Source: Eledone cirrhosa (Eukaryota). From it: a stretch of DNA of 64,000 nucleotides. The notes beneath the pieces were generated by a model, which saw only the letters and a list, made by a program, of their open reading frames with translations, did no database searches and was not told where the DNA came from. Both the position numbers and the translations under genes were made by a program. This document shows, piece by piece, positions 1 through 64,000 of this stretch. Numbering within the stretch: position 1 is the stretch's first letter; each line of letters opens with the position of its first letter. The stretch covers positions 281,976,001 to 282,040,000 of the forward strand of contig OZ024742.1 of the NCBI GenBank assembly GCA_964016885.1, given 5' to 3'.

Positions 1-555
1 AAGGAAGGAGATATGGGTGATAGAGAGAGATATCCTTTACAACTGAGAAAAAAATATATATTGTCTCACAGAGAGAAGTTAAAAAGCTAATAGATAATTT
101 AAAAGAATTTGAAATTAAAAGTTAATGAGGTTTATGCATGAAGAGAAAAGGGATTAAGAATAATATTAAATTAAGGTTTGTATATTGAAGGGTTTAATAA
201 TATGTGCGAGGAAAATAAAAATATGAATGTTATTAAGGATATAATGTGAAAAGAAGTAGAAGAATGAATGAGTTATGAATTTAGAGGAATTAGTTAGGGT
301 TTAAGTTTGTTTTTATGTAATGTAATATGTGTGCGGAATATGTGTACGTAAATAGTTTGTTTAAAAATGAGCGCAGAAGGCAAAGAAGAAAAGAATGTTT
401 AAGGAAGAAAATATTTAACATCAAAAAATATATATGTTTACGAAATATTTTCTAATGGTAATAATATAATACATTAAAAGAAATTAGTGAGGGTTTAAGT
501 TTGTTTTTATGTATTGTAATATGTAAAAGTCAAACGAGCATGAAAGGATGAGATA
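1..555 (-). mobile_element. Inverted copy of the 3' UTR of the PLE at 633-4170 (runs off the window edge)
   Basis: 1-555 is the reverse complement of about 3190-3785 (e.g. ttgtctcacagagagaa vs ttctctctgtgagacaa). 556-632 is an inverted piece of the ORF at about 1018-1108. Confidence 0.85.
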
Positions 556-660
556 AGGAGGATTTCTTCTAGAGTTAAATAAATGATCAAGAAAGTTATG
601 TTTCCTTTTTGGCGCTGGTCGTGGAAAAAAAAACTCTTTTAACCATCTTTTGATCTTATA

Positions 661-733
661 TGGGGTCGATAGAATAAAGTACCAGTAATGCACTGGGTAA
701 TTGCTGGCCTTGTGCCAAAAGTAGAAACAATTA
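661..733 (+). mobile_element. tRNA-derived SINE (Nin-domain-like), 3' fragment inserted in the PLE pLTR
   Basis: ggggtcgatagaataaagtaccagtaatgcactgggtaattgctggccttgtgccaaaagtagaaacaatta matches the other SINE copies in the window. Confidence 0.8.
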
Positions 734-897
734 TTTATACTCCAGTCCTACAAACTGTAGAGTGTTATTTATCCGATATTTGCATTGCTTTATTGTGCTT
801 CAATAAAACTAACCTCCTACATTAACTAGCTCAACTGTTTGAGCGCTAACCCTCATATCGGATACCTTTTGATGGTCTTTAATTTTTCTTCTACAAC

Positions 898-2759
898 ATG
901 GATTATTACAACATAACCACTTCAACTAAAGACATTCCTATACTTTGTAAATCTGAATTCACCAAACTTCTGATTGAAAAAACTGACTCCTTTATGAGAA
1001 GTCTTAGATGGATAGCTTTTTTCCACGACCAGCGCCAAAAAGGAAATTTCTATACTAAGGAACATAACTTTCTTGATCATTTATTTAATTCTAGAAGAAA
1101 TCCTCCTTCCAACAAAAATCTAGTACAGTTCGAGGAAGAATTAACTAATATTATAAGAAATCTTAAATTCAAGAGAAACCCTTACAGAGGACAAGAGCAC
1201 CTTGTAAATCTCATGAATACGATTTTAAACCTTAATTCCTCTAAAAATGTCTTAGACCACTCCGATAAAACTAATAATTTATATGGTGTATCTAGGGATA
1301 ACTATAATAACCTTATCCTTAAGGAACTAAGGAAGAACTATCGTAAAACTAACCATGACAATTTGGAATCTATAAACTTTGAAGCTTCTGAGATTATGTC
1401 AAAACTTGGCATTGAAAAAAAGACCGAACCATTCCTCCCAAGAACTCCGAGGATAAATCTCAAGGATCATAAAAGTAATTTTCGAACGGCACTACCTGTT
1501 AGACTAATCGCCCCCTCTAAATCAGACCTGCGGTTTGTTATTAAAGCCATCTTGGATAGAATTATCCCACGGGTTCGTTCTAATTGCTCTATTTCTAACT
1601 GAAATTTATGGTTTGATACATCTGAAGTAATTGGCTGGTTCAACAACCTGAATAAGAAAAACAAACAAAAATGTATTCAATTTGATATTGCCAGCTACTA
1701 GAATATCAAACTTATCCTCTAATAAAAAATATCTTCGCCAATTACTATAATAATGCGCTTTCTAAAGCCGGTTATCATGATAAAATTAAATACAGTAAAG
1801 AAACCAATCCTAGAAGGTCTTACAGTAAAATAATTAATTATGATCATTCCAATAACTTAAATAAAAGACCTAGATATAAAAATATAATCTGGTATAATGC
1901 TCCTTTCTCTATTTCTAATAATAATAATATTCCTAAACTATTCTTTAGGGCCTTAGATAAATGCTTCACTCCCTCACATATCTATAGTAAAATATTTAAC
2001 AAACATACGATAACATTTTCCTATTCGACCTCCTCCAACATCTCTAACATTATCTCTAAACACAACAATAAAATATTAAATATTAAATCACACCCTTCCA
2101 ACACTGAGCGTCATAATAATAGCAGTAGTACTTCCGACGTCATTGTTAATTCTAGGCTAGGCTCTGTAAATTCAAATACGACGTCAAACGTAACTTCGTT
2201 GAATGTTCATAATACCAATCTAAATCATGAAACTATTATTCCTATCGTAAATAACTTCTCCAATCCAATTCCTCCTATAAATAACACTAGGTCACTTGTT
2301 AATAACTCTGTCAATTTCTCTAATCGAAATTGTAATTGCCCTGTTAGAACTAAATGTCCTCTCAATAACCATTGTCTTTATAAAAAGTTAGTCTATGAAT
2401 GTAAGGTTATAACTGATACCAATTCCTTTACCTATTTCTGTTCCACTTCCACCTCCTTCAAAGCTAGATTTTATGATCACAATTCGTCTTTTAAATACCA
2501 ACCTAAAAGAACTAACACGGCACTCTCAGAACACATATAGTCCTTGAAAGACAAAAATATTAACTTTAACATCTCTTGGAGTAAAGTTTGTTCTGCCTCT
2601 CCCTACTTGAATGTCTCCCTATCCAGAACATGTAATCTTTGCCTAGCTGAGAAATTTACCATTATATCTAATTTCAATTCTATAATAAATAGACGCACGG
2701 ATTTATTTTCTCTCTGCTTGCATAAATTCCACAGAACATTCCATAAAGTATACAGCTAA
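898..2759 (+). pseudogene. PLE RT N-terminus plus C-terminal GIY-YIG endonuclease, disrupted
   Basis: SDKTNNLY and LKDHK..F....PVRLIAPSKSDL (PLE RT N-terminus). CNCPVRTKCPLNNHC..LVYECKV..TYFCSTSTSFKARFYDH..TALSEHI*..W..CNLCLAEK..INRRTDL..CLH (GIY-YIG with CxC linker). Stops and a large deletion near 1700. Confidence 0.85.
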
Positions 2760-3976
2760 TATCTAATACCTTACTAGTTTAAAATCCTTTTTCTCAAAAG
2801 CTTATATATCTTTTAAAAATAAACCCATCTTTCTACCTTATTTCAATATTATTTATTATATATTATTGCTGGCCTTGTGCCAAAAGTGGAAACAATTATT
2901 TATTATATATTATATAATACAAGTTATTCATTCTATATCATTCATCTTTATCACTTTCCTTTCTTCCTCTTTTCTTTTTAATTTCTAACCTCTAATCTGT
3001 ACTTTTTCTTCCTAACTACTTCTCAATTCTTATTATTACTCACCACAACATTATCCATTCTTTCATCTTTCCTCATATCATTGGCCATAAAATTTTTTTT
3101 TTTTTAATATATATTATAGTATTACCTTTAATAGTCCTTCGTAAACATAAACATTTTTTTTACGTTAGATTTTTCTTTCTTAAATTCCTTATCTCATCCT
3201 TTTATGCTCGTTTGACTTTTACATATTACAATACATAAAAACAAACTTAAACCCTAACTAATTTCTTTTAATATATTATATTATTACCATTAGAAAATAT
3301 TTCGTAAACATATATATTTTTTGATGTTAGATATTTTCTTCCTTAAACATTATTTTCTTCTTTGCCTTCTGCGCTCATTTTTAAACAAATTGTTTACGTA
3401 CACATATTACGCACACATATTACATTACATAAAAACAAACTTAAACCCTAACTAATTCCTCTAAATTCATAACTCATTCATTCTTCTACTTCTTTTCACA
3501 TTATATCCTTAATAACATTCATATTTTTATTTTAATAATACATATTAATAATTTCTTTTCCTCGAAAAAATTATTAAACCCTTCAATATACAAACCTTAA
3601 TTTAATATTATTCTTAATCCCTTTTTCTTTTCATGCATAAACCTCATTAACTTTTAATTTCAAATTCTTTTAAATTATTTATTATCTTCCAACGGTTTTT
3701 AAAATTCTCTCTGTGAGACAATATATATTTTTTTCTCAGGTGTAAAGGCTATCTCTCTCTCTCTATAACCCGTCTCTCCTCCTCTCTCATCCTTCCTTCT
3801 TATACTCCTCTCCCACCTTTCTTTACTCTCATATCCTCCTCTTCCTTACCTTTTCCAGCCCCCCACCCCCTCACATTTTCCCAATCTCATACATCAATCT
3901 TAAATTATTTTTCATATGTTTATTTAAAACTTCACTATTCACACGTGTTTTTTAAGCTTCATATCATGTATCCCTT

Positions 3977-4043
3977 TTTTATCTGATGAAAACGCAGATA
4001 TCATCCCATGATGATATTTGTTTTAGAAATGCGCATAATAAAA
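3977..4043 (+). ncRNA. Type I hammerhead ribozyme in PLE pLTR
   Basis: Stem I UUUUAU/AUAAAA, core CUGAUGA, long stem II, GAAA, palindromic stem III AUGCGCAU, AUA cleavage triplet. Confidence 0.8.
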
Positions 4044-4166
4044 TACTTGGAACTCTTTTAACCATCTTTTGATCTTATATTATTCATACTCCAGTCCTAC
4101 AAACTGTAGAGTTCTACTTATCCGATATTTGCATTGCTTTATTGTGCTACAATAAAACACTCCTCC

Positions 4167-5940
<1,774 letters not shown>

Positions 5941-7210
5941 CTACCAATCTTATTTAAACCACAAGGAATCTAGATCTATAACAAGAAATTAAATTAATTG
6001 ATAGGTATACTTATAGAGATAAATTTATATTAATTCATATGAATGTGATAAATAAGAGTTAGATGTTATTAAAGAGTGTTGTTAAAAACGAAGGGAAGTA
6101 AAATTTTGGGATAAGGGTAGTAGTGAGAAATACCAATCTTATATAAACTACAAGGAATCTAGATTCATAATAGGAAATTAAATTTATTTATAGGTATACT
6201 TTTAGGTATAATTTTAGGAAAAGAGAGCTGTAAGAGCGAAATAAAATTATGAAGTTCTCTGTAGTAAAGTACTAATTATAGGTTAACTAAATAAAAAAAA
6301 CCAATTATAATAATATGTAAAATATAAGTGTAAAGTGTATATTAATTAGGTTTATAATATTTGAAGGTTCTTCTAATTCTATGCTTGCAAGATATAATTA
6401 ATTCCTGTTGCTTATTTAATAGGATATCCTTAGATTTCATGATTTCAAAAAGTTCCTCGTATCTGTTATTTTTATAAGGCGTGGCCCTTTTGAGCATACT
6501 CCAGGTCAGGTTGTAATTGATATTCATCTCTATATAATTATTAATTGTTTCAGCCAAGGATGTTGTATTAGCTAATGCGGCATTTTTAAAACTATGTTTG
6601 TGGGTATTAAATCTTATTTTAAATTGGTTAGACGTAGCTCCTATATATGAACAAGTGGAGTCCTTAGTGCTAATTTTACATTTATAGACTATGTTATTAA
6701 TAAGATAATTTCCCTTTAACGGGCAATTTCTTTTGATTCTACAGTTACAACCATATCAGGGGAGTTAGTCAAATTTGGTGTGGAATTTACTCGACTTATT
6801 ATAGCTGTAGGAGATGGTGGTTTGTTGCGGTTTATTTTAGTATTATGGTTGGTTTGATGTGTTGGTGGTATATTTGTGGGGTTTTTACATTTATATGCGT
6901 TGTACGCACTTATATTTTATTGTATATTTTTGGTAGTGGAGTAGGGAAATTTGACAGTTGATCTATTTAAAATTTGATGGTATTTATGGTTTGGCGGGAA
7001 GTTTTTCTCTAGGATAGTAAAAAAAGTTTTAGGGATATTATCTTTAATGTGTAGATTAAATGGAGCATTATACCAAGTAACCCGTCTATTACGGTTTCGA
7101 TATTGTTTTTTATATTTTCAGCAGTTCTTACACACTCTGAATTTTATATATTGTATTAAGTTTGCAATTTTGTATTAACTTTTTGATAGAAAACCACCTT
7201 ATACCGCCAC
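5941..7210 (-). mobile_element. Second decayed PLE fragment (RT thumb plus GIY-YIG)
   Basis: Reverse-strand translation: RRVTWYNAPFN..NFPPNHKYHQILNRSTVKFPYST; GCNCRIKRNCPLKG..NIVYKCKI..YIGATSNQFKIRFNTHKHSF..LLNKQQELIISCKH. Confidence 0.85.
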
Positions 7211-7740
7211 TGGTTGTTCTGTTCAAAAAATATATCGCAGTCTCCATCTAACGTCATAAAATCTGATGATGGGCCTACGACCTGTCCTGGGAGGCGTGGG
7301 ATGGACTCATAAAGGTTGCGTATCATGGGAATCCAAAGAGATTCCAGAAAAAACAAACGTTAATACTATATTAATTTCAAAACATTTCATCATAATTTTA
7401 TGTACGAACTTTTGTTATGTTCTAAACACAATCTTGATAATGAGAACGTTAGTTATAAAATTGCTCCTAATTCTTGAATATTTTCAACATTAATTGAACA
7501 TTATTTGTAGTGTCTTTCATTAGAAATATGGTAATAAAATATTGAAATATGCGACAGGAATTATGACCGAGTATTGATATAATTTCACATTAGTTTCAAA
7601 GTCAAAATGAGTAAGAAAAAACCTTGCTAAATTCATATTTCCTTACATTAAATCTTATTTATAATAACTTCTGTGGATGCATTAATTTGAATTATTTTCA
7701 GCGGCATCGAGTTAATACCCTCTATATTAATACCCTCTAA

Positions 7741-7876
7741 TTTCAAATCCCGCCAGGGTTAGCTTTCTCTTTCATCCGGGTTCTGTAAAATAAAGTACCA
7801 GTAACGCACTCGAAACGATTTAATCAACTTTCATCTCCTCTAAAATTGTTGGCCTTGCGCCTAAATTAGAAGCCAT
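7741..7876 (+). mobile_element. Nin-domain-like SINE, diverged
   Basis: ttcaaatcccgcc..ctttcatcc..aaataaagtaccag..ggccttgcgccta. Confidence 0.7.
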
Positions 7877-8671
7877 TGTTATTTTCGTTTTTGCTAAAAA
7901 TAATTCATCAGATTGAAATGGGTCTCCACACATAACGTAGATGGGGAATTTTTAATGTATTTTCCTTTTCATTCAGTTGCTAACAAATGCCAGTGGGCTG
8001 TTTTTCCTTTCCTATTCGCGAAAGCAATTTTAATAGATTAATAATATATAGAATATGGCATTCATTGTGCCTCCACGCACCCCGTTTACTTAATTCTCCA
8101 AATTTATGCCCATGGCTTCTTTCTAGAATGAGAGAGAAGGCGGATACAAATAGATGAAGCGATATTGAACAGTCGCGCAAAATAGATGCCTAGTGCAGAA
8201 GGCACAAAGATAACTAGTCAATCTATAACTATATGCAACACACATTATATAGGATGGCCTAAAGTAATGGGGTCGTATTCGCTGCACATGATAATAAATA
8301 GCTTTGTTATATAGAAACTATGTGATGTGATTGTTGCGGCTTGATAAGGTCTGTCTCATCAATTTGGTGGCTGTTGTAGTCCGTGTTTGGTCCGTTGAGT
8401 ATGGGAAGGTGGGTGGTCCACGTCCGACTTGCGGAATGTAGGGGTTGGGTCACTAATGAGTGCAAGTAAGAGTTCGGTTGAGGGTGTTTCTTCAGTGTTT
8501 TGTGTACAGATTGGAATAATAACTATTATATATATATATATTAGAAAGTGAGGTTTTTTTACAAAATGAAAAAAAAACGAGGTGTCCTACACGAGTAAAA
8601 GTATAAGGAAAGAAGTTGAAATCGAAAATGCAACTGGAGTCTTTTTATAAAAATATATATTTATTTGGTTC

Positions 8672-8707
8672 CTTTACTGGTTTCGCAGTTCTTCTGCTTT
8701 TCAAAAG
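8672..8707 (-). ncRNA. Minimal hammerhead, C3U/G8A variant, in a solo pLTR end (about 8541-8720)
   Basis: Reverse complement reads CUU UUGAAAA GCAG aagaa CUGC GAAAC CA GUA AAG. A related copy at about 46456-46492 has GAAAC mutated to GCAAC. Confidence 0.65.
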
Positions 8708-9109
8708 TAGAATTGAGATGGAGGGTTTGTTGTTTTTCTCCAACTCTCCTACCTTCTCTTCGCCAAAACCCGGCATTCCAGCCACATCCATTTCCTCAGC
8801 CGTTGCCTCCACCTCCACCTCAACCCCCTTGGCTTCCGACTACACTTCAACACCTCCCTCTCCGCTTCCCCCTCCACCCAACGTATCCTCACCCAGTCCT
8901 CGCGCCTCCTAATGCGCAACTCCGCCCGCTCCACCCTCTCCACCATCCGCAACTTTGACCACCAACTCAGCACCACCCCACCTCCGCCTCAATACCGCGT
9001 GCCACCTCCTCCTCGCCCACTCCATCTTCCTCTTCATCCAAAACATCAACCACGACCACTTCTTCCTCATCTCCACCAATGCCCTTAAACTACGCTCATA
9101 TATATATAT

Positions 9110-9535
9110 GGAGGAAGTTCTAGTTCACTTGAAGCATTGTGTAATGAGGTATAAAATGCTGTAGTTGTAAGGCCAAGACAATGCAGGTATGAATATAGAA
9201 TATAAATGCAAATGCAAAATATATTGTTGACAATTAGTCTTTTACCTTAAATTTATTTAAATATCCTTAATTTTCGAGATAATATCTCTTCTTCGGAGGG
9301 AAGTAAAGTGGTTAATCCAGTGTTCTAATTAGCTAGCCAAGTCAGCATGACTTGGCAAGCTAATTAGAACACTGGATTAACCACTTTACTTCCCTCCGAA
9401 GAAGAGATATTATCTCGAAAATTAAGGATATTTAAATAAATTTAAGGTAAAAGACTAATTGTCAACAATATATTTTGCATTTGCATTTATATTCTATATT
9501 CATACCTGCATTGTCTTGGCCTTACAACTACAAAC

Positions 9536-9541
<6 letters not shown>
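9110..9541. mobile_element. Fold-back non-autonomous PLE derivative (arms about 190 bp plus 40 bp tail)
   Basis: 9161-9344 is the reverse complement of 9348-9531, centre 9346. HHR-like motif at 9393-9427, TA flanks. Sister copy at 27235-27499. Confidence 0.85.
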
Positions 9542-9577
<36 letters not shown>

Positions 9578-9579
<2 letters not shown>

Positions 9580-11167
9580 CTTAGGTTAATAGGAGTTAAG
9601 TATTGTATACCCGTGTCCCATTAAGGTATTGGCAGCATAATAATTAGCTCTATGCTTTGGAGCAGAGCCGTATATATGAAAAAGAACACAAGCCACGTGG
9701 CATGGTCCATTGTTTATCTGTGCGGTCATGGGCGTTTGTTTTTGACACCACAGCAGATGCACAAGTTCGTAAATTCCAATGCAGATAGAAATCTATTTTT
9801 GCTCACCCGGACATTGACGGAGGATCCAATATTCCTAGTTCAATATGTGTTTGGTGTTATTTTGGTCGCACAAATCAATCACTTGGTTCAATATTATGGA
9901 ATATGGTTTTCTGGTCTTCGTAACAGTGTCAGTGGTTGTATATCTGGAAATCACAAGGATCACAGTACTCCGGTTTGTTGTGATTATCGGTCATCCAGCT
10001 ATGTTGTTGGTGGTTGGATTCAATTCTATTCGCCCGAACGTTGAACTTTGGTGTCGATAGGACATTAACGAGGCAGGGTGAGGTCGCATCTGTGGTACAA
10101 AACGGTACGCAAGGAAATTCTTCGTCTTCGTTTCATCCGGGTCCAGCAGTCACGTGCAAGAACCGCTACGTAGTAATTGTGGGGTTAATCGGTCAAGTCA
10201 GCAACTGACCGAAAATTCAGGCAGGCATGACAGGCACATTTAGGTCGGCAGCTTCTTTATGTGTACGTGTGTCCGGAATTTACGAACTTGTACATCTGCT
10301 GTGGTGTCAAAAACAAACACCCATGACCGCACAGATAAACATTGGACCATGCCACGTGGCTTGAACCCGTAAGTGAATTGAAGGTTCTGCAACTCTGATA
10401 CACAGATTATTTATTATTAAGATGTATAAACTTGACATAACTATTATCATATTATATTCTCTCAACTAATCACACTTGATCATATTTCTCTATCCCGTTT
10501 TCTCCCCCCATAATTATTATATTTTTATTATTATTTGAAAAAATCGGCTTTTTACATTGTGTTTTCCCCTCCAAATATTCGCTTATATTTCTTTATATAT
10601 TCTCTATATATTTTTTTATCTTTATTTATTATTATTTTTTTATCTTTATTATTTCCACTTTTATCCTCCTTTATATTTTACCTTATTCTTACTTTTATAC
10701 CTTATTATAGTGTAATCTTCCCCATGCCTCATTATACACTATTAATTATAGATTATTATTATTACTCTTTTTCCATTTCTAATTACCTCATGTACTTTCT
10801 CCTCCGCTATATATATATATATTGTATGCCCTTTGTGTTTGTGTAGCCTTTGCGCACCCTCTGCACCATACTATCGACGCCACCCCATCTATGGTTCAGC
10901 TAACCACCCGACTCCCGGGAATGAATATGACCGCAGTTAGTAAACAAGGACCCACACCCCACCCTCCCGCACCAAAATTAGAGTTATCGTCCCCTACGTT
11001 TTCTCTTTACTCTCTTTACACTTTGTTCTTGAATGTTTGGTTGGTAGAGTCCATAACACCAATCAAACCCCTTTTATAGCTCTGACGAATCCTACGGTTA
11101 CGTAAGGAAGAAACATTGTAAGCCAATAAAAATCTTTTGATGTTGTAGACGCTCTTGTGTTCTTTTT

Positions 11168-11170
<3 letters not shown>
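9578..11170. mobile_element. Composite PLE-derived insertion with an internal 90-bp inverted repeat and a 3' pLTR
   Basis: 9688-9777 inverted to 10275-10363. tatatgaaaaagaacacaag (9673) is inverted to cttgtgttctttttcttata (11154). HHR at 11079-11123, (TA)n on both sides. Confidence 0.6.
11079..11123 (+). ncRNA. Minimal type I hammerhead
   Basis: GCU CUGACGA A UCCUACG GUUA CGUAAGGA A GAAAC AUU GUA AGC. Confidence 0.75.
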
Positions 11171-11237
<67 letters not shown>

Positions 11238-11356
11238 ATGATATTAAATAAATGGAAACTATATTTATAAAACCATATTTATTTTATTATATATATTTCA
11301 AGGGTACCAAGACAACAAACATTTATATTTGTCGGACTTCCAACAAACTACATACC

Positions 11357-11444
<88 letters not shown>

Positions 11445-11954
11445 CAATTTGAATGAATTAAAAACCTGTTTAGACCATTACTCACCAGAATACTCGATAC
11501 TTGGGGCAGTAGAATGTGGTAAAATGAAAGTTGAAGATTAAAAAATAACAAAAACACAGAAATACAGTTACACAAAGTTTTATGAGTTACATGCTTTTGG
11601 AAAAGGAAAATGAGTGCCTCAGCGTATCCGACGTTAGTCCTTCATCAGGAAGAGAAAAGTAGGGAGAATGAGGAGCATCGAAGGGAGAGGGGGGGAGGTA
11701 AACATTAAAATAGTGTTACCAGAATGGGTTACATGGGCAGATAAGTAATCAAGTGTGCGTGATGTTTCAACTTCGCATTTGAAAAGAGGGTTATAGCCCT
11801 GAAATATCCTGCTAAAATACACTGGGTAAAAGATTACTTTGTTTTACTTTGTTTTATTTGTCATTTTTAACCCTTCGTATTCACTACCGCATTGTATCGG
11901 CTTAAAGAAAAAAGAGTTATCGGTATTTTATTACACACACACACATACACACAC

Positions 11955-11986
<32 letters not shown>

Positions 11987-12184
11987 CTCATACACACTCA
12001 CACCTTCTCTCATCATCTAGATACACTGAAGGTACGTGTGAAATATGACGAATTATATATATTTCCTGATGATGATGATGATGTTTGCTGTTGTAGTTAT
12101 GGTATTGATGAAGATGATGATGATATTTCTGGTGTTTGGTGGTAACGGCAGTTGTGTTGTTGATGACGATGATGACTATCACAA

Positions 12185-12219
<35 letters not shown>

Positions 12220-12565
12220 AAATGTATATTTTGGCTGTATGATTGAACGACCATGAGTTAATTCGTTTAGAAATAATTTTCATATATCGAGGTAATCTTT
12301 AGGACAGCCATATTCAATAACGTTAATAAGATAATTCGTTGAAATTATTAATTAATTGCTTGCACAGGGGTGTTAACCGAACACGTTTATCAACTAAAAG
12401 ACGGGCATACAGACAGACAGACTGACAGCTGAAGAACTAGAGTGGTGGTGAGAGAGAGAAGGAAGGGTGAGAGAGAGCTATGTCTCTTGTCAATATAGGG
12501 TGAGTAAATAATAGCATTCACATACACACACACTCACACACACACACACAGAAACACACACACAG

Positions 12566-12596
<31 letters not shown>

Positions 12597-12989
12597 AACA
12601 CACACACTTACAAACACACGCATACACAAACGCACACACACGCACACAGGCACACACATACCAACACACGCAGACACAAACACATATGCATGCACGTTTT
12701 ACACGGTGGCACCAGAAGTAAACTGCCAACAACGAAGACATGAAATAAGGTTGAACTCTAGCAGGTAATGTGACCATGTACACTCCCGCTGTCATCGTCT
12801 TGTTGTTTGTGGTGGAGTTGTTATGGTTCTTGCTAGGTATGGGAAGAGATATAAAAAGACTGTGCATATTTGACACGGTAATTGAGGTCACTTTGTTCAG
12901 AACCACTAGGATATGATCCGAACGTGGAAAAGCCGAACTCCCAGTCATCGTCTCCATCTCTGTCGCCATCCCCATATCTCCGTATGGTG

Positions 12990-13205
12990 AGCAAATGGGG
13001 TCCTACGTGCTGGCCTCCCACAGCGGACAGAATGGAGAAGGCGTTTCCCCGGAGGATGGTAAGGGAGATGCGCTGGAAGAGCCATTCCAACTCGCAAGGC
13101 TCACATCTGCGGCTGGCCAGCTCAGCGCCTATGGTGGTGAGTAGGGAGCTAGCCCTAGGGCCAAGGACACCAGAAGTCTCCACTGCCAAGGGCACGACCG
13201 CACGA
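12990..13205 (-). mobile_element. CRE-clade non-LTR retrotransposon, C-terminal RLE fragment
   Basis: PLAVETSGVLG..LFQRISLTILRGNAFSIL motif. Second copy at 42225-42490. Confidence 0.7.
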
Positions 13206-13574
13206 TTACCGACTGCGCATTGTGTGCTTCAGCAAGACACTTTATTTCTCGTTGCTTCAGTCCACCCGCCAGGCAAAAATGAGTAGTATCTTTGATTCAA
13301 AGAACCCGCTATGTCCTACACTGTGTCACTCTGAATCTTCCTGAAAACTACGTTATGGGTACCTGTGTTTGTGGAATGCCGCACCACTAGCAGGTTAATT
13401 CCACGAGTAGACTATTCTGTTGGCCGAACAAGTGGAATTCTGGTCATTGAAAAACGGTAGTCCAACACTCACATAGATTTTAGACTCAGGTCCAATTTGA
13501 TCAGACAGATCTATGACTAACGCTGCTTTAATGCTGCAGGTCTTAAATAAATATTAATATGATAGTATAAATCA

Positions 13575-13789
13575 GGGCGATGGATTGGTAGTATTGGTAG
13601 AAGATCGGACGCCCTGCTCTGCAGCATAGAGTTACAGCCCTTTACGATCTGAGTTCAAATTCCGCCGAGGTTAACTTCGCCTTTCATCCTTAAGGGGTTG
13701 ATAAAGTACCAATCACGTACTGGGGTCGATTTAATCGACTTTCCCCTCCCTCAAAATTGCTGGCCTTGCGCCTATAAAAGAAAGCAATT
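13575..13789 (+). mobile_element. Full-length tRNA-derived Nin-domain-like SINE with 15-bp TSD
   Basis: A-box-like tggtagtattgg and B-box gagttcaaattcc, core gcctttcatcct..gggg.tgataaagtacc. TSD tgatagtataaatca at 13560-13574 and 13790-13804. Confidence 0.85.
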
Positions 13790-15635
13790 TGATAGTATAA
13801 ATCACAGGGCGTGAGACGGAGAGATGAGCTTTTATTCCAACCATAACAATTCCACCATTTATTCAAGTACTGTATTACCGATTAAATAGCCCTGTTTTTT
13901 TTTTGTTTCTTTGTTTTGTTTTTTTGGTTTTTTTTCTTAACAAGGTGGTGGGATATGATTTGACAAACAGCCGATTTTTTGGGGATGTTTAATAAAGAGT
14001 TGCTAAAGGAGATATGCTGGAGGAGGATTGCTGAAAACGCGATGCTCATGGACTACGAAGCGATTCCCTTGGAAGTGAGACGCAATGGGGAGTGGACGGA
14101 GGTGTCAAGGGTTGTTACTTTGCATCGTTTTTCCATGATTGTTGTTGTTGTTGTTTAGCTCCACGCTAACCCTGATCTGGTAGTTATAATCAAAAGCATT
14201 CCAGTTTTGACAATTTTCTCTCTCTTTTTATTCTTCAGGAGCGTTGAGTCTCATTATATTTTCCAATGTGTTCTTTTTACCAGATACTTTATAAGGATGG
14301 GATTTGAAGGAGATTTGACTACTATTTTTACAATGATAAGAGATCATGTCGAGGTTACCTCATCGGCTCAGAAGTGGGATGCAGTAAGGAGAGGAAAGTG
14401 GAGGAGGTTTTAAAAATGTCACTACTTAGCTTTCGTTTCTATAGTCTCAATATTAATATGGGTTATGTTAAAGTGTGTTAAGTCTAATTACCTCCCCCAC
14501 CTCATTAGAGATTTCCGTCTATGAGAGTTAACATACACAGATTGATCATATTTAATCCAAATTGGGAATATGAAAAGTAAGGTCTACATTAGTGAGATTC
14601 TGATCCAAGACGTAAAGAGAGATAACTAAATACCGTTAAGTATTTAATCTATTAATACAGGCTTCTATAAAGCCTTAATCTCACATAGTACTTGTATGTG
14701 ATTATTTCAGATTTGAATTTCATATTCTTACTAGTTAGGATGCCATCTCAGTTGAAATTTTCTGTGAAATGTTTGTCGAAAATGTTTGGCACAAAATATC
14801 ATCGAAATTATATATTTAAATAACTTATCAAGGACAATTAATCATAAATTCTCCTGAGGTATTGCGTATTCGAAATATCGCGGCGTGTTAGGGCGTACTT
14901 TGTTTTTCCAAATCACCAAGATATATGTTAACGAAGATACCGGTTGAAGAAAGTTGAAGATTGTTATATCACACTCATCTATGAATAATGAAGAGCAGCT
15001 TAAGCACATGTTATAGTTGCCAATACAATATCCTGTACAAAAGCCATGAACAATGCCTCTGCATTGAAAATACATTTTAAAACCAAATGGGGAAGACTGT
15101 TTCAATCGTTTGAGCTGCAGAAAATAGCAGCCAAACTTGTTGATAGCATACCTACTGTCTTGAAAAACATAATGAGGTAATCCCTAACGGCATGGATGTC
15201 TGTCCTTGCCTGTCGCTTGTGCATGATTGATCTGAGTCTAAACCAAGCACCCAAAGCGATCAATATCCATCCAGAGCTGTCCATAGGAATACGATGAGAT
15301 TGACTGAAATTTTTGGTTAAAACCTGACATATTAATTTTAAAAGGTTAGTCTGTCCCAAACCATAAGGCTCATCAGGCCAGTGCTTATCGCCCGGTTTCA
15401 TTCTACACACGCGCGCGCGCGCGCGCGTGTGTGTAAGCTCGAAAGATAGGTAAAACAGTTTAGCGTTTAATTCAATCGGTAAATTTCAAGTCAATGTTGT
15501 TTAATAGATTCTGAGGTAATCAATACATAGGGAAAAAAATGGAACTTCTTACTCTAATGATAGAAACTTCGTAAATGAAATAAATTAATGTAATTTAATC
15601 GTGGTTATTTTTATACATCATATATAAATAAATAA

Positions 15636-15686
<51 letters not shown>

Positions 15687-15689
<3 letters not shown>

Positions 15690-16337
15690 TCCTAATTGTA
15701 GGTCGATTTTACTAAGCTTCCACTTGTATTATTATATCCTAGACGTATTAATTAATTAATTAAATTAGACAATTCTGTTGATTGGTTAATTATTTATGTT
15801 TGTTTAATAACGTCTAGTCGAGAGCTGTTATTCGGAATGTTGAGCGGAATTATTTTCCTTTGAATTTACCCGCCAAAAATCGGGGGTTACTTCCCTTGTT
15901 GGAAATAACACGTGACAACGAAATGACTGAAGGTTGTCTATTGCAGCAGTCGCATTGAGTTGAAGTTCACAACGGTTTGAGGCATAGAATGAAATACCTG
16001 TCGATGACGTGAATCCCCTGTTCGATCATAGAATACCACAAGCTTACGTATTACGTAAGTTGGATTGATGATTTCGATTTCATAGAAACATATCGGACTT
16101 ATTGCAGAATATCGTTCGATTTGTCCAGGTCTGTTGTCTAACCTGATTGGTTATTTTCGTTGTGTTGGTATTGTATGGCTGGGTTTTGCCTGCCGCAATT
16201 TTCAATTTGTCATGTTATCTAAACGTATGTTATTACTCTGATGGCCTTATTGAGTGCTTTGCTACTCATTCCTAACTGTAGGTCGATTTTGCTTGGCCGC
16301 AGCCAAAGCTTCGATTTTACTAAGCTTCCACTTGTAT
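15687..16337. mobile_element. Non-autonomous element with direct terminal repeats in (TA)n
   Basis: cattcctaa.tgtaggtcgatttt..actaagcttccacttgtat at 15687-15729 and 16268-16337. Confidence 0.55.
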
Positions 16338-16591
16338 ATATATATGTATATATATATTTATACCGTATAGTAAGTTTGTTGTTGAATTTTTAGGTCAACA
16401 ATCAACTGTTGCATCATAAGCACTCCACGTCGTGGTTCCGTAAATGGTGTCCGACGGAGTATTTATAATAAGGGAAGAAGTTTTTTATTTTTTCAACGAT
16501 GGAGCAAGAAGGAATTAAGCTATTCGTAGCCTCTGAAATGAAGTATAATAGAAACGAAAATGGTGTTGAAAAAATAAAAGTATCTTTTTCC

Positions 16592-16632
<41 letters not shown>

Positions 16633-16635
16633 TGT

Positions 16636-16710
<75 letters not shown>

Positions 16711-17368
16711 TGTGTGTGTGTGTGTGTGTGTGCGTGTGTGCGTGTGCGTGCGTGTGCCTGTGTATGTATCTGTGTGTGCGTGTGTGTGTGTATATGCACA
16801 CATGCGTATGAGTACACGTTTGAGTACACATGTGCGTGTATAAGTGTATGTGATGCCTGGATAGATGGTCGTCATAGAAATCATTCCTCGGAAATCAATG
16901 ATGATTTCTAATGATTGTCGTTCGATTGGCAGAATCATGAACACGTTTGATAAAACGCTTTGCAAAGCTTGTTCCGACTCTAAATTCAAATCATGCCGGG
17001 GTCAACCGTACTTTCTTTCTTTCTAAGGTCCATAAAATAAAGTCCCAATAAAATGCTGGTGTCGATATAAGCGATTCTCCCACCCAATTAAGCTGCTGGC
17101 CTTGTGCGTATAGTAGAAAATATATATACACAATAAGGTTCTTGTGTGTGTATATATGTGTGCGAATGGGTGTATGACGCTATACACGTCTGCCTGTATA
17201 AATACATGAGTACAATTACTGGCAAAGGAATGGTGTTTTTCAACGGGGATATAAAATATTCGTCATGCAATGATGCATATCTTTTTCCCAAATGATAGAC
17301 GTTGCAAAAACAGTAAACAGATGCGGTGAAGAAAATTGATGTGCTCCCTACATATGAATTATATATAT

Positions 17369-17485
<117 letters not shown>

Positions 17486-17692
17486 AATATATATATGGGG
17501 AGGGGACATGAGGGTGTATAACAGACGTAAATAGAATGTTAATTGATAATTCTAAAAGGCAGCATTAAACTGTTTGAAGGGTACAAGGTACACAATCTTA
17601 TCAACATTAAATAAACACACATGTATATATATAAAATAAATCACACACACAACACACACTCACATATTTATATATATATATGTATATATGTA

Positions 17693-17787
<95 letters not shown>

Positions 17788-17817
17788 AAAATGGAACGGG
17801 AACAAAACAGAGAGGCA

Positions 17818-17863
<46 letters not shown>

Positions 17864-18187
17864 ATTATCTTTATACACACCCTTTATAATTGTATATACC
17901 CATGTGGTGTACTGTTTCTTGCAGGTAAGTTAAATCAGTTTAAGGATATTATTAAATAGTATACCCCTCTAATAAACTCATTGGGGAAACGTTTTGGTTG
18001 ACATCAAAGAACACCAGGGGAATATATACGCACGGATGTATATTTATTATAGGTGTATATATGTGTGCATATATATATATATATATATAGATATATATAT
18101 ATATATATATATAGATATATAGATATATAGATATATATATAATGTATTATATATATTATGTATATAATATATATATATATATAATAA

Positions 18188-18236
<49 letters not shown>

Positions 18237-18244
18237 ATATATAT

Positions 18245-18326
<82 letters not shown>

Positions 18327-19392
18327 GGGGGGTGAGGTTCTACTTTCATATCAATAAAATATTTATACACACAGAGAATACAGAGACAACCACAATACAA
18401 CGTCTGCAGACTGATGACATTCATCACCCCCATACTAGTAATTCAAGAAAGAAGGTTGTTGGTTGTCTAGCTAGCCGGATTATAGCTTCAGAAATGTATC
18501 TGAATTTATTTTGTGCCCGAATAGTTATAGTTTTGAGAGTAGAATTGATTTTAGATTTGTGGGTAGCATTTGCTTGGTTGCGCAGTCGGCATGGTTTTGA
18601 TTGGGGTTTGGTTATGTTCTAGCTGAGGGACATACGGTTTTAGTTGTATATATATATATGTCAGTCTTCCCTACTCCACTCCACCCCAGGAACCCACACC
18701 ACTCCCCTCTCACCTCATTATTTCTATTTTTGTAGTTTCCTCCTAACGTTATTTCAACTACCATTTATTTAATTTAGTTTTGTTCATTTTTCATCCTTTA
18801 ACATCACTCTGGTGGATTTTGATCCGCTATGATTAAACACATATCTCTATGTGTACTTCTCTCTATATGTTGATTTATAAGAGCCCGGAATCTATTCCTT
18901 CAACTCATTAAATTATAGAGGATGAATGTGAGTCTTTAAATCCATTTTTTTTAAATTTGATATATTGGCTTCTTATTCATTTCTATATATAAGTAGAGCT
19001 TAAGTTGAATTGTTCTAAGCTGCTAATTTTAGCGGTCTTTTAGTCTATTCACACCACCATGGGCTATAAAACGCACATGTATTTTCTCGATACTATGATT
19101 GTTTTCTTAGTTATCGGATATGTTTTTAGAAGTGTTGATCATATTGGTTTCTGATTTAGGCACAAGGCCACACTTTTGGGCGAGAGGAAAGTCGATTAAA
19201 TCGATTCCAGTGCATTACTGGTACTTTATTGATCGATTCCGTAATGATGAAAGGCAAAGCTAACCTCGGCGGGATTTGAACGCAGAACGTAAAGACATAT
19301 TCTATGAATATTTAATCTCTATTTCAGTATTGAGTTCTTTTTTCACTCAGCAGTCAACTACATACGGATGTATACATATACACACACACACG

Positions 19393-19428
<36 letters not shown>

Positions 19429-19619
19429 CAAAGAGAGAGAAAGAAAGACAGAAACAGAGACAGAGTGTGAGGGAGACAAAGAAAGAGAGAGAGTTAGAGA
19501 GAATGAAAGAGAGAGATTGGGAAGGCGAGAGACGGACAGAGAAACAGAGGAAGTCAGAGTTCTGGAACAGAACAGTATTTCAGTCTAGTCTAAATCTAAA
19601 GTCTGTCTCAAGCCAGAAG

Positions 19620-19865
19620 ACTCGTTAGATCGGCGCTTATCCCGGTTTCGTGACATGAAGCGACTGTGAGTACAAGGTACCCCCCTGGACAGGACGCCAG
19701 TCCATCGCAGGGTTAAACCCCCAGCTATTGCTTTTACTCATTTTCAGCTGAATATACTGGAGCAACGTGAAATGAATTGTTTTGCTCAAGAACACAACAC
19801 GCAATCCAACCCATGACATTGTGAACGTAAGTATAACACCCTTACCACTAGGCCATGTGCCTCCA
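19620..19865 (-). mobile_element. tRNA-derived SINE, second family
   Basis: Reverse complement: A-box tggcctagtgg, tgttgtgttcttgagcaaaac core, aaccctgcgatggactggcgtcctgtccagggg tail. Relatives at about 26940-27085(-) and 50130-50290(+). Confidence 0.75.
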
Positions 19866-20530
19866 TATATATGTATATACACATTGGCACAGTCTCTTTT
19901 ACCCACACTGTGTATATACAGATATAACTTTATACTTAGGCTGCTTAGCGCACTCCTTAATATATATCTTAATTAACTACGACCACAATTGATAATTATA
20001 TGCAAATTAGTACCGCCATTTCAGATTACTACTAAGAGCGATTGTTTACATAAGTCCTTCAAGAACGTGTTTCCTTGTGGTTGTTTAGATACTTCTCATA
20101 AGTGTCCAACTGCATCCGAAAATCGATTAAAAATATTTGCCCTTTTTTTCTGCCATATTTACATGTCTAAATATTTTAAAAATGTGTCTATATATATATT
20201 ATATAACAAAAGTCATAGAGGACATATATTTAAACATAGTCACAGATACATATATGAGTGTTGGCTACCTTCAACTGTGTCGTTCGATAAGTGAATGAAT
20301 TAAGTAAATAATTATCAATCAGAGCTATATAAAAAAAAGTTTGAAGAATAGTCAGATAAAATTTATCCAATGTTTTCTTCTTAGTTCGTAGAAATTAACT
20401 AGATAAATAAGGTTTTAAATGTAACTTTGAAGAAATAACAGAAATATGTCATCGATATGCTTTATGGGGAACAGTCAGTTAGAATTTACCTAGTCTTTCC
20501 TCTTTGTCCGTAGAAATTAACTAGACAAAT

Positions 20531-20700
20531 AATTGTTTCTACGTTTTGGCACAAGGCCAGCAATTAACCCAGTGTATTACTGGTACTTTATTTTATCGAC
20601 CCCATAAGGATGAAAGGCAAAGTTAACCTCGACGGGATTTGAGCTCAGACCATAAAGGGCCGTAACTCTATGCTGCAAAGCATGGCGTCCGACCCTCTAC
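20531..20700 (-). mobile_element. Nin-domain-like SINE (internally deleted subfamily)
   Basis: Close match to 42510-42674(-), 43991-44175(+) and 61873-61991(-). Confidence 0.8.
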
Positions 20701-20834
20701 AGATACTGCCCTCTACACTAGATGGCGCTGAGCTGTCAGTTCTGAAATTCGTAGCCGAAGGCTTTGAATGTGTTTATATATAAACATACTGTATGTTGCC
20801 AGATATACAACTTCACGTATTATATATATATATA

Positions 20835-21034
20835 AGTTTTAATATAGATGAGATTCTACAGGACTAGAACTGTTTCATTCTTTAGAAATCATCAGGAATC
20901 CTGATGATTTCTAAAGAATGAAACAGTTCTAGTCCTGTTGGATCTCATCTATATTAAAACTGTTATACTCTGCTATGTATTGAGTACCTTACTTACTGTG
21001 GTTATCTCCGATTCAACCCGGAATAACTTAACTT
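20835..21034 (+). mobile_element. Fold-back pLTR fragment with HHR core
   Basis: Arms 20835-20897 and 20899-20961. CUGAUGA(20901)..GAAAC. Unique tail 20962-21034, TA flanks. Confidence 0.8.
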
Positions 21035-21644
21035 ATATATATATATATATATATATATAGGGGCGATGAATTAGTTTTGCGAGGTTTTTTATATGAAATC
21101 GTGTGTCGAAACAGATATTGTTATATTTGGGGAGGGTCATATTTGCGTAATATTGCCAGAATTAATAACAGAACACACTCACTGTTTGGTTGGTTTTCGC
21201 TTCTCGCTGTCTTTTATATATATATATCTGCGATCTAACTTACTCGGTCCTCAATGTTGCCATTGACTGACCGGTGGTCAAAAATAATACAGATACAATA
21301 TAGACAAACACATATATATATAGTTTACATAATTTACATAAATCTTTCGTTGCACATCTGCAACATCGTCAGTGGTGTTATATTCATTGTTCCTCATGTT
21401 GTGTTGTATGTCTACGCCATTTTTTTTGTTCAGTCTGTCTATATATTTATTTATTTATTAGCTTGTTTGTTTATCTTATTTTATTTTGTCTTCTTTGCGC
21501 ATGCGTTTGCGTGTGTGTATAGTGTTATGTGTGATGTGTGACTAGTGTGTATAGTGTTGTGTCTGCTGGGTGACTAGTGTGTGTTTATGTGCTTGTGTAT
21601 GTATTTATTTATCTTATTTTATTTAATTTAATTTACTTATTTAT

Positions 21645-22616
21645 TTATACTTCTCTTAGGTCAGTGTTGTTTGTTTGGGTGTTGTTGTTGTTCCACTCAT
21701 TCTTTCTGTTTAGCTTTGGTCTTCTAATTTCTATTTCACTGGCCTCTCTGATTTGCCTATCTGCTGGGTCATTCCTATGTTTAGATATTATTCTAATTTC
21801 TATGTTGTCTATGTTACCGTCATGTTGTTGTCTAGCATGTTCGTATAGTACTGACCCGTTTTTTCGTCCTTTTAGTTCCCCCCAGTGTTGGTCTATCCTT
21901 TCACCTATGCTACGAGCTGTCTCACCTATGTATGTTGTTGTCGTGTTTCTGCAAGTACCCTCTGTACATCTTATGCTATAGACTACGTTTCTAGTTTTAC
22001 AGTTTATCCGGGGGTTCACCTTACATATGATACATTTCCTATTGGTACAGTGGGTTTTCTTAAAAGGGTAGGTTTTGCTGATCAGGGATTTTATGGTGGT
22101 TCCTGGCTTTTCTACCACCTTTATTTTTAAGTGGGTCTTTCTCAGGGCCTTTCTACACTGGTTAGCTAATTTCCCTCCAGGGGTGGCGTCCACAAACATG
22201 ACACTCTGATATCTCTGGTTGTCGTACCATGATGTGGCCTTCCCTATCTTATGTCTAGCCCTATCTAAGCTATTCCATGATTTGCTCCTATATAGTGGGC
22301 AAATTCCTTTCATGTCCAGTTCTATGAGGGTCTTATACTTTTCCATGGCTCCTTCGTATACTCTGACTCTGTCTCTTTGGTTGTAGCCAGAGAACTGCAT
22401 GCGGTTGATGAAGTGTTGGATGTGTCCTTCCATTTCTGTTGGGTCGCACATGCTGGACACATTCTTCATCACTCGTACCAAATCTGCGATCAGAATATTA
22501 AACTTAGCACTACTGGACATTGCTGAGTTTTTGAGTATCAGGTATTTGGAGGCCATGGGTTTAGCATAGTGTGAGTAGAGAATTTGGGCTCTCTCGTCTA
22601 TAGTGTTAATCCAGAG
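21645..22616 (-). pseudogene. Inverted duplicate of the PLE A ORF C-terminus
   Basis: The 303-aa ORF is identical to the + copy except IELDM vs IEQDM. Confidence 0.88.
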
Positions 22617-22654
22617 CTATACGGACCCCCCAAAACACTGATCAGGTAAGAAAA

Positions 22655-24022
22655 ATGGTCGCACATGCAATAGGGGCTAGTATCAAAACTACCCTAAAGG
22701 GCCACATATTTAAGTTCAATGAGAAAATCTACACCCAAAATGAGGGAGCAGCCATCGGCGTCAGCATAGCTGGTGATGTTGCCAACCTTTTCATGGTATG
22801 GTGGGAAAGGAGACTTAAAGATCTCCTTAATGAAAGCTCCATAGACCTCATCATGTACTCTCGTTATGTAGACGATATCAATATAGTTATAAGAACACCC
22901 CCACTAGAGAGCACTAACAAGTTTGATTTAGAACGTAGCACGATGGAAAGCATCCAGCAGATAGCTAATTCCATACACCAGAGTATAACTGTAACTATAG
23001 ACTTCTCTTCCAAACACCCTAACAATAGACTACCTGTATTAGACACAGAACTCTGGATTAACACTATAGACGAGAGAGCCCAAATTCTCCACTCACACTA
23101 TGCTAAACCCATGGCCTCCAAATACCTGATACTCAAAAACTCAGCAATGTCCAGTAGTGCTAAGTTTAATATTCTGATCGCAGATTTGGTACGAGTGATG
23201 AAGAATGTGTCCAGCATGTGCGACCCAACAGAAATGGAAGGACACATCCAACACTTCATCAACCGCATGCAGTTCTCTGGCTACAACCAAAGAGACAGAG
23301 TCAGAGTATACGAAGGAGCCATGGAAAAGTATAAGACCCTCATAGAACAGGACATGAAAGGAATTTGCCCACTATACAGGAGCAAATCATGGAATAGCTT
23401 AGATAGGGCTAGACATAAGATAGGGAAGGCCACATCATGGTACGACAACCAGAGATATCAGAGTGTCATGTTTGTGGACGCCACCCCTGGAGGGAAATTA
23501 GCTAACCAGTGTAGAAAGGCCCTGAGAAAGACCCACTTAAAAATAAAGGTGGTAGAAAAGCCAGGAACCACCATAAAATCCCTGATCAGCAAAACCTACC
23601 CTTTTAAGAAAACCCACTGTACCAATAGGAAATGTATCATATGTAAGGTGAACCCCCGGATAAACTGTAAAACTAGAAACGTAGTCTATAGCATAAGATG
23701 TACAGAGGGTACTTGCAGAAACACGACAACAACATACATAGGTGAGACAGCTCGTAGCATAGGTGAAAGGATAGACCAACACTGGGGGGAACTAAAAGGA
23801 CGAAAAAACGGGTCAGTACTATACGAACATGCTAGACAACAACATGACGGTAACATAGACAACATAGAAATTAGAATAATATCTAAACATAGGAATGACC
23901 CAGCAGATAGGCAAATCAGAGAGGCCAGTGAAATAGAAATTAGAAGACCAAAGCTAAACAGAAAGAATGAGTGGAACAACAACAACACCCAAACAAACAA
24001 CACTGACCTAAGAGAAGTATAA
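22655..24022 (+). CDS. PLE RT (C-terminal half, YVDD) plus Cys-rich linker plus GIY-YIG endonuclease; open but 5'-truncated
   Basis: Q.EGAAIG, RYVDDI, LPVLD, HYAKPM; CTNRKCIIC..C..NVVYSIRC..C..YIGETARSIGERIDQH..H..H..LNRKNEW. Clade label is from memory. Confidence 0.88.
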   Translation: MVAHAIGASIKTTLKGHIFKFNEKIYTQNEGAAIGVSIAGDVANLFMVWWERRLKDLLNESSIDLIMYSRYVDDINIVIRTPPLESTNKFDLERSTMESIQQIANSIHQSITVTIDFSSKHPNNRLPVLDTELWINTIDERAQILHSHYAKPMASKYLILKNSAMSSSAKFNILIADLVRVMKNVSSMCDPTEMEGHIQHFINRMQFSGYNQRDRVRVYEGAMEKYKTLIEQDMKGICPLYRSKSWNSLDRARHKIGKATSWYDNQRYQSVMFVDATPGGKLANQCRKALRKTHLKIKVVEKPGTTIKSLISKTYPFKKTHCTNRKCIICKVNPRINCKTRNVVYSIRCTEGTCRNTTTTYIGETARSIGERIDQHWGELKGRKNGSVLYEHARQQHDGNIDNIEIRIISKHRNDPADRQIREASEIEIRRPKLNRKNEWNNNNTQTNNTDLREV

Positions 24023-24564
24023 ATAAATAAGTAAATTAAATTAAATAAAATAAGATAAATAAATACATACACAAGCACATAAACACACACTAGTCACTCA
24101 GCAGACACAACACTATACACACTAGTCACACATCACACATAACACTATACACACACGCAAACGCATGCGCAAAGAAGACAAAATAAAATAAGATAAACAA
24201 ACAAGCTAATAAATAAATAAATATATAGACAGACTGAACAAAAAAAATGGCGTAGACATACAACACAACATGAGGAACAATGAATATAACACCACTGACG
24301 ATGTTGCAGATGTGCAACGAAAGATTTATGTAAATTATGTAAACTATATATATATGTGTTTGTCTATATTGTATCTGTATTATTTTTGACCACCGGTCAG
24401 TCAATGGCAACATTGAGGACCGAGTAAGTTAGATCGCAGATATATATATATAAAAGACAGCGAGAAGCGAAAACCAACCAAACAGTGAGTGTGTTCTGTT
24501 ATTAATTCTGGCAATATTACGCAAATATGACCCTCCCCAAATATAACAATATATATATATATAT

Positions 24565-24940
24565 AATTAGAATTGGTGCATACAGTGTTTTGCAAAATAC
24601 ACTATATATATTCATATATATATATCGCTATTTCAGAGCACCAATTCTAATTTTCAATTTCTGCTTGACCGGCAACCGCTCTGTATAATCAGTTCCTGAC
24701 TATTACTAGAATTCTATAAGAATCAAACATTCATGATTTTCAGCAAACTGGTGGAGTAGTTAGCTTTGATAAGCACCAAAAAGTGCGAAACAGAGCTCTG
24801 TCAGCTTTATCTCCCCTGTTTGCTGAAAATTAAAGTAAGTGAGACTGTCACTACTCTAAAACAATAGCGTATGGTCTTCGAAATGCTTTTAATTAAGCAT
24901 ACAGTGTATTGCAAAATACACTATATATACATTCATATAT
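24565..24940 (+). mobile_element. Retrozyme-like small HHR element with about 43-bp direct repeats (period 319 bp)
   Basis: gcatacagtgt.ttgcaaaatacactatatata at 24578 and 24897. Complete HHR at 24762-24806, no ORF. Confidence 0.6.
24762..24806 (+). ncRNA. Type I hammerhead, C3U/G8A variant, GUC triplet
   Basis: AGCU UUGAUAA GCAC caaaaa GUGC GAAACAGAGCUCUGUC AGCU, with palindromic stem III. Flanks pair (24736-24748 with 24818-24830). Confidence 0.8.
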
Positions 24941-25191
24941 ATATATATATATATATATAATTGTTTCTACTTTTGGCACAAGGCCAGCATAACGCACCAG
25001 CGTACTCAATACTTAGGGTAGTAGAGTGGGAAAAAATACTTTTTCCTATATATATATATATATATATATATAATGAAGATCTAACACCTCGTCATTATTA
25101 TATGTTGACTTTGCCTTTCATCTTTACGGGGTCGATAAAATAAAGTACCAGTAATGCACTGGGTAATTGCTGGCCTTGTGCCTATATTGTG

Positions 25192-25229
<38 letters not shown>

Positions 25230-25231
<2 letters not shown>

Positions 25232-25319
25232 CAAAGGAATTGTGGTAAGGAACCAGATGGACCATAACGCACCAGCGTACTCAATACTTAGGGTAGTAGA
25301 GTGGGAAAAAATACTTTTT

Positions 25320-25323
<4 letters not shown>
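25230..25323 (-). mobile_element. Family H (about 80-bp tail plus hairpin), short copy; another partial copy at 24988-25048
   Basis: aaggaattgtggtaaggaaccagatggaccataacgcacc..gtagtagagtggg plus a mini hairpin, in (TA)n. Confidence 0.75.
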
Positions 25324-25373
<50 letters not shown>

Positions 25374-25641
25374 AACCAATAGCTTATTAATCTAACCGAT
25401 GAATGGATTACTTACTCAATAATAAACTGAACAGAAAATCAATTAGTGCGTGTTTTTATTGGCTGCATGGCCCACCCAATACACACACACTCAGACATAC
25501 ACATACATACACACACATATATATATTATATATATAAACTGTACGTAACATGACACATCGCCTAGCCATAATAAAGAATATTATTAAACTGTACTTTGTT
25601 ATTGAGTAGTTATTCGCTCGTTTGCCAAAACTGCACCGGTG

Positions 25642-25672
<31 letters not shown>

Positions 25673-25691
25673 ACATATATATATAAATGTA

Positions 25692-25723
<32 letters not shown>

Positions 25724-25727
25724 AATG

Positions 25728-25765
<38 letters not shown>

Positions 25766-25786
25766 TATACATATATATACATATAC

Positions 25787-25868
<82 letters not shown>

Positions 25869-25930
25869 GTATATATATATATATATATACAGACACACAT
25901 ATATATATGTATGTATGTATACATACATAC

Positions 25931-25961
<31 letters not shown>

Positions 25962-27196
25962 CACCTACACCTACATATATATATATACACACACATATAT
26001 AAATATATATATATGTTTGTTTGTATACATACATACATATATATATGTGTGTGTGTGTTTGTGTCCGTGTGTGTGTCTGTGTGTGTATTTATGCACACAC
26101 TCACACACACACACTTACGTGAATCTGCATGTTTGTGTGCAGGTGTGTGGGTACCTGGTGTTACTTACGTTGTAGACGATCACGGCGTGTTCAATATGCG
26201 TGACCATCTGTTATGAATGTTCAACAGATATTTCTTTGCACTGTCCTAGTTTTTGAATTAAACTAAATATAAACATTTATGAAGGTACAAATCTAGGTGA
26301 CAGAATGAATAGATATAATAGAATAAGTATTAAAAGCATGAAGGAAATGGATAAAAGTGTATTAATATATAGAATGTGTGGAAGTAAACTAGATTTCTAA
26401 TAAGCTTATAAATATTTATACGTGGGAGTAGGCATATATGTTTTGTTAAGGAATATCGTTTTCCAACCACCTGATTTCGGGATTTAGCCAGTGCGGGCCA
26501 CCTTGGTCATGTGTCTTTTACCATGATATACAAACCTGTTAACTCTCCCTGTCGGATGGGGAGACCTCCCTCCCACTTTAGGTTGGGTGAGAGATGTCTT
26601 CTGTTGTGAAAATGGGAATAGCTTTCATTATGTTAAATCTCCCCATTTTGGCTCATTTCTCCCCGTTTTGGTGCACGTTTTTTCATGGTTCTTTCCGTTT
26701 GGGTTCTTAGAGGTTGGTAGGTCTGACTTTAGCATTGGTTTGACTAATAGTTTCTGTGAGAAATTTGGTAGACTGAAATTTCAGACGTCCGCCATAAATA
26801 TATGTGCATGTATATGTATTTACCCACGTGTGTTTGATTACGAGATCTATAAAATAAGTAAAAATAAGAAAAAAATTCAGTAGTGGTGTCAAAATGGTCG
26901 ACTAAATCTCTTCAAGAACGTGCCCTTGCATGATGTCGTTGCAACTCATTTCACTAGCTGAGTGAACAGAAGCAGCGTGAAATGAAATGTATTGCTCAGG
27001 GTCACAAGGTAACGCCCTATCCTGGAATCAAACTCGCAACCTCACGATATTGAACCCAACTCTCAAGTGACTAACCCATGTCCCATCAATTACATACATA
27101 TACACAGACACACATCTCTCTCTATATATATATATAAAGATCCCATTTTAGTGTGAAAGCAGCGATTCTTTGCTTAAATTTTAATCTGTTATTTTA

Positions 27197-27234
<38 letters not shown>

Positions 27235-27236
<2 letters not shown>

Positions 27237-27498
27237 AGGAAATTATAGTTCACTTGAAGCATTGTGTAATGAGGTATAAACGTTTGTATATGTATAATAA
27301 AGCCAAAACAATGCAGGTATGGACATAGAATGAAGAATGCAAATGCAAAATATATTGTTGACAATTAGTCTTTTGCCTTAGATTTATTTAAATGTCCTTA
27401 ATTTTCGAGATAATATCTCTTCTTCGGAGAGAAGTAAAGCGGTTAAACCAGTGTTCTAAATAGCTTGCCAAGTCATGAATTGGCAAGCTATTTAGAAC

Positions 27499-27499
<1 letters not shown>
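27235..27499 (-). mobile_element. Sister copy of the 9110 fold-back family (short second arm)
   Basis: Same tail (ggaggaa..tagttcacttgaagc) and same fold-back point (ccaagtca/tga.ttgg). Confidence 0.8.
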
Positions 27500-27530
<31 letters not shown>

Positions 27531-30328
27531 TTCGTTTCTGAATTTGTTTACCAAGATTCTTTATCTGAGAGCGTGTGTTGAAACCGATATTGTTATACTT
27601 TGGGAGGGTCATGTTGCCAATAAGAAACACACGCACCAGTTGCTTCATTTCAATTTATTATAATAAATTTATAAATTTAGGAATTTATAAATTTCCGGTT
27701 GGTTGGTTGGTTCCACAACCAGATGGTTGTTTATATATTGTCAAAGTTCTTTCGTCACACATTCTGTGACCTCTTCAGTGACTGGGGATTCTTTTCTTTG
27801 TTTTTTGTGCTTCTCCTTTGTTCTGACCTACGCCATCTTGTTTTTGTGTGTTGTGTGGTTAGTTTGCGCATGTGTTACATCCGGGTATCTGTGTGTGTTT
27901 ATATTCGTTTATTTATTTGTTTATTTACATGTTACTGGCTGGTTGTTTGTTCCATGTGCGTGTGTGTTTTCATTTTGTCCTTAATTGTAAGTTGTGATGT
28001 TGCTGTTCCACTCATGTTTTCTATTTAATTTTTGTTGTAATTCATTTATGTTTATTGCCTCTGTGATTTGTCTAAACATTGCGTCTTTTCTTTGTGTAGA
28101 TTCTATTTTTATTTCTATGTTTTCTAATTTACCCTTATGTTCTATTTTAGCATGTTGGTAGAGTACAGATGATTCTTTACTAGCTTGAAGGTCTCGCCAG
28201 TGTTCATTTATCCGTTCTCCTTTACTACGAGCTGTCTCACCTATGTACACTATATTTTTATCTCTACATTGTCCTTCAGTACATCTTATGTTATATACTA
28301 CATTTCTAGTTTTACAGTTATTATGGGGGTATAATTTACAGATTATACATTTCTTATCTATACAGGCAGGTCTTTGAAAAGGGTATGTCTTGCTAATATG
28401 TGTTTTTGATGGAGGTACCTGGTCTTTCTACTATCTTAATATTGAGTTTATGTTTATCTAGGGCCTTTCTAAATTTGTAAGCTAATTCACTTCTAGGGGT
28501 TGTATCGATGAACATTACACTCTGGTATTTATTGCTATCATACCATGAGTTTATTCTATTAGCCTTATTCCTACTTCTTTCTATTCTATTCCAAAATTTG
28601 CTCCTATACAAGGGGCAGCTCCCATTTGTGTCATTATTTACCATTTTTTCCCATTTGGTTCTGGCTCCTCTATACACTCTGATTTTATTTCTCTGATTGT
28701 AACCAGAGAACTGCATACGGTGGATGAAGTGTTGTATGTGTCTCTCTTGTTCTTCGGGGTTGCACATGCGGGACACGTTTCTCATCACCCGTACCAAATC
28801 CGCAATCAGTATGTTGATTTTGGTATGGTCCGAAACAGCTGAGTTTCGGTGGATCAGATATTAGGAAGTCATGGGTTTGGCATAATGGGAATGAGGATTT
28901 GTTTTTTGTTATTAATGATATCTAACCAGAGCTCTGTGTCTAGTACAGGTAATCGATGGTTGGGGTGTTTGCTTGGGTAGTCTATAGTAACTTTAATACT
29001 CTGGTGGATGGAGTTAGCTATTTGCTGGATGCTTTCCATTGTGTTTTTCTCTAATTCCTGACTGTTCTCTACGGGGGGTGTTTTAACTACGATGTTTATA
29101 TCATCAACGTAGCGGGAGTACATTATCAGGGTTAAGGGGTCTTCTAATTGTTCTTTAAGTTTAAGTTTAAGTCTACTGTCCCACCATACAATGAATAGGT
29201 TAGCTATGTAGCCTGCAATGCTAACACCAATGGCTGCTCCCTCCTCTTGGGCATATGTTTTTCCGTTAAATTTGAACATATGTTCCTTAAGGGTTAATTT
29301 TATGCTGGCCCCCACCGCATGTGCAATCATTTTCTTTAGTTCATCGTGGTTTTCGGGGGTCCGCATGGTTCTGGTCCACAATGGCCAAGAAAACCCACAC
29401 ATATAGATGGAACGGGTGGACCAGAGGTGAATTAGCTTACAAATTTAGAAAGGCCCTAGATAAACATAAACTCAATATTAAGAGAGTAGAAAGACCAGGT
29501 ACCTCCATAAAAACACTTATTAGCAAGACATACCCTTTTCAAAGACCTGCCTGTATAGATAAGAAATGTATAATCTGTAAATTATACCCCATATTAACTG
29601 TAAAACTAGAAATGTAGTGTATAACATAAGATGTACTGAAGGACAATGTAGAGATAAAAATATAGTGTACATAGGTGAGACAGCTCGTAGTAAAGGAGAA
29701 CGGATAAATGAACACTGGCGAGACCTTCAAGCTAGTAAAGAATCATCTGTACTCTACCAACATGCTAAAATAGAACATAAGGGTAAATTAGAAAACATAG
29801 AAATAAAAATAGAATCTACACAAAGAAAAGACGCAATGTTTAGACAAATCACAGAGGCAATAAACATAAATGAATTACAACGAAAATTAAATAGAAAACA
29901 TGAGTGGAACAGCAACATCACAACTTACAATTAAGGACAAAATGAAAACACACACGCACATAGAACAAACAACCAACTAGTAACATGTAAATAAACAAAT
30001 AAATAAACGAATATAAACACACACAGACACCCAGATGTAACACATGCGCAAACTAAGCACACAACACACAAAGACAAGATGGCGTAGGTCAGAACAAAGG
30101 AGAAGCACAAAAAACAAAGAAAAGAATCCCCAGTCACTGAAGAGGTCACAGAATGTGTGACGAAAGAACTTTGACAATATATAAACAACCATCTGGTTGT
30201 GGAACCAACCAACCAACCGGAAATTTATAAATTCCTAAATTTATAAATTTATTATAATAAATTGAAGTGAAACAACTGGTGCGTGTGTTTCTTATTGGCA
30301 ACCTGACCCTCCCAAAGCATAACAATAT
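27531..30328. mobile_element. Penelope-like element B (related to A), 5'-truncated with a 0.9-kb inverted duplication
   Basis: Minus-strand RT (RYVDDI, LPVLD) and YIGETAR with frameshifts. Arms 27587-28494 and 29423-30328, tail 27531-27586. HHRs at 27740-27782(-) and 30133-30175(+). Confidence 0.9.
30133..30175 (+). ncRNA. Minimal hammerhead in PLE B pLTR
   Basis: GUCA CUGAAGA G GUCACA gaaug UGUGAC GAAAG AA CUU UGAC. Confidence 0.75.
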
Positions 30329-30336
30329 ATATATAT

Positions 30337-30382
<46 letters not shown>

Positions 30383-31253
30383 TTATATTATATTATATTA
30401 TATTAATATTAAAATATATATATAATATATATTATATCGAAACTTGTTTTACGGATTTGTATAACAAAACTTTAATCATGCTCTGAATGACGAACTCATA
30501 TACGGTGTACAGAAGCAATATTTTTGTTACTAATAGAGACATTTTACTTCCAGGTTTCTCCATAATATACAGTCCATATTAATAACAAATATATATATTT
30601 ACACATAATATCCTGAGTCAAGAACAGCTGATACAGTAAAAACAATTACAGAAATCGACTGCTGTCGCTGTAATTGATTTTTCTATACCCTAGTCCGGGT
30701 GGCTCACTATGCTAGAAAGCATTATATTAGTTATTATTATTGTTTGCCTTAGGTTTAATGTTGTGATTTCAAGTAGTGTTAATAACATTGTCCACTGTTC
30801 CCGTGGTAAAGATTGGGGAGGTTGGAGTTTGGTACAAATTCTAGAGTTGATGTGGTTGATGAAAATATTATTAATATATGTGAGTACATATCTACATATA
30901 TATTTTTTTTAATAATTGAATGCTTTTAGATATTTTCATATGATCATCCTGGCTCACTGCTGATATTGTCTGTGTGTGGTCTGGTTGGTATAGAGGTGGG
31001 TGAAAGTGAACATATATACGCGCATATGCATACATAGATACCTATGTTGCCGTCTGCATGTTATATGGAATGTCAAATGTAGTTTCAGGCCTAAGTATAG
31101 TATAGGGTGTATTCGGCCTAAAATTAAGTCAGTTTTCCTGGTTTTCTAGCGTTAAGTGTGTCGTTTACGTATATTTAACATGTTTACATATCTATATACT
31201 AGAAATGTGTAAATTGATATATATATTTACTCAATCTCGTTTACTTCTGTTCT

Positions 31254-31315
<62 letters not shown>

Positions 31316-31317
<2 letters not shown>

Positions 31318-31785
31318 TAGCCATCGAACAATGCTAGAAAATGACTTGGAACATATTATAATAAAAATCAAAATTTTATCCCTAAGAGAGGAAATTGGAA
31401 CGTTACCTAGTGAAGGTTCCTTAAACCCTGGTGAAGGGTTTAAGGAACCTTCACTAGATAACTTCAACTTTTAGGTCCCGAAATATTGTACAGTTTTCTC
31501 CTCGGTCACTTACATACATGTGCCATTGTCCTGTGTTCCCCCCACCTTCTATCGGTATGTTTACTTCGTTTTTACGTTCTTTTCCTTTTTTTTCTTCTTC
31601 CCTTTTTCTTTCTTCCTCTCTCTCCACTATCACTTGTTTCCATCATGGGCTTTTGATAGATAAAAGGTCATTGGCGCGCTATGAAATGCTGTTCTGTTTT
31701 AAGCGCCGAAACATCCAAGACCCATAGTAATCAGCTGACGACGGAAACTTTTCTTCTCTTGTTTGTGTCCCGATTACCTTCTAAC

Positions 31786-31788
<3 letters not shown>
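31316..31788. mobile_element. TA-embedded element with an internal 61-bp hairpin (31402-31462)
   Basis: gttacctagtgaaggttccttaaaccct ggtga agggtttaaggaaccttcactagataac. Confidence 0.5.
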
Positions 31789-31875
<87 letters not shown>

Positions 31876-32152
31876 TGAAAGAGATAGAAGGTTAAACAAT
31901 GTAGATATAAATAATTGCAATACAATTTATTATGTGCCTTATTATGTCTCCATATATATATATATATATATATATATATGGGGAGAGAGAGAGAGAGGTA
32001 GAACACTGGAAAGTAATATCCGTAGTGGTAGAGCACTCAGTCCATGTGACGAGTTTGGTAAAAGTAGTAAGACAACAGTTAGTTAAGGTGAAACATTTGT
32101 TCTCGGTATGGTGAACTAACTGTTGTGTTACTACTTCTATACATATATATAT

Positions 32153-32349
32153 ATCGGAAAAGGTTTGACCCCGACGGCAGAGCTGAAGCCGTTTCGACGG
32201 CTTTTTCTGGACTCCAGAAATACCCGGCGAAAAGGCTTGAGCTCTGCCGTCAGGGTCAAACATTTTCCTATTACCCACTCTACTACCCTAAGTATTGAGT
32301 ACTCTGGAGCGTTAAGGTCCATCTGGTTCCTTACCACAACTCCTTCGTT
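32153..32349 (+). mobile_element. Family H fold-back copy
   Basis: Hairpin 32153-32271 plus tail ..ggttccttaccacaactccttcgtt. Confidence 0.8.
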
Positions 32350-32354
32350 ATTTT

Positions 32355-32441
<87 letters not shown>

Positions 32442-32542
32442 GTGTGTGTTTGCGTGTGTGTGTGTGTGTGTATACATTACCTATTGAGAACGCTGAGATA
32501 CAACCGGTCCTAGCATTGATAAATATGCTGGTCCCCTCAACT

Positions 32543-32598
<56 letters not shown>

Positions 32599-32737
32599 CT
32601 AATAATAATAAATTTGAAGACTAAAATCCAAAGAGGGCTCGATAAAGGTTTCAGAAGATCCTGTTAAGGGTGAAAGCAGCGATGTTTTGCTTAAACTTTA
32701 ATCTGTTATTTTAATAAATATATATATATATATATAT

Positions 32738-32921
32738 ATAGGAAAAAGTATGACGCCGACGGCAGAGCTCAAGCCGTTTCGACGGCTATTTCTGGACTGT
32801 CAAAACGGCTTGAGCTCTGCCGTCGGGGGTCATACTTTTTCCTATTTCCCACTCTACTACCCTAAGTATTGAGTATTCTGGTGCGTTATGGTCCATCTGG
32901 TTCCTTACCACATTTCCTTTG

Positions 32922-32923
<2 letters not shown>
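32738..32923 (+). mobile_element. Family H fold-back copy
   Basis: Hairpin ggaaaaagtatgac..gtcatactttttcc plus tail. Confidence 0.8.
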
Positions 32924-32961
<38 letters not shown>

Positions 32962-33237
32962 AAAAGAATGAAACGAAATTTCATTTCTCACTCTTAGTAC
33001 GGCTGGTACTTAAATGTAAGTATGTATGGATACGTACATACATATATGTATACAGACGTACAGTAGTATGTATATATATATACATACATGCACACATATA
33101 TATATATATATATGTATGTATGGGTTTACCGAACATTTATTATAATGCTCGGTTTGTTAGTAAACAAACAGTCCGAATTACGCCGTACAGTGTTCAGGCA
33201 ACCATCGTCACCTTTCTGTTCAACACTGACACGGGAA

Positions 33238-33278
33238 CGATGTACTAGTTTCAAGCTTATTAGCTATCGTCAGCATCG
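33238..33278 (-). ncRNA. Canonical minimal type I hammerhead (PLE type) in a solo pLTR at about 33122-33375
   Basis: Reverse complement reads CGAUG CUGACGA U AGCU aaua AGCU U GAAAC UA GUA CAUCG, with palindromic stem III ACUAGU. Confidence 0.85.
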
Positions 33279-33374
33279 TATACCTTTCTGTCAGATGGTT
33301 GAACGTCTAAAAGTATATATTTTCCTTATGCATATTAACGGTTGAGCAGCCTAATTTGCATATCAAGCGAGTTA

Positions 33375-33444
<70 letters not shown>

Positions 33445-33476
33445 TAACGTCTATATATATATAGACGTTCAACCAG

Positions 33477-33509
<33 letters not shown>

Positions 33510-33636
33510 ATAAAAGTGCTGCGTGGTTGCAAATGGGTTACATATGAATAAAGTGGTCCTTCATCAGTGATCTTCCAACCATCATGGGTATTTCTTCGCT
33601 TTAAAGACCATATATATATATATACAGTATATATAT

Positions 33637-33825
33637 AACGAAGGAAATGTGGTATGGAACCAGGTGGACCATAACGCACCAAAGTACTCAATACTTAGGG
33701 TAGTAGAGTGGGTAATAGGAACAAGTAAGACCCCGACGGCTGAGCTCAAGCCGTTTCGACGGCTAATTCAGTCCAGAATTAGCCGTCGAAACGGCTTGAG
33801 CTCAGCCATCGGGGTCTTACCTGTT

Positions 33826-33830
<5 letters not shown>
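33637..33830 (-). mobile_element. Family H fold-back copy
   Basis: Tail 33637-33714 plus hairpin 33715-33830. Confidence 0.82.
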
Positions 33831-33890
<60 letters not shown>

Positions 33891-33891
<1 letters not shown>

Positions 33892-34251
33892 CACGGGTGT
33901 GTATGATTGTGTATAGAAGATTATATTAATAAGAGGAATTCCAACTTTTGTCTGATTTACTCGTTTTATTTATAATCCTTTAAAATTTATAATGGTATTA
34001 TAATTAAATAGTATGATAGAATATTAAATTCTAAGTGTTAATTGAACAAATACTTTCATGCTTTCGCAATCTTCAGGTTCATAATATGTGGTGACAGTCA
34101 AGTTTGCGATTTTCAACTGTCTAGTACTTGTTCAATTAACACTTAGAATTTAATATTCTATCATACTATTCCATTATAATACCATTATAAATTTTAAAGG
34201 ATTGTAAATAAAACGAGTAAATCAGACAAAGTTGGAATTCCTCTTATTAAT
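33891..34251. mobile_element. Fold-back pLTR element with HHR at 34043-34081(-)
   Basis: Arms about 33926-34054 and 34125-34251. Reverse complement reads UGAAC CUGAAGA U UGC GAAA GCA U GAAAG UA UUU GUUCA. Confidence 0.8.
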
Positions 34252-34270
34252 ATATATATATATATATATA

Positions 34271-34878
34271 TTTCGTTTCTGAATTTGTTTAGCAAGATTC
34301 TTTATCTGAAATCGTGTGTTGAAACCGATATTGTTATACTTTGGGAGGGTCATGTTGCCAATAAGAAACACACGCACCAGTTGCTTTCACTTCAATTTAT
34401 TATATATTTATAAATTTATAAATTTACAAATCTACAAACTTATAAATTTCTGGTTGGTTGGTTGGTTCCACAACCAGATAGTTGTTTATATATATAGTCA
34501 TAGTCCTTTCGTCACACACTCTGTGACCTCTTCCATGACTAGGGATTCCTTTCTTCGTTTCTGTGCCTTTTCTTTCTTCTATCCTACGCCATTTTGAAAA
34601 TGGCGTAGGATAGAAGAAAGAAAAGGCACAGAAAGAAAAGGCACAGAAACGAAGAAAGGAATCCCCAGTCACTGAAGAGGTCACAGAGTGTGTGACGAAA
34701 GGACTATGACTATATATATAAACAACTATCTGGTTGTAGAACCAACCAACCAACCAGAAATTTATAAGTTTGTAGATTTGTAAATTTATAAATTTATAAA
34801 TATATAATAAATTGAAGTGAGACAACTGGTGCGTGTGTTTCTTATTGGCAACATGACCCTCCCAAAGTATAACAATAT
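34271..34878. mobile_element. Fold-back of PLE B-family pLTR (no ORF)
   Basis: Arms 34328-34595 and 34597-34878, tail 34271-34327. Intact HHR at 34667-34711(+): AGUCA CUGAAGA..GAAAG GA CUA UGACU. Confidence 0.88.
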
Positions 34879-35003
34879 ATATATATATATAACGAATAAA
34901 TGCATGTATTTTTCTGGCAATCTTTGACAAAGGTTCGTTTCATTCATTATTCTTTACCTATTATTGAACAAATCTGTATTTATTTCTTACACTGACTAGC
35001 ACG

Positions 35004-35045
<42 letters not shown>

Positions 35046-35375
35046 CCCACCCTCTCTCTCTTTATTTATGTATTTATTTCTATCTGTCCATCTCTTTAGC
35101 TGTGCCTTGTTCTCTCTACTCATTCCTTCTGTAATGCGCTCAACCAAAGTCGTGCCTCTGCCTGTCTATGGATTTATTAGTGTACGAAAATGGATAAAGA
35201 CAAAGTTGTGATTTTGTGCGTGTGATAGAGATGAAGTATATGTGTATGTTGCATATAAATATGTAAACCTGATCTGTGAGAATATGTAAGAATGTTTGTG
35301 TATGCATATTAATATATAAATATACGTACACATACTCACACACACATGTATGTATACACATACACACTTATGTAA

Positions 35376-35409
<34 letters not shown>

Positions 35410-35446
35410 ATATGTACACGCACCTACACATATGTATATTTATATA

Positions 35447-35511
<65 letters not shown>

Positions 35512-35638
35512 GCATACATACATAAATAGTTATAGACAAATGTGAGAAAAGTAGCTATATAATACGTACGTATATAAAGTTATATCTGTATGCATACAGA
35601 AATAACACGCATGTATGTATATACACACACAAACACAC

Positions 35639-35716
<78 letters not shown>

Positions 35717-36178
35717 ACCCAAATTTACATATATGAGTGTATATAACCTGACCTACCTACCTGTACGTACATTCAAGAAAGGAAGAAAAATATATATAGC
35801 AATTGAGAGATTTTTATCGCATTTTATTATCCTTATATTGCGTTTAATGTTCTTATTGTTGTTGTTTGAAAAGGGTGTTGGGAAGCGAATGAAACGGGTT
35901 TCTGATAAAACATTCAGTAATGGGGTGAGAAGGGAGTGTAATAATAGGGAGACTCACAGCTGCGAGTCCTTTGATCTTCGTGGCCCCTTCACCGATAAAC
36001 TTCAGGAGAGAAAGAAGGAGCAATGAACATAAAGAAAAAGTTAATTTTCATTATTTTTATTGTTGTCGTTGTTGTAGTATTTGGTGGGTCATTTGACGAT
36101 GTTGATGCTGATAATGATATGGTTATGGTTGTCACACACATACTCATACACCCTCACGTGTATATATATATATATATA

Positions 36179-36230
<52 letters not shown>

Positions 36231-36452
36231 GTCGTCAAGTATGAAATTTGTTGAATAAAAACAAATTTCTACAAATTTCATACTTGACGACCATATATAT
36301 ATATATATTTATATATATATATAAGGTCGTTATATATATATTTTCATTCATATATATATATATATTTATATTTTCTTTTGCAATATATATACAGATGTGT
36401 TGGTATCTGTGTTTCATCACATACATATTAATTTATATTTATATATATATAT

Positions 36453-36650
36453 CTGAATGAAAATAGACCGAGATAGAGACTGTCCATCATCACTGTTCTG
36501 CTGATTATCACTGGTATTTCTTCGCATTAAAGACCAGGTAAATACCAATGATAATCACCAGACAACTGATGATGGACAGTCCCGTTTCTCGGTCTATTTT
36601 CATTCCTATGTATCACATTCGCCACAACGCAGCACGCCATTTTTTCATTC
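36453..36650 (+). mobile_element. Fold-back element of a further family (relatives at 33505-33610 and 52600-52677); separate mini hairpin at 36229-36292
   Basis: gaatgaaaatagaccgaga..ggtattt is inverted to aaatacc..tctcggtctattttcattc, followed by a tail. Confidence 0.65.
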
Positions 36651-36661
36651 ATATATATATA

Positions 36662-36769
<108 letters not shown>

Positions 36770-37287
36770 TGTGTGTCTGTGTGTGTGTGTGTGTTTAAAG
36801 CATAGACAGAAATGAACTTCCGTCAATTTCGACAATTTCGGTCTACTCGTTAAATTAACATGTAAGTTAATGGCTACCACGTGACTGTAACCATAACGTC
36901 ATTCTCGGAGACTCGGCATGACACGGTGTGTGACAAGGCATTCCCATTTGTATTAAAGGAACAGTCGATTCGGCTGGTTTCCTGACTGCTTCCGTCTACT
37001 GTATTTCACTCACAAATCTTGCTTTCAAAAGAGGTTTTGAGAGAAGCCACCGATCTAAGAGGTCACTCAATGAAACCGAACCCAGTACTCGTTTAATTGA
37101 TTTTTTTGTGTGGTTAATTATGCTGATTGGGAGAGGAAATACTGTATATATTTTATCAAACGATTCTATGGACTTACTTTCTTATATATTGCTCTGATTG
37201 TTGATTATTTAATTAATTAATTCGTCATTGAGTCACACCGTGAATGGTTACCAAAACACATATATATATCTATGGCTCTGTCTAGTT

Positions 37288-37319
<32 letters not shown>

Positions 37320-37320
37320 A

Positions 37321-37848
<528 letters not shown>

Positions 37849-37944
37849 AGAGAGAGAGAGAGAGAGAGTGAGAGAGAGAGAGAGAGTGAGAGAGAGAGAG
37901 AGAGTGAGAGATAGAAATAGATTGATAGATAGATAGATGGATAT

Positions 37945-38053
37945 AACGAAGGAAGTGTGGTAAGTAACAAGGTGGACCATAATGCACCAAAGTACTCGAT
38001 ACTGGGTAGTAGAGTGTGAAATAGGAAAAGAGTCGGGTCCTGACTCTTCCTAT
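37945..38053 (-). mobile_element. Family H copy with short hairpin
   Basis: Tail plus ataggaaaagagtcgggtcctgactcttcctat. Confidence 0.75.
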
Positions 38054-38159
38054 ATATATATATATATATGTGTGTGTATGTGTGTGTGTGGGGGGGAGGT
38101 GCATGTATGTATATATGTATATATATCTGTGTGTATTAGTGTATGTGAGGTCACTCTTG

Positions 38160-38335
38160 AGTGCTACTGGTAACATGTAAACCATTACAACCTGTCGCAT
38201 GGTCGGGTCGTCGGCGACTAAACTGGCAACCCCATCAAGTTTACTTGGTGAGGAGGGTGATTTTGGACACCCTGCAGGACAAAAAAACCACACCTGACAA
38301 AGGGCGGAAGAACTGATAACAGTCAACGGCCTTCC
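38160..38335. repeat. Interspersed repeat (probably LINE-derived); inverted relative at about 46980-47115
   Basis: Shared ggcgactaaactggcaacccca..ggtgaggagggtga.tttggaca.cctgcaggac. Confidence 0.6.
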
Positions 38336-38397
38336 AAAAATGTGTAAATATGTATATACACATGTACATATGTATGTGTATGTATATACATGTGTAT

Positions 38398-41300
38398 ATG
38401 CCTGGGGTGTCAGGGCGGGGCATGTACCTATGTAGGGGGGGGGCGACCCGGCGGAGTGATTGGAGGAGGACAACATCGTCCCAACGGTCACGAAGGTGGC
38501 GACAGCAAGTGGTGTGGAGCGCTAGGCCACGGCAAGGCACTACAGACGTCGTGGCTATCTACTGCAGCCAAGGCAGTCCCTGATCGTGACGGTCCTCCGT
38601 ACCACCGGATTCTGGTTTCTGCGGCCGAGTGAGTGGGACCGTCACTGTGCACTGGCCCTCCCACTATAAACCTTTCCCGCACAGGTTTCTTCTTTAGCGT
38701 GCACTCCCAAAGCCCTGCGGCGATGGGCGAGAGGCGGAGGTAACAGGGGAAGGTAATCTCTGGGAGTTGCCGGTCTCAAACCTACACGTGGGCGGCCTGG
38801 ATACGCAAGTCGTTCTCCTTCTGACCCTGGGATGACAGAGGAGATCAGGCGTTCCACCGGGCGACTGAGCAGCCCTTTTCAGGGGAGCACTTCTCACCCT
38901 CGCACGAGAGGAGGGGCGATAAAAGGAGCACTAACCAAATGCACGTCCCACACAAAGCCGGCAAGTCTACCGCGGCTGGCGGTTTTACCCTTCTAAGCGG
39001 TCGAAACGAACATAATAGAAAGAAGGACTTGATTCTTGGCGCATGGAATGTGCGCACTCTCATGAAAAGGGAAACCTCCTTGAGGCCAGAGAGAAGAACT
39101 GCCCTCATAGCGAGGGAATTATATCGCTCCCGCATCGACATAGCCGCCCTCAGCGAGAGTAGACTCGCCGAAGAAGGATCGATAGCAGAACCGAAAGGAG
39201 GCTACACCTTCTTCTGGAAGGGCAATGCAAAGGACGAGGACAGAATCCACGGGGTAAGCTTGGCCATCAGTACTTCGTTCTGCAAGCAGCCACCAGACCT
39301 CCAAACACCTGTGAGTGAGCGGCTGATGAAGCGCCGGTTCCCTCTCGACCCATCTCGGCATGTCACAGTCATCAGCGCGTACGCAGTCATCAACGCACCC
39401 GTGAATGGCGTCCCGCCAAGCGATAAAATCATCATACTGGGGCACTTCAACGCAAGAGTCGGGTCTAACAGCAGCAACTGGAGAGGCGTGCTGGGACCTC
39501 ATGGCACAGGGAAGCTGAACTCTAACGGCCTCATACTGTTGAGTTTCTGCGCTGAGAACGACCTCACCATCACCAGCACTCTGTTCCGCCAGGCAGAAAA
39601 GTTCAAGACGACATGGATGCACCCCAGATCCAAACAGTGGCATCTGATTGACTTTGCCATATGCCGTGACGTCAGAATCACCAGGGCCATGCGTGGTGCA
39701 AAGTGTTGGACCGACCATCGCCTTGTCACGACCATCCTGTCCTGCATATCACCCCGACGCATCGCAAGTCACCGAAAGTCTGTAGGCCAGCTTTCGACGT
39801 CGCACAACTCAAGCAGCCAGAGCATCGTGATGCGTTCGCGGAAGACCTGGACGGCCGGCTGACTGCCCATGGACCACTGACCGGACCCCCAACTCAATAG
39901 TGGGACCAGTTCAGGTTGCTGGTGACAGAGTCAGCCAAGGCAGCTATCGGGCTGAGGAAGAGTGTCCACCAGGACTGGTTTGATGAAAACGATGAGCGCA
40001 TCAGACATCTCCTGGACGAGAAGAGGAGGGCTTTCACTGAGTGGCAGAATGACAGTTCCTCCACCTCGAACCGCGACCGCTTCAAACACCTCCAGATGTA
40101 GACCCAAGCAGCGCTACGCAGAATGCAGGACAAGTGGTGGGGAAAAAAGGCCGAAGAAGTCGAGAGATACGCTGAGACAAAGAACTCCAGGATGTTCTTC
40201 AGCACCATCGGGGACGTCTACGGATCCCCAATCCTGTCACTACACCGCTGCTGTCTGCTGACGGCTCGCTCCTGCTGAAGGAGAAGAGGTGGAGAGAGCA
40301 CTTCAGCAACCTGCTCAACAGGCCCTCCACTCTCGACGCTACCGCCCTCGACCAGGTCGCACAGAAGCCCGTAGTCCGCAGCCTCAACCTAACCCCCCAC
40401 CCCCCACCCCCACCCCCACGTTGGATGAAGTCACGAAGGCAATCAACCAGGCCAGCTCAGGAAAGGCCCCTGGGATGGACGGGATTCCTGCCGAGATCTT
40501 CAAGTCGGCCGGTCCAGCTGCACTGGGGGCCTTCCACACCCTCCTCGTCAGCATATGGGAGGAAGAAGAGATACCTAAGGACTTCAGGGATGCCACAGTT
40601 GTCTCGCTTTTTAAGAACAAAGGCAGCAAAACTGACTGTGGCAACTATCGGGGCATTTCTCTCCTGTCCATCGCTGGGAAGGTCCTGGCACGGGTCATGC
40701 TCAACCGCCTCATTACCAACATCTTGGAGGACAACCTGCCTGAGCTCAGTGTGGGTTCCGCCCAAACCGCAGCACGATCGACATGATCTTTGTACGCCGG
40801 GTGCAGGAGAAGTGTGTCGAGCAGAACATGGACTTCTTTGCCGTTTTCATAGTCTTGACGAAGGTCTTCGACACTGTTAACAGAGTAGCCCTCTGACGAT
40901 CCTGTCGAAGTTTGGATGCCCGATGTCGAAGTTTGGATGAACCTGATACGGCAATTCCATGACGACATGACCGGGCAGGTGCGCTCTGGCGGAGAGGCAT
41001 CGGAGCCGTTCGGAATCACCAACGGCGTCAAGCATGGATGCGTGCTGGCTCCTGTCCTCTTCAACCTGTTCTTCATCTGCGTGCTCAATCATGCCGTCGA
41101 GGACCTCGAGCACGGAGTGTATCTGCGATACAGACTGGACGGCTCCCTGTTTGACCTGCGGCGTCTGACGGCGAAGACAAGGACCGTGTAGAGGATCGTC
41201 CTGGAGGCACCTTTTGCTGACGACTGTGCTCTCATGGATCACAGGGAGTTTGACCTCCAAGCCATCGTCAACAAGTTCGCGGAGGCCTCCTGGCTCTTCG

Positions 41301-42204
41301 GTCTCACAATTAACCTTGGCAAGACTGAGGTCCTGTTCGAGCCTTTACCTGCCTCCGTCACCCACCCTCCTTCCATCTCCATCGAAGGCACCCAGCTAAA
41401 GACGGAACGACTTCAAGTACCTCGGCAGTGTCATCAGCAGCGATGGAAGCCCCGACAAGGAGATTAATGCTAGGATCTGCACGGCCAGTCAAGCCCTTGG
41501 CCGCCCGAGGACACGCGTCCTGAACCAGCACAACATCAGGCAGTCCACCAAGCTCAAGGTGTACAAGGCCGTTGTTCTCCCCAGCCTCCTCTACGGATGT
41601 AAGGCATGGACCCTGTACAGAAGGTACCTGAAGCAGCTGGAACGGTTCCACATGCGCAGTCTGCAATCAATCATGAACATCAAATGGCAGGACAAGGTCT
41701 TCAACCGCAAAGTTCTTGACATGGCTGAAACAACCAGTGTCGAAGCTATACTACTGAAGAGCCGACTTCGATGGGTGGGACATGTCATTCGGATGGACGA
41801 TAACAGGCTTCCGAAGCAACTGATGTATAGGGAACTCTGTTCGGGGAAACGAAAGGGGGCAGGCCTCTCAAGAGGTTCAAAGACTGCGTGAATCCAGTCT
41901 CAACAACACTGGAATCGCCCCAAAACAAATCGAGTCCCATGCTCAGGACAGGACTGAGTGGCGAGCCCTTACCAGACGCGCCAAGGACTCTTTGAAGAGA
42001 AGAGATGGGCAGAGGTCACTGAGGCCCGTGAAAGGGCGAGAAAGGCATCAACAGCTGCCCCAAGCGACTCCGGTCTCTTCCCCTGCCCCCACTGTCCCCG
42101 GACCTGCAACTCAAGGATCGGCCTCTACAGCCACCTTCGTGCCCACGGCAGACGGGGACTAAAATAAAGAAGATGTCATTATCGTTCACGATGGACAACC
42201 AAGA
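38398..42204 (+). mobile_element. RTE-clade LINE, near full-length, decayed
   Basis: APE: GAWNVRTL..RPERRTALIAREL..DIAALSE, GGYTFFW, TDHRLV. RT: GKAPGMDGIPAE, NYRGISLLS, GVKHGCVLAP.LF, FADD, YKAVV..LLYG. C-terminal CPHC..SRIGLYSHLRAH. Many frameshifts and stops. Confidence 0.92.
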
Positions 42205-42224
42205 TTAGTGTATGTGGTAGGTTT

Positions 42225-42490
42225 CAGTTTACTACCAGGAGAAAAAGACCTCTATGCAAAAGTTGAACGTTGCTCTCCGACAGGTTTGCAGTCGAGCCCG
42301 TAGCAGTAGAGATTTCTGGTGTCTTTGGCACTATTGTCACCTCTCTCCTCACTGCCATAGACACAGAGCTGGCTACCCACAGCAGGGGGCCTCGTGAGCT
42401 GGAATGGCTCTTCCAGCGCATCTCCCTCATCATCCTCCGGGGAAACGTCTTCTCCATTCTCTCTGCTGGGGCCGTGGGGCGCCCAACGCG
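42225..42490 (+). mobile_element. CRE-clade RLE fragment
   Basis: EPVAVEISGVFG..LFQRISLIILRGNVFSIL. Confidence 0.7.
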
Positions 42491-42509
42491 TGGGCTTCTA
42501 TTTGCTAAT

Positions 42510-42674
42510 AATTGTTTCTACTTTTGGACCAAGGCCAGCAATTATCCCAGTGTATTACTGGTACTTTATTTTATCGACCCCAGTAAGGATGAAAGGCAAA
42601 ATTAACCTCGGCGGGATTTGAACTCAGACCATAAATGGCCATAACTCTTGACTGCAAAGCATGGCGTCCGACCC
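42510..42674 (-). mobile_element. Nin-domain-like SINE
   Basis: Matches the family consensus seen at 13575. Confidence 0.8.
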
Positions 42675-43853
42675 GAGAGATGGGAAGAGCTGGAGAGACG
42701 GAGGCGGTGACTGTGGGAGTTTGGTTCCTTTCTGTTTGGACCCGGTGCACATGTGTGTGTGACTGATTTAAAAGGTTTTTTTTTCCTCCTTTGAAGGTAA
42801 TTACGTTTTGTAGTACTGAGATTAATCTGTTAATACTCTGAATTTCATGAATATCTATCACTGATCACGTAAATTGAGAATGACAAGCCGACTGGAGATT
42901 GTCATTAATTTTTACCAAATGAAACCATTTGGAAATATTTGTTTTACTGCAGAACTTCTAAACAGAGAGATGCTATGTATTTAATTGTTTGTATTAATTA
43001 TTTGTTATGAGAAAAAGAAAATAATTGGCAAAGAACAATTATTCGTACGCAGACTAAATGGCGTTTCTAAATCCACCGAAAAAAACATTGTATCGAACAC
43101 AAACGCGTTTTTATAGTCAGTTGGCAGGAAAAAATTAAAACATATCAATTTATCAGCAGAATACGTTTATTTCATAAGAAGTAAACAATGATTTTCTTAT
43201 ACAAAATAACAAACTTGAAGAAATTATACGACTCTAATAACGATAGCAGCAATAACAATAACTCTCGCACACGCGTTTTTTCAAGAAGATTGATGGTAGT
43301 AGAGTCTGAAATGAAAAACAGAAATTCTTTAGCTGGAGTTTTCTCAAACAAACCGCCTGTAAATATGATACATCTGAAGGAGGAAAGTCTGTCGGGAAAA
43401 GCTGTGTGATAAAGGTAGATGCATATGTAACTTGTCATCTGTAACCTTTGGAACAGCGATAAGAAAGAAAATAACGCTTGACGCGAGAGTGTTTCTCGTA
43501 AGCTCAAAAATGTAATTGCAGGTAGCCGTGGGTCAGATGTAGAATAATATATTATTTCTAGCCAGGGGAAGATTTTAGAAAATGAAATTTACAACTCAAA
43601 ATTTTACTCAAGTCTAGCTAGCCTCTTACAAGGTTACATCTCCTATGAGGTTTCTTGGTTGTTTTAATGATGGAAGCTCCAAGTCTATTATGAAAAGCAA
43701 CGGGATAGGATATGTAATGCACAAGAACACTTCGAATTGTCCAGTCTCGGAATTGAGGCCACGACCTAATGATCGTAGATCCAACCAGAGTGGTCGCTAG
43801 TTCACGTGCCTCCATGCTTTCATTTAGCCGAAGGAATATACTATGGAAGGATA

Positions 43854-43972
43854 TTTCTTCTTCTTCTTCTTCTTCTTCTTCTTCTTCTTCTTCTTCTTCT
43901 TCTTCTTCTTCTTCTTCTTCTTCTTCTTCTTCTTCTTCTTCTTCTTCTTCTTCTTCTTCTTCTTCTTCTTCT
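43854..43972. repeat. (TTC)n microsatellite
   Basis: Direct reading. Confidence 0.97.
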
Positions 43973-43990
43973 AGAACAGATGATTTCAAA

Positions 43991-44862
43991 GTGGATTGGC
44001 AGTATCGGTAGAAGGCCGGGCGCCATGCTTTCCGGCATAGTTACGTCCCTTTACAGTCTGAGTTCAAATCCCGCCGAGGTTAACTTTGCCTTTCATCCTT
44101 ACTGGGTCGATAAAATAAAGTACCAGTAATGCACTGGGGTAATTTTTGGCCTTGAGCCAAAAGTAGAAATAATTATTATGTGTACAGCTGGAAAGGTGGG
44201 AAGGTATCACCATATCCACGGTTCCTCTACTCCCTCCCTAAAATAGTAATGAATAATGGTTTCTGATTTATGCACCAGGCCAATAATTTTGTGGGAAAGG
44301 GAAAGTCAATTAAATCGACCCCAGTCGACCATGTAGGGATGAATGGCAAAGCTAACCTCAGCAGGATTTGAACTCAGAAAGTAAAGGGACACAATTCTAT
44401 GCTGCAAGGCATGGTGTCCAACGCTCTACCGATAAAGCCAATACCTACCTCTTTTGCTTTGCGAGAAGAAAAAGGAAATAGAAAACGAGCAGTGGTGTTT
44501 GACTGTTGGTGAAAGCGGAAATGACAAGAAGTGGAAAACACAGAGATGATTGTATGAATAAATTTTCTCTGTAAATCATTTTTTGTTTTATTTAATATCT
44601 TATTAAAATTTAGGGGATTGGGATTGTCTGTAAAATACAGGTGTGAGTACTGTGGTTTGGGGGTGGAAATATTATTAATATACAGGAACAAATAACATAC
44701 GGTTGCGCCTCTTTACGATCTGAGTTCAAATCCCGCTGAGATGAGCTCTGCCTTTCATCCTGACGGGGTCGATTAAATAAAGTACCAGTAATGCACTAGG
44801 GTAGATTTAATTGACTTTCCCCTCCCCCCAAATTGTTAGCCTTGTGCCTATATCAGAAACCA
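43991..44862. mobile_element. Cluster of three Nin-domain-like SINEs: 43991-44175(+), 44257-44437(-), 44711-44862(+)
   Basis: B-box gagttcaaatccc and gcctttcatcct..gggtcgat core in each copy. Confidence 0.8.
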
Positions 44863-45541
44863 ATATACAGTACAGGAAGAAACGTTTCTGAAAACCACTG
44901 CCGTTGGCTGTTTTTTGGCCGCTTCCCTTGATGTAGCTGTTATTTTAATAACCGAAAGTACGAAAATCTAAACAAAAAATAATAAAGAATAAAGTAAAAT
45001 AGATCCTTCGCCCCACCACCACAACACCATTCCCTTTTCCCCCCATAAACAACAAAAGTCAAAGAACAATGAACAAAATACACATTTTATAATTCAGCAT
45101 CTCTAGTAGATAGTCACATGGTGTGAAATAAGTCTGGAGATGAATGGAAATTTTCTAAGGACGTCAATCGCCACTGAAAGGTCAAAGAAGACAAATATGA
45201 TGGGTGACAAGTGAAATGAGTCTTTCGGAGATACTTAAACTCAACTTCCGCCGGAAGCTTGATGTCCTTTCGCACGAGGCCATTTTCTTGGGAATGTCTC
45301 TTTTGATGCCTTAAGTGATATTGTATACGCGGAACATACAAGTGCGTGTGAGTATGCTTGTGTTTGTGTATTATATGTGTGTGTCTGTGTGTCTGTGTGT
45401 CTGTGTGTCTTTGTGTCCCTGTCAGTCTATCTGTGATTGTGTTTGAGAGTGTAATCTGAGTCCATGTCAGCGTTTGTCTAAACAGGTGTGCGTTTGTGTG
45501 TGTGTGTATGTGTGTGTGTGTGTGTGAGTGTCTCTATGTGT

Positions 45542-45588
<47 letters not shown>

Positions 45589-45688
45589 TGTGTCTGTGTG
45601 TTTACATCGCTTCTGTAATGTGCTAAAAAATGTTAATTTCCACGCAACTACACACAAAAGCACGCAACACAAGAAAGAGAGAAATGTG

Positions 45689-45778
<90 letters not shown>

Positions 45779-45920
45779 ATGTATGTGTGCGTCTGTCTAT
45801 GTGTGTGTGTGTCTGGGTGCGTGAGTGTATTTATGATGGAAATAATTCTGACAAATACATTCCACAGTAGAAAGATATTTGCTTTCCGTATGTATACAGA
45901 AACACACACACACACACACA

Positions 45921-46299
<379 letters not shown>

Positions 46300-47197
46300 A
46301 AAGAATATAGGTGTAACACACAAGTTATTATATATTGGTAAACGGAATAGAAAATGCTGACAAATTGTTCACAGTTGAAAATGGTTTAATTAGGAATAAA
46401 AGAGTATTAGTAATTGTATGGGTTAGTATTCAGTTGTGGTTTTAAGTTTTTAAGTTTTTACCGGTTGCGCATTTCTAAATGCTTTTCAAAAATAATTTTG
46501 AGACAGAGTGTCCGTGCTGTTTGCTCTGATCTCAACTTACATGGTGGCTGCCACCTCGTTTTCGAGTACGGCCACTACTTTATATCGATGTAGGAGAACC
46601 CTTACCGATGCGCTGAACGAGTGTGACTTTTTAGTCCGGCCAGCGACTTGAAAACTCTGGTACAAACACTACACTTGTGACAATTATTGACACATAGTGC
46701 TGGGCCCATGGTACCATGTGACGACAAGTGCAGAGAGATCTCCAGATATAAAGCAATGCTTGTGCCGTGAAGCTTTTATAGTGAGCAAAGGCACTGCACA
46801 AAGCCAGTCCCACTCTCTTAACCAAGATGATATTTACCAAAAAGAAGAACAAGTCAACATCATTGGATACCATCAGAGTTGCAGGTGTTATCTCAGAGTT
46901 TTCCTTCTCCTAGAATTCTGCCTTGACAAAGGCTAAGGGGTCATCTCTCCCAGTGATTTTCGATGGCCATTGACTCTTAAGAGCTCCTTTGTCCTTTGAC
47001 AGGTTTTGTTTTTAGTCCTGCAGGATGTCCAAAGTCACCCTCCTCACCAAGAAACCTTGGTGGGGTTGCCAGTTTAGTCGCCAACGAGCCGACCATGAGA
47101 CAGGTTGTACTGGGATACATGATACATACATACATACATACATACATACATACATACATACATACATACATACATACATACATACATACATACATGA

Positions 47198-47630
47198 AAT
47201 CTGCAGATACTCCACTCTGATTACACCTTCAGATGTATGCCTGTGATTATTGGGGCACTGGGATATGTTAGTAACTGCCTCAATACAAATCTTGAGAAGC
47301 TAGGCTTCACAGGAACAGAAAGAACACAACTAGTTAGGAAACTACAAGTAGAATCCATTAATGGAACAGTAAAAATATGTAAAACATTCCAAAAATGTTG
47401 CATCTAATAACTGCATATACACATGTACAGATACAAAGCATATACACATGCACACATACAACTCAAAACAAACACATCCACACATACAATAACATCGATA
47501 TCTACACATGCATGCATACATACATATCTACCTAGTTTATGTGTAAATTCCAATGAGAGAGTCTTGTGTCTATGTTAGAAACCGACTCTCTCTCTATTGG
47601 TAAAACTTTGTGAAATTATAAAACCAGAAG

Positions 47631-47633
<3 letters not shown>
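47198..47633 (+). mobile_element. 3' end of an RLE-type non-LTR element (R4/Dong-like)
   Basis: [48 protein letters not shown], stop at about 47407, then 3' UTR, between microsatellites. Confidence 0.65.
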
Positions 47634-47723
<90 letters not shown>

Positions 47724-47724
47724 G

Positions 47725-47802
<78 letters not shown>

Positions 47803-48634
47803 CATATATTTATATATATATATAAATATATGTATGTATGTATGTATGTATATATATATGTATGTATATCGATTTGAACTATTTCCTATCTGAAATACTT
47901 AGCAAACCAAAGTTGAGATAATTGGGTGATAAGCGGAGTCTTATTTTTAGAAACTAATGTCTGAAAATATTTTCTGACTTAAGATGTGAAAAATGATGAT
48001 GGTGGTGATGATGATGATGTTGAAGGTGATCCGGATGGTGGTCAGAATGGTGATGATGATTATAAAGATCATGACGATTATGGTTATGATGATGAGGATC
48101 GTGATGATGATATAACAGACGTAAATGTTGATGATGTTGATGGGTAAAAAAGATGACATCAGCAACAACAATAACAATAACATGTCACCTCTGTGTGCCA
48201 GTGCACTTATTGTCCCCCTCCCTTTTCAATATTTTCTATATTTCATCTGCCTGTCATCTACCTTTTGGATTGCCTCTCTGTTGACCACTGCCCTCTGAGG
48301 CATTTTTGCCCATCGCTATCTTTAACAGCATTTAGCTGTTGTAATGACTGTTCTAGCGATGAGGCTTCTCATTTTTATATGTATTCAATCAAATATAATC
48401 ATGCTTTGTCTCGATCAGAGACAACGTCGTTTTATGAAAAATAATTATTCTTTTTAGCATTGGCAAAAGACCAGTAATTTGGGATAAAGTCGACCACATC
48501 GACCGCAGTACTTGACTGGTACTTTATTATATCGACCGAAGAACAAAGGAAGACAACGGCAAGGTTTGAACTCACAATAGAAAGGGAGTACATTAAATAC
48601 ACCGAATGACATTCCGTTTGACACTCATAATAGT

Positions 48635-48849
48635 GATTTCTACCATAGGCACGAGGCCAGCAATTTGTGGAGAGGGGAAATTCGATGAAATCGACCTTAG
48701 TGCATTACTGGTACTTTCTTGTATCGATCCCGTGAGAATGAAAGAAAAAGCTAACCACGGCGGGATTTGAACTTTGATCGTAAAAGGCCGTAACTCTATG
48801 CTGCTAAGCATGTTGTCTGACACTCTACCAATTCTGCCAATCACCGCCC
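48635..48849 (-). mobile_element. Full-length Nin-domain-like SINE with TSD
   Basis: TSD tttgacactc(a)ataatagt at 48617-48634 and 48851-48869. Confidence 0.82.
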
Positions 48850-49670
48850 TTTTGACACTCAATAATAGTACAATGTAAGTTCATCTTGGTAGATCTTCCA
48901 TCGGTTTCGACGATGAGCTTTTAATTGAACGTTCAGTTCGTGCATTAGCGTGTAGCTTCATTTTCGAACAAGGCAAAATAATTGTGGCGCAATACATAGC
49001 GAGGCTGGACACTAGAATTACATGTAGAATCCGTTCCACAGGTTTCCATACAGTTCCATCTACCCAGTCCCACACACACATGTTAGGTCAACCTGGGGCT
49101 ATAATAAATAGGGCTTCACTAAGTTAACATACAATGGGATGAATCTAGAACCTTATGATTGCGAAGCGAACTTCTTAACCACTCAACCAAACCTGTCTCA
49201 TCTCCATATACACAGACCAAATAACACACTGCAAGCCTACCATTATTTTCCATTACAAATTGTATGAATATTTGACATAGCAATACAAAATAATTGTATC
49301 GATGTATAGAAAGCGAGCAGTAAAGCTAAGAAATTACTACACTGACCTAGCAGTTGAATTAAATAGATTATAACAGCTAAGGAATGTGTCTATCAACCCA
49401 TTTATAATTTGTAAGTCTAGAACGCTATATGACCGCTCCTGTAAAGAGAGAGAGACGTATTATCTATAATGAGGCCCGTGCAGAGTTGTTAATAGACACA
49501 GGCCAAACGTAAAGTGTAACACCTCTCACCAACCCCGAAAGCTGATAACACTTGTTCCGGCGCAGCATGCTCTGAGTTCAAATCTAGCCGATGTCAACTT
49601 TACCTTTCATTCTTTCGATGTCAATAAAGCACCCGTTCAATACTACAGTTGGTCTCACTCTCCCACCCCG

Positions 49671-49731
<61 letters not shown>

Positions 49732-49953
49732 TGATTGCGTTCCGTCCAAGAGAGAGATAGGCTCTGCTAGGTTTAAAGTGTCTACGACACACCATGTGTC
49801 AGAACAGCGCCCCTACGACTTTATCAAATGTTAATGGCCTTTCATACATTTTAAAACTAGAACATATATGAAACATGTGCCCTACTTCAAACTGTTCATT
49901 AAGTATATTAGTAATCAGGGCTAAACACATGTGATTTATGTTTTGTTTATGGG

Positions 49954-50007
<54 letters not shown>

Positions 50008-51291
50008 ATTACATACGTGAACATCTAGTGTGTACGTACTTAAAAATAACAACAAGCGTTACAATGCCATTTTCCTCGCAATTTTTTTACAGCCGGATAC
50101 CTTGCCTGGCACCAAACCTTTTAGTCGCCTCTTAGTGGCTTAGTTGTTAGAAAATTGGATTTACAACCGTAAGGTTGTGAATTTGAAATATTCACCAGTT
50201 GTTGCGTTATGTCCTCGAGCAAGGCACTTTATATCACGTTGCTCCAGTTCACTCAGCTGGAAAAATGAGTTTCGATGTCACTGGTGTCAATCTGTCTTAG
50301 CCTATGCCTTTCCCGTAGACGACATCGTTGGCGTGGAATGGAAATGGGTGACTGATGGTGTTCCACAAAAACATCTTGAACGCGTTTGTGTCTCAGAAGG
50401 GAACTTTCTAGTTGAGAAATCTATAGTCATTCGTGATCGAAAGGGGACTTTACTCGTTGTACAAGCACACCGTACACGCAGGCGTACGTTGTACTTGTAA
50501 AAAAATAAACGGATACCCGCAGTACTGTACTTACAAGTAACAGCACAGAATATAAGAATTAAAACCCTAGGTCTATGCCAAAATGACCAGCCCGACTTCT
50601 GCAATAGTCTGACGTATCTATAATGATAGATGTATAGCATGTTCCACAATATAGCAATAAAATTTTAATTAATGTTTCGGACATTTAAACACGTCATTAG
50701 TTAACCTTCAAAAATGTCATGCCCGACATCCGACATATACGTGCAGGTTGTATTAAGAAAAGAAAACAATTGCAGAATTTTTCAAACGGTAATATTTAAT
50801 ATTTGTTATTGTCACAGAGGCAACGATAAGGAGGTCATATCATTACAAGGGTGAATTACAAATATGGCGGAGGACGTTGTGCTTTTGTTTATGTTTTTGT
50901 TTGTTGTATTTCTTTCATAATTGTGAGGAAAGATAAAGAACATAGAGGACAAAACAAAGAAACAAGATTATTAGTAATATAACTAATAATAAAATAATAG
51001 TAATAGATATAATAAATATTATTATTATTATCAATTTTGTTGTTGATATTGTTGCTGATAATGTTTTTGTTGCACTTGCAAACACGATAAAGGAGACCAA
51101 AACACAATTTAAAAGATTTTCAACAAGGAAAACAATGAAACATATAAAGATATCATCATGACCATCTTGGGAATATATAAAAATATGTCTTTATGATATG
51201 TCTTTATGATATATATAAAAAAAAAAAAAATATATATATATATATATATAACGAAGGGAATGTGGTAAGGAACCAGATGGACCATAACGCA

Positions 51292-51325
<34 letters not shown>

Positions 51326-51360
51326 AACATATATATATACACACACACACACTCTTTTAC

Positions 51361-51404
<44 letters not shown>

Positions 51405-51776
51405 CAAATGTTGTGTTTAAAAAGGGAGGACTGTATAGTTATATTCCAGCATTAAGGAATCATATATATATATCCCCAAAATGGTCATGGGTGTACAAAT
51501 ATATATATATGGAGAGAGGGATAGACAAAGAGATGAATAGATAGATAGATAGATAGATAGATAGATTGTATATACATACATACACACGTACGTACATACA
51601 TACATACATACATACATACATACATACATACATACATACATACATACACACACACAGACATACACACATACATACATGCGCACACAAACACATACATATA
51701 TACATACATACACATATACATACATGCACACACAAACACATACATACATACATACATACATACATACATACATACA

Positions 51777-51807
<31 letters not shown>

Positions 51808-52102
51808 TCCCCTAGGAAATTCTATTTCTAAGAGTCATAAACTTAATATTATTATCAGCAAAAGAAAAAAAACCTAGTCATAAAGATTATATCAAATTAT
51901 TAATAGTTTGGTAGTAGGGGTTCCAGAGTTTTCCAGCCAGTGTGTGTTCTTTTATCGACCAACAAAACATATATAAGTCAGTCGTGCAGAACAAGGTGAA
52001 ATTATTTCCCCGTTGATAAAATAATAACGGCGGCCATAAATAATATTCGAAAGCGTCCGGTAAAGATTTCACATGATGGGCAGTAATCCTTGCATATATA
52101 TA

Positions 52103-52195
<93 letters not shown>

Positions 52196-52273
52196 AAGTG
52201 TGTGTATAATACATATATATATATATATATGTATTTGTGTATATATATATGTATATATCAATGTATGTGGGTG

Positions 52274-52307
<34 letters not shown>

Positions 52308-52358
52308 CGAGTCGTATATATATATATATGTATGTATGTGTATATATATATATACATG

Positions 52359-52437
<79 letters not shown>

Positions 52438-52525
52438 GCTTGTGTGTGTGTATGTGTGTGTATGTGTGTGTATGTGTGTGTGTGTGTATATACATGTATA
52501 TATACATATATACGTGTGTGTATAT

Positions 52526-52602
<77 letters not shown>

Positions 52603-52853
52603 CACTGATGAGGGACTAATTTTATAATATGTAACCCATGTGCAACCACGCAGTATCCTTCTTCCCATATTTTTCATATATATATATATATACATATATA
52701 CGTGTGTGTATGCATCTGTTTGTCGATGAACCACCAAGGACCAGCTGGTCAACTCTTTCTTGTCTTTTAATTGATTCTTTAATTGTTCCGTTTGTACACA
52801 CACACACACATACACACAAACACACACTCACACACAAACAAATATATATATAA

Positions 52854-52920
<67 letters not shown>

Positions 52921-53249
52921 TAACATAAGATCAAAAGATGGTTAAAAGAGTTCCAAGTACTTTATTATGCGCATTTCAATGTATATATGTATGTCTATAT
53001 ATGCTGTATTTGTGTTACAAACAATATACTTTGTTAATTTTATGTTCTTGTTTGTCGTTTGTAATTGGACAAATACAAATAGCCAGACGTAGAAATGGAC
53101 GCATCTTTGTCATAGTTTCTTGTAAATATCGTTTTAAATGGTCATCTTTATAACAACAATCGTGATAATATGAATATTGGAGGGAGAAAGTAGGTGGATG
53201 GATCAGGCGCTTAAGAAATACGAAAATGACCACGAAGTTGGTGTTGATG

Positions 53250-53430
53250 ATGAGAGAATCGTCTTAATGATATTGGATATGCGTGCGATAGAATGATAGT
53301 TGACAGGGTCAGGTGTGTTGGCCTTTCTTTGAAACAACATACCTTCAAGAATGTTTTTAAGTATCGGAATTTATTCCTGTAGAATCAGAAAGAATGCAGA
53401 GTTCATTGAGCATTGTGGTCTTGCTCGGGT
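53250..53430 (-). pseudogene. Very decayed non-LTR RT fragment
   Basis: Across frameshifts: ..STG...T*K...VVSKKG..DPVNYHSIARISNIIK, resembling KKG..PxNYRPIsxxSxxxK. Confidence 0.35.
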
Positions 53431-54243
53431 TGCAATATATAACGTAGTAGACATGACAGATAATTTCACTCCTGGCGATTTTTGTATGCAGATTGGTGAA
53501 TGTGGTGGTGTAGAATGGATAGATGTTGATATGATTTATCACTCTTGTGCAATGTGGAGTTGGGTGCAATGCGGGCAGCGAAAATGATGGCTTCCGTGAG
53601 ATGCTATGTAAAATGATATTCTGCAAAGTTTGTGAAGATCCTTTTGATGAAGAACCAAATAGATCTGTTGCAGTTTAGAAAGCGAGAGTGATTTTCGGCT
53701 GTATGATGTATGGAGGTATCCTTTGCTGTTCAAATAGTGACTTTGAAACAGTTGGGGTGTTAGGTAACCACTGTAATAGAAAGTGGTTTTCTGCGACCGT
53801 TTTAGGAATTGTTTTTGGTTTGATGTGGTGCAGCTAGAGGCATAACTAGGGAAAATAGTGCCTATGACAAGCAGTGAAATTGTGCCCCTTCCAAGCGCTG
53901 TATTTTTACCTATGGGCTCAATAATGTCTATAAAAGGTTTAAGGATCCAGCCAATATAGTGTTCTCATCCATAATAATCAGAGAGGGATCATACATCTGA
54001 AGGATTTTCTTTTTTCACTCTCCAACTAGGCTTATTTGACTTTAATAGAACATGCTCCTAGTCCAGGTGGAGCCCTTGGCTCGTGCCATGCTTGCAATAC
54101 CCTAGTAACGCCTCTGGGTGCAACCCCAGCATGAGTGATACACATGGGAGCCTTGAGATTTTATTCTGTATGGGATGTAGAAAGCTATGACTAAGAGGTT
54201 GGTTTCAGTCATAAGTTTAAGATGTGCACGTGTATGTGTAACA

Positions 54244-54319
<76 letters not shown>

Positions 54320-54354
54320 AAAAGTTTACATATATATATATACATATATATACA

Positions 54355-54765
54355 TATACGTGTTTTGCAACAGGTCACTTTGTGGCTCAATGAAAAATTA
54401 ATAAATTAAACAATCAGAGCTATATATCATAAAACATGTCTATAGAATCACAAGATAAAATATATACCATTTCCTCCCCCAATTAACATAATTAACTATA
54501 TAAAAAATCGAATAGACCAGGCTATAAGAAGGAGGCTTCTATGAAGAAGTCTTCAACAAATAACCGAAACTAACCCTTCGCGTCGGCCGCAACGGAATAT
54601 TTATCGAATATTTCGACAGCGTAATCGCCCAGATACAGTCAACTAAACAGAATTAGGTGTAAAATAAACAAAGCCTGGTCTATTCGATTTTTTATATAGT
54701 TAATTATGCTAATTGGGAGAGGAAATGGTATATAATTTATGTTGTGATTCTATAGACATGTTTTA

Positions 54766-54772
<7 letters not shown>
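54355..54772. mobile_element. Fold-back element with 150-bp spacer and tail
   Basis: Arms 54421-54523 and 54673-54772. Relatives at about 37090-37260 and 20255-20400. Confidence 0.75.
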
Positions 54773-54819
<47 letters not shown>

Positions 54820-54824
<5 letters not shown>

Positions 54825-54990
54825 AAAAGAGTCAGAATCCCGACGGCTGAGCTCCGGCCGTCTCGACAGATGTCGAAACGGCCGGAGCTCAGCCGTCGGG
54901 ATCCTGACTCTTTTCCTATTACCCACTCTACTACCCTAAGTATCGAGTACTCTGGTACGTTATGGTCCACCTGATTCCTTACCACACTTT

Positions 54991-54994
<4 letters not shown>
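54820..54994 (+). mobile_element. Family H fold-back copy
   Basis: Hairpin 54820-54919 plus tail. Confidence 0.82.
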
Positions 54995-55051
<57 letters not shown>

Positions 55052-55340
55052 CGGGTCTAAAAATGTATAAATGTGTCTGTGTATCCATATAACTAAAGGT
55101 ATGAGTCTATATATATATATATATATATAACTATACAAACTTACACACATTATATGTATGTCTGTATGCATACCAATATATCTACGTATGAATGTGGTGG
55201 TATGTTTGTATACAACTAAGCCTGTACGTATATACGTATATATATATATGTATAGCACTGTCTATAGACTTACACTTCATTATGAAACAAAGAGAGTGAA
55301 AATGCGAGTTTGCGTGTGTATGCGGGTGCATATGTCCTTT

Positions 55341-55466
<126 letters not shown>

Positions 55467-55730
55467 CTTGTGAATCATCGTTTGCTTTGAGATGTACCCC
55501 CATAACTTTTATGGTAGCAATATCTCAGGAAACATTTGCTTTATGAATCTAAAATATCTGGTACTGTTGTTGGGGAACAGCTGCAACTAGAGAAAATAAC
55601 ACAGAAGAATCGATCAAATACTCGATCGATCCCGATATATAGAGAGAGAAAGAAAGAGGGAAAAGAAGGAAGCGAGAGATATACAGACAGGCAGAGACTG
55701 CGAGAGAGGGATATATATATATATATACAT

Positions 55731-55825
<95 letters not shown>

Positions 55826-55875
55826 CGAAGGAAGCGAGAGATATACAGACAGACAAAGACTGTGAGAGAGGGAGG

Positions 55876-55944
<69 letters not shown>

Positions 55945-56316
55945 GTAGGTAGGTAAGTACGGAGGTAGGTAGGTAGGTAGGTAGGTAGGTAGGGAGGAAG
56001 GTAGCTAGAATGCCTCCACACAAGATGTCTGCTGGTGGATACAACAGTCGGAAGTGAAGTCTATAATAAATGTTTGTTTGAAAGTGTTATAGCTTCTGTC
56101 TGATAATTTTGTCTTCCTTACAGACATCAGGTCATTAAGACTTTCTACTTCATCGTTCTTATTATCATCAACATCAGATCATCATCATCATCATTTATAT
56201 CATTAATATTACTTTTGTTACTACTATATCACCATCATTATCATCATCATCATCATCATCAGTAGCAGCAATATCAACATCACCAACATCATCTCCTTAG
56301 TGTTATTATTTTGCTT

Positions 56317-56680
56317 ATTTGGCTAGTAGATTGTTTTTATCGGTAAAGCATCGGACAAAATACCTTGCGGTATTAAGTTATGATTTTCTACGATCTGAGT
56401 TCAAATCCCGCTAGGTCAACTTTGTTTTTCATAAACCAGGGGTCAATTAAATAAGTGCGAGGTAAGTACTGGAGACGATATAATTGACTTTCCCCATCCC
56501 ACAATATGCTGCCAACGTTAGAAACAATTATTATTATCATTGTGGATTGGCAGTATCGGTAGAGGGCCGGACGCCATGCTTTGCAGCATAGAGTTACGTC
56601 GCTTTACGGACTGAGTTCAAACCCACCAAGGTTAACTTTGCCTTTCATCCTTACGGGGTCGATAAAATAAAGTACCAGTA
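56317..56680 (+). mobile_element. Two tandem Nin-domain-like SINEs
   Basis: ctgagttcaaa B-box at about 56395 and 56611. Confidence 0.75.
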
Positions 56681-57269
56681 AAAAAAAAAAAAGAAACCAA
56701 AAGAGAAAAAATTCTCTTCCTTCCCCCTCCAAAAACAAAATACAGAGGGAAACAAATAAATTAACAAACAAATAAGTTAGGACAGATATGCCACCATCCA
56801 CACCAGCATCACCAACCCCATCACCACAAACACCAACACCATCACCATCATTAACCCCAACACCACCATCACCAACACCACAAAAGTCTCCAAAAAGCGT
56901 AACAGAAACAAACCCACAACAAACGCAAACAAAACAAAACAACCAAAACGATACACACTACACAGCATTAAATTTGAACAACACGCAATTATTACACTAC
57001 ATGCAACACAACACTAGCATCACAGAAAAAGATTACACAACAACCCAAAAGTTCACACCACCTCCACACATACAAATCACTGGCATCACACGGAAAACGT
57101 ACACGGCACTAAAACAAAAATTACCCAAAGACATCGGAGACTTCCGACAAACACTCTCCAGGAGGATTTATAAGGACATCCTTCCGGAGGAGGCCACAAG
57201 CAGTGAAAAGGATGGATAAACCATCCTTCCTCTACGAGAAGTAAGGTAAGTGGTCTTTCCCATCTTTTC

Positions 57270-60200
57270 CACTGTGGACTTGGACAAATCGCATAGGGTC
57301 ATTCAGATCATATCTAGATAGAGTAGTTTGTAGAGAAATAGATAGGTCTAACATAGGCTGTCCACAATTCAAGATAGTCAGCTACACGGACCACAAATTT
57401 GTGATCTGTGTGCTTGACTTAGATAGGCGTCATAGACGAGGACCAGGCTACTGGAAGTTAAACGCCCTTACCAGCGCGCAAGGCCTACAGAGACCGGATT
57501 AGCGAACTAGTTAAGCGGGCGTTGACGGGGGCCATCGTCAACAACAAGTGGTGGTTTGCTCTGAAAAGAGCAATTAGAATAGAGTCCATTAGGTTTAGTA
57601 AGGCTGTAGCAATAGAGAAAAATAGAGCAGAGGGAGAATTAGTTAGAAAATTAGACGAGGCGCTTAGCAAAGGCATCGCGACCGACGTACTTGCGGCGAA
57701 ATTGGCCCTTGACCAATTCTTCAATGCAAAGCACGAAGGCTGCGTTGTCAGAGCTAGGGTGCGTGCTCTCAGACACGAGGGGACGAAAGCCGTTCAATGG
57801 GCCCGAGTGGCGGAGGCGCGTCGTAGCAACAAAGCCACAATCCGGTCTTTGGTGGACTACGACGGGCGCATGCTACTCGATCCCGGGCAAATGTGTGAAG
57901 GTTTTCAGCGACACTTCGCTCAGTTGTTCGGGGGCAGTGGCGGACCGGATCGAGGGATGGACTTTAGTGTCTACCTCGACGGACTGCCGCGGCTCTCGGC
58001 CACTGAGATGGAGTGTTGCGAAAAGCCGATAACAGCCGCTGAAGTACGGGAGGCAATGACTAGCTGCACAAGGGGTAAATCGCCTGGTTTGGATGGACTG
58101 CCCTATGAACTTTACGTACAGATGCCAGACTTGTTCGGCGGCGTCTTGGCGGACGTCTACTGCAACTGGCAACAGAACGGGAGGATCCCCAGCTCGGTGA
58201 GCCGAGGAGCTGTGGCGCTGCTGAGAAAGGATCCGAACAAGGGGGATAACATAAATCATTTTAGGCCCATAACTCTGCTAAACACAGAGTTCAAGATTTT
58301 GGCCAAGGTGCTAGCAAAGAGGTTGTCGCTTGTCGTTGGTGGTCTGGTGGGAGAGGCGCAGACATGCGTCATTCCCGACAGATCCATCCACGACAACCTC
58401 CACCTGATGCGATACATCGTAGAGAGGGTAGCTAGGGAACCTGGCACGGGTGGGTCCTTGATCAATTTAGATCAGTCGAAAGCTTTCGATAGGGTCGACC
58501 ATCGTTACCTAGCGGAAGTCCTGAGGGCGGCTGGCTTTGGGCCCGTCTTCAGAGGCTGGATCGCTGCCATGCACAGTGACATCTGCTCTGTGGTGAGAGT
58601 GAACGGTCACCTTTCGCAACCGTTCAACATCATGCGCTCAGTCCGCCAAGGATGTCCCCTCTTGTCCCTCTTGTACATATTGACTCTCGAGCCATTACTG
58701 CACAAACTGGAGACGTTGAGCGGGTCCCGCGCGAACTAGGATACGGAAGATCCGAGTCAGCATATGCGGACGATGTCACCGTAGTGGTGTCGAACGCCAA
58801 ACACAGCGAGGCGATCGGCACTACACTAAGAGAATACGAAGCGGTGACAGGAGCAATGATCAACCAGGAAAAGTCAGTGGGCCTGCAGCTCGGCACCTGG
58901 AGAGGCAGGTCCATGCCGTCCAACAGCGTCGTCGGGCGCTGGACGGACGGACCAGTTAAATTGCTCGGGGTCTGGTTCGGACTGGATCTCCAGACGGACA
59001 AAAACTGGGACGAGGTTTCGAACAGGGTGGCTTCTCTCACCCAGAAATGGGCCGAGAGGAAGCTATCCCTGAAAGGTCGAGCGGAGGTGGCTAACGTGTA
59101 TAGCCTGACCGTCATACCTTGTCCTAAGCCCCGCCTGGCTGCGCTGGAGCGTTTGCTCTTTCGCTTTTTGTGGAAAGGACGCGCTCCGATGGTCAGGCGG
59201 TCCATCTGCTGTCAACACCCGCTAAGTGGAGGGCTGGGAATGCCGTGGCTGATGATGCGCAGACACGCGCTCAGGCTACGACATCTCCACCTCTTCCTCG
59301 ACGGTGATCAGGTGTGGTCTCCGTTTGCTAGACGCGTCTTTCCCCAGCTTGTCTCCTTGACGGAGCTGCAGGCCTGGGTCAAGCGAAGACCGAGAGGGAG
59401 CGCTTGGAGACTGGAATGTCTTCATGCGCTCACAGCCCTCGACCAATCGGGCAATGTGATCGGTGGAAACTCAACCTTGGCGTTCTATAGAGGATTAGTG
59501 GAGGGGAAGAGCGACGACGTACTTGGGGAAACTCTAGGCGTCGACGAAAATCAAATAGCCAATCTCTTCGGAAGAACTTTTGGGCTGGGGCCTATGGACA
59601 ACTTCCAGAAATCCCTGGCCTGGCAGTGCTACCGAGGAGCTTTGCCAGTTCGGGATAAACTCTACAGGCATGGAGGTGCCGTCGACGAAAATCAACTAGC
59701 CAATCTCTTCGGAAGAACTTTCGGGCTGGGGCCTATGGACAACTTCCAGAAATCCCTGGCCTGGCAGTGCTACCGAGGAGCTTTGCCAATTCGGGATAAA
59801 CTCTACAGGCATGGAGGTGCCGTCAGCCGATGATGTCCGAGATGCGCGCAGGGCGACGAAACCGTCCTGCACGCACTCGTCCAGTGTCCGAGCATTGCTG
59901 GCTTGTTGGTTTATGTCGAACACCTGCTGTCGCGTGTAGGACGGATCCGGCTATCAGCTGAGTCCATCGTGAGGATTGCCCCGCCCTCTTCCTTTAGCCG
60001 GGAAGTCTGGTGGCCATGGCGAAAGAGATAGTATGGTGGACACGTTTGAAAGGGCTGAAGACGAGCACTTACCTCTTCGGTGATGCCCTGATTAAGTTTT
60101 TCAAATTTCATTTGAAAAGGAAAATCAGAGTAGAGAGGGAAGTGCTCTCTTCCCAGCATTTTGTTGAAAGATGGGTGAGAGAAGCAAGAATGGCCCGAGT

Positions 60201-60480
60201 GAATGGGCCTACTCTGAGTATATATCTGTAAATTAAAGGTGGAAAACTGGGAGAGGGCACTTGCGTTGGTGGTCAGGGTCATTGTGGCCTTTTACTGGGC
60301 TTTCTCCACAAATGTCCCTCCGAAGTCTCCCCCCTATTGGGGAATTTTTCATTGTTATTTTTTGTTACATCCTCTGTTTTTGTTTTTTACACGCAGAAAT
60401 GCCCATTTGTACCGTCCTGTATTGTCCTGCACTGTCCTTAATGTCTACTTTATGTAAACCCTTGTGGTTAATAAAGAAAA

Positions 60481-60481
<1 letters not shown>
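57270..60481 (+). mobile_element. L1/Tx1-clade LINE, 5'-truncated, lightly decayed, ending AATAAA plus (ATT)n
   Basis: APE end: WTW..SYLDR..TDH..GPGYWKLN. RT: GKSPGLDGLP.E.Y, FRPITLLN, DQSKAFDRV, VRQGCPL, AYADDV. Zinc knuckle CPRCAQGDETVLHALVQC. Frameshift near 58700-58740, stop at 59831. Confidence 0.92.
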
Positions 60482-60535
<54 letters not shown>

Positions 60536-61384
60536 AGCAGCAGCAGGAGCAGATTTATCATCATCATTTTTGCCAACACATTGATGTGTGTTTCTACAGC
60601 AACACCAGGTCTCCATCTGTACTTCATGTTTGTGAGTATGTAGGTGCGTGTGTGTATGTGAGTGTGTCTTTATGATAACTACAATTATGTTTGCATGCAG
60701 GATCAATTTTGTATGGTTTACTCTGTTGTTTCAGGTGTTGTATTGTTTCGTTTTCTCTGCTGTATTGAGTGGGTATGCAATGTGAGTTGTGTTATTTTCT
60801 TTGGTTAGGTTGGAATTATGTTTGCAAATAGAAGCTCCCGAAAGGGGGATCTTCCGCGGGGTCTTTGGAGTAAAGTTACTCGATAGAGTACGTAGCTTGG
60901 AGATCAGAGGGTCACTCCACGTACAGTCGCTACGTCTCCAAACCGAGAGATTACAACTCTGACAATACGGACATGTGGTTAGAATGTCTCAAGAAAGAAT
61001 CACTGGGCAAGATTTTACGAGGAAAATCAACTGGCAGGAGACCCAGGGGAAGACGCCGAGCAAGAAGAAGAAGAAGAAGAAGAAGAAGAAGAAGAAGAAT
61101 TTACGTTACGTGTATTCAGTGTGTTGGTGTTATGTACTTTAGTGTATGGTGAGGATTTCGTTTCATTTATGCTGAGGGATTGATGTTATGTAGTTTGGTG
61201 TCCAAACATGATTGCGTAGTGCAATGAACCTTAAATTGGATGATACCATTCCTTTAGTGATGCTAGAAGTCTCAAGTAGGTGAATTGGAAGGTGTGGTAA
61301 GAGTTGTTGGAAAACAATGATCAACGAGGAAAGAAAGAAGTAACTGTCACATTTAGTTTAAATGCTTAAATGAAATAAAAAATA

Positions 61385-61991
61385 TTGATTTCTACTATAG
61401 GCACAAAGCCAGCAATTTTGAGGGGGAGGAAAGTCGATTAAATCGACCCCAGTGCATTACTGGTGCTTTATCTTATCGACCTTGTAAGGATGAAAGGTAA
61501 AGCTAACCACGGCGGAATTTTAACTCAGACCGTAAAGGGCCATGAATCTATGCCACAAAGTGTTGCTATTTGAGTTTTAATGTATGATATGTTATCAACT
61601 GTACAGGTAGTAGTCGGTGTTGTTGTGGACGCAACATAGCTGAATGGTTAGAAAGTTCGCATAGTAATCACAAGGTCTCGCGTTCGATCCCATTGCGTGA
61701 CATCTTGGGCAAATGCCCTTTTACCACTGGTTGACACAGGCCTTGTCTCTGAAATTAGGTCAACGGAAACTTTAGAAGCCCATCGGAAGCACCCGTAAAT
61801 TTAAAGTGCCGCGTTGAATTTCTCTGATAGATAAAGTGTGCTTGTCTATGGAATACTCAACCAATTATACTATAATTGTTTCTACTTTTGGCACAAGGCT
61901 AGCTATTATTACCCCAGTGCACTACTGGTACTTTATTTTATCGACTCCGTAAGGATGAAAGGCAAAGTTAACCTCGACGGAATTTGAACTC
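61385..61991. mobile_element. SINE cluster: Nin-like 61385-61560(-) and 61873-61991(-); third tRNA-SINE family 61630-61790(+)
   Basis: 61630 copy has A-box tagctgaatgg, B-box gttcgatccc and cttgggcaaatg..ggaaact..agaagccc. Relatives near 26420-26790, 36980-37085 and 49040-49190. Confidence 0.72.
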
Positions 61992-62256
61992 GAGGTTAAC
62001 CACTTATACTATAATACGGACTAGAATGTACCTGTGCTGCAAAGGGCCAGTCTTTCATTACTAATCATGCAAAATATCCCTGTACATTTGTCTGAGGAAT
62101 GTTAGAGACACTTGCACTTTAATCTCACAAGCAGACAGTTATATTGATTGAATAACTTGAATGCTCATCGTCGAAACAGACGGAGATTTATCCCGGACAA
62201 TAAGTCGGGTCTCAAAACAAGTCTCGTTCCGGATGAATACATACATAGACTTGTAT

Positions 62257-62419
<163 letters not shown>

Positions 62420-62965
62420 ACACTCATCACTGAAAGCGACGGAAGTCCATTCGATTCCATTTCAGCCTCTTGGGAAATGTTTTCTTTTTTTTGTTAATAG
62501 CCTTTGTCCAGACATAGAGAACTACACTTACGACCTTGAAGGTCCTTCTAACGCTTCTTAGATCGATGGCTAACCCACGAAAAGAAACATGACTCCAGTT
62601 GATATCTTTCATTTCCTTACTTTGTTTACTTTCAGGTCAAATAGGTTAAGTTGTATCCGACCACAAAATGTTGTGTTACAGTGAAAATAGTGGAATGTTT
62701 CTGTAACCAATAGGTGGTATACGTTTAACAGTAGCTGCCACCAGGCATACAATAAACATACTTTCCAAACACTCTTATAAACTATTTACATATACTCCAC
62801 ACACATATGGGGGTTTTATTTTTATTTTGTTCTACCTATACTTCATTCTTCATTCACTAATTTTGAATGAATGAAATATATGTGTTTGTGTGTGTTTGTT
62901 TGTGTTTGTCTGTGTGTGTGTATTTGTGTACACATACACCACACAGACATATGTGTATATGTATC

Positions 62966-63010
<45 letters not shown>

Positions 63011-63015
<5 letters not shown>

Positions 63016-63213
63016 AACCAGTAAGACCCCCACGGCTGAGCTCAAGCCGTTTCGACGGCTAATTCTGGACTAAAATTAGTCCAGAATTAGCCGTCGAAAC
63101 GGCTTGAGCTCAGCCGTCGGGGTCTTACTGGTTCCTATTACCCACTCTACTACCCAAAGTATTGAGTACTTTGGTGCGTTATGGTCCACCTGGTTCCTTA
63201 CCACATTCCCTTC

Positions 63214-63216
<3 letters not shown>
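63011..63216 (+). mobile_element. Family H fold-back copy (most complete)
   Basis: Near-perfect hairpin 63011-63138, centre 63074-63075, plus tail 63139-63216. Confidence 0.87.
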
Positions 63217-63290
<74 letters not shown>

Positions 63291-64000
63291 ACATACACAC
63301 ACACACACTCACATATATATAAACATACTCATGTGTGTGTGCCCAAACACTCGAGCACACAGTTAAACACAAGCATATGTTTACAAACACAAATGTATAC
63401 TTAATGTTTCGTTTGTATATATTTGAAGAAACATACATATATTTCATGGTTGGGTATATGTGTAAATAGATATGTATGAGTACAAAGGATCAGCTGATAC
63501 TTAACCTCACATACACACGCGTACATACGTGCATTTTGCATTTACATTCGGGCCCGTACTCACATATCCATGCATGCACATATTCATACACATATATATA
63601 TATGCATACCTATACATACATGATGGCTGCAAACTCTGCTAAGAAGAGTACTGCAATCGCTTGTCATATTATAGAGTTTGGTGCACTTTTAGGCTACCGC
63701 GAGTCACACAAACCTGTAACATAACCTGAACAAGTATACCTGTGCTTTGAAGGGTTTTTTTAAGTGGGGAAAGAACATGCACTCGACCAATCCCACTCTC
63801 TGAGCATCGAAAACCCTACCCGAAAAGGAGAACTGGTCAACATCATCGGATGCTTCCGAAACCGCAGGTTTTTTGTTCAGAGTTTCCCTCTCCTAGAAAG
63901 TTGTGACAACAACTGGAGGCCTTTCACTCCCAAGTGAAAAAAAAAATACTATTTGGATGGTTGTTGACTCTACTGAGTTCCTCCACCCTTTGCCCGGTCT

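What the first reader, a model, noticed from the sequence alone, without database searches (positions are those of the whole stretch)
63011..63216. Family H folds back inside a hammerhead: GAAAC..GUC half retained, CUGANGA half always missing
Seen: about 11 copies (24988, 25230, 32153, 32738, 33637, 37945, 46032, 51250, 54820, 63011, diverged about 11470). In the tail orientation 63096-63122 reads GAAAC GGC UUGAGCUCA GCC GUC GGGG, which fits HHR stem III, a GUC triplet and the stem I 3' strand. The palindrome centre (actaaaattagt, identical at about 46170 and 63074) lies where the stem II loop would be. No copy has CUGANGA upstream. Inference: cDNA made through a long stem II self-primes there and copies back, so the ribozyme's own hairpin sets the insertion shape and produces dead half-ribozymes. 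The stem II assignment cannot be separated from the inversion within this window.
Basis: partly seen in the sequence, partly recalled or inferred. Interest (0 to 1): 0.75.

Follow-up and report, generated by a model that had tools for sequence, protein, structure and literature searches.

The report
Retrotransposon promoter splits its own ribozyme
These short palindromes are truncated copies of a Penelope-like retrotransposon; they lack half of its self-cutting ribozyme because nearly all copies stop at one point inside the ribozyme's loop, which is likely the capped start of the element's RNA, and a second stop at the predicted cut site likely records the ribozyme cutting in living cells.

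Summary
The palindromes are real: short insertions of a Hydra-clade Penelope-like element (3,546-bp tandem unit, 715-aa RT + GIY-YIG ORF) in (TA)n. Its mechanism is not supported. Short copies never contain the stem II 5' strand or loop that self-priming needs. Both arms instead stop at one wall: 43 of 54 sense arms that reach it end within 7 nt of the A of (T/C)AGTCC. That site looks like an initiator, has a TATA-like box at -29, and often carries an extra non-parental G (86 G: 14 A in 100 rows of 3,662 hits), the known trace of a copied cap. So the RNA likely starts inside loop II, and the core half lies upstream of it. A second, base-exact stop at GUC^GGGG suggests cleavage in vivo. The inverted arm is longer in 26 of 94 copies and some arms do not overlap, which favours two primings on one RNA over snap-back. 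No RNA data were available.

The parts
62956..63013 (.). (TA)n target, left side
   Evidence: inverted arm begins at its last TA
63012..63074 (-). Inverted arm: element +1 (or -3) to +60, beginning at internal site 2 (CCTA)
   Evidence: same start in 80 of 106 arm hits classed, and loose ends there
63076..63216 (+). Sense arm with 80-nt tail, element -2 to +139
   Evidence: aligns to parent unit
63078..63078 (+). +1: wall where arms stop; inferred capped transcription start in an initiator-like (T/C)AGTC
63088..63095 (+). Hammerhead stem II, 3' strand (partner absent in this copy)
   Evidence: parent fold
63096..63117 (+). GAA core half and stem III with near-palindromic loop
63118..63119 (+). 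Predicted self-cleavage site GUC^GGGG (+41/+42); second stop site of arms genome-wide
63119..63123 (+). Stem I, 3' strand
63132..63137 (+). Site 2: inferred second reverse-transcription start (TA microhomology to target)
63138..63216 (+). Tail between the two starts; ends at site 1, continues into the 5' UTR in tandem parents
63218..63287 (.). (TA)n target, right side
46032..46236 (-). Sister copy, both arms at the wall, mirror junction to 63011
33637..33830 (-). Sister copy, inverted arm longer than sense arm
32153..32349 (+). Older-subfamily copy, inverted arm ends at +1
32738..32923 (+). Older-subfamily copy, inverted arm longer
54820..54986 (+). Divergent copy turning near +13
37945..38050 (-). 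Copy turning near the cleavage site, no GAAAC
24988..25322 (-). Two copies turning near +50, no ribozyme sequence
51250..51295 (-). Tail fragment
11473..11522 (-). Diverged tail fragment (82%)

Best explanation
The palindromes are short insertions of a Hydra-clade Penelope-like retrotransposon whose RNA likely begins, capped, inside loop II of its own hammerhead, so copies made from that RNA end stop there and lack the core half. Shown: parent, ribozyme anatomy, the wall at +1, the extra G, the second stop at +42, the two fixed starts. Inferred: the protein cuts both strands of a (TA)n target; one 3' end primes at the tail end (+140), the other at site 2 (+60), on the same RNA; both cDNAs run to the RNA's 5' end (cap, ribozyme cut, or an early stop) and are joined head to head by end joining. 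Priming in a downstream repeat of a read-through RNA gives the long copies with whole ribozymes. A new mRNA would thus escape its own ribozyme, while read-through RNA would be cut at +42.
For: Wall: 43 of 54 sense arms reaching +2 stop in -4..+2 (0.114 per nt, against 0.012 at +3..+40 and 0 of 11 at -5..-12); 32 of 32 short inverted arms reaching it stop there too, after 60 rather than 140 nt, so the stop is set by the template, not by length. Extra G: 3,662 genome hits with antisense C or T after +1, first 100 rows 86 C: 14 T; after +2 only 12 C in 100 rows of 5,156; no complete parent has G at -1 (0 of 22); in loci 23 G against 7 A. Such G is attributed to cap copying in L1/SVA (PMC3287187 passage). 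TATA-like box at -29, ATG at +232. Cut site: 8 of 82 at +41/42 (p=2e-4); 7 of 19 direct-to-TA junctions at +42, none at +41..+36 (hand tally; p=2e-5). Two primings: inverted arm longer in 26, sense arm in 18, equal in 50 of 94; non-overlapping arms in L037, L201, L260. One RNA: subfamily marks agree on both arms in 64 of 64 (chance 0.35 each); both arms pass the wall in 16 of 16 long insertions read by hand. In vitro a PLE cuts and extends both strands from two internal sites (PMC11167929).
Against: No RNA evidence: start, cap and cleavage rest on genomic junctions alone. About half of the 23 G's could come from the partner arm; about 7-8 G against 2 A are unambiguous (hand reading). In direct-to-TA junctions 8 of 32 carry C after +1 against 1 of 18 elsewhere, not significant (p=0.13). 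Stops at +2 are as common as at +1, and ends at -1..-3 cannot be told from added A's. The 30-copy set shows no +42 stop (0 of 23). The ribozyme alignment has no compensatory change and does not beat shuffles; parent folds have weak z-scores (-0.5 to -2.3), and 2 of 4 parents did not fold as a hammerhead. Arm agreement is also what snap-back predicts. L246, L249 and L285 have one arm at the wall and the other at +42, and L141 and L153 carry different marks on the two arms, which needs two templates or cleavage in trans.
Confidence: 0.62

Rival explanations
1. Same capped wall, but one priming only: the cDNA from the tail end reaches the RNA 5' end, snaps back, copies itself, is cut at site 2 by the endonuclease, and the palindrome centre later suffers lopsided deletions.
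For: Explains 64 of 64 concordant arms and long-long pairing; self-priming was proposed for PLE palindromes (PMC3846280 passage); site 2 contains ATT, the motif cut in vitro; 4 insertions have both arms starting at the tail end.
Against: Needs deletion in 26 of 94 young copies; arms end at RNA landmarks on either side (inverted arm exactly at +42 in 5 of 50 places); L037, L201, L260 have abutting, non-overlapping arms; junctions with extra base on both arms and 0-1 nt spacer leave no loop (5 such pairs rows).
Confidence: 0.25
2. The wall is not a transcription start but a strong reverse-transcriptase stop or another processing site (inner hairpin of loop II, bound protein, splice-acceptor-like TTTTCATT(T/C)AG), with terminal C addition.
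For: +1 lies in the 3' strand of a predicted inner helix; the site resembles a splice acceptor; stop spread over 7 nt.
Against: Stronger stems III and II 3' are passed; C addition is position-specific; arms keep the AG and no shared leader or exon is joined; arms past the wall almost never stop nearby.
Confidence: 0.1
3. One reading: cDNA copies through stem II, self-primes on it and copies back.
For: The centre does lie within the stem II/loop II region; stem III does mediate 4 of 130 junctions.
Against: No short copy holds loop II or the stem II 5' strand; no predicted product in 317 sources; 0 of 11 stops at -5..-12.
Confidence: 0.03

Closest known systems
Hydra clade of Penelope-like elements (PMC8557442)
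   Same: C-terminal GIY-YIG without CCHH, DKT, CxCx5C linker, CxxC and CxH motifs, (TA)n target, hammerhead near the 3' end, inverted 5'-truncated copy (listed for Penelope-13_HM).
   Different: Unit 3.5 kb (published mostly under 3 kb); published Hydra ribozymes all have CUGANGA, loop 2 of 3-10 nt and tiny stem III; here UUGANAA, about 35-40 nt loop II, 6-bp stem III, 80-nt tail. Ribozyme differs from Hydra-1_oBim.
PAc/Poseidon of Anolis (PMC11167929)
   Same: Two internal reverse-transcription starts bounding a tail, AT-rich targets, both strands cut and extended.
   Different: There the tail is short and in the ORF, cleavage was not needed in vitro and no RNA ends were seen at the cut site; inverted copies were not explained. 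Here junctions show TA microhomology and an excess at the cut site.
PLE hammerheads (PMC4209133)
   Same: Type I, U3-A8 variant, long helix II, palindromic stem III, opposite-strand pairs 100-700 bp apart.
   Different: No in vivo cleavage evidence and no transcription start within the ribozyme reported in the sections read.
D. virilis Penelope promoter (PMC2377424) and A. vaga pLTR (PMC3846280)
   Same: Start site, initiator and TATA-like motifs inside the pLTR; head-to-head inverted repeats.
   Different: In D. virilis the ribozyme follows the intron, downstream of the start, so the mRNA holds it whole; palindromes were ascribed to self-priming on an antisense template.
L1 twin priming and cap-derived G (PMC11702581, PMC3287187)
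   Same: Second primer from the other target strand gives an inversion; extra G marks full-length 5' ends.
   Different: In L1 the second site is variable and arms abut; here it is fixed and arms usually overlap, giving palindromes.

Membership tests
Hydra-clade PLE | Single ORF, RT then C-terminal GIY-YIG endonuclease | tested here: met
   715-aa ORF with YRDD at 346 and YIG at 604; Atlas neighbours carry HTH_animal, GIY-YIG, RVT_1; Pfam and PDB searches gave nothing
Hydra-clade PLE | DKG changed to DKT | tested here: met
   DKT at 115 (definition)
Hydra-clade PLE | CxCx5C linker; CxxC and CxH in endonuclease; no CCHH | tested here: met
   570, 668, 696; one C only between the GIY-like and YIG motifs
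Hydra-clade PLE | RWK motif | tested here: inconclusive
   RWR seen near the N-terminus; not aligned to references
Hydra-clade PLE | (TA)n insertion and tandem/pLTR structure | tested here: met
Hydra-clade PLE | Placement in RT phylogeny | not tested
Type I hammerhead (parent) | Core boxes with variable position 7, three stems, NUH | tested here: met
   UUGANAA with N = G,U,C,A in 18 of 22, CUGAGAA in 4; 91% of cells paired; three-way fold for L012, L013
Type I hammerhead (parent) | Covariation in stems | tested here: inconclusive
   0 compensatory pairs among 16 close sequences
Type I hammerhead (parent) | Self-cleavage activity | not testable with these tools
   indirect only: excess of arm ends at +42
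Type I hammerhead (short copies) | Core 5' half present | tested here: not met
   absent in 11 of 11 window copies
Non-LTR retrozyme | Head-to-tail tandem non-coding units each with a whole hammerhead | tested here: not met
   short copies are head-to-head and lack the core; tandem units are coding; L244 repeats a 257-nt unit without the core
Pol II core promoter at +1 | Capped RNA 5' ends mapped at the site | not testable with these tools
   no RNA holder listed; initiator and TATA consensus are recalled, not from a call

The most novel reading that the evidence does not exclude
This element puts its promoter inside its ribozyme: new mRNA starts in loop II and is immune, read-through RNA is cut, and thousands of genomic junctions record three things never mapped in vivo for a Penelope-like element: the capped start, ribozyme cleavage, and twin priming from two fixed sites on one RNA as the source of the inverted pLTR.
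Probability: 0.45. Interest if true: 0.75.

Novelty: new variant of a known kind. Interest (0 to 1): 0.6.

Why it matters
How Penelope-like elements make their inverted ends and tails, and whether their hammerheads cut in cells, are open questions: one paper states the lack of in vivo evidence, another found no RNA ends at the cut site, a third proposed self-priming on antisense RNA. Here a very abundant young family gives base-exact predictions: RNA starts at +1, cut at +41/+42, priming at +60 and +140. A promoter nested in a ribozyme loop would be a simple way to process tandem read-through RNA without decapping the mRNA. Intact tandem copies make the in vitro assay feasible.

Tried and rejected
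Rfam scan of the window found no hammerhead family among the 150 of 185 rows shown. Pfam and PDB gave no match for the ORF. Tail DNA searches with the commonest variants returned nothing because common words are skipped. Evenly spaced 10-kb stretches gave only 17 tail hits in 76 stretches, too few, so tail-pattern samples were used. No RNA holder listed; contigs of four runs of unknown kind show depth falling past +1 and loose ends at both starts, but may be the same sample and cannot show a start. Neptune clade, my first guess, was dropped for Hydra on the motifs. Splicing at the acceptor-like site was rejected because arms keep the AG and no shared exon is joined. A parent subfamily with G at -1 was rejected (0 of 22). 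The GAAAC column used a faulty pattern and is ignored; its '7 of 16' was a miscount, redone as 7 of 19. Arm ends include 22 hand corrections of the automatic parse. Earlier findings: three look-ups, nothing. Covariation test uninformative.

Full report
Observation. The copy at 63011 is a 64-bp inverted repeat plus an 80-nt tail between (TA)n runs. All 11 listed copies exist and none holds a hammerhead core box, but only 6 of 11 carry the GAAAC..GUC half. The 46170 and 63074 centres are mirror images once both elements are read tail-last. The family is large: 6,837 exact matches to one tail variant, 17 tail hits in 760 kb of evenly spaced stretches.

Parent. A search of the own genome returned longer copies. 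Tandem arrays with a 3,546-bp unit hold an open 715-aa ORF with RT and C-terminal GIY-YIG domains. DKT, CxCx5C, CxxC, CxH, no CCHH and the (TA)n target match the Hydra clade as defined in PMC8557442 (passages; supplement part 2 of 59). No tree was built. Upstream of the retained half the parent reads CCCC-UUGAGAA-stem II; L012 and L013 fold as a three-way type I hammerhead, L002 and L030 do not in the minimum-energy fold. Position 7 varies freely while the rest of the core is kept. U3-A8 is a published PLE variant (PMC4209133, parts 1-2 of 4 read). Pairing is 91% but without covariation.

Where arms end. I took the first 100 of 6,837 and 30 of 31 exact matches to two tail variants, chosen without regard to their 5' ends, and mapped both arms (22 hand corrections). 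With +1 the A of (T/C)AGT(C/A)C: 25 of 130 sense arms end at +43..+70, 8 of 105 at +41/42, 43 of 97 at +3..+40, 43 of 54 at -4..+2, 0 of 11 at -5..-12, 2 at -13..-75, 9 beyond. Short inverted arms: 32 of 32 reaching +2 stop by -4. Self-priming on stem II needs cDNA past about -30; no short copy has it and no such product was found in 317 sources.

What the wall is. Arms of different length stop at the same base, so the template ends there. An extra base absent from all 22 complete parents follows +1: antisense C 86 times, T 14 times in 100 rows of 3,662 hits, against 12 C in 100 rows after +2. In junctions straight into (TA)n, 8 of 32 arms reaching +1 add C and 2 add T (hand tally of 50 places, two triplicates collapsed); against other stops this alone is not significant. 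An untemplated G at full-length 5' ends is ascribed to cap copying in L1 and SVA (PMC3287187 and PMC11702581, passages). A TATA-like box lies at -29 and the ATG at +232; the initiator and TATA consensus are recalled. PLE start sites lie in the pLTR (PMC2377424 and PMC3846280, passages). L244 repeats a 257-nt unit that begins at the wall. I infer a capped start inside loop II (about 0.85). Limits: stops at +2 are frequent, half of the G's are ambiguous, and no RNA was available.

Cleavage. Arm ends pile up at the first base after GUC: 8 of 82 in the 100-set, 0 of 23 in the 30-set, and 7 of 19 direct junctions with none at +41..+36; L264 has both arms ending there. This fits reverse transcription of the 3' cleavage product of read-through RNA; a structural stop at the junction is the alternative.

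Two arms. The inverted arm starts at a fixed CCTA, the tailed arm at CGTTA, both TA matches to the target. The inverted arm is longer in 26 of 94 copies, shorter in 18; a snap-back of the tailed cDNA cannot exceed its own length. L037 joins an inverted arm to a sense arm starting exactly at site 2, as in L1 twin priming. Marks agree on both arms in 64 of 64, and long arms pair with long arms in 16 of 16, pointing to one RNA; L141 and L153 are exceptions. Tail-end starts on both arms were seen 4 times, tail-less palindromes once at most (L294), in loci mostly chosen for a tail. The Anolis PLE cuts and extends both strands from two internal sites in vitro (PMC11167929, parts 1-2 of 4 and passages). 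Snap-back with later centre deletion remains possible (0.25).

Novelty. Family kind, hammerhead, tail and inverted copy are known. In nine answered paper searches (one search found nothing) and the parts read, I saw no start site inside a PLE hammerhead, no cap trace and no in vivo cleavage signal; subscription journals, Repbase and most supplements were not seen. The retrozyme preprint (10.64898/2026.07.22.740005, part 1 of 5) treats tandem whole-ribozyme units, which these are not. Verdict: new variant of a known kind, interest 0.6.

Noticed in passing
window 34387-34820: Another fold-back (191-nt arms) of a different family; it holds a complete CUGANGA minimal hammerhead at about 34667-34710 (+), with a mutated copy in the other arm.
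   Followed up: partly
window 9150-9542 and 37403-37753: Two more near-perfect palindromes (195 and 175-nt arms, 1-3 nt spacer) beside (TA)n, from unrelated families; likely the same insertion mechanism.
   Followed up: no
window 1084-2741 and 5624-7093: Broken ORF pieces 34-48% identical to the parent protein: other Hydra-like elements.
   Followed up: no
L244 (G000:C1:27008594-27011659): Tandem 257-nt units running from the wall into the ORF start with the same junction twice, headed by an inverted arm; template jumping or a small circular RNA.
   Followed up: partly
L018:1500-1900: Insertion whose centre holds an inverted piece of the ORF start between two arms ending at -35, a template switch between both ends of the unit.
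   Followed up: no
L030, L154, L220, L291: Four of 22 complete ribozyme sequences have CUGAGAA, a C3-A8 mismatch, possibly inactive or intermediate between the two cores.
   Followed up: no
L047/L048, L049/L050: Arrays of nearly identical full units with open ORFs, headed in L048 by a 1.4-kb inverted arm: recent activity.
   Followed up: partly
L213:1378-1500: Copy with many T-to-C changes clustered in the sense arm and a few in the inverted arm, resembling A-to-I editing of a double-stranded template.
   Followed up: no
window 21512-21658 and 24019-24155; 27663-27694 and 30221-30252: Pairs of tandem repeats that are reverse complements of each other about 2.5 kb apart, suggesting longer inverted insertions.
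   Followed up: no
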